64,000 bases of DNA. It comes from Gemmatimonadota bacterium. Its GTDB lineage: Bacteria > Gemmatimonadota > Gemmatimonadetes > Gemmatimonadales > GWC2-71-9. The position numbers and the translations under genes were made by a program. This document shows positions 1 to 64,000 of the stretch, piece after piece (position 1 is the stretch's first letter; every line of letters begins with the position of its first letter). The notes under the pieces were generated by a model, which had not been told where the DNA came from, did not search any database, and worked only from the letters and a program-made list of their open reading frames with translations. The stretch is taken from NCBI GenBank assembly GCA_037440225.1, contig JBBIUN010000011.1, forward strand, positions 20,979 to 84,978, given 5' to 3'.

Positions 1-162
1 CTCGGCTATTATGGCCACCGCGGGGCCGGCCAGCGCCTCCTGCCAGCTCGGGCTAAGAGGAGCCGCGGCCGCCGCCCGCTGGAGCGCGGCCCGCTCGCTC
101 TCCAGCCGGCGCAGGCGCCGCTCCGTGGCGCCGAGGATGTTCTCCAGGAAAGTCGGGCTCAT
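1..162 (-). CDS. trpC: indole-3-glycerol-phosphate synthase, 5' end only (gene runs off left edge)
   Basis: Not in the ORF track. The reverse complement from ATG at 162 reads MSPTFLENILGATERRLRRLESERAALQRAAAAAPLSPSWQEALAGPAVAIIAE. This matches the typical TrpC N-terminal helix plus the 'vIAE' strand. Only 54 codons are visible. Confidence 0.7.
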   Translation of the reverse strand, partial: MSPTFLENILGATERRLRRLESERAALQRAAAAAPLSPSWQEALAGPAVAIIAE

Positions 163-233
163 GTCAACCGATCGGCTAGGGTATCACCCGCTCGGACGCC
201 CCGCGGCCGCAGAGCCGCGGGCACGTATGGAGG

Positions 234-262
234 TTGCGCTTCGGGAGGCCTTCGGGTACATT
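234..262 (+). promoter_or_regulatory. candidate sigma70-type promoter of lexA (TTGCGC-N17-TACATT)
   Basis: -35 TTGCGC at 234-239, 17-nt spacer, -10 TACATT at 257-262, 27 nt before the lexA ATG. The same TTGnnn-N17/18-TAnnnT architecture recurs upstream of other genes in this window. Confidence 0.4.
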
Positions 263-280
263 GCTTCGGCATCTATTCGG
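240..280 (+). promoter_or_regulatory. four phased TTCGG pentamers (two TTCGG-N6-TTCGG units), candidate operator
   Basis: TTCGG occurs at 240, 251, 265 and 276. The two pairs have identical 6-nt spacing (11-bp period). They cover the promoter spacer, the predicted TSS and the 5'UTR of lexA. Confidence 0.35.
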
Positions 281-289
281 TAGCCGACC

Positions 290-898
290 ATGGCCCTTAC
301 CAAGCGTCAAAAGCAGGTGCTGGATTTTATCGAAAGCTATATCCGGACCAACGGTTATGCGCCATCGTTCGACGAGATCGCGCAGCACTTCGCCTTTCGG
401 TCCCTAGCCACGGTCCATGAGCACGTGACCAACCTGGAACGCAAAGGCTACATCACGCGGGCCCACTACGAGAGCCGCGCCATCGAGATCTTGCCCCAGC
501 GAGGCCGCTCGGGTGCCACCGAGCTGCCCCTCCTAGGCCAGGTGGCGGCAGGCGAGCCCATCGAGGCCGTGACCACGCCGGAGACCATCGCCGTACCGGA
601 CGACTTGATCCCCCGGCGAGGGAGCAGCTACGTCCTCAAAGTGCGCGGCGACTCCATGATCGGCGAACACATCCAGGATGGCGACTACGTGGTGGTGCAC
701 GCCCGCCAGACGGCCCGGGACGGGGAAATGGTCATTGCCCTGGTGCACGGTACTTCGGCTACGGTCAAACGGCTGTTCCGGGAACCGGGGGGCTGGGTGC
801 GGTTGGAGCCGGCCAACGAAGCGGTGCCGCCCATCCGGGTGCACGAGGACGACGTGCTGATCCAGGGGGTGGTGGTCGGCGTCATGCGGAAATACTGA
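290..898 (+). CDS. lexA: LexA repressor (S24 peptidase)
   Basis: 202 aa. N-terminal winged HTH (KQVLDFIESYIRTNGYAPSFDEIA), Ala-Gly cleavage site (VAAGEP), catalytic Ser (GDSM) and Lys (TVKRL). Confidence 0.95.
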   Translation: MALTKRQKQVLDFIESYIRTNGYAPSFDEIAQHFAFRSLATVHEHVTNLERKGYITRAHYESRAIEILPQRGRSGATELPLLGQVAAGEPIEAVTTPETIAVPDDLIPRRGSSYVLKVRGDSMIGEHIQDGDYVVVHARQTARDGEMVIALVHGTSATVKRLFREPGGWVRLEPANEAVPPIRVHEDDVLIQGVVVGVMRKY

Positions 899-1931
899 TC
901 TTTCGGTCTGCCGCCAGGCGCTCCAGCAGGGCCCCGGCCGCTCCTTCGTCGAGGGCGGCGGCGGCGCGCTGAGCGCCCTGGGCAACGGAGTCGGCCAGCC
1001 CGGCCACGTAGAGGGCCGCCCCCGCGTTGAGAACCACCGTGGCCCGGCCCACCGCATCCCGCGCCGGCTCCGCGAGCAACCGGCGAACTCGTTGGGCGTT
1101 CTGGGGCGGATCACCCCCCTCGAGGCCTGCCAAGTCGTGGCTGGCCAGCCCTATGGTTCCGGGATCCAACTCCCAGGTGCGCACCTCCCCTGCCCGCACT
1201 TCCCAGACCACGCTGGGCCCGCTGGGCGCGATCTCATCCATTCCCACGCGGGCGTGCACCACCAAGGCATGCTCCGCCCCCAGCAGCCTCAGCGCCTCGG
1301 CCAACACGGGGCCGCGTTGGGGATCGGCAACCCCTACCACCTGCCGCCTCACCCCCGCCGGGTTGGCCAGCGGCCCGATCAGGTTCATGACCGTAGCAAT
1401 TCCCAGTTCCCGTCGCACCGGGGCCACAAAGCGCATGGCGGGGTGGTAGTTCGGCGCGAAGAGAAATGCCATCCCGTCTTCGCGCAAAGCCCGAGCGGCC
1501 GCTTCCGGACCCAGGCCCACGGGCAAACCCAGCGCCTCCAGGACGTCGGCCGAGCCGCACCGCGAGGTGTACGATCGGTTGCCATGCTTGGCCACACAGG
1601 CCCCGGCGGCCGCCGCAACGAGCGCCGCGGCAGTGGACACGTTGAACGTCGGTACGGCTCCGCCGCCCGTCCCGCAGGTGTCAATCACTACCCGGCCGGG
1701 CGGCCGCTCGACCCGGACCATGACCTCGCGCAGGGCGCGGACCGCGCCGGCCAGTTCCTCGGGCGTTTCACCCTTGACGCGCAGACCGGTCAGCAGTGCC
1801 GCGGTTTGCACGCCCGAGACCTCGCCTCGCATGAGCTGGCTGAACGCCCGGGTGGCCAGTTCCTCGCCCAGCGACTCGCCGGCGGCCAGCGTGGCGATGG
1901 CCCGGGCCAAGGGCTGCTCAGCGAGGTTCAC
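882..1931 (-). CDS. trpD: anthranilate phosphoribosyltransferase
   Basis: 349 aa with GTG start. Has the GTGGG PRPP loop, KHGNRS motif and glycosyltransferase family 3 layout. Its 3' end overlaps the lexA 3' end by 17 nt (convergent). Confidence 0.93.
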   Translation of the reverse strand: MNLAEQPLARAIATLAAGESLGEELATRAFSQLMRGEVSGVQTAALLTGLRVKGETPEELAGAVRALREVMVRVERPPGRVVIDTCGTGGGAVPTFNVSTAAALVAAAAGACVAKHGNRSYTSRCGSADVLEALGLPVGLGPEAAARALREDGMAFLFAPNYHPAMRFVAPVRRELGIATVMNLIGPLANPAGVRRQVVGVADPQRGPVLAEALRLLGAEHALVVHARVGMDEIAPSGPSVVWEVRAGEVRTWELDPGTIGLASHDLAGLEGGDPPQNAQRVRRLLAEPARDAVGRATVVLNAGAALYVAGLADSVAQGAQRAAAALDEGAAGALLERLAADRKISISA

Positions 1932-2011
1932 CGAGCCCCCCGGTCAGGACCGCTCGGGCGATGGCGGAGGCATCGAGGCGGCATTTTCTGGTATCCTAGC
2001 CTGGGATACAT
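1928..2011 (-). CDS. speculative 27-codon upstream ORF coupled to trpD (MYPRLGYQKMPPRCLRHRPSGPDRGAR)
   Basis: The ATG at 2011 lies 7 nt after the candidate -10, giving leaderless geometry. Its TGA overlaps the trpD GTG start as GTGA. It has no Trp codons, no homology is recognisable, and it could be chance in GC-rich DNA. Confidence 0.2.
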   Translation of the reverse strand: MYPRLGYQKMPPRCLRHRPSGPDRGAR

Positions 2012-2018
2012 GAACTGT

Positions 2019-2048
2019 ACACTACGGCTTCCTCGCTCCCCTTGTCAA
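2019..2048 (-). promoter_or_regulatory. candidate promoter of trpD (TTGACA-N18-TAGTGT)
   Basis: Read on the minus strand: TTGACA (2048-2043), 18-nt spacer, TAGTGT (2024-2019). Confidence 0.4.
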
Positions 2049-2053
2049 CCGCG

Positions 2054-2222
2054 CCAACGGAGCCTAGGCAGCCAGCCTCTTGCTGTCCCTATCCAGTGGA
2101 TCGCACCGGCTCCAACGGAGCTTAGGTAGCTAGCCTTTTGCTATCCGCTATTGAGTAGATCGCATCCCTGCGCTTTAGCGGCGCGAACGGAGCCCAGGCA
2201 GCTAGCTGCTTGCTGTGGCCAC
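2054..2222. repeat. three tandem imperfect repeats (units start at AACGGAG 2056, 2114, 2186), each with an internal hairpin
   Basis: R1 is AACGGAGCCTAGGCAGCCAGCCTCTTGCTGTCCCTATCCAGTGGATCGCA. R2 is AACGGAGCTTAGGTAGCTAGCCTTTTGCTATCCGCTATTGAGTAGATCGCA (about 82% identical to R1). R3 is AACGGAGCCCAGGCAGCTAGCTGCTTGCTGTGG. The stem is CAGC/GCTG in R1 and R3 and TAGC/GCTA in R2. Confidence 0.8.
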
Positions 2223-2238
2223 GGGGCGGTTCTATCTT
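2210..2238 (+). promoter_or_regulatory. candidate promoter of truA (TTGCTG-N17-TATCTT), leaderless geometry
   Basis: -35 at 2210-2215 (which is the 3' arm of repeat R3), -10 at 2233-2238. The ATG of truA is only 8 nt downstream. Confidence 0.4.
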
Positions 2239-2246
2239 GCCCGGGC

Positions 2247-3011
2247 ATGCCGGCGGTCCCCTGCTACGCCGTCCTCCACTATCTGGGGCACGCTTTCTCG
2301 GGCTGGCAGCGCCAGCCTTCCCACCGCACGGTTCAAGGCGAATTCGAACGGGTTCTGGAGCACCTGGCTGGAGGCCGGGTCGTGACCCACGCCGCGGGGC
2401 GCACGGACGCCGGGGTCCACGCCCTAGGACAGGTGGTGAGCTTTTGCATGCCGGAGCGGTGGGAAGATGTGGCGGCCCTGGAGCGGGCCCTCAATGCGCT
2501 GCTCCCCCCGGACATTTGGGTGGCGCGGGTGGGCAGAGCACCGGAGGGTTTTCATGCCCGCCGGCACGCGACCTCCCGCTGCTATCGGTACGTGGTGGGC
2601 TGTGATGCGGCCAGCCGCTCGCCGTTCAGGCGCCCGTTCGAGTGGGCCTTGCAGCAGCCGCTGGAGTACGAGCTGCTGAGCCAAGCGGCTGCGGCACTCG
2701 AAGGGGAGCACGATTTCCGGGCCTTCGCGGCAGTCGGGCAGCGCAAGCCGCATTACCGCTGCCGGGTCCTGGTATCGCGCTGGGAGGCGCGGCCCGGCGG
2801 CGAAGGGTTTATTTTTACCATCGAGGCGGATCGCTTCCTGCACCGGATGGTGAGGTTTTTGGTCGGCACCATGGTGGACGTGGGGCGCGGGCGGCGGCCG
2901 GTAGCGGACATGGCCCGGCTGTTGGCGGGGGCGAGCAACGCCGAGGCCAGCCCCCCGGCTCCGCCGGAAGGCTTGTATTTGGTTGGCGCCCGATACCCTC
3001 AACTACCCTGA
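2247..3011 (+). CDS. truA: tRNA pseudouridine(38-40) synthase
   Basis: The track ORF 2151-3011 is trimmed to the internal ATG at 2247 (MPAVPCYAVLHYLGHAFSGWQRQ). It has the TruA YdGtxfxGwQxQ motif and catalytic GRTDAGVHA. The upstream 32 codons lie in the repeat region. Confidence 0.88.
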   Translation: MPAVPCYAVLHYLGHAFSGWQRQPSHRTVQGEFERVLEHLAGGRVVTHAAGRTDAGVHALGQVVSFCMPERWEDVAALERALNALLPPDIWVARVGRAPEGFHARRHATSRCYRYVVGCDAASRSPFRRPFEWALQQPLEYELLSQAAAALEGEHDFRAFAAVGQRKPHYRCRVLVSRWEARPGGEGFIFTIEADRFLHRMVRFLVGTMVDVGRGRRPVADMARLLAGASNAEASPPAPPEGLYLVGARYPQLP

Positions 3012-3023
3012 GGACCGCGACCG

Positions 3024-3692
3024 ATGAAAATCTTCCTGGACACTGCCAGCCTCGCCGACATCCGCTGGGCCTCCCAGGCCGGACTGATTGACGGCGTGAC
3101 CACCAACCCCACGCTGCTGGCCAAGGCCGCGGGCGACGTGGAGCCCAACGATGTGCTGAAAGAAATCTGCTCGCTGGTAGACGGCCCGGTCAGCGCCGAG
3201 GTGGTGGCGGTGGATGTCGAGGGGATGTACCGGGAGGGGCGCGAGCTGGCCAAGCTGGCGGAGAACGTGGTGGTCAAGATCCCGATGATCGAGGAGGGGC
3301 TCACGGCCATCCGCCGCCTGGTGAGCGACGGCATCCGGGTCAACGTGACGCTGTGCTTCAGTTCGGTTCAGTGCTTGCTGGCGGCCAAGGCGGGGGCCAC
3401 GTACGTATCGCCCTTCTTAGGGCGGCTGGACGACGTGGGGCACGAGGGGATGGATGTGATCCGCGAGGCGCGGCTGATCTTCGACAACTACGACTTGGAA
3501 ACCCAGATCCTGGCGGCTTCGATCCGGCATCCGCGCCACGTGGCCGAGGCGGCCATGCTGGGAGCGGACGTGGCCACTATGCCGACCGAGGTGTTGCGCA
3601 AGCTCCTGCTCCACCCGCTCACGGACCGCGGCCTGGACCAGTTCCTCAACGACTGGAGCAAGCTGGCCGCGCGGTCGAAAGTGAACGTTTGA
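3024..3692 (+). CDS. tal: transaldolase / fructose-6-phosphate aldolase family (short type 3B)
   Basis: 222 aa. MKIFLDTA...GVTTNPTLL...VKIP...SPFLGRLDD motifs are typical of TalC/Fsa. Confidence 0.9.
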   Translation: MKIFLDTASLADIRWASQAGLIDGVTTNPTLLAKAAGDVEPNDVLKEICSLVDGPVSAEVVAVDVEGMYREGRELAKLAENVVVKIPMIEEGLTAIRRLVSDGIRVNVTLCFSSVQCLLAAKAGATYVSPFLGRLDDVGHEGMDVIREARLIFDNYDLETQILAASIRHPRHVAEAAMLGADVATMPTEVLRKLLLHPLTDRGLDQFLNDWSKLAARSKVNV

Positions 3693-5089
3693 GGTTCCTG
3701 GGCCTGTTGCTTGCCGCGGCGGCCCTAGCCGGTTGCGACCGCGGCCCGCCCATTCGAGAGGCGCAAGCCAGCGCCGCGCGGCAGGTTCGAGCGGCCAGCG
3801 AGGCCGCCAGCGCCGCCCGGCGCACGGCCCTGGTGGCGGCGGCCGCGCGGGTGGCTCCGGCCGTGGTCAGCGTGAACGTCATCAAGCGGGAGCGAGAGGA
3901 ACCCCGCACCCCGTGGGATTTCTTCTTCCTGCCCCGCGGCTACGAGCGGGTGGTGCAGGGGCTCGGCACCGGTTTCCTGCTGAGCAGCGACGGCCTCATT
4001 ATCACCAATCAGCACGTCACCGACGGTGCGGATTCCATCGTGGTGACGACCCGGGACGGGCGGGACTTCGACGCGCGGCTGCTGGGGGAAGATCCCTTGA
4101 CCGACATCGCGGTGTTGCGGATCCGGGCCAGCGGCCTGCCCACCGCGCCGTTGGGATCCAGCACGGATCTCATGATCGGCGAGTGGGTGATCGCCATCGG
4201 CAATCCCTACGGCATGCTGCTGGGCAACACCGAGCCTTCGGTGTCGGCGGGCGTGGTGAGCGCGGTGGGCCGCAACTTGTTGCCCACCGGGGACCAGCCG
4301 GGCGTGTACGTGCACATGATCCAGACGGATGCCGCCATCAATCCGGGCAACAGCGGCGGCCCGCTGGTCAACGCCTTGGGCGAGGTGGTGGGAGTCAATA
4401 GCTCCATCTTTTCGACCAGCGGGGGCTCGATCGGGATCGGCTTTGCCATTCCCATCGAGCGAGCCCTGCGGGTAGCGGACGAGCTGAAGCGCTACGGTGC
4501 GGTGCGCCGGGCATGGCTGGGCCTGGACGTGGCCGGCTCCGAGGAGCTGAGGGAGTGGAAGCGGCTGGGTGGGCTTCGCGTGACTCGGGTAGCTCAAGGG
4601 GGCCCGGCGGCGCGCGCCGGCATCGCGGTGGGCGACGTGCTGACGGCCGCCGCGGAACAGCCGCTCCGTACCTTCCTGGACTGGGAGGCCGTCAAGCTGG
4701 ACGTGGCTCCGGGCGACTCGCTGGCCGTCCAAGTGCGGCGAGGCGGCCGGCAGCGATCGGTGAAGCTGGCGGTCGAAGAGCTGCCCACGTCGCGGGCGGA
4801 AAAGGTGGCGGTCTTGGGCGACATGGAATTGGTCACCGTGACCGCCGCGATCCAGCAGGAGCGGGGCCTTAGGGCGGCGCGAGGCGCCCTCATTTATCGC
4901 ATCGGACCAGCGACCGAGGAGGCTACCGGCCTCGCGGCGGGAGACGTGATCTTGCAGATCAATCGCCAGACCATCGCCACGGCCGAGGACGCCCGCCGTG
5001 CCTTCCGGCTGGCAGCCGGCCGGACACCGGTGCGGGTCTATTTCGAGCGCGGCGGCCAGATCGGCTTTGCCGACTTCTACGTGCAATGA
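3689..5089 (+). CDS. htrA: HtrA/DegP-family serine protease lipoprotein with two PDZ domains
   Basis: The track ORF 3353-5089 has its first 112 codons overlapping tal out of frame. A TTG at 3689 (TTGA overlap with the tal stop) gives MRFLGLLLAAAALAGC, a lipobox signal. Trypsin-fold triad context is present (TNQHV, DIAVLRI, GNSGGPLV). Confidence 0.85.
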   Translation: MRFLGLLLAAAALAGCDRGPPIREAQASAARQVRAASEAASAARRTALVAAAARVAPAVVSVNVIKREREEPRTPWDFFFLPRGYERVVQGLGTGFLLSSDGLIITNQHVTDGADSIVVTTRDGRDFDARLLGEDPLTDIAVLRIRASGLPTAPLGSSTDLMIGEWVIAIGNPYGMLLGNTEPSVSAGVVSAVGRNLLPTGDQPGVYVHMIQTDAAINPGNSGGPLVNALGEVVGVNSSIFSTSGGSIGIGFAIPIERALRVADELKRYGAVRRAWLGLDVAGSEELREWKRLGGLRVTRVAQGGPAARAGIAVGDVLTAAAEQPLRTFLDWEAVKLDVAPGDSLAVQVRRGGRQRSVKLAVEELPTSRAEKVAVLGDMELVTVTAAIQQERGLRAARGALIYRIGPATEEATGLAAGDVILQINRQTIATAEDARRAFRLAAGRTPVRVYFERGGQIGFADFYVQ

Positions 5090-6525
5090 GCCAGCCCGCC
5101 ACCTACCTCTCGGCGCTGGCGAGCCGCTACGCCTCACCGCGCATGGTCCAGCTCTGGAGCGAGGAGCACCGGGCGCGGTTGTGGCGGCGGCTCTGGCTGG
5201 CGCTGGCGGAAGAAGAGCGCCGCCTGGGTCTGGACATTCCGGAGGAAGCCTTAGCGCAGATGCGCGCCCACCTGGAGGACGCCGATCTCGAACGGGTGCG
5301 CGCGCACGAGGGCCGGCTGCGCCACGACGTCATGGCCCACATCTACCATTTCGGCGAGCAGGCGCCCGCAGCGCGACCATACCTCCACCTCGGCGCCACC
5401 AGCGCCTTCGTGACTGACAATGCGGATCTCGTGGTGATGCGCGAAACCTTGCGCCTGCTGCTGGGCCGCGTGGTCGCGGTGCTCCGGGCCCTGCGGGCGT
5501 TCGCCTTGCGCTACGCCGAATTGCCCACGGTCGCCTATACGCACTTCCAGCCCGCCCAACTGACGACCGTGGGCAAGCGGGCCACCCTCTGGCTTCAGGA
5601 CTTTGCCCTGGACGCCGTGGCCCTGCACCGCACGGTGGAGGAACTCCCGTTTCGGGGGTGCAAGGGCACCACCGGCACCCAAGCCAGCTTCCTGGAGCTG
5701 TTCAACGGCGACCATGCCAAGGTGCGCGAACTGGACCAACGGCTGGCTCGAGCCTTCGGCTTTGCCGAGTCCATTCCTGTCTCCGGCCAAACCTACAGCC
5801 GGAAGATTGACAGCCAGGTGCTCGACGTGCTGGCAGGGCTGGCCCAGAGTGCCTCGAAGTTCGCCACCGACCTGAGGTTGCTGCAACACGAGGGGGAGCT
5901 GCTGGAGCCGGCTGAGGTCGAGCAGGTGGGATCCAGCGCGATGCCCTACAAGCGGAACCCAGTGCGGGCCGAGCGGATCTGCGGGCTGGCGCGGTACCTC
6001 TTGACCCTGCGCGACAACGCGGCCTACACCGCCGCCACCCAGTGGCTGGAGCGAACGCTGGACGACAGCGCCAACCGGCGCCTGGTCCTGCCGGATGCGG
6101 CCCTGGCTGCCGACGCGATCCTGATCTTGGCGAGCAACATCGCCGCCGGCCTCGAGGTGCGCGAGGCCACGATCCGCCGCCACGTGGACGCGGTCATGCC
6201 CTTCATGGCCACGGAGCGCTGGCTCATGCTGGGCGTCAAGGCGGGCGGCGACCGCCAGGCGCTGCACGAGGTCATTCGCCGCCACAGCCGCGCCGTGAGC
6301 GCGGCCCAGGAGGCAGGAGAGCCCAACGATCTGCTGGAGCGGCTGGCCCGGGATCCCGCCTTCGCCGGGGTGGACGGAGCCGCTCTCCGCCAGGAGCTGG
6401 ATCCGCTCCGCTACGTGGGCCGGGCGTCACAACAAGTGGCCGAGTACGTGCAGGGGCCGCTCGAACGCCTGCTCGCTCTGCTCCAACCGTTCCCCATCCC
6501 CGATGACGCCGAGGTCACCGTATGA
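5086..6525 (+). CDS. purB: adenylosuccinate lyase
   Basis: 479 aa of the fumarate-lyase family, with the [10 protein letters not shown] signature. ATGA overlap with htrA. Confidence 0.95.
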
Positions 6526-7448
6526 CGGCATCCGTGCTCAGCGAGAGCCACCTCCCCCTGCCCCGGATCAACCAGGGCAAGGTGCGCGACATTTACGCGG
6601 TGGACGAGGATACCCTGCTGTTGGTCGCCAGCGACCGAGTGAGCGCCTTCGACGTGGTCCTGCGCGAGCCCATCCCTTACAAGGGTGCGGTACTCACGCA
6701 GATGAGCGCGTACTGGTTCCGTACCTTGGTGGGGATCGTCCCCAACCACTTCCTGACGGCGGACGCCGACGAGATCATCCGGCGGGTTCCGGGGCTGGCG
6801 CCCCATCGTGCCACCATCCAGGGAAGAGCTATGCTGGTGCGGCGTACTGTGCCCATTCCTTTCGAGTGCGTGGTGCGCGGCTACTTGGCCGGATCCGGAT
6901 GGGCCGAATACCAAGAGCACGGTACCCTGGCGGGCGAGCCGCTGCCGCCCGGCCTCAGGGAGTCTGAGCGGCTGGACCCGCCGGTCTTCACGCCGGCCAC
7001 CAAGGCGGTGACGGGGCATGACGAGAACGTGAGCTTCGCCCGGATGCGGGAAGGGTTGGGTCCTGCGCTGGCGGCGCGCCTCAAGGACGCGAGCCTTAAG
7101 CTGTACCTCGAAGCCGGGCGCCTGGCGGCGGAACGCGGCATTATCATCGCCGATACCAAGTTCGAATTCGGCGAAGACCGATCCGGGCAGCTGCTCCTGA
7201 TTGACGAGCTGCTCACGCCGGACTCGTCCCGGTTCTGGCCCGCGGACCAGTACCAGCCAGGCCGGAGCCAGCCGAGCTTCGACAAGCAGCCCCTGCGGGA
7301 TTACCTGAGCGGACTCAAGCGGGCCGGCCAATGGGACGGCAATGCCCCGCCTCCGCGCCTGCCGCCGGAAGTGGTGCGCGCCACCTCGGTGCGCTACCGG
7401 GACGCCTACCTCAGAATCACGGGCGAGGCGCTGGCCGTAGGGTCATGA
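6522..7448 (+). CDS. purC: phosphoribosylaminoimidazole-succinocarboxamide (SAICAR) synthase
   Basis: 308 aa. GKVRDIY...[13 protein letters not shown] and ADTKFEFG motifs. ATGA overlap with purB. Confidence 0.95.
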
Positions 7449-8092
7449 GAGTGGTTCCCGAAGGACGGCCCTTCATCGCGGCGGCCGCCTTGGTCCTGCT
7501 GGTCTTGGCGGCGCTGGCCGTCCGCCACGGCGGCGGGTGGTGGCTGGCCGCGGCGCTGTGGCTTCCGGTGGCGTTGTGGGTGCCGGCCTTCTTTCGCGAC
7601 CCCGTGCGATCCGGGCCGCGGGATGCCCGCCTGATCCTGGCCCCCGCCGACGGGCGGGTGGTCAGCGTGGCCACCGTGGACGAACCCGACTACCTTCGCA
7701 CCCAAGCCACTCGGGTGTCGGTCTTCATGAACGTGTTCAACGTCCACGTGAACTATCACCCGATGGACGGTGTGGTGGAGTACCGGGAGTATCGCGCGGG
7801 GCGGTTTATCAATGCCACGCGGGACAAGGCCAGCGAGGACAACGAGCAGATGTCGCTGGGCGTGCGCGAAGGAGAGCGCCGCGTGCTGGTGCGCCAGATC
7901 GCCGGCTTGATTGCGCGGCGCATCGTGACCGATCCCGATGTCGGCCAGCGGGTACGGCAGGGCACGCGACTCGGCCTCATCCGGTTCGGTTCGCGAGTGG
8001 ATACGTTCCTGCCGCCGGGCGCGCGGGCCACGGTGCGGGTGGGAGATCGTACCGTAGGCGGGGTGAGCGTGATCGGGGAGTGGCCCCAGTGA
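7445..8092 (+). CDS. psd: phosphatidylserine decarboxylase family protein (short, Asd-like type)
   Basis: The track ORF 7331-8092 is trimmed to the ATG at 7445 (ATGA overlap with purC). It has N-terminal TM helices and an FGSRVD self-cleavage-type motif near the C-terminus. Confidence 0.82.
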
Positions 8093-8925
8093 GAGCACCT
8101 CAAGGACCGCGCGTGCGCCGGGTCGTGGTGGTAGCGCCCAGCCTGTTCACCCTGGCCAACCTGTTCTTCGGGATCTGGTCCACGGTGCTGGCCTGGCACC
8201 AGGATTTCTACCGAGCGAGTTGGTTCATCGTGATCGCCGGGGTCCTGGACATGCTGGACGGGGTCACCGCCCGGATGGGCCGCGCCGGATCGCGTTTCGG
8301 GGCCGAACTCGATTCGTTGGTGGACCTGGTGAGCTTCGGCGTGGCGCCCGCTACCCTGGTGTATCTGTGGTTCTTCTCGCGGATGGGGCAGTTCGCCTGG
8401 GTGTTTTCCTATGGGTTCGTGGTGTGCATGGCCTTGCGCCTGGCGCGCTACAACGTGCAATCCACCGGGGAGCACAAGTCGAGCTTCACCGGCCTGCCCT
8501 CGCCGGCGGCGGGCATGACCTTGGCCACGTATTATCCCTTCACGCGGACCGGGTTCTACCAGGCCGAGCTGGCGGCGCTGCCGTGGTCGCAGATCATGGT
8601 GTTCCTGATCATCGCCTTGAGCCTGGCCATGGTGAGCAACGTGCGCTACGCCCGGCTGCCGCGTATCGGCTTCCGGTCCGTGCGAGGAGTGCTCGGTCTG
8701 GCCGTGCACCTCACCATTCTGGGCTTTGGGATATGGGCACGGGATATCTTTTTCTTTCCGCTGGGACTTGCGTACCTGAGCTATGGCCTGGTTCGGGCAG
8801 CGGTCCTGGGCTTGATCGAACGGGGCGAAGATGAGGCCGCCGTCCGGGAGCCGCCCGTCGTGATCCACGGCCTGGACGATGCCGCGAGGTGGCGCCGCCG
8901 GGAGCCGGGCGCCAAGGATAGCTGA
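8089..8925 (+). CDS. pssA: CDP-diacylglycerol--serine O-phosphatidyltransferase
   Basis: The track ORF 7537-8925 is trimmed to the GTG at 8089 (GTGA overlap with psd). CDP-alcohol phosphatidyltransferase motif DGVTARMGRAGSRFGAELDSLVD. Polytopic membrane protein. Confidence 0.85.
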   Translation: MRAPQGPRVRRVVVVAPSLFTLANLFFGIWSTVLAWHQDFYRASWFIVIAGVLDMLDGVTARMGRAGSRFGAELDSLVDLVSFGVAPATLVYLWFFSRMGQFAWVFSYGFVVCMALRLARYNVQSTGEHKSSFTGLPSPAAGMTLATYYPFTRTGFYQAELAALPWSQIMVFLIIALSLAMVSNVRYARLPRIGFRSVRGVLGLAVHLTILGFGIWARDIFFFPLGLAYLSYGLVRAAVLGLIERGEDEAAVREPPVVIHGLDDAARWRRREPGAKDS

Positions 8926-9183
8926 ATGCCGCGTTATGAGGTCGAAGTGCGGGTCATGCCCCGAGCCGGCTTGCTGGACCCCCAGGGCCAGGCCGTAGAA
9001 CACGCGTTGCGAGCGCTGGGGTTCGAGCAGATTGGCGGCGTCAGGGTAGGCCGCGCCCTGACGCTGCACCTGGAGCGCCCCGATGCGGCTCGGGCTGAGG
9101 CCGACGCTCGGGCCATGTGCGAGCGGCTGTTGGCCAATCCCGTAACGGAGGACTTCACCCTGATCGTGCGAGGGATCCCGTGA
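8926..9183 (+). CDS. purS: phosphoribosylformylglycinamidine synthase subunit PurS
   Basis: 85 aa with the typical PurS pattern (V.V..K.G.LDPQG.AV..AL..LGF). Confidence 0.9.
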   Translation: MPRYEVEVRVMPRAGLLDPQGQAVEHALRALGFEQIGGVRVGRALTLHLERPDAARAEADARAMCERLLANPVTEDFTLIVRGIP

Positions 9184-9863
9184 TCCGCGTCGCCGTGGTG
9201 CGGTTCCCCGGCTCCAATTGCGACGCCGATACCCTCCGTGCGGTCGAGCAGGCCGGAGCGGAAGCGTACTACGTCTGGCACCGCGAAGCCGAACTCGGCG
9301 GGGCCGACGCCGTCGTCCTGCCGGGCGGCTTCGCCTACGGCGACTACTTGCGCGCCGGCGCCATCGCCCGGTTCAGCCCGGTGATGGCGGCGGTGCGCTC
9401 GCACGCCGAACAGGGCGGAGCGGTGCTGGGCATCTGCAACGGTTTCCAGATCCTGTGCGAAGCCGGCCTGCTGCCGGGCGCCCTCATGCGCAACGCCGGC
9501 CTCAAATTCGTCTCCCGGCCGGTACGGGTCCGTGTGGAGACCACCGAGACGCCATTTACCACGGCCTACGAGGCCGGCGCTATCTTATCGCTACCGGTGG
9601 CGCACGGCGAGGGCCGCTATGTCGCGCCGGCGGACGATCTCTCGGCCCTGGAAGCGGAGGGCCGCGTGGTTTTGAGGTATCTGGACAACCCCAACGGCTC
9701 GGTCAACGACATCGCGGGAATCACCAACGCCGCGCGCAACGTGGTGGGCATCATGCCCCACCCCGAGCGCGCCGCCGATCCGGTCCTGGGATCGCCGGAG
9801 GGAGCCAAGGTTTTTTTCTCCCTCGTGCAGAGCGTCGCCTTATCGCGCGGAGGTGTACCATGA
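9180..9863 (+). CDS. purQ: phosphoribosylformylglycinamidine synthase glutaminase subunit PurQ
   Basis: The track ORF is trimmed to the GTG at 9180 (GTGA overlap with purS). VIRVAVVRFPGSNCD, GICNGFQ nucleophile elbow, and HPER near the C-terminus. Confidence 0.9.
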   Translation: MIRVAVVRFPGSNCDADTLRAVEQAGAEAYYVWHREAELGGADAVVLPGGFAYGDYLRAGAIARFSPVMAAVRSHAEQGGAVLGICNGFQILCEAGLLPGALMRNAGLKFVSRPVRVRVETTETPFTTAYEAGAILSLPVAHGEGRYVAPADDLSALEAEGRVVLRYLDNPNGSVNDIAGITNAARNVVGIMPHPERAADPVLGSPEGAKVFFSLVQSVALSRGGVP

Positions 9864-10369
9864 GATGGCTTGCCCTGGTGAACGCCGGCGCCTTAGTCCT
9901 AGGCCTTTCGGGATGCGACAAGATTCCGCTCTTGGCCAAGAAGAAGGCTCCTCCTGCGCAGCCTACGCCGGCACAGCCCGCCTCCCAGCCCAAGGCGTCA
10001 CCGGCGGCTCCTCAGCCTGCCCCCACACCTGCGCCCGCGCGGCCGGCACGAGCCGATGAACCCTGGAGCCCGCTGGATACCGGCACGGTGACCCCGGGGA
10101 TGAGCCGGGAGCAGGTGATCGCGCTCTGGGGCGTGCCGGTAGCGGAGCGCAGCGTGGGAGACCGCGCGTACCTGTACTTCCGGAACGGCTGCGAAGCGAG
10201 CTGCGGCACGTTCGACGTGGTTTTTCTGGAAAACGGGGTGGTGGTGGACGCCATCGTGCGCGGCCCGGGTCACAACTACGCGGGGCCTTCGACCTCGCCG
10301 CCGGGCCGCAAAGGCCAATTCACCCGACCGGGCGAGCCTGCCGAGGCCGCCGGTATCGAGCAGGGGTAA
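9860..10369 (+). CDS. lipoprotein with Pro/Ala-rich linker and BamE/SmpA-OmlA-like C-terminal domain
   Basis: The internal ATG at 9860 (ATGA overlap with purQ) gives MRWLALVNAGALVLGLSGC, a lipobox. The PAQPTPAQPASQP linker is followed by GMSREQVIALWGVP...YLYF, which resembles BamE-like folds. Family assignment is tentative. Confidence 0.65.
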   Translation: MRWLALVNAGALVLGLSGCDKIPLLAKKKAPPAQPTPAQPASQPKASPAAPQPAPTPAPARPARADEPWSPLDTGTVTPGMSREQVIALWGVPVAERSVGDRAYLYFRNGCEASCGTFDVVFLENGVVVDAIVRGPGHNYAGPSTSPPGRKGQFTRPGEPAEAAGIEQG

Positions 10370-10372
10370 GCC

Positions 10373-10729
10373 ATGGACGGCGCTACCGAGAAACCGAGCC
10401 GCAACGAAGAGGAATACTTCGCCAAGCGCGACGCGGAGTTGATTCGCGCTCAGCGGGAGGCCGCGGCCCGCGCGGCGCGGGAGGCCGAGCGCCAGAGCCA
10501 CTACATGAAATGTCCCAAATGCGGGACCGACCTCGTGAGCGAAACGCGCCACGGGATCCAACTGGATCGCTGTCCCGAGTGCCACGGGGTCTGGTTCGAC
10601 GCCGGCGAGATGGAGCAGTTGATCAAGCTCGAGACCCGCCCGGGAGCGGGAAGTCTCCTCGCCGCCTTGATGCGGGGGATGAGGGTATCGGGGGCACGCC
10701 CAGCGCCGCATGAGCCGGACCAAGGCTGA
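10373..10729 (+). CDS. zinc-ribbon protein (zf-TFIIB-like CPxC...CxxCxGxWxDxxE family)
   Basis: 118 aa. An N-terminal charged helix is followed by CPKCGTDL...[20 protein letters not shown]. Confidence 0.7.
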
Positions 10730-12998
10730 ATCCTTTCCCGGCGATCCGCCCGTCACACCGGCGCTGGTGGCCGAGCACGGGCTCAATCAGGAAGAATACC
10801 GGCGCATCGAGGCGATGCTGGAGCGCGCGCCCACCTTCACCGAGTTGGGCGTGTTCTCGGCGCTGTGGAGCGAGCACTGCTCCTACAAGCACTCTCGCCC
10901 CGTGCTCCGGGAATTCCCCACCGCAGGACCCCGGGTACTCCAAGGACCGGGGGAAAACGCCGGCATCTTGCGGCTGCTGGACGGGTGGGCGGTGGCTTTC
11001 AAGATCGAATCCCACAACCATCCGTCGGCGGTGGAGCCTTATCAGGGTGCGGCCACGGGCGTGGGCGGCATCCTGCGGGACGTCTTCACCATGGGTGCCA
11101 GGCCCATTGCGCTGCTCAACAGCCTCCGCTTTGGGCCTCTGGAGACGGCCCGCAATCGCTACTTGATGGCGGGCGTGGTCCGGGGAATCGGCGACTACGG
11201 TAACTGCGTGGGCGTTCCCACCGTGGGAGGCGAGGTGGATTTCGCCCCTGCCTACAGCGGCAACCCGCTGGTGAACGCCATGTGCGTGGGCCTGCTGCGG
11301 GAAGACCGGCTGATGCGGGCCGTGGCCTCCGGACCCGGGAACGTGGTGCTGGTCTTGGGATCCAAGACCGGGCGCGACGGGATCCACGGGGCCTCCTTCG
11401 CCTCCGAGGAGTTGACCGAGCGGAGCGAAGCTCGCCGGCCCCAGGTCCAGGTGGGCGACCCGTTCACCGAGAAGCTGTTGCTGGAGGCCACATTGGAGCT
11501 GATCGCCTCGGGCCACGTGGTAGCCATCCAAGACATGGGAGCGGCGGGTCTTACCTCCTCGTCCGCCGAGATGGCCGCCAAGGGGGGCGTGGGGATCGAG
11601 CTGGACGTCGCCTTGGTACCCACCCGCGAGCCCGGCATGACGCCCTACGAAATCCTGTTGTCCGAGTCGCAAGAGCGGATGCTGGTCATTGCCCGGCCGG
11701 AGCGGGTGGCAGCAGTGCAGGCCATGGCGTCCAAGTGGGAACTCGAGGCCACGCCTATCGGCCGGGTGACCGCAGATGGCCGCTATCGGGTGCGCCACGG
11801 CGAGCGCGTGGTGGTGGACATCCCGGCGGCCAGGCTGCTGGCGGATTGCCCGGTGTACACCCCCGAGGCGCGAGCCGGAGAAGCTCTCGAGGTACGCCGC
11901 GCGGCCCGACCCCACCGGCCCGATCCTCCCGTGGAGCAGGCGCTGCGCCAGCTCTTGGATACGCCGGCCCTAGCCTCCAAGCGCTGGGTCTATGAACAGT
12001 ACGATTCGACGGTCCAGGCCTCGACGGTGATCGGACCGGGAGGTGACGCCAGCTTGGTGCGGATTGGGGACACCCAAGCTGCCTTGGCCCTGGCCACCGA
12101 CGGCAACGCCCGCTACGTGCTGCTGGATCCGTACGAGGGAGGCAAAGCGGCGGTGGCCGAAGCCGCGCGCAACGTGGCGGTGACCGGCGCTCAGCCGCTG
12201 GGGATCACCAACTGTCTCAACTTCGGCAATCCCGAGCGGCCGGAGGTGTTCTACCAGTTCCGGGAATGCTGCCGCGGCATGGCGGAGGCGTGCCGGGTGC
12301 TGGGGACGCCGGTGACGGGGGGGAACGTATCCTTTTACAACGAGAGTCCCGCGGGCGCGGTAGACCCCACGCCGGTCGTGGGCATGGTAGGACTGCTGGA
12401 GGATGTAAATCGGGCGGTGAGGCCCTGGTTTCGGCACCCTGGGCACCGGATCATGCTGTTGGGCAAGACGTCGGGCCATTTGGGAGGATCGGCCTATTGG
12501 GCCTACGTGCACGGCGTGGTGGGCGGCGCACCGCCGCCCGTGGATTTGGAAGCAGAACGCGGGCTGGTGGACTTGCTTCTGACCCTGGCCCGGCGCGGCT
12601 TGGTGGAGAGTGCGCACGACCTGAGCGACGGGGGGCTGGGCGTGGCCCTGGCGGAGGCCTGCTTCGGGGCTCCTTATGGAGAGGAGCCCCTTGGGGCTCA
12701 CGTGGACCTGCGAAAGCTGCAGGGCGAACTCTCGCCCGCGGCCTTGTTGTTCGGCGAAGATCAGGGTCGCGTGCTGCTGAGCGCTTCCCCCGCGTGCGAG
12801 GCCTCGGTCCTGGCGCTGGCCCGCGAGCACCGGGTGCCCGTGGCCGCCATTGGTACGGTGGGGGCTCCCGGTGATAGATTACGGCTCGCGCTGCGGGAGG
12901 GCGATGTCTCCTGGCCGGTCACCGAACTCCGGGAGATCTACGAGCAGGCCATCCCGCGGCGGATGGAGCCCCTTCAGGCCCAGGAAGCTGCCGATTAG
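10710..12998 (+). CDS. purL: phosphoribosylformylglycinamidine synthase subunit PurL (FGAM synthase II)
   Basis: 762 aa. [17 protein letters not shown] and duplicated AIR-synthase-like domains. Confidence 0.95.
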
Positions 12999-13001
12999 AC
13001 G

Positions 13002-14402
13002 ATGTGCGGGATCTGCGGAGTCTACGGTCTCGAGCACGCGGCCCAACTGGTCTATCTCGGGCTGTACGCGCTCCAGCATCGGGGGCAGGAGTCGGCGGGG
13101 ATCGTGACCCTGGACCAGGCTGGCCAGGCGCGCACTCATCGGGGCATGGGTCTGGTGCAGGAGGTCTTTCCGCCCGAGGTGCTGGCGCAGCTTCCCGGGG
13201 ACGTGGCCATCGGGCACACCCGCTACTCCACCACCGGCAGCTCGGTGCTGGCCAACGCGCAGCCCGGGCTGGTGAATTACCACGGCGGGCCGCTGGCCCT
13301 GGCCCACAACGGCAACCTCACCAACGCCCTGGAGCTGCGCGAGGACTTGGTCCGCAAGGGGTCCATCTTCCAATCGTCTTCGGATTCCGAAGTGCTGGTG
13401 CATCTGATCGCGCGCTCCGAGGCCCGCGACCCGGACGACCAGATCCTGGATGCGCTGGAGCGGGTGGAAGGGGCGTATTCGCTGCTGATCACGGTGGGCC
13501 GGACGCTCTACGCCATCGTGGACCCGCGAGGGTTTCGGCCCTTGGTGCTGGGCGAGCTCAAGGGCGGGTGGGTGTTGGCCTCGGAGACCTGCGCGCTCGA
13601 TATCCTGGGTGCCCGCGTGGTGCGCGAACTCGAACCGGGCGAATGGCTCAAGATCGAAGAGGGTCGGGTGCGGGATCTGCCGCCCTTGCCGCGCAAGGAG
13701 CCGCGGCGGTGCATCTTCGAGCTGATCTACTTCTCCCGTCCCGACAGCATCGTGTTCAGCGAGTCGGTGGATCGCGTGCGGCGGGCCCTAGGGCGCGAGC
13801 TGGCGCGCGAGCATCCGGCACCGGGGGCGGACTGCGTCTTCTCGGTGCCGGATTCCGCCAACGCCATGGCCTTGGGCTTTGCCGAGGCCAGCGGGATCAA
13901 GCTGGAGCACGGCCTGATCCGCAACCACTACGTGGGGCGGACCTTCATCAATCCGGGCCAAGCCGCGCGGGACGCCAAGGTCCGCATCAAGTTCAACCCG
14001 GTGCGCGACGTGATCGCGGGGAAGTCGGTGGTAGTGGTGGATGACTCTTTGGTCCGGGGCACCACCTCGCGCAGCCTGGTGCACATGATCCGCCAAGCTG
14101 GAGCCCGCGAGGTGCACTTCCGGGTCGCCTCGCCGCCGATCACGGGCCCGTGCTACTACGGCATTGACACCCCCACGCGCGAGGAGCTGATCGCCGCCGC
14201 GCACGATGTCGAGGACGTCCGCCGGCACTTGCAGGTGGATACCCTGGGTTATCTCTCGGTGGCGGGCATGTACCGCGCGGTGGGCTGCAACACCTCGGCG
14301 TTTTGCGACGCCTGTTTCACCGGACGATACCCCACGGCGATCCCGGATCCGGCGACGCCGTTCCGGGAGCCCGCCTTGGCAGCGACGTTACCCGTTCCTT
14401 AG
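13002..14402 (+). CDS. purF: amidophosphoribosyltransferase
   Basis: 466 aa. MCGI(C)G Ntn nucleophile, PRT motif VVVVDDSLVRGTT, C-terminal Cys cluster. Confidence 0.95.
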   Translation: MCGICGVYGLEHAAQLVYLGLYALQHRGQESAGIVTLDQAGQARTHRGMGLVQEVFPPEVLAQLPGDVAIGHTRYSTTGSSVLANAQPGLVNYHGGPLALAHNGNLTNALELREDLVRKGSIFQSSSDSEVLVHLIARSEARDPDDQILDALERVEGAYSLLITVGRTLYAIVDPRGFRPLVLGELKGGWVLASETCALDILGARVVRELEPGEWLKIEEGRVRDLPPLPRKEPRRCIFELIYFSRPDSIVFSESVDRVRRALGRELAREHPAPGADCVFSVPDSANAMALGFAEASGIKLEHGLIRNHYVGRTFINPGQAARDAKVRIKFNPVRDVIAGKSVVVVDDSLVRGTTSRSLVHMIRQAGAREVHFRVASPPITGPCYYGIDTPTREELIAAAHDVEDVRRHLQVDTLGYLSVAGMYRAVGCNTSAFCDACFTGRYPTAIPDPATPFREPALAATLPVP

Positions 14403-14428
14403 ACCGCATGCCCTAGACGCCAGACCAT

Positions 14429-17068
<2,640 letters not shown>

Positions 17069-17122
17069 CCGGTCATGGGGGACAGTCCCACAGCCGTAGC
17101 GCCGGGGGCCGGCGGCCGGACG

Positions 17123-17527
17123 CTAGCGCTCGCCCGGCGGCGCAGCCCGCGATCCATCCTTCGTGGAGATCCAGATCACCCCATTGCGACCCTCGTCGCC
17201 CGCGAGGGTGGCAGCCGCGGCACCCTCGAGGATCTCGATCCGGTCAATGGCCTTCGGATCCAGTTGGTCCAGCCGCTGGCCAGCCAGCATCCGCTTGCCA
17301 TCAATGAACACGACGGTGCTGGCAGGAATTATCGGGTAATGGCTGGCAGCCGTCGCGTACGCAGCTTCCGCTTCCGGGCCGGTGAGGGCATCCCCGCTGC
17401 AACCCGCGGCAACTAGGGTAAGCGCTGCAAGAGCAGATAGAACGGAAAGAAAAGCTGTGGGAGGGAAGGTGGGGCGATGCTCGACGACACGCGGCTCACC
17501 CGGGCTGGGGGTCTCGGGTGCCTCCAA
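17123..17527 (-). CDS. small lipoprotein with TonB-dependent-receptor plug-like C-terminal motif
   Basis: It carries a lipobox signal FLSVLSALAALTLVAAGC. The C-terminus VVFIDGKRM...LDPKAIDRIEILEGAAAATLAGDEGRNGVIWISTK mirrors the first ~55 aa of TBDR/SusC plug domains. The start is uncertain because there is no ATG/GTG near the signal peptide. TTG at 17527 is the nearest in-frame start; the track start 17731 looks like a spurious extension. Confidence 0.45.
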   Translation of the reverse strand: MEAPETPSPGEPRVVEHRPTFPPTAFLSVLSALAALTLVAAGCSGDALTGPEAEAAYATAASHYPIIPASTVVFIDGKRMLAGQRLDQLDPKAIDRIEILEGAAAATLAGDEGRNGVIWISTKDGSRAAPPGER

Positions 17528-17616
17528 CGACTGGGTCGCGGCCTGCCATGGCCGCCGTGGGGTGGAGTTCCTTGTTCGGCGGCCTTCCCCAGGCCAGCAT
17601 TGTGCTAGCAAACGGG

Positions 17617-17852
17617 ATGACCTCACGGCAACCCTCACGATCAGAAACGTGCCACCCAAGGTGCTCAAGTCCCTGAAAGCACTGGCCCGCAGGAGCGGCC
17701 GATCCATGGAGCAGGAGGTCGGGGATGGCATTCAATCTAGAAAGGGAGGGTCGGGGCTCTATGCCATCTCCACACCGGCATGCTCGAGCACCGACATGGC
17801 TCTCATGCTCAGCACCCACATCGAACATCGAATTCTGGATCTGCCATTCTAG
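17617..17852 (+). pseudogene. orphan RHH (FitA/VapB/StbC-like) antitoxin, apparently frameshifted right after its ATG
   Basis: The frame of track ORF 17382-17852 reads LTATLTIRNVPPKVLKSLKALARRSGRSMEQEV...DLPF. This is the hallmark 'TLTIRNl...LK..L...A...GRSME.E' N-terminus of FitA-type antitoxins. The only nearby start (ATG 17617) is 1 nt out of frame. No toxin gene follows. Confidence 0.35.
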
Positions 17853-19060
17853 AGCTGCCCCGCCCGCACCCAGAGCCAGACCGCCGCAATCGCCAGTGTC
17901 ACCCCGGTCACCGGGACTCCGATCTTCGCATGCTCCCGCCACCCGATCCGGATCCCCAGCCGGTCCGCTTGGTCCACCACGATCAAGTTGGCAATACTTC
18001 CCACCAGCAAGAGATTGCCCGCCAGCGTGCTCGCCAGCGCCAACAACGGGCCCGCGATCGGGTGCGTGGCAAAGGGGAGCAGCAGCATGACCGCCGGCAC
18101 GTTGGACACCAAGTTCGAGAGCACCACGGCAAGCGGAAAGAGGAGCCCCGGGTGCCTCACGTCCAAACCCGCCGCCGCAATCGGGGCGGTCAACCGGTCC
18201 AGGTTCCCCGACGCCACCAGCGTATGGTTCAGCACGAACAACCCGGCGAAGAGCACCAGCAGCTCCCAGTCCACCAGCCCCAGCATGTCCCGCGACGCCA
18301 TCCGCCGGCTCAGCAACAAGACGCCGGCGCCGGCCAGAGCCACGACCTCCCGCGGCCAGGGCGAGACCAGGAAGAGCACGACCAAGGTGCTCAACACGAT
18401 GAGACCCTTGGTACTCTGCCAGCGACTGAAGGGCTGCTCCGCGACCACCGGTACCTCCACCCGGGCGTACCACCGGCCGCGCTGGGCCAGGCAGATCACC
18501 GCCCACGTCGCCGCCAGCCCGACCGCCGCCGGCAACCCGGCGTCGAGCAGGTAGCCCGAAAAGGAAAGGTGCAGTCGCTGGCCGATCAGCATGTTCTGGG
18601 GATTGCCGATCAACGTGGCCGCGGATCCCACGTTGGCAGCACAGGCCAGCGCCAGCAGGAACGGCACGGGATCGAGCCCCCGGCGGGCACAACCTTCGGC
18701 GAGCACCGGGGCCATCGCCAAACAAACGATGTCGTTGGCCAGCACCGCCGAGAGCACCCCGGCCACCAGGATCAGCAGCGCCAAGAGCCGCGGCGGCGTG
18801 GCCTCGCGAGTGGCCACGCTCCGCGTAAGCCGGGTGTAGAAGCCGCCCAGCCGGAACTGAGCGGAGACCACCATGAGCCCCAACAGGAGCGCAATGGTGC
18901 CGGTGTCAATCGCCTGCCAGGCCTCGGGGACCGTCACCTCGCCCGATGCCACCAGGGCAATCGCGCCCAGCAAGGCGACACCCGTGCGGTCCAAGGCCAA
19001 GCCCGGGATTTCGCCCAGGATCATGCCCAAGTAGACGAACGCGAAGACCACGAGAATCAT
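17849..19060 (-). CDS. ArsB/NhaD-superfamily (CitMHS/YbiR-like) anion permease
   Basis: The track ORF 17849-19234 is trimmed to the ATG at 19060 (MILVVFAFVYLGMILGEIPGL...), because the upstream part runs into the tmRNA gene. About 12 TM helices, with GNPQN and NLVSNVPA motifs typical of this permease family. Confidence 0.8.
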   Translation of the reverse strand: MILVVFAFVYLGMILGEIPGLALDRTGVALLGAIALVASGEVTVPEAWQAIDTGTIALLLGLMVVSAQFRLGGFYTRLTRSVATREATPPRLLALLILVAGVLSAVLANDIVCLAMAPVLAEGCARRGLDPVPFLLALACAANVGSAATLIGNPQNMLIGQRLHLSFSGYLLDAGLPAAVGLAATWAVICLAQRGRWYARVEVPVVAEQPFSRWQSTKGLIVLSTLVVLFLVSPWPREVVALAGAGVLLLSRRMASRDMLGLVDWELLVLFAGLFVLNHTLVASGNLDRLTAPIAAAGLDVRHPGLLFPLAVVLSNLVSNVPAVMLLLPFATHPIAGPLLALASTLAGNLLLVGSIANLIVVDQADRLGIRIGWREHAKIGVPVTGVTLAIAAVWLWVRAGQL

Positions 19061-19101
19061 AGGTTCCGGCCTGGCAAGGGAGGCACGCCAAAGGCGGGAA
19101 C

Positions 19102-19134
19102 GAAAACGGCCCGGCAGTGAACCCGCAAGGCCGT
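19102..19134 (-). terminator. candidate intrinsic terminator after ssrA
   Basis: On the minus strand: ACGGCC (19134-19129), a 17-nt loop, GGCCGT (19111-19106), then TTTCG. It starts 16 nt after the tmRNA 3' end. Confidence 0.4.
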
Positions 19135-19149
19135 CGGCACCGTGCATGA

Positions 19150-19505
19150 TGGAGGTGCGGGGAATCGAACCCCGGTCCGAGCTTAGATCCGAGTCCGCCG
19201 CTACGTGCGTAGGCTGCGCTTGCGGTCTCCGCAAGGTGGGGCGCAGCCACCCAGCCAGCGGACGATCTCCCGAGACGATCTCGTGCTGCGGGCCGGAGCC
19301 GCCCGCCGCACCAGCCTGACTTTCCGATACTCCCGGGCCGCCTCAGGCGAGCCGCCGCGGGAGCAGGCGCGTGAAGCTAACGCTTACGCGGCCAGTGCCA
19401 GTTGAGAATTGGCAGTTGTGTTGTTTCCCAGTGGTTTAACCAGGTAACCGGGAACCTGGGCACGCTGCGGAATCCTCACCAAACCCGTCGAAACCTGTCA
19501 CCCCC
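19150..19505 (-). ncRNA. ssrA: transfer-messenger RNA (tmRNA)
   Basis: The minus strand starts GGGGGTGACAGGTTTCGACGGG and ends GGGGTTCGATTCCCCGCACCTCCA. The acceptor stem GGGGGTG/CACCTCC contains the G3:U AlaRS identity pair. The internal tag ORF ends GCC AAT TCT CAA CTG GCA CTG GCC GCG TAA (ANSQLALAA*). About 356 nt, with CCA not encoded. Confidence 0.92.
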
Positions 19506-19526
19506 TATTCAGCATGATACCCACCC

Positions 19527-19556
19527 AACATAGCCGCAGGCCCGTGCCGCGGTCAA
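19527..19556 (-). promoter_or_regulatory. candidate ssrA promoter (TTGACC-N18-TATGTT)
   Basis: On the minus strand: TTGACC (19556-19551, overlapping the stop of the GGDEF gene) and TATGTT (19532-19527), about 21 nt upstream of the mature 5' end. Confidence 0.4.
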
Positions 19557-20971
19557 CTGCTGGGTAGTGCGACGGCCACCCGGTTGCGCCCGCCCTCCTT
19601 GGCTCGATAAAGGGCGGCGTCTGCGGCACCGAAGAGGTTGGCCACGTGCGAGACGGTCTCGGGAACCGCCGCCACGCCGACGGAACACGTGATGGTCAGG
19701 TCCGCACCCGCCCAAAAGAGCCTCGATTCGGCGATCGAGCCCCGGATCCGCTCTGCGACCTGGCGCGCTTCCTCGAGCGAGGCCCCCGGGAGCCATACGC
19801 CGAACTCCTCGCCGCCCACCCTCGCTCCCACGTCGGCTTCGCGCAGGGCCCGCTCCAGGAGCCGGGCTACGTGGCACAAGGCGGCATCTCCGGCGGGATG
19901 GCCAAAGCTGTCGTTGAGCTTCTTGAACTCGTCCAGATCGAACAGCAAGAACGCCCCCCGCGGGTGCGACTCCGCCCGCATGGCTCGCTCCAGGGCCCGG
20001 CGATTCGGCAGTCCCGTCAGCTCGTCGCTATCGGCCCGCGCCTGAGCTTCCTTGAGCGACGCGGCCGCTGCCAGCAGCGGCCCCCGCTCCTCGGCCAGCC
20101 GGAAGAGTTGCTCCTGCACCGCCTCCGTGAGTTGGTCTGGCCGGGCGAACACCACGAGCGCGCCTACTCCCCGGCCCCCATCCCGAAGCGGGTAGGCGAT
20201 CCCCTGCTCGTCCCGGCGCCGGCGGTCGGCCCGCAACTGGCCGAACAGCTCCTTGCCGCTCAGGCCCACGATCGGCACGTCGCCCATGCAAGCGCGCCCG
20301 GCCACGGAGTCCGGCGCCACCGGGGTGCGCACCAATCGCCGGTCGGCGCCCCCGGCCACGGCCACAATGGAAGCCACCTGGGTTCCGGCTTGCCGGAGAA
20401 CCACCACCGCGGGATGCTTGGCCACTTCACTGGCCAGCCGGCACAACTCGTAGGCCGCGTGATCCAAGCCTCCCACCAGCGAAGGAGACGACCTGCGCCC
20501 CGGAGCCCGCCCACCGGCCGCCCGCGAGGCACCGCACCAAGCCAGCAGCAAGCGGAGATCGCGCCCGGCTCCTTCCGACCAGCCCCCGCCCTTGCCCGCC
20601 TCTCGCCAGGCCAGCGCGACCCCGTGATCGCCGTCGCCTGCGGCCACGATGCCGTGAGGTTCTTGGACCTCGTGCTGGCGCTGGTCCGCTAGGGCCAGCC
20701 GGGCCGTGGCCAAGGCTCGCTCCAGCAGATCCCCGGCACCGCTGGTCTCGCCCGCCGTGATGGCGGCCTCCGGGTCTGCACCTACCAGGCAGGCTGCGGC
20801 GGCGCCGTGGGTCCTCCGCACCAAGTCCAAGACGAACTGCAGGCCCCCATCGCGCTCATCTCCTGGCCCCGCCGCCGGGCGATCTCGCCCGCTGGGCCAT
20901 CCTCGCCGCCCAGCCAGCCAGCCGGCCAAGGCTCCCACCGCCAGTGCCAATCCCGCCGCCAGGACACTCAT
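19553..20971 (-). CDS. membrane-anchored diguanylate cyclase (GAF-like repeats + GGDEF)
   Basis: 472 aa. N-terminal TM helix, C-terminal GGDEF domain (GLPNRRA...FDLDEFKKLNDSFGHPAGD...GGEEF). An RxxD I-site (READ) sits at the canonical spacing. ATGA overlap with larB. Confidence 0.9.
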   Translation of the reverse strand: MSVLAAGLALAVGALAGWLAGRRGWPSGRDRPAAGPGDERDGGLQFVLDLVRRTHGAAAACLVGADPEAAITAGETSGAGDLLERALATARLALADQRQHEVQEPHGIVAAGDGDHGVALAWREAGKGGGWSEGAGRDLRLLLAWCGASRAAGGRAPGRRSSPSLVGGLDHAAYELCRLASEVAKHPAVVVLRQAGTQVASIVAVAGGADRRLVRTPVAPDSVAGRACMGDVPIVGLSGKELFGQLRADRRRRDEQGIAYPLRDGGRGVGALVVFARPDQLTEAVQEQLFRLAEERGPLLAAAASLKEAQARADSDELTGLPNRRALERAMRAESHPRGAFLLFDLDEFKKLNDSFGHPAGDAALCHVARLLERALREADVGARVGGEEFGVWLPGASLEEARQVAERIRGSIAESRLFWAGADLTITCSVGVAAVPETVSHVANLFGAADAALYRAKEGGRNRVAVALPSS

Positions 20972-21723
20972 AACGCCCGGTTGATCCGCGTGGCCGCTGC
21001 CGCCGCGCCAAATCCATTGTCAATATTGACCACGACCACCCCCGCCGCACAGGAGTTGAGCATCGCCAGCAGGGCCGCGAGCCCCCCGAACGAGGCTCCG
21101 TAGCCCACGGAGGTGGGAACCGCCACCACGGGCACCGGCACCATGCCCCCCACCACGCTGGCCAGGGCCCCGTCCATACCGGCCACCACGATCACCACCG
21201 ATGCCCGGTACAGCTCATCGGCCCGCCTGAGGACGCGGTGGATGCCGGCCACGCCCACGTCCGAAAGCCGCGCCACCCGATTGCCCAAGGCACGCGCCGT
21301 GACGGCGGCTTCCTCCGCCACCGGGAGATCGCCGGTTCCCGCCGTGACGATCAAGATGGTTCCCCGCCCCACCAGGGGCCGCGGCCCCGGCGGAGGCAGG
21401 AAGGCGGTCCGTCCCAGTTCGTTGATCTCGACTCCCGCAAACTCCTGGCGCAGCAGGGACCGCACGGCCTCGTCGGCTCGGGTGACCAAGAACCATCCGT
21501 TGGCTTCAGCGAGGGACCGGCAGATGCCCAGCACCTGCTCGGGCGTCTTGCCCGCCGCAAAAACCACTTCCGGATGGCCCTGCGTCAGCGACCGCAGGTG
21601 ATCCACCTGAGCATAGCCAAGGTCTTCCACCGGAAACCGGCGCAGGCGATGCATCGCCGCAGCCGGAGTGAGCCGGCCCTCGGCCACCTCGCCCAACACG
21701 CGCTCCAGCTCGAGCGGCCTCAC
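20968..21723 (-). CDS. larB: nickel-pincer cofactor biosynthesis protein LarB (PurE-like carboxylase/hydrolase)
   Basis: The track ORF is trimmed to the GTG at 21723 (GTGA overlap with dus). DHLRSLTQGHPEVVFAAGKTPEQV, VTAGTGDLPVAEEA and MLNSCAAGVVVVNIDNGFGAA are typical of LarB. Confidence 0.83.
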   Translation of the reverse strand: MRPLELERVLGEVAEGRLTPAAAMHRLRRFPVEDLGYAQVDHLRSLTQGHPEVVFAAGKTPEQVLGICRSLAEANGWFLVTRADEAVRSLLRQEFAGVEINELGRTAFLPPPGPRPLVGRGTILIVTAGTGDLPVAEEAAVTARALGNRVARLSDVGVAGIHRVLRRADELYRASVVIVVAGMDGALASVVGGMVPVPVVAVPTSVGYGASFGGLAALLAMLNSCAAGVVVVNIDNGFGAAAAATRINRAL

Positions 21724-22706
21724 ACCACCGCTTGGGCGGGCTCGAGGTAGCGCTGGAAAATCCGCTCGATCTCCGCCATGGATTCGATCTGCTGCAGCTT
21801 CTGCCTCAGCTCGGCCGCTCCCGGAAGCCCCCGCACGTACCAGCACAAGTGCTTGCGAAACTCGAGCGCGGTGCGCCGGTCATCGCCTTGGATAGCCCGC
21901 GCGAGCTCCGCGTGGTGCCACGCCACCCTGAGGCGCTCGGCCGGCGAGGGCGCCGGGCGCATCTCGCGCCCGTCCAGCAGGGCCCTGGCCTGCTGGAAGA
22001 TCCACGGGTTGCCGAACGACCCGCGGGCGATCATGATCCCGGCACACCCCGTTTGCCGCCACATGCGGTAGGCATCCGCAGCCTCCTTGACGTCGCCATT
22101 GCCGACCACGGGAACCTCCAGCGCCTCGACCACCGCCGCAATCTCCTCCCACCGCGCCGCGCCGGTGTACATCTGCGAGCGCGTCCGAGGATGAAGGGTG
22201 ACCATCTGGGCGCCGGCTTCCTGGCAGCGCAGGGCGATGCCCACCGGGTCTCTCAGGCTCTCGTCCCAACCCGAACGGATCTTGACCGTGACCGGCAACC
22301 ACGTGGCTTGCCGCACCGCGCGGATGATCGCGGTCACCAAGCCCAAGTCCCTGAGACAGCCCGAGCCCCCGTTGCGCCGGACCACTTTCTTCACCGGGCA
22401 GCCAAAATTGATGTCAATGAAATCGGGCCGGTAATGCTCGCTCACCAGAGCCGCGGCCTCGGCCATGCCGGCTGAGTCCGCCCCGTAGAGCTGAATGCCG
22501 ATGGGCCGCTCCGGCTCGGTGAAGTAGGCCCCGTCGTGGACGCTCTTCACCCCCCGGCGCAGGCCCTCACAGGAGAGAAACTCCGAGACCACCACGTCAG
22601 CCCCGAAGGCCCGGCACAGCCGCCGGAACGGAGGTTCCGAGACGCCGGCCATGGGCGCCAGGAACAACGGCACCCGCTGGGTGACCGGAAACGGGAAGGG
22701 CCGCAT
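21720..22706 (-). CDS. dusB: tRNA-dihydrouridine synthase
   Basis: LAPMAGVSEPPFRRLCR, DINFGCP, catalytic Cys region (GSGCLR), TIM-barrel FMN family. The ATG at 22706 is preferred over the track TTG at 22715, which lies inside the candidate -10. Confidence 0.88.
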   Translation of the reverse strand: MRPFPFPVTQRVPLFLAPMAGVSEPPFRRLCRAFGADVVVSEFLSCEGLRRGVKSVHDGAYFTEPERPIGIQLYGADSAGMAEAAALVSEHYRPDFIDINFGCPVKKVVRRNGGSGCLRDLGLVTAIIRAVRQATWLPVTVKIRSGWDESLRDPVGIALRCQEAGAQMVTLHPRTRSQMYTGAARWEEIAAVVEALEVPVVGNGDVKEAADAYRMWRQTGCAGIMIARGSFGNPWIFQQARALLDGREMRPAPSPAERLRVAWHHAELARAIQGDDRRTALEFRKHLCWYVRGLPGAAELRQKLQQIESMAEIERIFQRYLEPAQAVV

Positions 22707-22714
22707 GGCCGCCA

Positions 22715-22743
22715 AGTTAACGCGCGCAGGTGCGCGGCGGCAA
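22715..22743 (-). promoter_or_regulatory. candidate dus promoter (TTGCCG-N17-TTAACT), leaderless geometry
   Basis: On the minus strand, the -10 TTAACT (22720-22715) ends 8 nt before the ATG at 22706. Confidence 0.3.
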
Positions 22744-22752
22744 CCGGGTGGT

Positions 22753-22782
22753 TTGACACCGCGCCGAGGGCCTGGTTAGGTT
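22753..22782 (+). promoter_or_regulatory. candidate ptsN promoter (TTGACA-N18-TAGGTT)
   Basis: Perfect -35 TTGACA at 22753-22758, -10 TAGGTT at 22777-22782, 28 nt upstream of the ATG. Confidence 0.45.
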
Positions 22783-22810
22783 TGGCCCGGCGCCAAGCGC
22801 CCTACCACCC

Positions 22811-23263
22811 ATGCGACTGACCGAATTCTTCTCACCCGACGCCATCCAGCTCCAGCTCCAGAGCACCACCAAGGACGACATCCTGAAGGAGCTGACGGGG
22901 CTGCTCAAGCTCGATCCCAAGGCGGACGGCATGCTGTTCAAGATGCTCAAGCGCCGGGAGAACCTGGGATCCACCGGCATCGGCCGGGGTATCGCCATTC
23001 CCCATTGTCGCTCGCTGGTGGTCAGCAAGCTCCGGGTGGCGTTCGGCCGCAAGCCGGAGGGGGTGGATTTCCAGGCCATTGACAATCAGCCGGTCTATTA
23101 CTTCTTCCTGATCGTGGCCCCGCCCCTGGAGGTCTCCAACCAGTATCTGCCGGTGCTCGGCAAGATCGCCCAATTCGCCAAGGAACCCGACGTGCCCGAG
23201 CGCCTCGCTTCCCTCAAGACGCCGGAAGAGTTCCTTCGCCTCTTAGAAGAAAAGAATCTGTAG
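22811..23263 (+). CDS. ptsN: PTS EIIA-Ntr type nitrogen regulatory protein
   Basis: 150 aa. STGIGRGIAIPHCR phosphorylatable-His motif and PTS_EIIA_2 layout. Confidence 0.85.
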   Translation: MRLTEFFSPDAIQLQLQSTTKDDILKELTGLLKLDPKADGMLFKMLKRRENLGSTGIGRGIAIPHCRSLVVSKLRVAFGRKPEGVDFQAIDNQPVYYFFLIVAPPLEVSNQYLPVLGKIAQFAKEPDVPERLASLKTPEEFLRLLEEKNL

Positions 23264-23352
23264 CCGGCCGCCCCGCCCCTCACCGGCGCTCGCCGGGCGC
23301 CGCGCCCGTCACCAGCGCTCGATTCCGGAGTGCCAGGCCGCGGCCAGCGCCG

Positions 23353-24918
23353 CTACTCCCACTCGATGGTGGCCGGCGGCTTGGAACTCACGTCATAGAC
23401 CACCCGGTTCACCCCCCGGACTTCGTTGATGATGCGGTTGGCAATGCGGCCCAGGACCTCGCTGGGGAACGGGAACCAGTCGGCGGTCATGCCGTCCCGG
23501 CTGGTCACGGCCCTCAGGGCCACCACGTTGTCGTAGGTCCGCGCATCGCCCATCACACCTACCGAGCGGACCGGCAGCAGAACGGCGAACGCCTGCCAGA
23601 TTTCGTCGTATAACCCGGCCGCGCGAATCTCCTCCAGATAGATCCAGTCCGCCTGGCGCAGGATCTCCAGGCGCTCCGGTGTCACCGCGCCCAACACCCG
23701 GATCGCGAGCCCGGGACCTGGAAAGGGGTGCCGCCCCACGATTTCCTCGGGTAGGCCCAGCTCCCGCCCCACCTGCCGCACCTCGTCCTTGAACAGTTCT
23801 CGCAGCGGCTCGATCAGGGTAAACGGCAGATCCACCGGCAAACCACCCACGTTGTGGTGAGTCTTGATCGTGGCCGAGGGTCCGCCTCGGGGCGAGGAGG
23901 ACTCGATCACATCCGGGTAGAGGGTCCCCTGCACCAGGAATCGCACGTCACCGCCAGCTTCCTGCGCGGCGCCACCGAACACCTCGATGAAGGTATGCCC
24001 GATGCGCCGGCGTTTCTCCTCGGGGTCCTCTACGCCTTTCAGCTCCTCAAGAAACCGCGCGGCGGCATCCACCACCCGGAGGTCCATGCCCAGGTGGCGG
24101 CGGAAGGTGCGCTCCACCTGTTCCCGCTCGTGGAGCCGCAGCAGGCCATGGTCCACGAAAATGCAGGTCAGGCGATCCCCCAGCGCCCGATGCACCAGCA
24201 CTGCGGCCACCGCCGAATCCACCCCTCCGGACAACCCGCACAGGGCCCGGTCGTGCGGTCCCACGGCCTGCCGGATGGCCTCGACCTGATCGTGAATGAA
24301 TTGCCCCGCGGTCCATTCCGGCGCGCACCCGCAAACCGCGAAGAGAAAATTTTCCAGCATCTCGCCGCCGCGCGGCGTGTGGGCGACCTCGGGATGGAAG
24401 AGCACGCCATAGATGGGCCGCGACTCGTGCTGCATCGCCGCCACCGGAGCGCTCTGGGTGAGCGCCGTGGTGCAGAATCCCGGCGGCGGCTCCTCGATCC
24501 GGTCCCCGTGGCTCGCCCACACCGTGACCTCCTCGCCCGGCTGGAAGCCGGCAAACAGCCCCTCGCCGCGGCGGATCACCAACTCAGCCCGGCCGTACTC
24601 GCGCTCGGGCGACCGCTGCACCCGGCCACCGGCCAAGTGGGCCAGCAACTGCATGCCGTAGCAAATGCCCAGCACCGGAATCCCTAGGGCCAAAAGCTCG
24701 GGGTGGGCGGTGGGCGCTCCTGGGTCGAAGACCGAGCTCGGCCCACCCGACAGAATGATCCCCTTGGGAGATGCCTGCCGGAGGAAGGCTAGGTCCTGGC
24801 CGCGCCGGGCGGGATGAATCTCGCAGTACACGTGCGCCTCCCGGACCCGGCGCGCGATGAGCTGCGTGAATTGCGAACCATAGTCCAGGATCAGGATGCC
24901 GCGGCTCAGGTCGCTCAC
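23353..24918 (-). CDS. guaA: GMP synthase (glutamine-hydrolysing)
   Basis: [27 protein letters not shown], the PP-loop SGGVDS, and a C-terminal dimerisation domain ending IEWE. GTG at 24918 (GTGA overlap with lysA) is preferred; the track start is 24930. Confidence 0.93.
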
Positions 24919-26174
24919 GGGTCCCGCCACACCGGCTGAGCGCTCTCCCCCCGCATCAGGTCATCTACCCCTTCGCGATCGCGCACCACCGCGTACCGCC
25001 CGCCGTCCACCAAGACCTCGGCGGCGCGCGGCCTCGAGTTATAGGGAAAGCTCATGCCGAAACCGTAGGCCCCTGCCCCCAGCACCGCCAGCAGCGTACC
25101 TGGTCCCGCGCCCGGCAGCCTGCGGTCCAGGCCCAGGAAGTCCCCGCTCTCGCAGTTCGGGCCCACCACGTCCACCAGCTCTCCGCCGGCGCTCACTGCC
25201 GCCCCCCCGGCGCCGCTGTCGCCGTCCACCACCCGGATCTCGTGGTACGCTCCGTAGAGGCTGGGGCGCAGGAGGTCGTTCATGCCGGCGTCGGTGACCA
25301 AGAAGACCCGCCCTCCGGAGCGCTTGCGGTACAGCACCCGGGTGAGCAGGCATCCCGCGTTGCCTACCAGGAAACGGCCCGGCTCCACCAGCAGCGGGAG
25401 TCCGGTCCGCCGCGCGAGCGGAGAGACCGCCTCGGCAAACGTCCGGGCGTCGAGCGCCGGACTCGTCCCATAGGAGATGGCGAGCCCGCCTCCCACATCT
25501 ACCGACGCCAAGGTCCGGATGCCGGCGGCGCGCAGCGCCTCCACCAGCTCCGCCAAGCGGGCGGCGCCCTGCCGGTAGGGAGCGGGGTCGCTGATCTGGG
25601 AGCCGAGGTGCATCCCCACCGAGCGAAGCACCAATTCAGCCGCGGCGGCAATGCGCTGCGCGAGCGGCACCACCTGGTCCAGCGGCACGCCAAACTTCAT
25701 GCCCGCCGCGCCGGTCTGCGTATAGGGATGGGTATCGGCCGTCACGTCGGGATTCACTCGGATGCCCACGGACACCGGCCGGCCGGTTCCGCGCTCCCGG
25801 GCCAGCCGCGCGAGCAGCTCGAACTCGCCTTCGGACTCGAGGTTGATCAACCCCACGCCGGCCTGAAGCGCGGCGGCCAGCTCGCGGTCGGTCTTGCCCA
25901 CCCCGCTGAAGACGATGTCCTGGCCCGCAAATCCGGCGCGCCTGACCCGGGCCAGCTCCCCACCCGAGACGATATCGGCGCCCGCACCCAGGCTCCTGAT
26001 CAGGGCCAGCACCGCCAAGTTGGCGTTGGCCTTGACCGAGTAGTGCACCCGGTGGGGCACGCCCGCGAGCGCGCCCGTCAAGGCCGCATACTGCCGGCGA
26101 ATCGCCTCCGCATCGTACACGTACACCGGCGTTCCCACGCACGCCGCGATGCGCGTCAGTAGGCCTTGGCCCAC
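24915..26174 (-). CDS. lysA: diaminopimelate decarboxylase
   Basis: GTPVYVYD, the PLP-Lys region YSVKAN, DVGGGL, and CESGD near the C-terminus. Start is ambiguous: GTG 26174 (GAGG 4 nt upstream) or the track start 26213. Both overlap the proS 3' end. Confidence 0.9.
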
Positions 26175-27604
26175 ACTGCCTCGGTCACCGCTGGCCGCCC
26201 GCACCACACGCATCGAGCCGGCGCCGGCGAGGATCGGAATTCTTCATCGGGAAGCACCCGGATGGTGGCCTTGGTTTCCTCCTTGACCGCGGCTTCGCAC
26301 CCGGGATCCCCGCAATAGCCCGCATAAGCAAACCCCCCGGCGCCGCTGAAGAACGCCACCAAATCGCCCCGCCCGTCCAGCTGCCGTACCGAGTTCGCCT
26401 CGCGCCGGGCTCGCGCCGCCTCCAGGAGGCTCCGCTGAATCTCTTCCAGCGCTCCCCCCACGGATTGGGCCAACCCATCCGCCCGTACTGTCTGCTTCCC
26501 GCCCGTCCGCCGAGCCAGAACCACCTGCCCGCTCGCCACGTCCCGCGGCCCGATCTCCACGCGCACCGGCACCCCGCGCGCCTCCCAGTGGTAGTACTTG
26601 GCGCCGGGCTTCAGGCCCTCGCGCGCGTCCACCTGCGCGCTGATCCCCGCCGCCGCCAAGGTCTGCCGCGCTCGCTCGGCGGCTTCCCCCACGGCCTGAC
26701 GCTCCGTGTCGCTCTTCCAGATCGGCACGATGATCGCCTGGAGCGGCGCCAGCCGCGGCGGGCAGACCAGGCCGCGGTCGTCGCTGTGCACCATCACCAG
26801 CCCCCCGATCAACCGCGTGGACACGCCCCACGAGGTGCTCCAGACGTAGTCCATCTCGCCGGAGGCGGTCTGGAAGCGCACCTCGAAGGCCTTGGCGAAA
26901 TTCTGGCCCAGGTTGTGGGAAGTGCCGGCCTGCAGCGCCCGATTGTCCTGCATCAGACCCTCGCAGGCATAGGTGCGCACCGCGCCCGCGAACTTTTCCG
27001 CCTCGGTCTTCAAGCCCGTCACCACCGGCATAGCCATCCAGTCTTCCATGAACCGGCGGTAGATCCCGAGAATCATGCGGGCTTCCCGCTCGGCTTCCTC
27101 CGCCGTGGCATGCGCCGTGTGCCCTTCCTGCCACAGAAACTCCGTGGTCCTGAGGAACAGCCGGGTCCGCATCTCCCACCGCACCACGTTCGCCCACTGG
27201 TTGAGCAACACCGGCAGATCCCGATAACTCTGGATCCACTTGGCCAGCATGGCATAGATGATAGTCTCGGACGTCGGCCGCACGATCAACGGCTCTTCGA
27301 GTTCCTTGCCGCCGCCATGTGTCACGACGGCCGTCTGCGGGGCAAATCCTTCGACGTGCTCGGCTTCCTTGGCAAGGAAACTCTGGGGAATGAACAGGGG
27401 GAAGTACGCGTTCTCGTGCCCTGAGGCCCGGAACATCTCGTCCAGCGCCCTCTGCATCAGCTCCCAGATGCGGTAGCCCCGAGGCCGGATCACCATGCAG
27501 CCCCTCACCGGCGAGTAATCCGCCAACTCGGCCCGCATGACGACGTCGTTGTACCAGGCCGCGAAGTCCGTACCCCGCGGCGTGATGCCTTGCTCTATGC
27601 TCAT
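26156..27604 (-). CDS. proS: proline--tRNA ligase (archaeal/eukaryotic-like type)
   Basis: 482 aa with class II motifs. The N-terminus FAAWYNDVVMRAELADYSPVRGCMVIRP and the C-terminal Zn-type domain ending in Y are typical of type-3 ProRS. ATGA overlap with hisS. Confidence 0.94.
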   Translation of the reverse strand: MSIEQGITPRGTDFAAWYNDVVMRAELADYSPVRGCMVIRPRGYRIWELMQRALDEMFRASGHENAYFPLFIPQSFLAKEAEHVEGFAPQTAVVTHGGGKELEEPLIVRPTSETIIYAMLAKWIQSYRDLPVLLNQWANVVRWEMRTRLFLRTTEFLWQEGHTAHATAEEAEREARMILGIYRRFMEDWMAMPVVTGLKTEAEKFAGAVRTYACEGLMQDNRALQAGTSHNLGQNFAKAFEVRFQTASGEMDYVWSTSWGVSTRLIGGLVMVHSDDRGLVCPPRLAPLQAIIVPIWKSDTERQAVGEAAERARQTLAAAGISAQVDAREGLKPGAKYYHWEARGVPVRVEIGPRDVASGQVVLARRTGGKQTVRADGLAQSVGGALEEIQRSLLEAARARREANSVRQLDGRGDLVAFFSGAGGFAYAGYCGDPGCEAAVKEETKATIRVLPDEEFRSSPAPARCVWCGRPAVTEAVWAKAY

Positions 27605-28941
27605 GCCCCTCCCTCGAACACCCGTTGCAACCAGTCGCCTCCTGGGCCCTGCCCCGCCGCAAAAGACCCCGTCAGCGCCGTGACGGGCAGGCGGCGCTCC
27701 GCACCTCGAGCGAGATCCCGCATGACGAACCGGCCCGCCGCCCGCTCGGCTGGTCCCACAATCAGGGCAAATCGAGCACCGCGTGACGCCGCCAGCTTGA
27801 GCTGCTTGGCGATGGTTTGCTCTTTGAGCCCGTACTCCACCCGCACCCCCAGGTCCCGCAGCTCGTGGGCCAACCGCAACACCGCGGGCAGGTCCTCGAC
27901 CGTGACCGCCACCACAAAGGCGTCCACCGCCGGCGCGGCAACCGGCACCAAGCCCCTCGCTTTCAGCAGCTCACCCAGGACCACGTCCCCCATGCCGAAC
28001 CCCACGGCCGGCAGATCCACCCCGCCCAGCGCCAGCAGCAAACCGTCGTACCGGCCGCCGCCGCAGATGGCGCGAAATTCCCGCCGGGCATCGAACAGCT
28101 CGAAGACGATCCCCGAGTAATACGCCAAGCCCCGCACCACGCTCAGGTCCACGTCCACGAATTCACCCAGTCCCATGGCCCCAAGCGCCGCCACGCATTC
28201 CTTGAGCGGCTCGGCCAGCGCGACCTCCCGGCTTCCCGGCCCCAATGCGTCCAGCACCGTGTCCACGCCCCTCAGCGATCCCACTTCCAGCGCCCGCTCC
28301 GCCGTCTCGCCCGCCAACCCCCCGTCTTCCGCGAGCCAACGAAGCAGCCGGTCCCGCGGCTCCCGCTCCAGCTTGTCAATGGCCGCAAACGCGGCGGCCA
28401 CCCCGGCCTCGGGCACCCCCGCCTGGAGCAGCAGCGCCCGCGCCACCCGCCGGTCCGATATCCGCGCCCGAATGTCCGCCGGCCCGAGACCCAAACAGCG
28501 CATCACGTCAATCGCCGCGGCAATCACCTCGGCGTCCGCCAGCGGGCCGGGCTCCCCGATCAGGTCCAGATTGAACTGGAAATGCTCACGCAGCCGGCCC
28601 CGCTGTTGGCGCTCGTACCGAAACAACTGCGGGATGGAGTACCACCGGATCGGCTTCTTGAGCGCCGACGCCCGCGCCGCCACCATGCGCGCCAGGGTGG
28701 GCGTCATCTCCGGCCGCAGCGCCACCTCGCGCTCGCCCCGGTCCCGGAAGTGGTACAATTGCCCCACGATCTCCGGCCCGCTTTTCTGCGTATAGAGTTC
28801 GAGGGGCTCGAGCGGCGGCCCATCGTACTCCTCGAAGCCGTAGCGCTGCGCTACGGTACGCCAGGCGGCAAAGATGTGGTTGCGAAGCGCGGTGTCGTCG
28901 GGGTAGAAGTCGCGAAACCCCGGCAACGCTCTGGCTGGCAT
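27601..28941 (-). CDS. hisS: histidine--tRNA ligase
   Basis: 446 aa. GFRDFYP, LRPEMT, RYERPQ-like (RYERQQRGR), GGGRYD. Confidence 0.92.
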   Translation of the reverse strand: MPARALPGFRDFYPDDTALRNHIFAAWRTVAQRYGFEEYDGPPLEPLELYTQKSGPEIVGQLYHFRDRGEREVALRPEMTPTLARMVAARASALKKPIRWYSIPQLFRYERQQRGRLREHFQFNLDLIGEPGPLADAEVIAAAIDVMRCLGLGPADIRARISDRRVARALLLQAGVPEAGVAAAFAAIDKLEREPRDRLLRWLAEDGGLAGETAERALEVGSLRGVDTVLDALGPGSREVALAEPLKECVAALGAMGLGEFVDVDLSVVRGLAYYSGIVFELFDARREFRAICGGGRYDGLLLALGGVDLPAVGFGMGDVVLGELLKARGLVPVAAPAVDAFVVAVTVEDLPAVLRLAHELRDLGVRVEYGLKEQTIAKQLKLAASRGARFALIVGPAERAAGRFVMRDLARGAERRLPVTALTGSFAAGQGPGGDWLQRVFEGGA

Positions 28942-28949
28942 GCAGCAAA

Positions 28950-30158
28950 TTAGCCGAGGGGCGCGAACCCGGGCAAGCGGGCCAGGGCGTCCCCCACGGT
29001 GTGAAACGAGCCCGTCACCAATGCCGTCCCGGCCCCCTGCCGGACCTGCTCCAGCGCGCGGCCAAAATCCGGCTCCAGGATCACGCCCGGCGGCACGTAG
29101 CGGGCCACCTCCTCGAGCACCCAGCGCCGCTCCGGGGGGGCCGAGGGCGGAACCGAGAGCCAGAGCCGGTCGCTCGCCTCCGCGAGCTGGGCCACCATCT
29201 CCCGCCAGGCCTTGTCGGCCAGCACCGCCAACAGCGTATGAAGCGGCCGGGGCACTCGAGCCTCCGCCATGGCGGCCAAAAGCACCTCCACTCCTGCAGG
29301 GTTGTGCGCTACGTCAAAAAGCCACACACCCCGCCGGTCGAACCGCCCCGGCACGTGCGCCGCCTCGAAGCCCCGCCGGAGGGCTTCTTCGTCCGGCCGG
29401 AACGGACCTGGCAGCGATCCGAGCAGCGCGTGCGCCACTGCCGCGTTGCGCCGCTGATAGGCTCCTGCCAGCCCCAGCGGGCCCCGATACTCGGCCCCCG
29501 GTGGCACCGTCACGATGGGCCGGGCCCCCCTGGCCTCCGCCTCGGCACGCAGCACCGCGGCGATTTCGGGGTCAGACTCGCCGATCACGAAGGGTACGCC
29601 GGGCTTGGCGATGCCCGCTTTCTCCCTGGCGATTCCCGCCAAGCTGGACCCCAAATACTGGGTGTGCTCCAGGGCGATGGTGGTGACCGCGCTCGCCAGG
29701 GGCATGATCACGTTGGTGCTATCGAGTCGCCCGCCCAATCCCACCTCGATGACTGCCACCTCCACACCGCGCGCCGCGAAATCCGCGAAGGCGATCGCCG
29801 TGGTGGCCTCGAAAAAGCTGGCCTCGACGCGCTCGATCAGAGGCCTCAGGCGCGCGGTCCACTCGGCAAAGGCCCGCCGGCTGATGGGGCGCTCATCCAC
29901 CACGATGCGCTCCCGCACGTCCACCAGGTGGGGCGAGGTGTAGAGCCCCACCGAGAAGCCGGCCTCCCGCAGCGCCCGGTACGCCAGCGTCGAAACCGAG
30001 CCCTTGCCGTTGGTTCCCCCGACGTGGACCGTGGCATACTCGCGTTCGGGGTGGCCCAGCGCCTCGAGCAACGCGCCGATCGGCTCCAGCGACCAGGGCT
30101 GGTGGATGGCCGTGCGCGCAAAGAGGAACCGGACGGCTTCCTCGAACCCGTAGTTCAG
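28950..30158 (-). CDS. folC: bifunctional folylpolyglutamate synthase / dihydrofolate synthase
   Basis: Mur-ligase P-loop VHVGGTNGKGS. The track ORF starts at TTG 30071, but FolC-like sequence (LNYGFEEAVRFLFARTAIHQPWSLEPIGA) continues upstream in frame with no ATG/GTG/TTG. CTG at 30158 (CTGA overlap with the accD stop, GGAGGG 6 nt upstream) is the best start. Confidence 0.82.
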   Translation of the reverse strand: MNYGFEEAVRFLFARTAIHQPWSLEPIGALLEALGHPEREYATVHVGGTNGKGSVSTLAYRALREAGFSVGLYTSPHLVDVRERIVVDERPISRRAFAEWTARLRPLIERVEASFFEATTAIAFADFAARGVEVAVIEVGLGGRLDSTNVIMPLASAVTTIALEHTQYLGSSLAGIAREKAGIAKPGVPFVIGESDPEIAAVLRAEAEARGARPIVTVPPGAEYRGPLGLAGAYQRRNAAVAHALLGSLPGPFRPDEEALRRGFEAAHVPGRFDRRGVWLFDVAHNPAGVEVLLAAMAEARVPRPLHTLLAVLADKAWREMVAQLAEASDRLWLSVPPSAPPERRWVLEEVARYVPPGVILEPDFGRALEQVRQGAGTALVTGSFHTVGDALARLPGFAPLG

Positions 30159-31012
30159 TCGGCGCCCTCCAGCGCGGGCCGTCCCAGCATCAGCCGCAGC
30201 AGGGACGCAACCATGCCCGCGAGGTGGGCCCGCGGCACCACCGCGTCCAGCATCCCGTGCTCCAGCAGAAACTCGGCCGTCTGGAACCCCTCCGGAAGTT
30301 CCTGGCCGATGGTCTGCTTGATCACCCGGGGGCCGGCAAACCCGATCACGGCACCCGGCTCCGCCAAGATCACGTCGCCCTGCATGGCGTAGGACGCCGA
30401 GACCCCGCCCGTGGTGGGGTTGGTGAGCACGGAAATGTACGGCAGCCCCGCCTCCCGCAGCCGGGCCAGGGCCACCGAGGTCTTGGCCATTTGCATCAAG
30501 CTGAGCACGCCTTCCTGCATCCGCGCCCCGCCCGAGGCCGAGACGATGACCAGGGGAAGCCGCTTATCGAGCGAACGGTAGGCCAAGCGGGCGATCTTCT
30601 CCCCCACCACCGAAGCCATGGAGCCGCCCAGGAACGCGAACTCCATCACCCCCAAGTGGAGCGGCACGCCGGTGAGGGTAGCCTGCCCCGTCACCACGGC
30701 TTCCTGCGGTCCCACCTCGCGATAGGCCCGTGCCAGCCGCTCGGCATAGCCTTCGAATCCCAGCGGGTCCACCGAGCGCAACTCGGTGTCCAACTCCACG
30801 AAACTGCCGGGGTCGGTGAGCATCTCCACGTACCGGCGAGCCGAGATCCGGCGGTGCACCCCGCAGCGAGGGCACACCTGGAGCAAGCGATCGAACTTCT
30901 CGCGCAGATCCACGTGCCCGCAGTCCTCGCACCGATCCCACGCGTCCGGCGGAATCTCCAGCCGCTCCCGCGCCGAGGTGCGCGGTTTCCGTTCTTTCCG
31001 AAACCAGGCCAT
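30155..31012 (-). CDS. accD: acetyl-CoA carboxylase carboxyltransferase subunit beta
   Basis: Only the last 285 aa of track ORF 30155-32104 are AccD. The ATG at 31012 gives MAWFRKERK, followed by the Zn ribbon CEDCGH...CPRCG and the carboxyltransferase domain. The upstream 364 codons overlap rodA out of frame. Confidence 0.92.
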   Translation of the reverse strand: MAWFRKERKPRTSARERLEIPPDAWDRCEDCGHVDLREKFDRLLQVCPRCGVHRRISARRYVEMLTDPGSFVELDTELRSVDPLGFEGYAERLARAYREVGPQEAVVTGQATLTGVPLHLGVMEFAFLGGSMASVVGEKIARLAYRSLDKRLPLVIVSASGGARMQEGVLSLMQMAKTSVALARLREAGLPYISVLTNPTTGGVSASYAMQGDVILAEPGAVIGFAGPRVIKQTIGQELPEGFQTAEFLLEHGMLDAVVPRAHLAGMVASLLRLMLGRPALEGAD

Positions 31013-31065
31013 GGTGCTTGCGGAATCTCGCAGGCCCCGGCCACCGGCGCCAGAGCCCGCCCTTG

Positions 31066-32307
31066 CTAGTCGGGCGAGTACGAGGAGCGCGCCTCCCAGG
31101 CCACCCGCAGGCTCATCCCGATCGCCGCACAGGTCACCAGGAGAAACGACCCCCCATACGAGAAGAGCGGCAGGGGAATGCCCGTAATGGGCATCAATCC
31201 GATCGTCATTCCCACGTTCTCGAGCACGTGCGTGAACAGCAGGCCCACCACGCCGAACACCACGACCGAGGAGAAGGGGTCCGTCGCGTCCCGGGCGATC
31301 CGCACCAGGTTCCCCAAGAGCCCGACAAAGAGCCCCAGGACCGCCGCCACTCCCACAAACCCCATTTCTTCGGCCAGCACGGAAAAGATGAAGTCGGTAT
31401 GCTGAGAAGGAACGAACGCCAAGCGCTTCTGTGTGCCCTCGAGGAAGCCCTTGCCCAAAAGCCCCCCGGAACCGATCGCCACTTTCGACTGGATGATGTT
31501 CCAGCCCGTGGCGCGGGGATCCACCTCGGGATTGAGAAAGGATAACAGCCGGTTCTGCTGATACGGTGCCAATCGGCGCCACAGCTCCAGCGCTATGGTT
31601 CCCATCACCACGTTCCCCAGCCAAATCGCGAGCCCTTCGCCCAGGTATGGCCGGGCCCACAGCAACAGCAGCGTAACCGCCACGATCCACAAGCCCCACG
31701 ACCACGTGGAGAACGCCATCAGCAGGCTGATCAGCGGAGAGGCCAACAGGACCAACCGCCACGGCTCCACCCCCACCCAGAATAACACCGCGAACAGCAC
31801 CCCCAAGAACACAATGGCGCTCCCCAGATCCGGCTGGAGCCCGACCAGCACGAACGGGATGCCCACGATGGCGCAGGCGGGAAGCAGCTCTCTCAGGCTT
31901 TGCGGCGGCCGGCGGCGGGAGCCCAGTTGCCGTGCCAGCATCAGAATGGTGGCGAGCTTGGCCAGCTCCGCAGGCTGCCCGATCCGCACGCCCCCCACCG
32001 CCAGCCAACTGCGCGTGCCCGCGGCCGTGCCTGCTCCCGTTCCTACCACCAGGGTGAGAACCAAGAGCGCCACCGCACCCCAGTACACTGCCGGCGTCAC
32101 CCACTCCAGCAGGCGCGGGGAAATCCGAAACGCCAGCGCGGCCACCGCTGCCCCGAGCACCAGCCAGCCGGCCTGCTTCCTCCAGATATCGGCGATCCCG
32201 GTGGGCACATCGGTCTGCCCCGCCGAATAGAGCGTGGCGAGCCCGATGGCGGCCAGCGCCGCCGCCACGGTCAAGAGGCGACTATCGAGCCTGCGGGATG
32301 CTGTCAC
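31066..32307 (-). CDS. rodA: rod shape-determining protein RodA (SEDS glycosyltransferase)
   Basis: FtsW/RodA/SpoVE family (multi-TM, QPAELAK, HTDFIF, PLPLFSYGGS). The start is set to GTG 32307; the track start 32412 would overlap mrdA by 130 nt. Confidence 0.87.
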   Translation of the reverse strand: MTASRRLDSRLLTVAAALAAIGLATLYSAGQTDVPTGIADIWRKQAGWLVLGAAVAALAFRISPRLLEWVTPAVYWGAVALLVLTLVVGTGAGTAAGTRSWLAVGGVRIGQPAELAKLATILMLARQLGSRRRPPQSLRELLPACAIVGIPFVLVGLQPDLGSAIVFLGVLFAVLFWVGVEPWRLVLLASPLISLLMAFSTWSWGLWIVAVTLLLLWARPYLGEGLAIWLGNVVMGTIALELWRRLAPYQQNRLLSFLNPEVDPRATGWNIIQSKVAIGSGGLLGKGFLEGTQKRLAFVPSQHTDFIFSVLAEEMGFVGVAAVLGLFVGLLGNLVRIARDATDPFSSVVVFGVVGLLFTHVLENVGMTIGLMPITGIPLPLFSYGGSFLLVTCAAIGMSLRVAWEARSSYSPD

Positions 32308-34147
32308 GCACGATCCGCCCGGTGCTGTCCGGCAAAATGGGAACCGGCTCCGGTGCCGAATCCGCCGGTAGTACCAACTGGTAGTCCGCCGAGAGGGCGG
32401 GCGCCGCGGCACCCTGCAGATACCGCGCGATGATGCGGTTCACCATCGGGGCCACCGCCGAACCGTGGCCCGCAAACTCCACGATGGCCCCCGCCACCAC
32501 CCGGGGGGCGTCCGCCGGCGCGAACGCAATGAACCAACCGTGGTCCGCGCCATGGGGGTTCTGGGCCGTGCCCGTCTTGCCCCCGATCTTGAGATCGGCC
32601 ACCCGCGCTGCCGCGGCCGTCCCCCGCTGCACCACTTCCACCAGCGCCTCCCTGAGGCCAGCAAGCTGCTCGGCCGGCAGGTTCAGCGACCGGGTTCGCC
32701 CCGGCCGGCCCATGACCAGATGCGGCTCCGGCGCCCGCCCGTCCGGGTTGGCCAGCATGGCGTAGAACGCCATCATCTTGGCCAGCGTCTGGGCGTTTTC
32801 CCCCTGCCCGATCGCCAGGTTCAGGGCCACGGCGCTGGTCCAGCCTCGCGGGCCGTAGCGCCGGTCGTAGTACTCGGTGGAAGCCGGGAACAGGGGCTTG
32901 ATCTCGCCGGGCAGGTCAATGCCCGACGGCTCTCGGAACCCCAGCCGCCCCGCGTCGCCAAATAGGTTCCCAAGGCCCAGCTTGAGACCCAACTGGTAGA
33001 AGTACACGTCGCACGAGTACTGGATCGCTTGCGCCAAGGTCAGATCCCCGTGCCCTGTGGTTTTCCAGCACCGGAAGTACCGGTTGTAGTACTGGAGCCC
33101 GCCCCGGCACGGGATCGGCATGCGGCTGTCCAGGTCCACCAGACCCCGGCTGAGCGCCAGGGCCGCCACCACCAGCTTCCAGGGCGAAGCCGGGGGATAC
33201 CGCGCTTCGGTCGCTCGGTTCAGCAAGGGAAAATCTTCCGCGGTCGAGAGCGCGGTCCACAGCCGCGGGTCCACCCCGCCGATGAACCAGTTGGGATCGT
33301 AAGAGGGAGACGAGTAGAGGGCCAGCACCTCGCCCGTAGCCGGATCCATCACCATCACCGCCCCTCGCATCCCCGGCGGGAACGTCTCCGCCACGAACCG
33401 CTGAAGCTCGATGTCCAGTGTGGTGCGGATCGGCTGGCCCGGCTCCGGATCCAGGTTCTGGGCCACTCCGCCCTCCCGCACGCTGCGGCCTAAGGCATCT
33501 ACCTCGACGAAACGCTCCCCGTCCCGCCCCCGGAGGATATCGTCATACTGCCGCTCCAGCCCGTCCCGCCCCACCAACAACCCAGGGCGCGCTCCCCGAA
33601 TGGCGCCGGTCGCCAGTTCCGCCTCGGTGATTTCCGCCACGTAGCCCACCACGTGAGCCGCGATCGGTCCAAAGGGATACCGCCGCTTGGGCTCGGCTTG
33701 GATGACCAAACCGGGAATCAGGACCCGCCGCTCTTCCAAGGCGGAGACCAAATCGAACGGCGCGTCGTGCCGCAGGCGCACGGGCTGGTAGGGGGTGAGC
33801 CGATAGGCCCGTTCCGCCGCCGCCAGATCGGCCGGTCCCAGCCGCAACAGCGGAGCAATGTGTTTCAAGGTCGAACGCAGAGAATCCAGGGACGGGGCAA
33901 ACAGGCCGATCGAGTAGCCCGGCTCGCTTTCCGCGAGCACCGCGCCGTTGCGATCGGTGATCACTCCCCGGGGGGCAGGAATCGGGATCGAACGCAGGCG
34001 ATTCCGCTCCGAGCGCACCCGATAGCGGCTGGACGCGAGCACCTGCACCCGGAAGAACGCCACCAGCAGAACCACCCCCACCAGCCATATCACCCACCGC
34101 GCCACGCCCGCCCGGCGGCCGAGGGCATAGGGATGAAACCAGGTCAT
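32282..34147 (-). CDS. mrdA: penicillin-binding protein 2 (elongasome transpeptidase)
   Basis: The track ORF is trimmed to the ATG at 34147 (ATGA overlap with mreD). TM anchor, RGVITDRNG, SPWK (SxxK-type), KTGTA. Confidence 0.92.
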   Translation of the reverse strand: MTWFHPYALGRRAGVARWVIWLVGVVLLVAFFRVQVLASSRYRVRSERNRLRSIPIPAPRGVITDRNGAVLAESEPGYSIGLFAPSLDSLRSTLKHIAPLLRLGPADLAAAERAYRLTPYQPVRLRHDAPFDLVSALEERRVLIPGLVIQAEPKRRYPFGPIAAHVVGYVAEITEAELATGAIRGARPGLLVGRDGLERQYDDILRGRDGERFVEVDALGRSVREGGVAQNLDPEPGQPIRTTLDIELQRFVAETFPPGMRGAVMVMDPATGEVLALYSSPSYDPNWFIGGVDPRLWTALSTAEDFPLLNRATEARYPPASPWKLVVAALALSRGLVDLDSRMPIPCRGGLQYYNRYFRCWKTTGHGDLTLAQAIQYSCDVYFYQLGLKLGLGNLFGDAGRLGFREPSGIDLPGEIKPLFPASTEYYDRRYGPRGWTSAVALNLAIGQGENAQTLAKMMAFYAMLANPDGRAPEPHLVMGRPGRTRSLNLPAEQLAGLREALVEVVQRGTAAAARVADLKIGGKTGTAQNPHGADHGWFIAFAPADAPRVVAGAIVEFAGHGSAVAPMVNRIIARYLQGAAAPALSADYQLVLPADSAPEPVPILPDSTGRIVRDSIPQAR

Positions 34148-34641
34148 CCCGCAATCCTCAAGGACAGCCAGCGCCGGCAAATCCACAGCACCGCCATCCC
34201 GGTCGCAGCGGTGCTGGCGGCCTTCAAGGGGGACCAGAACAACAACTGCCAGGCCGTCTCGCTCCCTCCGACGTGCCCTGCCCCGACCAGCACCAGCAAG
34301 TCCCGGAGCCAAGTCCCTGCCAGGAACACCCCCCCGCTGACGACGGGGTTCTCCGCGAAGAAGACCGCCTTCCCCCACGCCGTCAGGTAGCCCACCACGG
34401 TGTGGGCCAGCGCTCCCGCCCCGAAGGCTACCGGCGTCAGCGCATCGCTCAGCAAACCCACGATGAACCCCGCCACGGCAGCCGCCCCCGGGCGGGCGCC
34501 GATGGCGTAAACCAGCAACGCGAGCAGCAGCAGGTCGGGCGCCGGCCGCGGGTCCCCCAACCAGGGGCGCACCGTAAAATGCAATACCACAAGCCCCGCC
34601 AGCACGGCGGGCAAGCGGTACGACCTGCCCCCCGCGCTCAC
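34144..34641 (-). CDS. mreD: rod shape-determining protein MreD
   Basis: This is the C-terminal 165 codons of track ORF 34144-35004, starting at GTG 34641 (GTGA overlap with mreC). It is a small polytopic membrane protein in the canonical mreBCD position. Assignment rests mainly on context. Confidence 0.72.
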   Translation of the reverse strand: MSAGGRSYRLPAVLAGLVVLHFTVRPWLGDPRPAPDLLLLALLVYAIGARPGAAAVAGFIVGLLSDALTPVAFGAGALAHTVVGYLTAWGKAVFFAENPVVSGGVFLAGTWLRDLLVLVGAGHVGGSETAWQLLFWSPLKAASTAATGMAVLWICRRWLSLRIAG

Positions 34642-35492
34642 GGTTCCGGCGGGGCCGCCAGCGCGGCCGAAAGGTCGCTCCCGGTCTCCAACAGCACGAT
34701 CACCTGCGAGATCGAGGCGGGGTGGACTGCCGGCAGGACGAGGTAGGTGCGGGCCCACCCGGCCTCTTCTTCCGCCACCTGGAGAATGGTGCCGATCAGA
34801 ATGCCCCGGGGAAACACACCCCCCTCGCCGCTCGCCAAGCCTGAGGTGAACACTTTGGTCCCGGGAGCCAGCGATTGCCGGTAGGGCACCCCCCGAAGCT
34901 CGAGCAACATGGTGTTGGGCCCTTCCGCCCCGCGGGGAGCCACGATCCCGAAGACCGCGCCGTCCGCCGTCATGGCGCTGGCGCGAAAGTCCGGATGGGC
35001 CCATCCCACCGCCACGGAGGTCGTCACCCCCACGCTGCGCACCACGCCCACCAGCCCCGAAGGCGCGATCACCGGCGCCAGCGGCCTTACGCCCTGCCGG
35101 CTGCCCGCGGAAAGCAGCAGGGTGTACCCGTCCGTGGCAACGGCTTGGTGCAGCACGCTGGCCGGCACGTGCCGCACCGGAAGCCGCCGGCTCAATCCCA
35201 GAATCGCCCGCAGTTGAGCATTTTCCTCGCGCAGGGGCTCCACCAGGGCCGCCTGAACGCTCGCCGAGTCGCGCTCGGCCACCATCTGCGCGAACCGCTG
35301 GCGGGTGGTGCGGCTGGCTTCCGCCCAGGCCTCGAGCGTCAGCGCGGGGCGCAGCAGCGTGTCCCGCAGCCGGCGGGACACCTCCTGGTGCCAGGCGTCG
35401 GGCGCCAGGCGGGCCAAGACGGACAGCAGCGAGCAGGCGAGGAAAACGTACAGGTCGCGCCGCGACGCGTATCGTTCCGACGCGAAGGCCAC
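34638..35492 (-). CDS. mreC: rod shape-determining protein MreC
   Basis: 284 aa. N-terminal TM and coiled-coil (ENAQLRAILGL), beta-barrel domains. Lies between mreB and mreD. Confidence 0.88.
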   Translation of the reverse strand: MAFASERYASRRDLYVFLACSLLSVLARLAPDAWHQEVSRRLRDTLLRPALTLEAWAEASRTTRQRFAQMVAERDSASVQAALVEPLREENAQLRAILGLSRRLPVRHVPASVLHQAVATDGYTLLLSAGSRQGVRPLAPVIAPSGLVGVVRSVGVTTSVAVGWAHPDFRASAMTADGAVFGIVAPRGAEGPNTMLLELRGVPYRQSLAPGTKVFTSGLASGEGGVFPRGILIGTILQVAEEEAGWARTYLVLPAVHPASISQVIVLLETGSDLSAALAAPPEP

Positions 35493-35500
35493 GGCAGTCG

Positions 35501-36559
35501 CTACGTGGTGAGCACCGAGCGGTACTTCTCCGGATCGTCCAGGATCCGCCCCACCCCCCGAACCACGCAGGTCAGCGGATCCTCGTCCACCCGGATCGGC
35601 AAGGAGGTCTCCTGGGAGAGCAGAACGTCCAGGCCCCGGATCAGCGCTCCCCCGCCGGCCATCACGATGCCCCGGTCCACGATATCGCTGGCCAGCTCCG
35701 GGGGCGTGATCTCCAGGGCCCGCCGCACCGCATCCACGATCTGCTGGATGGGCTCCTGGACGGCCTCCCGAATTTCACTGGAATGCACCCGCACCACCTT
35801 GGGGATGCCGGACACCAGGTCCCGCCCCTTCGCCTCCATCTCTTTCTCTTCGCCCACCGGCGCCGCCGACCCAATCGCGATCTTGATGGCTTCGGCCGTC
35901 GGCTCGCCGATGAGCAGATTGTAATTCTTCCGCATGAACTGCACGATGGCTTGATCCAGCTCGTCCCCCCCGGTGCGGATGGACGTATCGCTCACGATCC
36001 CCGACAGCGCGATCACCGCGATTTCCGTGGTCCCGCCCCCGATGTCAATCACCATGTTGCCCGTGGGCGTCTCCACCGGCAGGCCCACCCCGATGGCCGC
36101 CGCCATGGGCTCGGCCACCATGTACACTTCCTTGGCACCCGCCGAATGGGCGCTGTCTCGCACCGCCCGCTTCTCCACCTCCGTAATCCCGCTGGGCACG
36201 CACACGATGACCTTGGGCTTGACCCGGAAGACGTGCTTCTGGATGATGGACGAAAGGAAATACCGGAGCATCTTCTCGGTCACGTCGAAATCCGCAATCA
36301 CCCCGTCCTTGAGCGGGCGGACGGCCAGGATTCCGTCGGGCGTTCGGCCTAGCATCCGCTTGGCCTCCAGGCCGATGCCCTTGACCACGCCGGAAGCCTT
36401 TTCCACGGCTACCACCGAGGGTTCGTTCAGCACGATCCCCTCGCCTTTGACGTAGATCAGGGTGTTGGACGTGCCAAGATCAACCGCGATCTCGTTGGCA
36501 GGAAGGAAGCTGCCGAGGCTCAGTTTAGGCCAGCGCGTAAACACAGGCGTGAACCCCAC
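35501..36559 (-). CDS. mreB: rod shape-determining protein MreB (actin homologue)
   Basis: 352 aa. AVDLGTSNTLIYVKG, EPSVVA, DIGGGTTE. GTG start. Confidence 0.95.
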   Translation of the reverse strand: MGFTPVFTRWPKLSLGSFLPANEIAVDLGTSNTLIYVKGEGIVLNEPSVVAVEKASGVVKGIGLEAKRMLGRTPDGILAVRPLKDGVIADFDVTEKMLRYFLSSIIQKHVFRVKPKVIVCVPSGITEVEKRAVRDSAHSAGAKEVYMVAEPMAAAIGVGLPVETPTGNMVIDIGGGTTEIAVIALSGIVSDTSIRTGGDELDQAIVQFMRKNYNLLIGEPTAEAIKIAIGSAAPVGEEKEMEAKGRDLVSGIPKVVRVHSSEIREAVQEPIQQIVDAVRRALEITPPELASDIVDRGIVMAGGGALIRGLDVLLSQETSLPIRVDEDPLTCVVRGVGRILDDPEKYRSVLTT

Positions 36560-36597
36560 CGGGGCGAGTGAGCGCGGCGCCGGGACAACCGCGCCCT

Positions 36598-36626
36598 AAC
36601 TTAACCGCCGGGCTGGCCGGCCTCAA
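36598..36626 (-). promoter_or_regulatory. candidate mreB promoter (TTGAGG-N17-TAAGTT)
   Basis: On the minus strand: -35 at 36626-36621, -10 at 36603-36598, about 40 nt upstream of the mreB start. Confidence 0.35.
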
Positions 36627-36643
36627 GCCGATCGGCACCCCCC

Positions 36644-37756
36644 TCAAAGGAACCGGGCCACCTCTGCCAGCTCCATGCCGAACGCCTCAGCCACCGCCGG
36701 GTAGACGACATGGCCGTCAATGACGTTCAGCCCGAGCTTCAGAGCGTCGTCCCGCCGGCAGGCCTCCTGCCAGCCCTCCCGGGCCAGCCGCCGCGCGTAG
36801 GGGAACGTGGCGTTGGTCAATGCCAGCGTCGAGGTCCGAGGCACCGCCCCCGGCATGTTGCTCACGCCGTAGTGGATCACGCCGTCCACGACATAGGTGG
36901 GGTTCTCGTGGGTGGTGGGCTTGATGGTCTCGATGCATCCCCCCTGGTCCACCGAGACGTCCACCACCACCGAGCCGGGCTTCATCAGCTTGAGGTCTTC
37001 CCGGCGCACCAGCTTGGGGGCCTTGGCTCCCGGCAGCAGCACCGCCCCGATCACCAAGTCCGCCCGCTGGAGATGCTCGAGCAAGGTGTGCCGGTTCGAG
37101 TAGAGGAGCCGTACGTTGGCCGGCATGACGTCCGCCAGATACCGCAGCCGCTCCAAGGAGAGATCCAGCAGGGTGACGCTGGCACCCAAGCCCGCCGCCA
37201 TCCGGGCCGCATTGGATCCCACCACGCCCCCGCCGATCACCAACACCTCGGCGGGGGCCACTCCCGGCACTCCGCCCAGCAGGATCCCGCTGCCGCCCTG
37301 CGTCCGCTCCAGGTACTTGGCCCCTTCCTGCACCGCCATCCGGCCCGCCACCTCGCTCATCGGGGTAAGCAAGGGCAGCTCGCCTGAGGGCAACTGGACC
37401 GTCTCGTAGGCGATGGCGATGCACCGCGACGCGACGATCGCCCGGGTCAACTCCTCGCTGGCCGCAAAGTGGAAGTAGGTGAAGACCACCTGCCCCGGCC
37501 GCACTCGCTTCCATTCGACCGCGATCGGCTCCTTGACCTTGAGGATCAGTTGGGCTCGGGCCCACACCTCCTCCGGCCCCTGGACCACCTGCACCCCGGC
37601 CTCCCGATACGCGGCGTCGGCGAACCCGCTGCCGATGCCCGCTCCCGCCTCGAGCAGCACGGTGTGCCCATCCGCCACCAGGGCCTCAGCCCCGGCCGGC
37701 ACCAGAGCCACGCGGTTCTCGTTGGGTTTGATCTCCTTCGGCACGCCGATGATCAT
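36644..37756 (-). CDS. ald: alanine dehydrogenase
   Basis: The track ORF is trimmed to the ATG at 37756. [20 protein letters not shown] and the NAD Rossmann motif [12 protein letters not shown]. Confidence 0.93.
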
Positions 37757-37790
37757 GGGCGACTCGCTTGCTCTCGTCCCGAGATGAGGT

Positions 37791-39059
37791 CTACGCGTCC
37801 GGCCCCAGCCAGACGGTCGTCTGGCGGTCGGGCGCGAAATACTCCGCGGCCACGGCCCGCACCTCGTCCACCGACACCTGGTCAATCTCCGCCAGCACCT
37901 GGTCCAACGTCCGGTACGGCTCCTGGTGGAGCGCCAGCGTGGCCAGGCGGTGCATGCGCGCGACCGGGCTCTCCAGCGACAGCATGATCTGCCCCTTCAA
38001 CTGCTGCGCGGCTTCCCGCAGCCGCTCCGGGCTCAACCCGGAAGCGGCCACCTGCTGGAACTCTCCGAGCAGCACTTCCAGGGCCTGCGGCGCCGTGCGC
38101 GGGTGCGTGCCCACGTACACCCCCGTCACGCCCGCGTATTGGTACAGGGACTGGAAACTGTAGACGGCATATGCCAGCCCCAGCTCCTCGCGGACCCGCT
38201 GGAACAGGCGGCTCGACATCCCTCCGCCGAACACGGTGTTGATCAGCATCAAGGCGTAGCGCCGCCGATCGCGATAGGGAAAGGTGTCGGTCCCCAGCAC
38301 CAGGTGCACCTGGGCCGAATCGCGGGCCACCCGCCGCTCGACCCGAGCCCCGGGCGGCACCGGCGGCACCGGCGGCAGCTCCGGACCCGGGTCGAGCGTG
38401 AACCACCCGCACCGGGTCAGGAGCTTGAGCAGCACCTCGTGGTTCAGGCTCCCAGCCGCCGCAATCACCACCTGCCGCGGATGGTAGGCCCGCTGGTGCA
38501 ATTGCCTGAGGTCGCGAGCCGCAAGCTGGCTCACGGTCTCGCGGGTGCCCAGGACGGAATAGCCGTAGGGATGCTCCGGCCAGAGTGCCGCGGCGTGCAG
38601 CTCGAAGACTAAGTCTTCCGGGGTATCCTCGACCGTGCTGATTTCCTCGAGCACCACCTTGCGCTCCATCGCCAGGTCGCTCTCGCGCAGCACCGGATGG
38701 CGCACCAAGTCGGTCAGCACGTCCAAGGCGCGCGGCAGGTCTTCGTCCAACACCCGCGCTTGGTAGGAAGTGTGATCCCGGGAGGTGAAGCCATCCAGCG
38801 CGCCGCCCCGCGCTTCCAGCTCCAGGGCAATCTCCCGCGCGCTACGACGCTCCGTGCCCTTGAATACCATGTGCTCCAGCAGGTGGGAGACCCCCATCTG
38901 GGAGCGGGGCTCGTGCACCGAGGCAGTACGGACCCACATCCCGACCGCTACCGAGCGCACGCCCGGGAGGGCTTCGGACAGCACGATCACGCCGTTGTCG
39001 GCGGTGGTCTGATAGAGACCCTCGTCGAGCTTGACGGTCCGCATGCGCGGCGGGATCAA
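37791..39059 (-). CDS. M16-family zinc peptidase (insulinase/pitrilysin-like)
   Basis: 422 aa with the inverted zinc motif HLLEHMVFKGT. The TTG start sits in a TTGA overlap with the pnp stop. An alternative ATG lies 15 nt downstream. Confidence 0.87.
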   Translation of the reverse strand: MIPPRMRTVKLDEGLYQTTADNGVIVLSEALPGVRSVAVGMWVRTASVHEPRSQMGVSHLLEHMVFKGTERRSAREIALELEARGGALDGFTSRDHTSYQARVLDEDLPRALDVLTDLVRHPVLRESDLAMERKVVLEEISTVEDTPEDLVFELHAAALWPEHPYGYSVLGTRETVSQLAARDLRQLHQRAYHPRQVVIAAAGSLNHEVLLKLLTRCGWFTLDPGPELPPVPPVPPGARVERRVARDSAQVHLVLGTDTFPYRDRRRYALMLINTVFGGGMSSRLFQRVREELGLAYAVYSFQSLYQYAGVTGVYVGTHPRTAPQALEVLLGEFQQVAASGLSPERLREAAQQLKGQIMLSLESPVARMHRLATLALHQEPYRTLDQVLAEIDQVSVDEVRAVAAEYFAPDRQTTVWLGPDA

Positions 39060-41137
39060 CTCTTGTCGAGGACCGCCTTGCGGGACAGCCGCATCTTGCC
39101 CCGGCCGTCCACTTCCAGCAATTTGACCCGCACCCGGTCGCCCTTCTTGACCACGTCCTCGGTGCGCTCGGTGCGCCCGTGCTGCAGTTCCGAGATGTGC
39201 AGCAGCCCTTCCACCCCTGGCAGGATCTCGACAAACGCCCCAAAGGCGGTCGTGCTCTTCACCGTTCCCTCGTAAATCTTCCCCACCTCGGGCTCCTGCA
39301 CGATGGCGGCGATCATGTCTCGCGCCCGCTCGCCCGCCTCGCCGCTAGTGCTGGAGATGGTCACCAACCCGCTATCGTCCACGTTGATCTCCGCCCCGGT
39401 CTGATCCTGGATGCTGCGAATCGTTTTCCCCTTGGGCCCGATAATGTCCCCGATCCGATCCGGCTTGACCTGGAGCGTGATGATGCGGGGCGCATACTTG
39501 GACAAGGTGCTGCGCGGCTCGGCCAGGGTTTGCGCCATGACATCCAAAATGTGCAACCGCGCCTCCCGCGCCTCGTGCAGCGCCCGGCGCAGAATGTCGA
39601 GGCTCAAGCCCTGGATCTTGATGTCCATCTGGATCGCGGTCACCCCATCGCGCGTGCCCGCGACCTTGAAATCCATGTCCCCCAAATGATCCTCTGCGCC
39701 GAGGATGTCGGTCAGCACCGCAATCCGGTCACCTTCCTTGATCAACCCCATCGCCACCCCGGCGCACGCCGCCTTCATCGGCACCCCCGCGTCCATGAGG
39801 GCCAGCGAGCCCCCGCACACCGTGGCCATGGACGACGAGCCGTTGGACTCCAGAATGTCCGACACCACCCGGATGGTGTACGGGAACGCCTCGTACGGCG
39901 GCAGCAGGCCCTGCAGCGCCCGCTCGGCCAGGGCCCCGTGACCCACCTCCCGCCGCGAGACGCCCCGCACTGGACGCACTTCGCCGGTGGAAAATGGCGG
40001 AAAGTTGTAGTGCAGCATGAAGCTCTTGGTGGTCTCCTGGGCCACGTCCACCGTGTCAATCCGTTGCTCGTCCGAGACCGTGCCCAGCGTGGTGCTCACC
40101 AGCGCCTGCGTCTGGCCCCGCGTGAAGAGTGCCGAGCCGTGCGCCCGCGGTAGGATGCCCACCTCGCAACTGATCGGCCGCACCGTTTTCAAGTCGCGAC
40201 CGTCAATCCGCTCCCCGCGCTCCAACACCTGGCGCCGCATGGTCTCGTATTCGATCTCCTCCAACACGCCGCTGATCTCTTTGATGTTCTGCGGGAACTC
40301 GGCGGCCAATTGCTCCGTCACCGTCGCCCGCAACGCCGCCAGCGCCTGCGCCCGCTCCGCCTTCTCCGGCAGGTTCAACGCCTCCACCACCCGCTCCTCG
40401 GCCAAGTGCCGCACCCGCGCCACCAGCTCGGCGGGCGGCTCCACTTTGCTCCAGCTCATCTTGGTGACGCCCGCAGCGGCAATCAGCTCCTCCTGCATGG
40501 CCACGATCTCCGCAATCCCCTGCTGGGCGAACGCCAGCGCCGCCGCCACGTCGTCCTCCGGCAGCTCCAGCGCGCTGCCCTCCACCATGAGGATCGAGTC
40601 GCGGCTGCCCGCCACCACGATGTCCGCATCGCTGAGTTCGAGCTGCTGGAACGTGGGGTTCAACACCCACTGGCCCTCCACCCGCCCCACCCGCACCCCC
40701 GCGATAGGCCCGTTCCAGGGAACCGGCGACAACCCCAGCGCCAAAGACGCGCCCGTAATGCCCCACACGTCCGCGTCGTTCTCCTGGTCCGCCGAGAGCA
40801 CGTAGGCGAACACCTGCACCTCGTTCCGGAACCCCTCCGGAAACAACGGGCGGATCGCCCGATCCGCGAGCCGCGCCGCCAAGATCTCGTCGTCCGTAGG
40901 CCGCCCCTCCCGCTTGATGAAGCCGCCGGGAATCTTGCCCGCCGCATAGCTCTTCTCCCGGTACTCGACCGTGAGCGGAAAGAACGGCAACGACGACAGC
41001 TGTTCCGAAACCGTCACCGCGGCAAGCAGCATGGTCTCGCCGTACTGCACCAGGGCGCTGCCGGCCGCTTGCTTGGCCAGCCGGCCGGTCTCCAACCGCA
41101 GCACCCTGCCCCCAATCGTTCGTTCCAGACGCGTCAC
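39056..41137 (-). CDS. pnp: polyribonucleotide nucleotidyltransferase (PNPase)
   Basis: 693 aa. Two RNase PH domains plus KH (IGPKGKTIRSIQ) and S1 (GTVKSTTAFGAFVEI). GTG start. Confidence 0.95.
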   Translation of the reverse strand: MTRLERTIGGRVLRLETGRLAKQAAGSALVQYGETMLLAAVTVSEQLSSLPFFPLTVEYREKSYAAGKIPGGFIKREGRPTDDEILAARLADRAIRPLFPEGFRNEVQVFAYVLSADQENDADVWGITGASLALGLSPVPWNGPIAGVRVGRVEGQWVLNPTFQQLELSDADIVVAGSRDSILMVEGSALELPEDDVAAALAFAQQGIAEIVAMQEELIAAAGVTKMSWSKVEPPAELVARVRHLAEERVVEALNLPEKAERAQALAALRATVTEQLAAEFPQNIKEISGVLEEIEYETMRRQVLERGERIDGRDLKTVRPISCEVGILPRAHGSALFTRGQTQALVSTTLGTVSDEQRIDTVDVAQETTKSFMLHYNFPPFSTGEVRPVRGVSRREVGHGALAERALQGLLPPYEAFPYTIRVVSDILESNGSSSMATVCGGSLALMDAGVPMKAACAGVAMGLIKEGDRIAVLTDILGAEDHLGDMDFKVAGTRDGVTAIQMDIKIQGLSLDILRRALHEAREARLHILDVMAQTLAEPRSTLSKYAPRIITLQVKPDRIGDIIGPKGKTIRSIQDQTGAEINVDDSGLVTISSTSGEAGERARDMIAAIVQEPEVGKIYEGTVKSTTAFGAFVEILPGVEGLLHISELQHGRTERTEDVVKKGDRVRVKLLEVDGRGKMRLSRKAVLDKS

Positions 41138-41159
41138 AAAGACATCCTTCGACAGCTGT

Positions 41160-41199
41160 GAGCACCCTCGGCCAATGCGCCGAGGCGCCCGGGGTGCTC
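41160..41199 (-). promoter_or_regulatory. 13-bp interrupted hairpin in the pnp 5' leader
   Basis: The minus strand reads GAGCACCC-(8-nt bulge)-TCGGC-GCATTG-GCCGA-GGGTGCTC and ends 22 nt before the pnp GTG. Confidence 0.3.
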
Positions 41200-41401
41200 G
41201 TCCCGGACGCCTCGCTGATCAGAACCTACATGCCCCCTGCACGGCAACCCGGCCCTTGACGGTCCCCGTACGGCCGGATGCGAACCCCCATCGCAGCGCC
41301 GGCCACCCGGGCCCATGACCTGCCCGGACCGCGCAGGCTGCCCCCGCGGCCCCTCCCGCTCCCAGCTGCCGCCCGGCGCCCGGCGGGCTCGGACCGCCCC
41401 A

Positions 41402-41665
41402 CTAGTGGCGCAAGCCCAGCTCATCAATGAGCTGGCGATAACCTGCCAGGTCCGTGCGCTTGAGATACTCCAGGAGCCGCCGGCGCTTGCTCACCATCAT
41501 GAGCAGGCCGCGCCGGCCGTGATGGTCCTTGGGATGGGTCCGGAAGTGGTCGGTCAAGGCGTTGATCCGCTGGGTGAGCAGCGCCACCTGCAGCCGGGCC
41601 GAACCGGTGTCCGTGGGACCCACACGGTACTTGGCGATGACCGCCTGCTTGTCAATCCCCGTCAA
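41402..41665 (-). CDS. rpsO: 30S ribosomal protein S15
   Basis: DTGSARLQVALLTQRINALTDHF..H.KDHHGRRGLL..V.KRRRLL.YL is classic S15. The track start is TTG 41680, but the second TTG at 41665 has a perfect GGAGGA 7 nt upstream and gives an 87-aa protein. Confidence 0.9.
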   Translation of the reverse strand: MTGIDKQAVIAKYRVGPTDTGSARLQVALLTQRINALTDHFRTHPKDHHGRRGLLMMVSKRRRLLEYLKRTDLAGYRQLIDELGLRH

Positions 41666-41730
41666 CGGTGTATCCTCCAACAGCGCGGGCCGGTGGCCCG
41701 GTCAGATTATCCATATTGGTGCAGCATGGG

Positions 41731-41759
41731 AATTTAGCCCCTGTCTCCCACCCTGTAAA
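41731..41759 (-). promoter_or_regulatory. candidate rpsO promoter (TTTACA-N17-TAAATT)
   Basis: On the minus strand: -35 at 41759-41754, -10 at 41736-41731. The -35 lies 7 nt from the divergent kinase ATG. Confidence 0.5.
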
Positions 41760-41765
41760 GCCAGC

Positions 41766-42749
41766 ATGCTCGACCCCGAACACCTGCTGGGCCGCACCGT
41801 AGGCGCTTATACCGTGGACCGCCTCATCGGCCAGGGGGGCTTCGCCTGGGTGTTCGCCGCCCACCGCGCCCCCGACAACACCCCCGTGGCCCTCAAGGTG
41901 CTCAAGCCCCGCTACGCCGGCGATCCCCAGTTCGAGACCCGCTTCCGCAACGAGGCCCGGGTAGCCTCGGAACTCCGCCACCCGAACATCGTCCGCATCC
42001 TGGACGTCGGCAAAGCCGGTGACATCACCTACTTCGCCATGGATTTGTACCCGGACTCGCTGGCTCACCGCCTGGCCCGAAGCGGACCGCTGAGCGAGCC
42101 CGACCTGCTGCGCGTGGCCCGCGACGTGGCCCAGGCCCTCGCCTTCGCCCATGCCACCGGCGTCATCCACCGCGACATCAAGGTGGACAACGTGCTCTTC
42201 ACTGCCGACGGGACCGCCGTGATCACCGACTTCGGCATCGCGCGCGCCATCTCCGGCTACGCCACGGCCACCGGGGTCAACATGACCATCGGCACCCCGC
42301 ACTACGTCTCCCCGGAACAAGCCCAAGGCCGGCGCCTCGACGGCCGCAGCGATCTGTACGCCCTGGGGGTTACCCTCTACAAAGCGGCCACCGGCGAACT
42401 GCCGTTTCGCTCCGACGACTGGTTCGAACTGGCGCGCATGCACGTGGAAGAGCCCCCCGCGCCTCCCCGCCGGCTCCGCCCCGACCTCTCCCGGCGCACC
42501 GAGCGCATCATCCTCCGCTGCCTCGCCAAGCACCCCGACGATCGCTACCCCTCCGCCGAGGACCTCCTGGCTGACCTCGCGCAGCTCCAGCGCGAAAGCC
42601 GCGCCACCGAAACCTTTGGCCTGGCCCCTGCGGCACTGCCTGCCCTGAGCCAGCCCAGCAACCGCCTGAGCCGCTGGCTCCTGCCGCTCGCCGCCTTGGC
42701 CGTGGTGGTCCTGGTCGCCTTGCTCGTGATATGGATCGGCCGGCGCTGA
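41766..42749 (+). CDS. Hanks-type serine/threonine protein kinase with C-terminal TM anchor
   Basis: The track ORF is trimmed to the ATG at 41766. GQGGFAWVF...ALKVL, HRDIKVDNVL, DFGIA, GTPHYVSPEQ. C-terminal helix WLLPLAALAVVVLVALLVIW. Confidence 0.88.
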   Translation: MLDPEHLLGRTVGAYTVDRLIGQGGFAWVFAAHRAPDNTPVALKVLKPRYAGDPQFETRFRNEARVASELRHPNIVRILDVGKAGDITYFAMDLYPDSLAHRLARSGPLSEPDLLRVARDVAQALAFAHATGVIHRDIKVDNVLFTADGTAVITDFGIARAISGYATATGVNMTIGTPHYVSPEQAQGRRLDGRSDLYALGVTLYKAATGELPFRSDDWFELARMHVEEPPAPPRRLRPDLSRRTERIILRCLAKHPDDRYPSAEDLLADLAQLQRESRATETFGLAPAALPALSQPSNRLSRWLLPLAALAVVVLVALLVIWIGRR

Positions 42750-42759
42750 AGCCGCTGCC

Positions 42760-44139
42760 TCAGCCGCCGAAGACCCGCAACAGATCGTTGGTGAGCGCTA
42801 AGAGCATGATCCCCACCAGCAGAGCGACGCCCACCTGACTCAACCGGATGCGCACCGCCCGCGACAGCGGGCGGCCCCGGGCCGCCTCCGCCAGCAGGAA
42901 GACCAACCGCCCCCCATCCAGCACCGGAATCGGCAGCAGGTTCAAGACCGCCAGGTTGATCGAAAACAACGCGATGAACGCGAGAAAGGGCTGAAGGCCC
43001 ACCTGGGCCATCTGACCCGAGAGCTGGCCGATGAAGATGGGCCCGCCCAGCTCGCGAGGAGAAACCCGCCCGAGCACCAGCCCCTTGACCGCAAAGACCA
43101 CGAGGCTCGCATCCGCCCAGGCGCGCCGCGTGGCCTGCCGCATCGAACCCCACACCCCATAGCGCACCTGCCGGGCCGCAATAGCCGGCCCCACTCCGAT
43201 CTTGCCCACCGTACGATAGCCCCCGGCCACGAGATCGGTGTCCTGCTCGGCCACCGGCACCAGAGAGACGGTGAACACGGAATCCCCGCGTGCCACTCGG
43301 AGGACCACGCTGTCGCCCGGGTGGCTCTCGATGACCTGCACGAACTCGTGCCAATACCGCAGAGTGTCGGAACCCGCGGCCACCACCAAATCGCCCACGC
43401 GCAGGCCGGAAGCCGCGGCCGGGCGGCCAGGCGCGAGGTAGCCGAGGCGCGGCGCCCAGGCCGGCTTCAACGCCCGCAGCAACCGCATCCGATCCTCCGC
43501 CGCGGTGCCGCGGATCGGCACCCGTACGGGCGAAAGCAGCCCCGCAAATTCGATGGCCAGCTCGTCGCTCGAAGGGTTCAGCACCGCAGCTTGGACCGCG
43601 TTCCACGACCCCACGGTGTTTGCGTTGATCCGCACGATCGTCGCGGGGTAGCTGAGTTGGCCCAGCGCTTGGGCGCCGGCGGGAAGGAGGGCCGGCTCGA
43701 CGGCCGCCACGGTGGTGGTAGGATCTTCCTCAGCCCCGAACACCGCCGCCAGGCCGAAGTAGAGCAGCCAGGCAAACAGCGCGTTCATAGCCACCCCGGC
43801 CACGATCACCACGGTACGCGCCCACAAGGGCTTGTTCTCGAAGACCTGATCCCGCGGGAAGGCCCGCGCCTGGCTCCCTCCCTCCAGCACCCGCATCCCC
43901 TGCGCTTCCTCCAGCGCCTCCTCTTCGCTGGCCATGGCCACGTATCCGCCAAACGGAAACCAGGAAACCACGTACTCGGTGCTCCCGCGGCGGAATCGCA
44001 GCGGTGTGGCCGGCCCGAACCCGATGGAAAACCGGATCACCCCTACGCCGGTGGCCTTGGCGGCGAGGAAATGCCCCACCTCGTGAACGAAAATCACCAC
44101 GCCCAACACCACGACCGCGGCTGCCAGGGTCAGGAGCAC
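42760..44139 (-). CDS. rseP: RIP site-2 metalloprotease RseP (M50) with PDZ domain
   Basis: HEVGHFLAAK (HExxH) and the LNLLPIPVLDGG motif. Start is at GTG 44139 or the track GTG 44166; both overlap the dxr 3' end. Confidence 0.88.
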   Translation of the reverse strand: MLLTLAAAVVVLGVVIFVHEVGHFLAAKATGVGVIRFSIGFGPATPLRFRRGSTEYVVSWFPFGGYVAMASEEEALEEAQGMRVLEGGSQARAFPRDQVFENKPLWARTVVIVAGVAMNALFAWLLYFGLAAVFGAEEDPTTTVAAVEPALLPAGAQALGQLSYPATIVRINANTVGSWNAVQAAVLNPSSDELAIEFAGLLSPVRVPIRGTAAEDRMRLLRALKPAWAPRLGYLAPGRPAAASGLRVGDLVVAAGSDTLRYWHEFVQVIESHPGDSVVLRVARGDSVFTVSLVPVAEQDTDLVAGGYRTVGKIGVGPAIAARQVRYGVWGSMRQATRRAWADASLVVFAVKGLVLGRVSPRELGGPIFIGQLSGQMAQVGLQPFLAFIALFSINLAVLNLLPIPVLDGGRLVFLLAEAARGRPLSRAVRIRLSQVGVALLVGIMLLALTNDLLRVFGG

Positions 44140-45260
44140 TGGACCTCCGCTTCCTGACGCGCCCACGCATCCGCCGCCAGCACGGTCTCGAGATCGGTGG
44201 CCGGACCGGGCCGGTGCGCCTGCAGCACCGCGTCAATGGTCTCGCTGATCGCGCCGAAGCGCACCCGTCCCTTGAGAAAGGCGTGTACCGCCACCTCGTT
44301 GGCCGCATTGAAGACCGTGGCGCTGGTGCCGCCCGCCCGTCCCGCCGCCACTCCCAGGTCGAACGCGGGGAAGGCTCCGGGCCTAAGCGGCTCGAAGGTG
44401 AGCGGGCTCGCCGCCACCGGGTCGAAACGCGGCACCCCGTCGTCGGGCACCCGATCCGGGTACGTGAGCGCGTACAGAATGGGCAGCTCCATCGAGGGAA
44501 ACCCGAGCTGGGCCACCACCGACCCGTCGGCGAACTCGGTCAGCGCGTGCACCACCGACTGCGGGTGCAGCACTACCTCGATCCGGTCGAACGGCAGGCC
44601 GAAGAGGAAATGCCCCTCGATCACCTCCAGCGCCTTGTTAGCCAAAGTGGCGCTGTCCACCGTGATCTTGGGCCCCATCCGCCAGGTCGGATGATTCAGC
44701 GCCTCCGCCACCGTGGCCCGGGAGACGCGCTCGGGCGGCCAGGAGCGAAAGGGCCCCCCCGAGGCGGTCAGGATCAAGCGCTCCAGTGGCCGGCCCCCTG
44801 CCGCCATCAAGCATTGCAAGGCCGCACTGTGCTCCGAATCAATGGGGACGATCTCGCCTCGGCCCTCGCGGGCGGCGCACAACACCAGCTCGCCCGCCAT
44901 GACCAGGGTTTCCTTGTTGGCCAGCGCCACGCGCTTGCCCGCCCGCAGCGCCGCCAACGTGGCTTCCAGCCCCGCAGCCCCCACGACTGCGTTGATCACG
45001 ATGCGGACCTCCGGATGGGTCGCCGCCTCGATCAGGCACTGCGGGCCGCTTGCCCAGCCCAAGGCCCGCTCCCGCGCCCCAGCTTGGACCAGCCCCACGA
45101 ACTCAGCTCCGGTCTCCTCCGCCTGGCGCCTCAAGAGTTCCGCCGAACCGTGGGCGGTGAGCGCCACCACGCGGAAACGCTCGCGCTGCCGGGCCAGCAC
45201 CCTCAGCGCCGCCGTACCGATCGAGCCGGTCGAGCCCAGGACCGCGACGCCCACCGTCAT
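44130..45260 (-). CDS. dxr: 1-deoxy-D-xylulose-5-phosphate reductoisomerase
   Basis: The track ORF is trimmed to the ATG at 45260 (ATGA overlap with cdsA). VAVLGSTGSIGT, LANKE, IDSEHSA, HPxWxMG (HPTWRMG). Confidence 0.93.
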   Translation of the reverse strand: MTVGVAVLGSTGSIGTAALRVLARQRERFRVVALTAHGSAELLRRQAEETGAEFVGLVQAGARERALGWASGPQCLIEAATHPEVRIVINAVVGAAGLEATLAALRAGKRVALANKETLVMAGELVLCAAREGRGEIVPIDSEHSAALQCLMAAGGRPLERLILTASGGPFRSWPPERVSRATVAEALNHPTWRMGPKITVDSATLANKALEVIEGHFLFGLPFDRIEVVLHPQSVVHALTEFADGSVVAQLGFPSMELPILYALTYPDRVPDDGVPRFDPVAASPLTFEPLRPGAFPAFDLGVAAGRAGGTSATVFNAANEVAVHAFLKGRVRFGAISETIDAVLQAHRPGPATDLETVLAADAWARQEAEVQCS

Positions 45261-46117
45261 AGGACTTTTCCCGCCCACAAGAGCCCGGTCACGACCGGGA
45301 TGTTCCAATACAGCGAGTCCAGCCGGTCCAACACCCCTCCATGGCCCGGAAGCAGAGCCCCCGAGTCCTTGACCCCCGCTTCGCGCTTGAAGAGGGATTC
45401 AGCCACATCGCCGAGTTGCCCCAAGGTCGCCACGGCCACCCCGCAGGCCAGCAAGAGGGTCCCAGATACTGATACCCCCGACGGGCCCAGGACCCAACGT
45501 CCATAGAGCGGGGCCGCTAGCGCGGCGGCGGCCGCCCCTGCCAGAGCCCCTGCCCACGTCTTGGCCGGACTGAGCAGGGGCGCGAGCTTCCGCCCCCCGA
45601 TCATGACGCCGCCCGCCATGGCCCCGGTGTCACAAATCCAGGTCAGCACCAGCGGCAGGCCGGCCAGCGCGGTGCCGGCCCATGCCCCGGTCGCTCCGGC
45701 AGGATAGCGCAGCCACAGCAGGAAGGCGGGCAGCCCCCCAGCGTACAGGGCGCCGAACACCGTGATCCCCACGGCCGCCATGGGCCCGTGGTCCGGGCGC
45801 CTGAGGACGGTGGCAACTCCTTGCACGGCCAAGAGCCAGAGCGCAGCCATCAAGGCGAGCCCCTGCCAGCCGATGGCCCCGCCCGCAGGATGCACCATCC
45901 AGGTCCCCACCGGCCCCAGAGCCGCTCCCAGCGCGCCGGCCGCCCGCAGCGGCCGGTGACCCCGGGACGCGGCTAACCGGTAGAACTCCAGCGCCCCCAG
46001 CACGCCCAGGGCGGCCAGGGCCCACGCCAGGATCCAGGCACCGAGGTATAACAGCGCGATGGTGGCGGGGATGCCGATGGCCGCAACCAGGATGCGCCGC
46101 GCCAGGTGGTGGGCCAT
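45257..46117 (-). CDS. cdsA: phosphatidate cytidylyltransferase
   Basis: 286 aa, polytopic. C-terminal CTP-transferase signature SLFKREAGVKDSGALLPGHGGVLDRLDS. Confidence 0.88.
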   Translation of the reverse strand: MAHHLARRILVAAIGIPATIALLYLGAWILAWALAALGVLGALEFYRLAASRGHRPLRAAGALGAALGPVGTWMVHPAGGAIGWQGLALMAALWLLAVQGVATVLRRPDHGPMAAVGITVFGALYAGGLPAFLLWLRYPAGATGAWAGTALAGLPLVLTWICDTGAMAGGVMIGGRKLAPLLSPAKTWAGALAGAAAAALAAPLYGRWVLGPSGVSVSGTLLLACGVAVATLGQLGDVAESLFKREAGVKDSGALLPGHGGVLDRLDSLYWNIPVVTGLLWAGKVL

Positions 46118-46128
46118 CGGAGGAGCGC

Positions 46129-46692
46129 TCAGACCTCCATGATCTCTTGTTCTTTGGCTTTGAGCAGCGCGTCCACTTGCTTGATGGCGTCGTCGTGCAG
46201 CTTCTGGACTTCCTTCTCCGCGCGGCGCTTGTCGTCATCGGAGACGTGCTCGGTCTTCTTGATCTGGGCGACCGCTTCGGTCCGCGCATGGCGCACGGCG
46301 ACCCGGCCTTCCTCGGCCAGCTTGTGCACCACGCGCACCAGCTCCCGGCGCCGCTCTTCGGTCAGCGGAGGCAACGGCAGGCGGATCACCGAGCCGTCGT
46401 TCGACGGGTTGAGCCCGAGGTCGGAGGCCCGCAGCGCCTTCTCGACCGCGCCGATCAGCGAGCGATCCCACGGCTGGACCGTGAGCAGCCGCGGCTCCGG
46501 TGCGGCAATGCTGGCCACCTGATTGAGCGGCAGGTGCTGGCCATAAGCCTCCACGCGCACCGTATCCAGCAGGCTGGTGGTAGCCTTGCCGCTGCGAATG
46601 GACGCCAGCTCCCGCTTGGTGCTCTCCACCGCCTTGTGCATGGCGTCTCTGGCGTGCCTGGTGATTTCCGGCAGGGTGGTCGGCGTGCTCAT
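46129..46692 (-). CDS. frr: ribosome recycling factor
   Basis: This is the last 187 aa of track ORF 46129-47694 (ATG 46692, ATGA overlap with pyrH). LASIRSGKA...[30 protein letters not shown]. Confidence 0.95.
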
Positions 46693-47402
46693 CGGACGAG
46701 GGTGCCGACGCGCTCTCCCGCCAGAACCCTGGCGATCGCGCCGGGCTGGTTGACGTTCATGACCACGATGGGTAACCCGTTTTCCTTGCACAGCCCGAAG
46801 GCGTTGGCGTCCATGACCGCCAGGCCCCGGACCAAGACTTCCTGGAAGCTGATCTCCGGAATGAACTGGGCGCTGGGATCCCGCTTGGGATCGGCCGTGT
46901 ACACCCCGTCCACGCCGGTCGCTTTGATGATCACCTGGGCCTCGATCTCCAGAGCCCGCAACGCGGCGGCGGTGTCGGTGGAAAAGTAAGGATTGCCCGT
47001 TCCCCCCGCGAACAAGACGATCCGGCCCTTTTCCAAATGGCGCTGGGCCCGCCGGCGAATGTAGGGCTCCGCCAGCTCCTCCATGCGGATCGCCGTCATC
47101 ACCCGGGTCTCCACCCCCTTGCGCTCCAGGATGTCCTGCAGCGCCAGGGCATTGATCACCGTGGCCAGCATACCCATGTAGTCGGCCGATACCCGGTCCA
47201 TGCCCTGGCGGCTGGCCGTGGTGCCCCGGATAATATTGCCTCCCCCGATCACCAGGCCCAGTCCCGCCCCCAGGGCGTGCACCGCCTTGAGTTCGTCGCT
47301 CAGCCGATCCACCACGCCGAAATCGATGCCAAAGCCGCGCTCTCCTGCCAGCGACTCGCCGGAGAGCTTGATCAACGCCCGCCGGTAGCAGAGCGGGCTC
47401 AC
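46689..47402 (-). CDS. pyrH: UMP kinase
   Basis: This is the last 237 aa of the track ORF (GTG 47402, GTGA overlap with tsf). [36 protein letters not shown]. Confidence 0.93.
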
Positions 47403-48004
47403 GCCTCGCCCAACTGGTATCGCACGAAGCGGCGGACCACCACGTTCTCGCCCACTTTGCCGGATACCGCTTTGACCAACTGGCCGACCGTCTGCTTGTC
47501 GTCCTTGACGAACGGCTGCTCCAACAGCACCCGCTCCTGATAAAACTTCTTGAGCTTGCCCTCGACGATCTTGTCCCACACCGCTTCCGGCTTGCCGGAC
47601 TCGGCGGCCTGGGCGCGGAAGATGGCTCGCTCGCGCTCCAGCACCTCCGCCGGTACATCGTCCACCGAGACGGCGATCGGATCCGCCGATGCAATGTGCA
47701 GCGCCAGATCCCGCACCAGAGCCTGGAAGTCGCCCGTCCGCGCCACGAAATCGGTCTCGCAGTTGACCTCCACCAGCACCCCCACCTTGCCGTTGAAGTG
47801 CACGTAGCTGCCGATCAATCCTTCCGTGGCACCCCGCCCGGCGCGCTTCTCCGCCTTGGCAATGCCCTTCTTGCGCAGCAGGTCCACCGCCTTCTCCATG
47901 TCCCCGTTCGCTTCGGTCAGGGCCTGCTTGCAATCCATCATGCCCGCGCCGGTGCGCGCCCGCAGCGCCGCCACATCCTTCGCCGATATCGTTCCCGTGG
48001 CCAT
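47399..48004 (-). CDS. tsf: translation elongation factor Ts (short form)
   Basis: 201 aa. [19 protein letters not shown]-like N-terminus, [13 protein letters not shown]. Confidence 0.93.
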
Positions 48005-48109
48005 AACCCGCCTGTCTGCTCCTTGGGTCCCTATGTGAAAACCGCCGCCTCCGAACCGTACCCTCCGGTTCCAGAGCGGCGGCCTGTTTGCCTGAGCCTC
48101 CCCGGACGC

Positions 48110-48997
48110 CTAACCCTCCGGCGCCTCGGCGGGCTCCCCGCCCTCGCCCTCCGCCGGCGGCTCGCTCTTCAGCCGCGCCACGATGGCTTCCGGCTTGGGC
48201 CGCCGCCGCCGCTTCACCCGCCGCCGCTTGCGCCGCTCCTCGTCTTCCCCCTCGCTCCCGGTGTCGGTGCTGTAGGTGTATGCCTCGCCTTCCTCGGCCG
48301 CCTCCCGGAGCGGGGCCTGGGCCCGCGCCTCCGCGATCACGTCCACCAAGGCCCGCGTGATCAGCGACACCGACCGAATGGCATCATCGTTGCCCGGGAT
48401 AGGCACCGTGATCAGATCCGGATCGGCATTGGTATCCACGATGGCCACCACCGGAATACCCAGCTTGTTCGCCTCCGCGATGGCGATCCGCTCCTTCTTG
48501 GCGTCCACCACGTACAGCGCGCCCGGCAGGCGGTTCATCTGCTTGATGCCCTCCAGGTACCGGTTCAGCTTCACGCGCTCGCGCTCGAACAGCAGTTGCT
48601 CCTTCTTGGTGAAGAACTCGTAGGCCCCGTCTTCCAAGCCCTGCTCGATCTCCTTCAGCCGGGTAATCTGGCGCTTGATGGTGTGGAAATTGGTCAGCAT
48701 CCCCCCCAGCCAGCGCTCCGTCACCCAGAACGCTCCGCAGCGCTGCGCTTCGGCTTGGATGATGGCCTTGAGCTGCTTCTTGGTGCAAACGAACAGCACC
48801 CCCTCGCCCCGCAGCACCACACTGCGCATCAGCTCCTGCGCCGCCTGCAGCTGGTGCAACGTCTTCTGGAGGTCGATGAGGTAGATCCCCGAGCGCTCGG
48901 CGAAGATGAACCGGCGCATCTTGGGATTCCACCGCCGCGTCTGGTGACCAAAATGGACGCCGGCTTCGAGCAGATCTTGCAACTGCGGCTGCGTCAT
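48110..48997 (-). CDS. rpsB: 30S ribosomal protein S2 with long charged C-terminal tail
   Basis: The track ORF is trimmed to the ATG at 48997. [27 protein letters not shown]. The last ~65 aa form an acidic/basic low-complexity tail ([20 protein letters not shown]...). Confidence 0.93.
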
Positions 48998-49112
48998 GCG
49001 CTCCGTTCCTGGGTTGAATCCTCCACCGCCTTCATCTCCTCGGCCCATCCAGCGCCCGCTGGACACCCAGCCGAGGATCCGGCGATGTGCGTTGAGTCCT
49101 GCGCGTTCTGCC

Positions 49113-49140
49113 TCCGCCCACCCCCGGGGCGGATGGGCGG
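49113..49140 (-). terminator. GC-rich hairpin downstream of rpsI (possible terminator, no U-tract)
   Basis: TCCGCCC (49113-49119) pairs with GGGCGGA (49127-49133). An alternative pairing is CCGCCCA/TGGGCGG. It lies 8-35 nt after the rpsI stop. Confidence 0.25.
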
Positions 49141-49147
49141 GCCTCCC

Positions 49148-49552
49148 TTAGCGCTTGCTGAACTGGAACCGCTTGCGGGCCCCGGGGCGCCCCGGCTTCT
49201 TCCGCTCTACCGCCCGCGGATCCCGGGTGAGCATGCCCTGTTCCCGCAACTTGCGCCGGTGCGTCTCGTCCGCTCCCACCAGCGCCCGGGCCACGGCCAA
49301 CCTGAGCGCCCCGGCTTGCCCCGTAAGCCCACCCCCCTCCACCCGAGCCCGCACGTCAAAGGCGCCCAGCGTGTCCGTCACCGCAAAGGGCTCCTGAATA
49401 TGCTGCACCAGCGAGCGCCGCGGGAAATAATCGCCCAGGGTCCGCCCGTTGATATCCCACTTGCCCGAGCCCGGCGTCAAATACACCCGCGCCACCGCCG
49501 TCTTGCGGCGCCCCACCGCGTGCCAGCGCAGCTCCGGATGGGTCACCGTCAT
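49148..49552 (-). CDS. rpsI: 30S ribosomal protein S9
   Basis: 134 aa. [10 protein letters not shown] and the C-terminus [21 protein letters not shown] overlap with rplM. Confidence 0.95.
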
Positions 49553-50004
49553 GCCGCCCCCCCAGCGCCTTTGCGCACCACCACCGGAACCGGCTGCTGG
49601 GCCGCGTGCGGGTGCTCCGGCCCGGCGTACACCTTGAGCTTTCGCCGCAGCGCCTGCCGGCCCAAGGTGGTCTTGGGCAGCATGCCGAAAACCGCATGCT
49701 CGATCACCCGCTCCGGCCGCGTGGCGAGCACCTTGGCCACCGGAGTGAAGCGCTCGTGTCCCATGTACCCGCTGTGCCTGAAATACTGCTTCCGCTCCAG
49801 CTTGCGGCCCGTGAGCCGCACCTTGCTGGCATTGACCACCACCACGAAGTCGCCCCCATCCATGTGCGGCGTGAAGTCCGGCTTGTGCTTGCCGCGGATC
49901 AGTTGCGCCACCGCGCTGGCCAGCCTGCCCAGGGGCACGCCCTGCGCATCCACCAGGTACCAGCGGCGCCTGATCCCATCAGGGGTGAGAGTGTAAGTTT
50001 TCAT
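49549..50004 (-). CDS. rplM: 50S ribosomal protein L13
   Basis: The track ORF is trimmed to the ATG at 50004. [43 protein letters not shown]. Confidence 0.95.
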
Positions 50005-50071
50005 GAGTCCCGTATCCCGCTCCACCAACCAGGCCGGCATAAGTCAGCGTGGTAAAATTGCACAGACGCTT

Positions 50072-50100
50072 ATGTTAGCCGCAGCCTTACGGGCGGTCAA
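50072..50100 (-). promoter_or_regulatory. candidate rplM-rpsI promoter (TTGACC-N17-TAACAT)
   Basis: On the minus strand: -35 at 50100-50095 (overlapping the upstream gene's stop), -10 at 50077-50072. Confidence 0.5.
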
Positions 50101-50600
50101 CCCTCCGTGCCGAGTTCCACCAGGGGACTGCCCTTTTCTACGGTCTCGCCCGCTTTCACCAGCACCGCCTTCACCCGCCCCGCCCCTGGAGCGCGAATCT
50201 CGTTTTCCATCTTCATCGCCTCCAGCACCACGAGCCCGCTGCCCGGCGCCACCGGCTGGCCCACCTCCACCTCCACCCTGAGTACCAGTCCCGGCATGGG
50301 AGCCCGCACCAGCCCGGCACCCTCGCCCCGCCGTGCCGGGGCTTCGACCGCACGCACGAGTTGGCTCCGCTCATCGCGCACTTCCGCCACCCAGACCTCG
50401 CCACCCCGCTGTACCAGCCACCCCTCCGGCTGGCGGACCAAGACCAAGGTTGCGCACCGAGCGCCGCAGCGCAGTTGGTACAACGGGGTCCCGGGGACCT
50501 GCTCCAGCGAGGCGGCCAGCACCCGTCCCCCGATCCGCACTTCCGATCCACGGACGTCCAGCGCCAGCTCGCGGCCAGCCAGGCGGACCACGTATCTCAT
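50097..50600 (-). CDS. biotinyl (biotin carboxyl carrier) domain protein of an acyl-CoA carboxylase
   Basis: 167 aa. The C-terminal biotinyl domain has the canonical EAMKME attachment motif. The N-terminal ~95 aa are unassigned. ATGA-type overlap with the upstream methyltransferase. Confidence 0.85.
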   Translation of the reverse strand: MRYVVRLAGRELALDVRGSEVRIGGRVLAASLEQVPGTPLYQLRCGARCATLVLVRQPEGWLVQRGGEVWVAEVRDERSQLVRAVEAPARRGEGAGLVRAPMPGLVLRVEVEVGQPVAPGSGLVVLEAMKMENEIRAPGAGRVKAVLVKAGETVEKGSPLVELGTEG

Positions 50601-51820
50601 GACCGCGTAAGCAGCGCCAGCACCTCGACGTGGCTGGTCTGCGGAAACAGATCGTAGGCCGTAAGCCGCTCCACCTGGAAAGTCCCGAGCCGGGCCACGT
50701 CGCGCGCCAGCGTGGCGGGATCACAGGAGATGTACGCAAGGCGCGCTCCCGGGCGGCGCGCGCCCCATGCTTCGAGGGCGGCGCTCACCCGCGGCGCCAA
50801 CCCCGCCCGCGGCGGGTTGGCCACCACCAAGTCGGGCTCGGGCAACCGGTGCAGGGTCTCCTCGACCCGGCCCTCCAGGAACGTGATCGAGCCGGCCTGC
50901 CCGCCGTGCTGCCGCGCCCAGCGGATAGCGCTCGCGTCCGCATCCACGCTGAAGACCCGGGCGCCCGAAGCCGCGAGCAGGCGCGCCGCGTCTCCCACGC
51001 CGCCGTAGAGATCCCACACGACCGCGCCAACCATCCTGCCTAGGCCCTCGATCGCCTCCCGCCGGATTTGCTGGGCCAGCTCGGGGTTGCTCTGCTCGAA
51101 CGCCAGGGCCGGAAAGCCGGGACGCGCTCCGGCCACGACGCGCGCCGCACCGCCCGCGGGCTGCCACCACAGGCTCACCGCCTCTCCTCCCAGCGCGGTG
51201 CTCAACGGGCCGGTATCCCACGGCTCCGCACCCGCCCTCACGACCACGTGAACTCCGCCCTCACGGTCCTCCCGCAAGACCAGCTCGGTAAGCGACTGCG
51301 GCAGGAGCCCCCGGTGGAGTGGCATCGCCGCCCAGACCTGCATGAGGCGCGGCCGGGCAATGTGACAGTCCTCCAGATCGAAGACCCGGTTCGGGGCGTG
51401 GTACGGATGGAGCCCCAGCCTGCCGCCTGCGGCGTGGAGGGTGAGTTTGGCCCGATACCGCCAGGCGGAAGGCGCGGGGACGATCTCCGGATCTTCGATC
51501 TCGAGGTGCCCAATGCGCCGCAAGGCGTCGCCCACGATGGCCCGCTTGGCCCGAAGCTGAGCCGCGTGCGAGAGATGCTGCCACTGGCATCCGCCGCACC
51601 GATCGCGCTCGTAATGGGGGCATCGCGGCTCGACGCGGGCCGGCCCGGGCCGTATCAGCCGAACCACCCGCCCGCGCGCGTAGCGGCGCCGGCGCTCGGT
51701 GACTTCGATCTCCACTTCGTCGCCGGGGGCGCTCCGGGGAACGAAGACCACCATCCCATCCGGGAGCCTCCCCACCCCCTCCCCACCGGCGGCGACCCGG
51801 GTGATGGCCACCAGGGTCAC
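50597..51820 (-). CDS. RumA/TrmA-family RNA (uracil-5-)-methyltransferase with TRAM domain and Fe-S Cys cluster
   Basis: 407 aa. TRAM-like N-terminus (GEGVGRLPDGMVVFVPRSAPGDEVEIEV), CPHYERDRCGGCQWQH, SAM motif DLYGGVGD, catalytic ISCDPATLARD. Confidence 0.87.
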   Translation of the reverse strand: MTLVAITRVAAGGEGVGRLPDGMVVFVPRSAPGDEVEIEVTERRRRYARGRVVRLIRPGPARVEPRCPHYERDRCGGCQWQHLSHAAQLRAKRAIVGDALRRIGHLEIEDPEIVPAPSAWRYRAKLTLHAAGGRLGLHPYHAPNRVFDLEDCHIARPRLMQVWAAMPLHRGLLPQSLTELVLREDREGGVHVVVRAGAEPWDTGPLSTALGGEAVSLWWQPAGGAARVVAGARPGFPALAFEQSNPELAQQIRREAIEGLGRMVGAVVWDLYGGVGDAARLLAASGARVFSVDADASAIRWARQHGGQAGSITFLEGRVEETLHRLPEPDLVVANPPRAGLAPRVSAALEAWGARRPGARLAYISCDPATLARDVARLGTFQVERLTAYDLFPQTSHVEVLALLTRS

Positions 51821-53316
51821 CGCAGCCCTTCCCGGCGCGCCGCGTCGAGCCAGCCCCTGGCGCCGGAAGCCGCTCGCACCGCGTGGCCCGCCGCAGCCGG
51901 TCGCTCCACGGTTGCTTCCGCCAGAGCCACCGCCACCGCCAGCAGCTCCAGCTCGGCGGGGTCGGCGGCGGTCTCGCGCAATCGGGCCCCGGACCGTTCC
52001 AAGTAGCTCACGTCGTACTCCCCGCTCTGGAACTCCGGATCAGCCAGCACTCGGCGGTGCAAGGGCTGGGAGGTACGGACGCCCACCACGATCAATTCGT
52101 CCAGCGCCCGCGCCATGCGGCGGAGGGCTTCTTGGCGGGTCTCGGCCCACACGATCAACTTGGCCAGGAGCGGGTCGTAGTAGAGGCTCACCTCCGTGCC
52201 GGCCTCGATGCCGCCGTCCCACCGCACGCCCGGCCCGGCCGGCACGCGCAGGAACTCCACCCGCCCGGTGCTCGGCAGGAAGCCTTGCAGCGGATCCTCG
52301 CTGGTCAGCCGGCACTCGATGGCGTGCCCCCGCGGTGCCGGCGGCCGGCGGAACGGCAACGCTTGCCCGGCGGCGATACGAAGCTGCTGCCGCACCAGGT
52401 CCACCCCGTACACCAGCTCGGTCACGGGATGTTCCACCTGAATCCGGGTATTCATTTCCAGGAAGTAGAACTCCCCGGACGGCGCGAGCAGGAACTCGAC
52501 GGTGCCCGCGCTCTGGTAGCCGACCGCGCGAGCGGCTTGCATCGCGGCCTCGCCCATGGCCTGCCGCAGCGCCGGCGAGACGGCGGGCGAGGGAGCTTCT
52601 TCGATCAGCTTCTGGTGCCGCCTTTGGATGGAGCATTCACGCTCGCCCACGTGCGTCACCGCGCCGTACCGATCGGCCAGGATCTGCACCTCCACGTGGC
52701 GGGGGCGCTCGATCAGCTTCTCGAGATAGAGCGACCCGTCGCCAAAGGCGGAACGAGCTTCCGAGCTGGCCTGGCGGAACAGTTCCCGGACCTCGCTCGC
52801 CGAGTTGGCGCGGCGCATGCCACGCCCTCCGCCCCCGGCTGCCGCCTTGAGCATGACCGGGTAGCCTAGGGCGTCCGCTTGCCGTACCGCCGCCTCCGCG
52901 TCCTCCACCGGCTCGGTGGTGCCCGGCACGATGGGCACGCCCGCGCCCGCCATCAGCCGCCGCGCCGCCGTCTTCTCGCCCATCGCCCGGATGGCTTGAG
53001 CCGGGGGGCCCACGAACTGCAAGCCGGCGCCCGCCACCGCCTCGGCAAACTCCCCCCGCTCGGCGAGAAAGCCGTACCCCGGGTGCACCGCATCGGCTCC
53101 GGTGCGCCGCGCCGCGTCCAGCAGCCGCTCGATGTGGAGGTAGGACTCCGCGGCCGGTGCCGGCCCGATCGGAACCGCGGCGTCCGCCGCGCGCACGTGA
53201 GGGCTCAACCGGTCGGCGTCGGAATAGACCGCCACGGCTTCCAAGCCCTCCTCGTGACAGGCCCGGATGATCCGCAGGGCGATCTCACCGCGATTGGCGA
53301 CCAGCACCCGTTGCAT
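51817..53316 (-). CDS. accC: acyl-CoA (acetyl/propionyl) carboxylase biotin carboxylase subunit
   Basis: The track ORF is trimmed to the ATG at 53316. MQRVLVANRGEIALRIIRA, ATP-grasp GGGGRGMR, EMNTRIQVEHPVTE. It carries ~50 extra C-terminal residues relative to a ~450-aa AccC. Confidence 0.93.
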   Translation of the reverse strand: MQRVLVANRGEIALRIIRACHEEGLEAVAVYSDADRLSPHVRAADAAVPIGPAPAAESYLHIERLLDAARRTGADAVHPGYGFLAERGEFAEAVAGAGLQFVGPPAQAIRAMGEKTAARRLMAGAGVPIVPGTTEPVEDAEAAVRQADALGYPVMLKAAAGGGGRGMRRANSASEVRELFRQASSEARSAFGDGSLYLEKLIERPRHVEVQILADRYGAVTHVGERECSIQRRHQKLIEEAPSPAVSPALRQAMGEAAMQAARAVGYQSAGTVEFLLAPSGEFYFLEMNTRIQVEHPVTELVYGVDLVRQQLRIAAGQALPFRRPPAPRGHAIECRLTSEDPLQGFLPSTGRVEFLRVPAGPGVRWDGGIEAGTEVSLYYDPLLAKLIVWAETRQEALRRMARALDELIVVGVRTSQPLHRRVLADPEFQSGEYDVSYLERSGARLRETAADPAELELLAVAVALAEATVERPAAAGHAVRAASGARGWLDAARREGLR

Positions 53317-53441
53317 CGGGTTCGAAACCGCCTCCGCTCCGGGCGGGCCGTTAGCCCACCGCCCCACCACCGGCAGTCGGCTTCGGGCGAGCGCTCCGGC
53401 CTGGTGCCTCCCCTGCCGCTCCCCCCCATGGCCCCGGGCCG

Positions 53442-53483
53442 CCGGCGGGATGCCTTGCCGGTCCGGCGGGATGCCTTGCCGGT
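53442..53483. repeat. perfect tandem duplication of a 21-bp unit (CCGGCGGGATGCCTTGCCGGT x2)
   Basis: The copies at 53442-53462 and 53463-53483 are identical and directly abut the pccB stop codon (53484-53486). Each unit contains CCGGC...GCCGG self-complementarity. Confidence 0.85.
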
Positions 53484-55034
53484 TTAGAGAGGGATGTTGC
53501 CATGCTTCTTGGGTGGATTCTTGTCGCGCTTGGTGAGCAGCGTGCGGAGGGCGGAAACCAGTCTGGGCCGCGTCTCCCGCGGATCAATGACGTCGTCCAG
53601 GTACCCCCGCGCCGCCGCTTGGTAGGGGTGAGCGAATTTTTCCCGGTACTCCTGCACCAGCTCCTCGAGCCGGGCTTGGGGATCGGCGGCGGCCTCGAGT
53701 TCCCGCCGGAAGAGAATCTCCACCGCCCCCTTGGGACCCATGACGGCGATCTCGGCGGTGGGCCACGCCAGGTTCACGTCGCCCCGCACATGCTTGGAAC
53801 TCATCACGTCGTAGGCCCCGCCATACGCCTTGCGCGTGATGACGGTGAGCTTGGGTACGGTGGCTTCGGCGTAGGCGTACAGCAGCTTGGCTCCGTGCTT
53901 GATGATCCCGCCGTGCTCTTGATCCACGCCCGGCAAAAAGCCGGGGACGTCTTCGAAGGTGACCAGCGGAATGTTGAAGGCGTCGCAGAATCGAATGAAC
54001 CGCGCCCCCTTGAGCGAAGCCTTGATGTCGAGCACGCCGGCGAGCACCGCGGGCTGATTGGCGATCACGCCCACCGGATGGCCCCCGAGCCGCGCGAATC
54101 CCACGATCAGATTGGCGGCATAGTCCCGGTGCACTTCCAGCAGCTCGCCGTCGTCCACCACCCGGCGCACCACCTCGTGCATGTCGTAGGGTTTGTTGGG
54201 ATTGTCGGGTACCACCTCCAGCAGCGCGTCGTCACGGCGGTCCGCGGGATCGGTGGGCGTCCGGACCGGGGGATCGTCCAGGTTGTTGGACGGGATGAAG
54301 CTCAGCAGGCGGCGGACGGCGGCCAGGCAGTCCGGTTCCGAGTCGTGTACGAAGTGCGCCACGCCGGAGATCGAGCCATGGACGTCGGCCCCGCCGAGCT
54401 GTTCGGGGGTGACATCTTCATGCGTGACCGTCTTCACCACGTTGGGACCGGTCACGAACATGTAGGAGATGCCGCGCACCATGAACACGAAATCCGTGAT
54501 GGCGGGACTGTACACCGCCCCGCCGGCGCACGGGCCCAAGATGGCGCTGATCTGGGGTATGACGCCCGAGGCCAGGGTGTTGCGCAGGAAGATGTCGGCG
54601 TAGCCCCCCAGCGAAACCACCCCTTCCTGGATGCGGGCCCCGCCGGAGTCGTTCAGTCCGATGACGGGGGCTCCCACCCGCATGGCGGTGTCCATGATCT
54701 TGCAGATCTTCTGGGCGTGGGCTTCGGCCAGCGAGCCGCCGAAGACCGTGAAGTCTTGGGCGAAGACGTACACTAGGCGCCCGTCAATGGTCCCGTATCC
54801 GGTCACCACGCCATCGCCCAAGATTTTCTGCTCCGCCAGGCCGAAATCGGTGCTGCGGTGGGTGACGAAGCGGTCTTGTTCGACGAAGGAGCCGGGGTCC
54901 AGGAGCAGGTGCAGCCGTTCGCGGGCGGTGAGCTTTCCCCTGGCGTGCTGCGCCTCGATGCGTTCCGGGCCCCCGCCGAGTTCGGACTGCCGGCGGAGCC
55001 GCTCCAGCAGCTCCCGCTGGGCTTCCCGGCTCAC
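53484..55034 (-). CDS. pccB: acyl-CoA carboxylase carboxyltransferase subunit (PccB / methylmalonyl-CoA carboxyltransferase family)
   Basis: Carboxyl_trans family ([42 protein letters not shown]). Start is set to GTG 55034; the track start 55187 would overlap the rpsA 3' end by 83 nt. Confidence 0.9.
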
Positions 55035-55104
55035 CAGGACGGAGGCACCCGCCGCCGGCGACCGCCCGCGCAGGGCCGCCGGCGGCTGGAGGAGGTGGGC
55101 CGCT

Positions 55105-56829
55105 TCACTCCGCCGAGGTGGTGGGTTGGTCGCCCGCCGGAGCCTCCGCCGCGGCAGCCTCAGCCGGCGGCACCGCCGGAAAGTCAATGATGGCTAACAG
55201 GATGCGGTGATGGATGGGATCTACTTCCAGGACCCGCACGTCCACCGCTTGGCCCTCGTGCACCGCTTGCGCGAGATCCTGATCCGACCCGAGCGGCACC
55301 TGGGCGGCCGGTACAAAACCCTCGATGTCGTTGCCGATGTCCACCACCACCCCGTTGTCCTGAAGCCGCACCACTCGACCCCGAAGCTCGGTGCCCACCG
55401 GATAGGTCTCGCCGATCTTGAGCCAAGGATCTTCGGTGGCCTGCTTGAGGCCCAACGAGATGCGCTTGTTCTCCGGATCGATGTTCAGCACCACGACCTC
55501 GACCGGATCCCCTTTCTTGACCACTTCGGAGGGGTGCTGGACGCGCTTGGTCCACGACATGTCCGAAACGTGCACCAGGCCGTCAATGCCCGGCTCGATC
55601 TCCACGAACGCCCCGAAGGAGGTGAGGTTGCGGACTTTGCCGGTGACCCGCGTCCCCACCGGGTACTTCATGGGCAACACCATCCAGGGATCTTGCTCGG
55701 TTTGCTTCATCCCCAACGAGATTTTCTCTTCGGCAGGATCCACCTTGAGCACCACCGCTTCGATGGTTTCCCCGATGGAAACCACCTTGGACGGGTGCCG
55801 GACGTTGCGGGTCCAGCTCATCTCGCTGATGTGCACCAGGCCTTCGATACCGGGCTCCAGCTCGACGAACGCCCCGTAGTTGGTGATGCTGACCACCTTG
55901 CCCTGCACCCGAGCCCCCACCGGGTACTTCTCGGCCACGTTCTCCCAGGGATACGGATGGAGCTGTTTCAAGCCCAGGGAGATGCGCTCCCGTTCCCAAT
56001 CGATATCCAGCACCTTGACTTCCAGCTCCTGGCCCAGCTGCACGGCCTCCGAGGGATGGGAGACCCGGCCATAGCTCATGTCGGTGATGTGCAAGAGGCC
56101 ATCCACCCCACCCAAATCAATGAACGCCCCGAAGTCGGTGATGTTCTTGACCACCCCTTTGCGCACCTGCCCCACCGCCAGCTCCTTCATCAGGTGCTCG
56201 CGCTTGTGAGCCCGCTCGCTCTCGAGGATGATACGGCGAGAAACGACGATGTTCCGGCGGCGCTTGTTGAGCTTGATGATCTTGAACTCGTAGGTCTGGC
56301 CCAGGAGTTCGTCAATGTTCGGCACCCGGCGCAGGGCGATCTGGCTGCCCGGCAGGAAGGCGTCCACCCCCATCAGATCCACCACCACCCCGCCCTTGAT
56401 CTTCTTGACCAGCGTCCCCTGCACCGGCTGGTCGTTCTCGTACGCCTGGCGGATGCGCTCCCAGACGCGCATGAAATCCGCCTTTTTCTTGGACAACACG
56501 ACGGCGCCGTCTTGATTCTCCAGGTCTTCGAGGAAAACCTCCACCTCGTCGCCCGGCTTGACGCTCTGCGGATCCTTGAACTCCTCGATGGGAACCGCTC
56601 CCTCCGACTTGAAGCCCACGTCGAGAATGACGTGCGTGTCCGTGACCCGGAGGACCTTGGACCGGACGATCTCCCCCTCGGCAATGCTCTGCAGGGTGCC
56701 TTCGTAGAGCCGCAGCATCTCCCGATATTGCTCGTCGGAGTACGCTTCGTCGTACAGGTCCGGGCGCACTCTCAGGGAGGAACTTGACGGAGACGACGCG
56801 GCCTGCTCGGGGGACGGTTCAGCCATCAT
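55105..56829 (-). CDS. rpsA: 30S ribosomal protein S1 (six S1 domains)
   Basis: Repeated S1 motifs (G.V...T.FGAFV.., GL.H.S....). Start is at ATG 56829 or 56826 (MMAEPSPEQ); the track start is 56892. Confidence 0.92.
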
Positions 56830-56904
56830 GTGCAACAGTGACGTCTCATACCGGCTAAAGGGTGAAGGTCGCTCCTCACCGCGAGGAGCCACAAGCCTTT
56901 TATG

Positions 56905-57609
56905 CTAGCCCGCTTGCGGACGGACGTCAAGCGACGCCAAGGCCTGCCGGGCCACCCGCACCACGGCTTCCACCTGCTCGGCAAAGCTCAAGCCGGTGGT
57001 ATCCAGCACCCACGCGTCCGGAGCCGGCTTGAGCGGCGCCACCTCCCGCTCGCTGTCAGCCGCATCTCGCCGGCTCAACGCCTCGGACGCCGCGGCCACG
57101 CTCGCCGGATCCAGGGGCCGGCCGTCCTGAGCCAGGCGCCTTCGGGCCCGCTCCTCCGGCTCGGCCGTCAAGAACACCTTCACCGGCGCCTCGGGAAAGA
57201 CCACGGTCCCGATATCCCGCCCGTCCACCACCACACCACCCGCGTGCCGGCTGGCCGCCTCCCTGAGAGCGGCGTTCACCCACCGGCGAACGGCCGGCAG
57301 CGCCGCCACCGCCGAGACCTTCGCCGTCACCCGTTCCGAGCGGATCGCCACCGAGACATCCACCCCACCCGCTTCCGGCCGGAAATCCTCGCCCACCGGG
57401 ATCAGCCGCACGCGCTGCGCCGCGGCCGCCGCGAGAATGGCTTCGGCGCTCTCGCCCGCCCCAGCGTCCAGCGCCGCCAAGGTCACGGCCCGGTACAGCG
57501 CGCCGCTGTCCAAGTGGGCGAACCCCAAGGCCCGCGCCACCGCGCGCGCCGTGCTGGTCTTGCCCGAGCCCGCCGGCCCGTCAATCGCAATGACCCGGGG
57601 CACTCCCAT
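56905..57609 (-). CDS. cmk: (d)CMP kinase
   Basis: The track ORF is trimmed to the ATG at 57609 (TGATG 1-nt overlap with aroA). IAIDGPAGSGKTSTARAVA..LGF..LDSGALYRA. Confidence 0.92.
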   Translation of the reverse strand: MGVPRVIAIDGPAGSGKTSTARAVARALGFAHLDSGALYRAVTLAALDAGAGESAEAILAAAAAQRVRLIPVGEDFRPEAGGVDVSVAIRSERVTAKVSAVAALPAVRRWVNAALREAASRHAGGVVVDGRDIGTVVFPEAPVKVFLTAEPEERARRRLAQDGRPLDPASVAAASEALSRRDAADSEREVAPLKPAPDAWVLDTTGLSFAEQVEAVVRVARQALASLDVRPQAG

Positions 57610-58886
57610 CAGCCAGCGGTCTTCCCGCGCGAGACCACGGCCCGCAAGTCCTCGAAGAAGCCCGGATAGCTCACCGCCACCGAGTCTTTCTCCGAAAGGC
57701 GGACCCGAGCACCCGGTACCGCCCCCAGCACCGCGAACGCCATGGCCAGCCGGTGATCCCAGGCCGTCTCCACCCGCCCCCTCGGCGGGCGATCCGAACC
57801 CTCGACCCACAAGCTATCCCCCTGGGCTTCCGCGCCCACGCCCACGGCCCGGAGGTTCCTCGCTAGCAGCTCCAGCCGGTTGCTCTCCTTCACCCTCAGT
57901 TCCCCGACCTCCTCGAACACCGAGGTCCCCCGCGCGCGGCTCGCCAGCACGGCGAGCACCGGGATCTCGTCAATCACCGCCGGGACTTCTGCAGCTTCCA
58001 CCCGGCAGGCCTTTAGGTCGGAGGGCCGGACGATCACGTCTCCCACCGGCTCCCCCAACGCGGTCCCCTTGGGGACGATCTCCAAGCGCGCCCCCATGCG
58101 CTGGAGCACGGCCAGCACCCCAGCCCGGGTGGGATTGATGCCCACGTTTTCGAGCAACACGCCCCTCCCACCTGCGATCAGGGCCGCCGCCATGAGAAAC
58201 GCGGCCGAGGAAGGGTCGCCCGGTATGCGCAGGGTGAACGCCGGCAGGCGCTCCACCGGACTGAGCGCAGCCCGGCCGGGACGGTTCACCAGCGGAACGC
58301 CCAGCGCGGCCAGCATCCGCTCGGTGTGGTCCCGCGAGGGCGCAGGCTCGCTGACCCCAACCGGCACCCGTCCGGCCAAGCCTGCCAGCAGCAGGGCGCC
58401 CTTGACTTGGGCGCTGGCCACCGGCATCTGGTAATCCAGCGGGCGCAACGTGCCACCCCGGACCACCAACGGCAGGCCGTCTCCTCTCAGCTCCTCGAAT
58501 CGCGCGCCCATCGCGGCCAGCGGCACGGTGACCCGCCGCATGGGCCGGCGGCGCAACGAGGCATCCCCAGTCAGCCGCACCGCGAACGGATGCGCCGCCA
58601 GCACGCCGAGGAGCAGCCGCGCGGTGGTGCCTGAATTGCCGCAGTGGAGCGCGCGGCGGGGATCAGCCAGCCCCGAAAGCCCGCGGCCGGTTACCGCCAC
58701 CGTGGCGCCGGCGCGGAGGGGCGAGACCGCAACGCCCAGCGCTCTCAAGGCTCGGGCCATGGAGCGCGCATCCAGCGAGGTGAGCGCGTGCGTCAGCTCC
58801 GAGCGACCCTCAGCCAGCGCTGCCAGCACCAAGGCCCGGTGCGTGATGCTCTTGTCCCCGGGCGGCTCGAGCCGTATCAGGCTCAT
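57609..58886 (-). CDS. aroA: 3-phosphoshikimate 1-carboxyvinyltransferase (EPSP synthase)
   Basis: The track ORF is trimmed to the ATG at 58886 (ATGA overlap with tyrA). PGDKSITHRAL, LHCGNSGTTARLL, DHRLAMAF. Confidence 0.93.
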   Translation of the reverse strand: MSLIRLEPPGDKSITHRALVLAALAEGRSELTHALTSLDARSMARALRALGVAVSPLRAGATVAVTGRGLSGLADPRRALHCGNSGTTARLLLGVLAAHPFAVRLTGDASLRRRPMRRVTVPLAAMGARFEELRGDGLPLVVRGGTLRPLDYQMPVASAQVKGALLLAGLAGRVPVGVSEPAPSRDHTERMLAALGVPLVNRPGRAALSPVERLPAFTLRIPGDPSSAAFLMAAALIAGGRGVLLENVGINPTRAGVLAVLQRMGARLEIVPKGTALGEPVGDVIVRPSDLKACRVEAAEVPAVIDEIPVLAVLASRARGTSVFEEVGELRVKESNRLELLARNLRAVGVGAEAQGDSLWVEGSDRPPRGRVETAWDHRLAMAFAVLGAVPGARVRLSEKDSVAVSYPGFFEDLRAVVSRGKTAG

Positions 58887-59728
58887 AGATCCAACCGGCG
58901 TCGAAACGCGCGGCCCCGTTCGAGCCAGGCCAGCAAGTCCGGCGCGCCGCCGGTGGCCAGCGCCCGCCTGAGCTGTCCCAGCTCGGCCTCCAGCGCGTCC
59001 AGCGCTTCGAGCACGGGGATCCGGTTGAGCAGCAGGATCTCGTGCCACAGGCCCGGATGACTTCCGGCGAGGCGGGTGGTGTCGCGGGCCCCAGGCCCGT
59101 AGCGCACCGCTCGAGGCCCGGCAGCTTCCAGCGCCGCGGCCAAAGCCGAGGCGGTCGCTTGTGGCAGATGGCTGGTCCAGGCCACCAGGCGGTCGTGCGC
59201 CACGGCTTCCAACACCACCGGCTCGGCTTGACACACCGCGCTCCAGAAATCCGCCACCTCCTCGGTCGCCCGCTCGCCCCCCGCGGCAGGCGTCACGTAC
59301 ACCACAGCCCCCTCGAGCAGCGAGGGCTTGGCCGCGGCAAAGCCGGATTCATGCGTGCCGGCCAACGGGTGGGACCCCGCGAAACGATGACCCAGGCCTA
59401 GGGCTTCAGCCCGCGCCACGATCGGGCCTTTGACGCTGGTGACATCGGTGAACCAGCGCGGCCCGGCGAGCAGCGCTTCGCCAAGATCCCCTAAGAGCTG
59501 CAAGGTTGCCGCCGGAGGCGCCGCTAGGACGACGAAGTCCACTCCCCTCGCTGCGGCCTCGGGGCGATCCGCGATCTCGGTGATGGCCCCCGCCTTGAGC
59601 GCCGCCACGCGCTCAGCTGGCACCGGCGAGTAGCCGACAATCCTCCCCACGCCGGCCTCCGCCGCCCGCCACGCTACGGAGCCCCCGATGGCCCCAAGCC
59701 CTATGATCCCCAGGGATTCAGGCCGCAC
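58883..59728 (-). CDS. tyrA: prephenate (arogenate) dehydrogenase
   Basis: 281 aa. Rossmann IIGLGAIGGS, GSHPLAG catalytic region. Confidence 0.87.
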   Translation of the reverse strand: MRPESLGIIGLGAIGGSVAWRAAEAGVGRIVGYSPVPAERVAALKAGAITEIADRPEAAARGVDFVVLAAPPAATLQLLGDLGEALLAGPRWFTDVTSVKGPIVARAEALGLGHRFAGSHPLAGTHESGFAAAKPSLLEGAVVYVTPAAGGERATEEVADFWSAVCQAEPVVLEAVAHDRLVAWTSHLPQATASALAAALEAAGPRAVRYGPGARDTTRLAGSHPGLWHEILLLNRIPVLEALDALEAELGQLRRALATGGAPDLLAWLERGRAFRRRLDL

Positions 59729-59821
59729 GGCGGTTACCCTGCCGGGCCCGCTGGGGGAGGCTCCCCTGGCCCGAGCCGGGCTCTTCTGGTGCGACGCCGG
59801 CGCGTACCTCGCCGTTCGAGG

Positions 59822-60133
59822 TCATCTGGCTAAGCCTATCCCGACGAGCGTCACCAGCAAGGCTCCCAGCGCGAAGCGCCCCAGGCGCGGCTGAGCGGGC
59901 CAGGCGCTGAGCGCCACGCCGGCGAGCGAGACCAGTGGCGCCAGGACCACGAGGGTGCTGGCCCAGGATAACAATCGGCGAGCCGGCACCTGGGTGCCGG
60001 CCCCCCCAAAGAGGCTCAGAGCGGCGCCGGCCACGACGCAGCCGAGCGCTGCCAGCGCCAGCAGGCTGAGCAGGCGGCCGGCCCAGCGCTCCACGGCGCC
60101 AGGCGCTTCCGGCTCAGAGCTGAGCGAGTCCAC
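59822..60133 (-). CDS. hypothetical small membrane protein (about 3 TM helices)
   Basis: This is the C-terminal part of track ORF 59822-60235 from GTG 60133. It has hydrophobic segments LLSLLALAALGCVVAGAAL, LVVLAPLVSLAGVAL and ALLVTLVGIGL. No homology is recognised. It overlaps the tauE 3' end by 20 nt. Confidence 0.35.
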   Translation of the reverse strand: MDSLSSEPEAPGAVERWAGRLLSLLALAALGCVVAGAALSLFGGAGTQVPARRLLSWASTLVVLAPLVSLAGVALSAWPAQPRLGRFALGALLVTLVGIGLAR

Positions 60134-60893
60134 GACGTACCATCTGGTAAGCCACGAACACCAGCAAGGCGGCGAATCCGGCACGGAGCCAGCTGGCGTG
60201 CAGCCGATGCCCGCCCAACGCGGCCGGAACCGCACCGACGAGGGTGCCCGCCATGGCTACGGTGACCAAACTGGGTACCACGTCGCCGCGAGCCAGATAG
60301 ATCAGGGCGCCGGCAGCGGCCGTCATGCCGATCATGTACGAGCTGGTGGCCACCGCTCGTTCGAACTCGAGCCCCAGGATGAGGTGCAAGACGGGCGTGT
60401 TGAGGATCCCCCCACCTACGCCCAGCAGGCCGGAGACGAGACCCGCGCCCACGGCCGCCGCTCGGGCCACGGGCAGCCGGCCCGATCCTGCCCGCGCGAG
60501 CCGGCGTTCGAGCCATCCAGCCCGGCCGCTCGACCGGTGCGGCCACATTTGGAGTGCCACGGCCGCCAGCAACCCGCCAAATCCCAGGTACAGCGGGCTC
60601 GTGGGAACCAGCCCGGCTGCGAGCCCGGCGGCCACGGCCCCGGCGACCGCGTAGAACTGGAGTTCGACTGCCACCGGGAGGTTCACCCGCTGGTGGCGCA
60701 GGTACACCGCCGAGCTGGCGGCGGAGGCGGCGCAGATGCAGATGAGACTGGTGCCGATAGCTGCGCGCAGGGGAAGACCGGCCAGCAGCGAGAGCGCGGG
60801 GACGATGATCAGCCCGCCACCCACGCCCAACAGGGCACCCAAGCCGCCCGCCACGAGGCCGATGACAAAGAGGCTCACGAGCTGCTGATCCAC
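60114..60893 (-). CDS. TauE/SafE (DUF81) family sulfite/anion exporter
   Basis: 259 aa. Duplicated 4-TM repeats with GxGGG motifs (LGVGGGLIIVP, LLGVGGGILNTP). Confidence 0.85.
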   Translation of the reverse strand: MDQQLVSLFVIGLVAGGLGALLGVGGGLIIVPALSLLAGLPLRAAIGTSLICICAASAASSAVYLRHQRVNLPVAVELQFYAVAGAVAAGLAAGLVPTSPLYLGFGGLLAAVALQMWPHRSSGRAGWLERRLARAGSGRLPVARAAAVGAGLVSGLLGVGGGILNTPVLHLILGLEFERAVATSSYMIGMTAAAGALIYLARGDVVPSLVTVAMAGTLVGAVPAALGGHRLHASWLRAGFAALLVFVAYQMVRRGLAQL

Positions 60894-60960
60894 AAGCGAG
60901 AATCGTAGCGACCGGGCCCACCTTGCGGGAGCGCGGGCGGGGGGCGTGCTTTAGCGGCGC

Positions 60961-62610
60961 ATGAAAGCGAACTGGGGGGCGCTTCTCGCAGGTGCAAGCA
61001 GCGAGCCCGAGGCGGAAGCCTGGGTGGTGGGCGCGGGCGTAGCCTTGGCGTACTGGGCGCTCAGGTTGTCGGGGCCTCTGGTGCTCGGAGCCTTTCACGA
61101 TGACGCGGTCTATGTCTCGTTGGGCCAGGCGCTGGCGCAGGGGCAGGGGTACCACTCGATTTACGCTGCCGGAGCCCCGGTCCATCTCAAGTACCCGCCC
61201 GGCCTGCCCGCGCTCTATGCGCTCTTCTGGATGGTAGGCCGGTCGCTGCCCGTGGTGACTTACCTGGCCGTGGCCAGCTCCATGGCGGCCACGGCTACAG
61301 CGGCGGGCCTCCTCTGGTGGTTCGGGCGATCGGAACTGGGGCTGGGCCGCGGGGTCCTGCTGGCCTGCGCCGTGGGCCCCTTCTTCCTCGATCCCTTGCT
61401 GCTCTATTTGAGCCTGCCCGCGAGCGAGCCCTATTTCGTACTGGGCTGGGCGGTGCTTTTGGCGCTCTCCGGCCGGCTGCGCCGCGCTCCCAGCGTCGGG
61501 CCGGCTGTGGCGTTGGGTGCGGTGGCGGCGGCTACCATCCTCTTCCGCCTTCAGGCCCTGGGGTTGCTCGCCGGCTTGCTCGTAGCGCTGGCCTTCCGGC
61601 GCACGCCGGCTCGCCTGCTCGCGGCCGTGCTTGCTTCAAGTCTCCTGCCTCTGGCGCTCTGGAGCTGGATGCACCGAGCCTGGGTAGCGGCGGGCCCGAT
61701 CTCGACCCAGCCGGATGAAGCCGGCTACTTGACTTGGCTGCCCGCGGCGCATCCAACGCAGTGGGTGGCGTTCGCGCTTGCGGCGCTCCGAGTCAACTGG
61801 CCCGCGTACGGGAGCCAAATCCCGCGTTACCTCAGTGCCTCGCCCGTCGCCGGCATCGGGCTGTTGTCCTTGGGTGCCGGCCTCGCGCTGGCGGGCGCGG
61901 TGCGCCTGGGACGGTCGCAATTACCGCTCGGTCTCACGCTAGCCGGCAACGCGCTGGTGGTCTTGCTGTGGCCCTGGCCCCAGGATCGCTTGGCGCTCAC
62001 CATGCTACCGTTCGCGGGGTTGCTGGCCGCCGGGGCCCTGGCGGACGCCTTAGGGCGCAGCTCGCTCCCGTTCCGCCGCGCCGCCTACGCGGCCTTAGGG
62101 TTGTTGGGAGCTTCGGTAGCCCTCCGGCAAAAAGAGCTTCGAGTGTTCGCCTACCGGCCGGTGAGCCCTCGCGTGGTGCTGCGCATGCCGTATCCCGGCC
62201 ACTTCATCGCCGCCAACCGGCGCTTCGTCACCGTGGTCTCCGCGTGGCTCCGCGATCACACGGTCCCAGGCGATCGCGTCGTGGCCGACGCGCCGGCGGC
62301 CCTCTATCTCTATTCCGGCCGCCAGGCGGTGGCCGCGGCGCCGGCCAGGAGCGCGCTCGAGCCGTCCTGGTTCGAGCCCCCGGGCGCCTACCTGGCAAGC
62401 CGCATTCTCGATGACCGCGTGAGCGTGGTGGTCCTCACCGACATTCGCCACCCGCTCACTCCGGACGTTGCCGCGGTGTTCAAGCGGTGCCCGGGCGTGC
62501 TGCGGTATGTAGGCACCGCGCCGTGGTGGGAAGGGCCGGCGCGGGCGTTCTTCTACCGCGTGGTCGAGCGCCGGGAGCCGTGTCTCGAGGCGTTACGGAA
62601 CGGGAGCTGA
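60961..62610 (+). CDS. polytopic membrane protein, GT-C fold (ArnT/PMT-like, GT39/GT83-type) glycosyltransferase candidate
   Basis: 549 aa with ~10 TM helices. The first periplasmic loop carries an Asp-Asp motif (FHDDAVYVSLGQAL) as in ArnT/PMT_2 enzymes. It has a soluble C-terminal domain. Family call is by pattern only. Confidence 0.55.
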   Translation: MKANWGALLAGASSEPEAEAWVVGAGVALAYWALRLSGPLVLGAFHDDAVYVSLGQALAQGQGYHSIYAAGAPVHLKYPPGLPALYALFWMVGRSLPVVTYLAVASSMAATATAAGLLWWFGRSELGLGRGVLLACAVGPFFLDPLLLYLSLPASEPYFVLGWAVLLALSGRLRRAPSVGPAVALGAVAAATILFRLQALGLLAGLLVALAFRRTPARLLAAVLASSLLPLALWSWMHRAWVAAGPISTQPDEAGYLTWLPAAHPTQWVAFALAALRVNWPAYGSQIPRYLSASPVAGIGLLSLGAGLALAGAVRLGRSQLPLGLTLAGNALVVLLWPWPQDRLALTMLPFAGLLAAGALADALGRSSLPFRRAAYAALGLLGASVALRQKELRVFAYRPVSPRVVLRMPYPGHFIAANRRFVTVVSAWLRDHTVPGDRVVADAPAALYLYSGRQAVAAAPARSALEPSWFEPPGAYLASRILDDRVSVVVLTDIRHPLTPDVAAVFKRCPGVLRYVGTAPWWEGPARAFFYRVVERREPCLEALRNGS

Positions 62611-62618
62611 ACGGCGCC

Positions 62619-63629
62619 TCAGTTGCGACCGACCCGGAACTGCTCCCCAGCGCGCCCGGCAAAGGGCTCCGCGGCAGCTACGGCGCCGCGCAGGGCTTGC
62701 ACCACCTCGCTCGCGAAGAGCCGGCCTGCGTCCCGTTCGACCGCGGCGAGGGCGCCGGAGGGGGTCAAGGCCGGGCGCACCGGGCTGGCGAGCTGAAGGG
62801 TCCAGTAGGCGTCAGCCACAGCCAGGATCTTGGCGCCGATGCTGATGGGCAACTCGTCCACCGGCCAGTCCTCTCTCACCAGCTCGTAATAGCGGGCGTA
62901 CTCAGCCAGCAGGCGGTTCGCCCCGCGGAGGGCCCGGGCAACGGGCAGGCTCTTGACCTCGCCGGGAAACTGGGCAATCAAGGACAACACGCGGGGGTGC
63001 TGGGGCCCCACTTCGTGGAGCAGGGCCGCCACCCGAATGTCTTCTACTTCCGGGGGGTGCAGCCCCAGGGCCCGAGCCAGCCGGGCTGCGAGATCGGCCA
63101 CCCGGTGGCTGTGGCCGCGGCTTTCCCGCTCGCTCGCCTCGAGGCTGAAGGTGAGCAGTTCCAGAATGGTCACGTACGACTGCTTGGCGTCCTCGAGGCT
63201 CGCCTGGCGGTGTTCGGCGAGCCCGCCCACCACGTACGCCGTGAGGATCAGGAACCCGGCCCAGGGCACCAGCGTCAAGGCCACCGCCAGATCGAAACCG
63301 GGGGTGCCCTGTAAGCCCTGCACCAGCTGAAAGAACAGCACCAGGTTGACGATGAGCACGGCAGCGCCCACCGCGCCGTTCCGCCCCAAGAGGAAGCCCG
63401 CCACGATGATCGGCAGGTAATAGAAGCTGAGAAAGGCCAGCTTGTAATCAATGAACCAATGGATGGTAAGCAGCGAGGCCACCAGCAGCACCACCAGGAT
63501 GCCCTCGAAGTGCTCGAATACCACCCAGCGAAGCCTGTCGGCGAGCGAACGCGTGACCATCAGAACCTTGCCTGGCAATGATCCCTGCGGCACGGCAGGT
63601 ACGGCGGGCGCGGCGATGAAACGGTGCAT
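62619..63629 (-). CDS. membrane-bound degenerate HD-GYP-like domain protein
   Basis: The track ORF is trimmed to the ATG at 63629. It has 4-5 TM helices followed by an HD-GYP-like domain: GHSHRVADLAARLA present, but HD is HE (LLHEVG), HHE is YYE, GYP is DWP, and AFDAMT..RPYR is AYWTLQLASPVRP. Confidence 0.72.
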   Translation of the reverse strand: MHRFIAAPAVPAVPQGSLPGKVLMVTRSLADRLRWVVFEHFEGILVVLLVASLLTIHWFIDYKLAFLSFYYLPIIVAGFLLGRNGAVGAAVLIVNLVLFFQLVQGLQGTPGFDLAVALTLVPWAGFLILTAYVVGGLAEHRQASLEDAKQSYVTILELLTFSLEASERESRGHSHRVADLAARLARALGLHPPEVEDIRVAALLHEVGPQHPRVLSLIAQFPGEVKSLPVARALRGANRLLAEYARYYELVREDWPVDELPISIGAKILAVADAYWTLQLASPVRPALTPSGALAAVERDAGRLFASEVVQALRGAVAAAEPFAGRAGEQFRVGRN

Positions 63630-64000
63630 GGTGTTCAAAACCCGTCCTCCAGAGCGGTGACCAGGGGACGCTGCCCGGGGACGCACGCGCCGGGGCCCAG
63701 GCGGTGCGCCTTGGCGGGGCACGCGGGTCCCGGGCGGCGCCATGCCCCAGGAGGCGCGGCAGGCAAGGGTGATCGTTGGGCGAGCTACCCGACGCGCAGC
63801 CTGCCCTCACCTGCCCGCCCCCAGAGAAGCGCTGCGGCACCAGCCGCCCCCATTGCCTGAGCACCTGGAGCAAAGCCCACACGCACCGGGCGTCGAACTG
63901 CGTACCGGCACAACGCAGCAGCTCCCGCAACGCCGCCGCCTCCCCCCACGCCGCCCGGTAGGGACGGCTGGTGGTCATGGCATCGAAGGCATCAGCCACC
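63448..64000 (-). CDS. HD-GYP domain protein, C-terminal part only (gene continues past right edge)
   Basis: The frame reads (V)ADAFDAMTTSRPYRAAWGEAAALRELLRCAGTQFDARCV, a canonical HD-GYP C-terminal motif. There is no stop until 63448, which gives a ~130-aa Arg/Pro/Gly-rich tail overlapping the next gene. The true 3' end is uncertain. Confidence 0.6.
   Translation of the reverse strand, partial: VADAFDAMTTSRPYRAAWGEAAALRELLRCAGTQFDARCVWALLQVLRQWGRLVPQRFSGGGQVRAGCASGSSPNDHPCLPRLLGHGAARDPRAPPRRTAWAPARASPGSVPWSPLWRTGFEHHAPFHRRARRTCRAAGIIARQGSDGHAFARRQASLGGIRALRGHPGGAAGGLAAYHPLVH

Follow-up and report, generated by a model that had tools for sequence, protein, structure and literature searches.

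A TTCGG-N6-TTCGG direct repeat conserved on the lexA and recA promoters of Gemmatimonadales as a candidate LexA operator

The lexA gene of a Gemmatimonadales bacterium has four copies of the pentamer TTCGG on its promoter, and the question raised by this locus is whether these repeats are the operator of LexA in this lineage and, if so, whether the same site is found at other genes of the SOS response. The window, which is the whole 64-kb stretch of DNA that was analysed, is numbered from its first letter (position 1), and the four copies start at positions 240, 251, 265, and 276 of the plus strand, confirming the description in an earlier note of two pairs with the same spacer of six nucleotides and the same 11-bp period. 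From 234 to 289 the plus strand reads TTGCGC TTCGG GAGGCC TTCGG G TACATT GC TTCGG CATCTA TTCGG TAGCCGACC, and the ATG of lexA follows at 290. The first pair, called O1 here, is TTCGG-GAGGCC-TTCGG (240-255, half-sites at 240-244 and 251-255), and the second pair, O2, is TTCGG-CATCTA-TTCGG (265-280, half-sites at 265-269 and 276-280). O1 plus G256 makes up the 17-nt spacer (240-256) between a -35 hexamer, TTGCGC (234-239), and a -10 hexamer, TACATT (257-262), all on the plus strand and placed as the earlier note had placed them. Its assignment of the second pair to the predicted transcription start and 5' untranslated region also stands: the start is inferred to lie at about 269-270, and O2 covers both this start and the early leader.

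The genes surrounding the repeats are clear from family matches or from an orthologue. The lexA gene itself (290-898, plus strand) encodes 202 amino acids and matches TIGR00498 at E=2e-60, while trpD (882-1931, minus strand), which runs towards lexA and shares 17 nt with its 3' end, matches TIGR01245 at 3e-111. Divergent from lexA, the 5' part of trpC (1-162, minus strand) is cut by the window edge; the resulting fragment of 54 amino acids has no family match, but the orthologue in locus L003 is TrpC at 4e-74. With the trpC start at 162, the trpC-lexA intergenic region is 127 bp long. It also contains, at 200-221, a 7-bp inverted repeat composed only of G and C (CCCGCGG-N8-CCGCGGG), between the trpC start (162) and the lexA -35 (234). 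This stretch has no counterpart in most relatives, in which the trpC start codon is directly beside the lexA -35. Apart from lexA and trpD, for which NCBIfam was used, 40 window genes were annotated with Pfam; they include purine, trp, cell-wall, ribosomal, and tRNA-synthetase genes, and none of those annotated besides lexA is an SOS gene.

The pair is rare in the window and the pentamer is not. TTCGG occurs 156 times against 148 expected, whereas for TTCGG-N6-TTCGG the two strands of the 64 kb give two occurrences, at 240-255 and 265-280, against 0.19 expected from dinucleotide shuffles. A cluster of four TTCGG in 41 bp was reached in none of 300 first-order Markov simulations of the window, the largest simulated cluster being three copies (28 of 300). 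When one mismatch was allowed, the window gave three extra matches, all intragenic, compared with 5.2 expected by chance, and thus no further candidate site.

Conservation was examined in a set of lexA upstream regions chosen through the protein only and not through the motif. A LexA profile was used to retrieve 80 lexA loci, one genome per GTDB species, which together with the window give 81 regions. All 80 loci, as well as the closest LexA proteins, belong to Gemmatimonadales or to Gemmatimonadota MAGs, and LexA identity to the window protein is 63-78% for the 80 loci (63-100% across the 81-region set, window included). Percentages of promoter conservation are given for the 65 unique orthologous promoters, while k-mer and box comparisons use the 81 upstream regions at 110 nt each.

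The common layout in this set is TTGnnn, TTCGG-N6-TTCGG, G, TAnnnT, 2-8 nt, TTCGG-N6-TTCGG, 8-47 nt, and ATG. The lexA promoter of the window is missed by a scan for the strict sigma-70 consensus, which it matches at 7 of 12 positions (the -35 TTGCGC at 3 of 6), and the promoter assignment therefore rests on the conservation of TTG-17 nt-TAnnnT across the 81 regions. In the unique promoters the bases of TTG are conserved at 88, 100, and 88%, 17 nt upstream of TAnnnT, and those of TAnnnT, directly after O1, at 100% (T), 98% (A), and 98% (T). Between these two elements O1 is exact in 81 of 81 regions. O2 is exact in 71 of 81 and the other ten have a degenerate copy, for example TATGG-N6-TTTGG or TTCGG-N6-TTCGC. 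The footprinting of lexA upstream regions proposed in the earlier note thus returns both pairs, with fixed cores and free spacers. The length of the spacer never varies in the lexA regions and its sequence is largely free, the favoured bases being T at position 5 of the first pair (86%) and T at position 3 of the second (98%). The starts of O1 and O2, by comparison, are 24-31 nt apart, most often 25. Since N6 is fixed while this distance varies, the functional unit is the pair and not the quartet, and the two pairs are independent sites.

The same motif is recovered without being specified in advance. In a motif-blind count of 5-mers TTCGG ranks first: none of the 81 regions is without it, and there are 315 copies in 81 x 110 nt. 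The pair is found 150 times in the lexA promoters of the retrieved loci but once elsewhere in their 802,830 bp. Five loci with a degenerate O2 (L029, L031, L033, L062, and L066) form a subgroup with an exact O1, TATGG-N6-TTTGG as O2, TTGAAC or TTGACT as -35, and a leader of about 60 nt; autoregulation may be weaker in this subgroup.

The pair is also found at recA. A metagenome scan for the pair followed, after 80-140 nt, by the RecA N-terminal coding motif GKG[SA][IV]M gave at least 119 high-GC Gemmatimonadales recA genes with the pair upstream, overlapping the recA promoter. Among the matches listed, 119 of 120 are high-GC recA genes whose products are 72-100% mutually identical where the full protein is present; most of these RecA proteins have the N-terminus MSRTLMAA...RKALNLAITQIEKTCGKG.IMRMG in common, and their named relatives in the source databases are Gemmatimonadales. 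The one remaining match, a lower-GC recA of a different type, was taken as a chance match. The scan covered one orientation and one distance range and could return only motif-bearing loci, and recA loci were therefore also picked by RecA similarity alone. Nine RecA homologues were selected in this way, their recA loci were fetched, and the pair is present in 9 of 9. The check proposed in the earlier note, a search for the motif upstream of other SOS genes, is thus positive for recA. One contig of 2,150,939 bp has both genes, with two pairs at lexA (L021) and one pair at recA (L410). Outside the recA promoters, the recA loci have three pairs in 865,790 bp, which is the chance level.

Two layouts of the recA promoter exist within Gemmatimonadales, the site having been kept while the promoter surrounding it was rebuilt. 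In the main group (group 1) the site is TTCGG-T[AGT]TATA-TTCGG, which ends about 26 nt before the ATG and has a -10-like TATATT inside it. In group 2 (L410-L414, L241, L256, and L262) the site is between TTGCTT (-35) and TAGATT (-10) and overlaps the -35. The recX gene is close behind recA or overlaps it, and is probably in one transcription unit with recA. The gene immediately upstream is a UPF0102 (YraN-like) gene in all but one of the neighbourhoods compared (L321-L327 and L406-L414), followed by recA, recX, and, in most cases, alaS. Group 1 UPF0102 genes terminate with ...AFRPGWR* a few bases short of the recA site, so that their last codons form the recA -35 region (TGGCGN).

The recA leader of the main group (L201-L320, for example L201 at 4537-4565) opens with a 6-bp stem, GG[CT]CTC...GAG[GA]C[CT], the 3' arm of which overlaps a Shine-Dalgarno-like GGAGG. 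The stem is conserved with almost no covariation (two pairs, with one compensatory change each) and may be a 5'-terminal hairpin that is stabilising or that masks the Shine-Dalgarno sequence.

The motif is linked to two transcription units only, lexA and recA-recX. A tblastn search of about 1.8 Mb of Gemmatimonadales DNA for UvrA, UvrB, DinB, SSB, and RuvB, with approximate E. coli query sequences, gave only RarA/MgsA-like matches, and no uvrA, uvrB, dinB, ssb, or imuAB-dnaE2 was found in the DNA searched.

The LexA protein encoded in the window is by sequence a canonical self-cleaving repressor, with an Ala87-Gly88 cleavage site, Ser122, and Lys160. Alignments with solved LexA structures span the whole protein (3k2z at 2e-34; 1jhh, from E. 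coli, at 1e-27). The recognition helix S38-H45 (SLATVHEH), A87-G88, S122, and K160 do not vary among 34 homologues whose identity is otherwise 73-100%, and an invariant recognition helix matches an invariant half-site. Of the four helix positions with which E. coli LexA contacts bases, three are different here (N41 to A, A42 to T, and E44 to H), the list of contacting residues reportedly being that of the paper on the 3JSO structure, and the helix resembles its counterpart in the Gram-positive LexA from Bacillus subtilis, SSSTVHGH. The linker is ordinary and exceeds that of E. coli by four residues. In alphaproteobacteria, the LexA proteins that bind direct repeats have about 230-240 amino acids, some 30 residues more than the protein here. 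Because LexA in the window has 202 amino acids and an ordinary linker, in contrast to these longer proteins, a head-to-tail geometry is not self-evident.

The known SOS boxes resemble the TTCGG pair in different respects. E. coli has two adjacent operators on the lexA promoter and one on recA, and the layout in Gemmatimonadales is likewise doubled at lexA, single at recA, and over the core promoter, with the same Ala-Gly/Ser/Lys self-cleavage chemistry; the E. coli box CTGT-N8-ACAG, however, is a palindrome with a sequence unrelated to the TTCGG pair. The Gram-positive Cheo box, GAAC-N4-GTTC, has a half-site that also holds TTC, but it is an inverted repeat with a centre-to-centre distance of 8 bp and shows no enrichment in the lexA promoters of Gemmatimonadales. 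In the 81 lexA promoters, CTGT-N8-ACAG and GAAC-N4-GTTC are matched at best no more closely than in shuffled sequences, and their best matches in the window have four and two mismatches, respectively, in agreement with the earlier note, which had recognised neither palindrome.

The alphaproteobacterial box GTTC-N7-GTTC is, like the TTCGG pair, a direct repeat with an 11-bp period and a TTC core on the promoters of lexA and recA, and it is bound by a canonical self-cleaving LexA, which is also the type encoded here (PMC3323433, PMC9578287). It is found in Rhodobacter, Caulobacter, and Sinorhizobium, and also in Acidobacterium capsulatum through lateral transfer of lexA (PMC3323433, PMC9578287). 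The leading G of GTTC is conserved in that box, whereas the base preceding TTCGG in the 315 copies of Gemmatimonadales is unconstrained (C in 101, G in 90, A in 87, and T in 37) and the GG following TTC is invariant. The motif cannot therefore be read as a degenerate GTTC box of the alphaproteobacterial type, and the exact GTTC-N7-GTTC is present in 14 of the 81 lexA promoters only. The earlier note had proposed a direct-repeat LexA operator with a divergent half-site, read as NTTC (CTTC-N7-CTTC and CTTC-N7-ATTC). The direct repeat is upheld by its presence at both lexA and recA, and LexA is presumably the protein that binds it; NTTC has to be replaced by TTCGG as the half-site.

The Balneolaeota motif TTACACATATTTTWTACATA is another direct repeat at the level of a phylum, found by motif discovery at lexA promoters and then at recA (PMC7739468). 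Its sequence is unrelated, with AT-rich TTACA-type units; EMSA confirmed the motif, and translesion polymerases belong to its regulon (PMC7739468). Direct-repeat recognition by LexA is reported to have several independent origins, Balneolaeota among them (PMC7739468).

If the motif is read together with its positions, then TTCGG-N6-TTCGG is very likely the LexA operator, or SOS box, of Gemmatimonadales, double at lexA and single at recA. That it would be a functional operator common to lexA and recA, whichever protein binds it, can be held from sequence comparison with very high confidence. Two identical 5-bp half-sites with a fixed N6 and a spacer of free sequence have the two-part symmetry that fits a dimeric repressor, and the sites overlap core promoter elements in every layout at lexA and recA. 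The two genes are the core of the SOS regulon controlled by LexA (PMC3323433), and direct-repeat LexA boxes are established in other lineages (PMC3323433, PMC7739468, PMC9578287).

The sequences themselves establish the motif, where it lies, how well it is conserved, that it is specific to the lexA and recA promoters, and that LexA is intact and canonical. From these we infer that LexA is the binding protein, that it binds head to tail, that it represses, and that damage induces. The proposed operator would be a 16-bp direct repeat with half-sites 11 bp apart, or about one helical turn, and each pair would presumably accommodate a single LexA dimer whose two winged-helix domains sit head to tail along one face of the helix. 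At lexA, O1 in the -35/-10 spacer and O2 over the transcription start would act as two independent operators, and from this placement bound LexA would block both the binding of RNA polymerase and initiation, giving tight autoregulation. At recA-recX there would be a single operator, either enclosing the -10 in its spacer or between the -35 and the -10. Upon DNA damage, RecA filaments would trigger self-cleavage of LexA at Ala87-Gly88 and the lexA and recA promoters would be freed. Ten fixed bases amount to about 20 bits and about ten chance copies per genome are expected from the rate in the window, so specificity must also come from position or additional contacts.

Other proteins, and other roles for the repeats, have to be weighed against this reading. 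OmpR/PhoB-type regulators typically bind direct repeats with a period of 10-11 bp, usually upstream of the -35 or overlapping it. A regulator other than LexA, for example a winged-helix response regulator of this type, could accordingly bind the TTCGG pairs and control lexA and recA from above: an 11-bp direct repeat is the classic signature of tandem-binding winged-helix proteins, and the LexA of this lineage combines a Gram-positive-like helix with an ordinary short linker, features usually tied to palindromic boxes. Such a regulator is nonetheless unlikely. All 81 regions have the motif on the promoter of lexA, most of them twice, and it recurs at recA, the two genes being the core LexA regulon (PMC3323433); the sites overlap core promoters as repressor sites do and are not upstream of the -35; and direct-repeat recognition by LexA has several origins (PMC7739468). 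In 1.8 Mb of Gemmatimonadales DNA no other regulator, response-regulator genes included, is associated with the motif, and another regulator is less parsimonious than LexA. In the unlikely event that this alternative were true, Gemmatimonadota would have a LexA-independent master switch for the response to DNA damage. The repeats could also be elements of promoter architecture, read by RNA polymerase or by a particular sigma factor and not an operator, as O1 fits exactly into the -35/-10 spacer and the pair of recA group 1 embraces the -10. This is very improbable given that the pair takes four positions relative to the -35 and -10 (in the spacer for O1, over the start and leader for O2, around the -10 in recA group 1, and over the -35 in recA group 2), that the O1-O2 distance varies by up to 7 bp, and that neither the window nor about 1.7 Mb of Gemmatimonadales DNA has the pair at any other promoter. 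An ECF-type promoter was rejected as well.

The neighbouring trp genes suggest a further role, at the level of RNA or for trp expression, in which the repeats would act as CCGAA on the other strand, in the leader or ribosome-binding region of trpC. The trpC start codon does abut the lexA -35 in most loci, which puts the repeats in the 5' region of trpC on the minus strand. However, all 80 loci have the pair, whereas a divergent trpC upstream of lexA was detected in only 57 of them (74 of the 80 have at least 900 nt of upstream flank), and the same pair is at recA without a trp neighbour. A role in RNA is further opposed by the position of O1, upstream of the inferred lexA transcription start, and UUCG tetraloop hairpins are unsupported, as the closing base flanking TTCGG varies; we regard this explanation as extremely improbable. 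Close to negligible is the chance that LexA in fact binds GTAC-ATTG-CTTC at 256-267, as a degenerate palindrome of the Gram-positive or cyanobacterial type, and that the TTCGG periodicity is incidental. GTACATTGCTTC at 256 is two mismatches from GAAC-N4-GTTC and the recognition helix is Gram-positive-like. Against this, the box does no better across the 81 orthologues than in shuffled sequences, its left arm amounts to the variable bases inside TAnnnT and is not at a fixed distance from O2, and the recA promoters are without such a palindrome. The repeats are not an iteron or other tandem array either: the pairs stand at a variable 24-31 nt enclosing the -10 and their spacers are not repeated. 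Arrays with a TTCGG core at an 11-bp period do occur in phage contigs of any GC content, some of them at contig ends, and are generic tandem or iteron arrays. Double-pair matches in viral contigs (at least 120, L081-L200) were set aside as uninformative, the permuted 5-mer TCGTG giving 78.

The LexA operator remains the preferred reading, and its position beside the trp genes has a possible consequence of its own. The lexA gene is antisense inside a trp cluster (1-1931 of the window; 3906-7690 of L003), the minus strand having trpD, then lexA on the opposite strand, then trpC and trpB. The tail-to-tail overlap of lexA and trpD (882-898) has its counterpart in the convergent arrangement of L003, and trpD is convergent downstream of lexA in 43 of the 80 loci (71 of which have at least 1100 nt of downstream flank). 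With the trpC start beside the lexA -35 in most loci, the trpC promoter or leader must overlap the candidate LexA operators on the opposite strand. LexA bound there could obstruct transcription that reads through from trpD into trpC, and a protein bound at the lexA-trpC sites could gate trpC-trpB, thereby coupling tryptophan synthesis to DNA damage.

No published description of a LexA motif or SOS regulon of Gemmatimonadota was found in open-access full text. TTCGG-N6-TTCGG appears, as far as sequence can tell, to be a new LexA-binding motif that belongs to the known direct-repeat class and characterises an order, and its range probably extends to a larger part of the phylum. As a result it is solid and, for the field, incremental; it does not describe a new kind of system. 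LexA is one of few transcription factors with a motif that has changed repeatedly across phyla, and each newly defined LexA motif is a data point on the co-evolution of regulator and regulon. If the reading is true, Gemmatimonadales would add another and apparently independent change from a palindromic to a direct-repeat box, made by a LexA of ordinary length with a Gram-positive-like helix. For Gemmatimonadota, a phylum widespread in soil and freshwater, the pair would serve as a pattern with which thousands of MAGs could be screened for the SOS regulon, mutagenic polymerases and prophage induction included.
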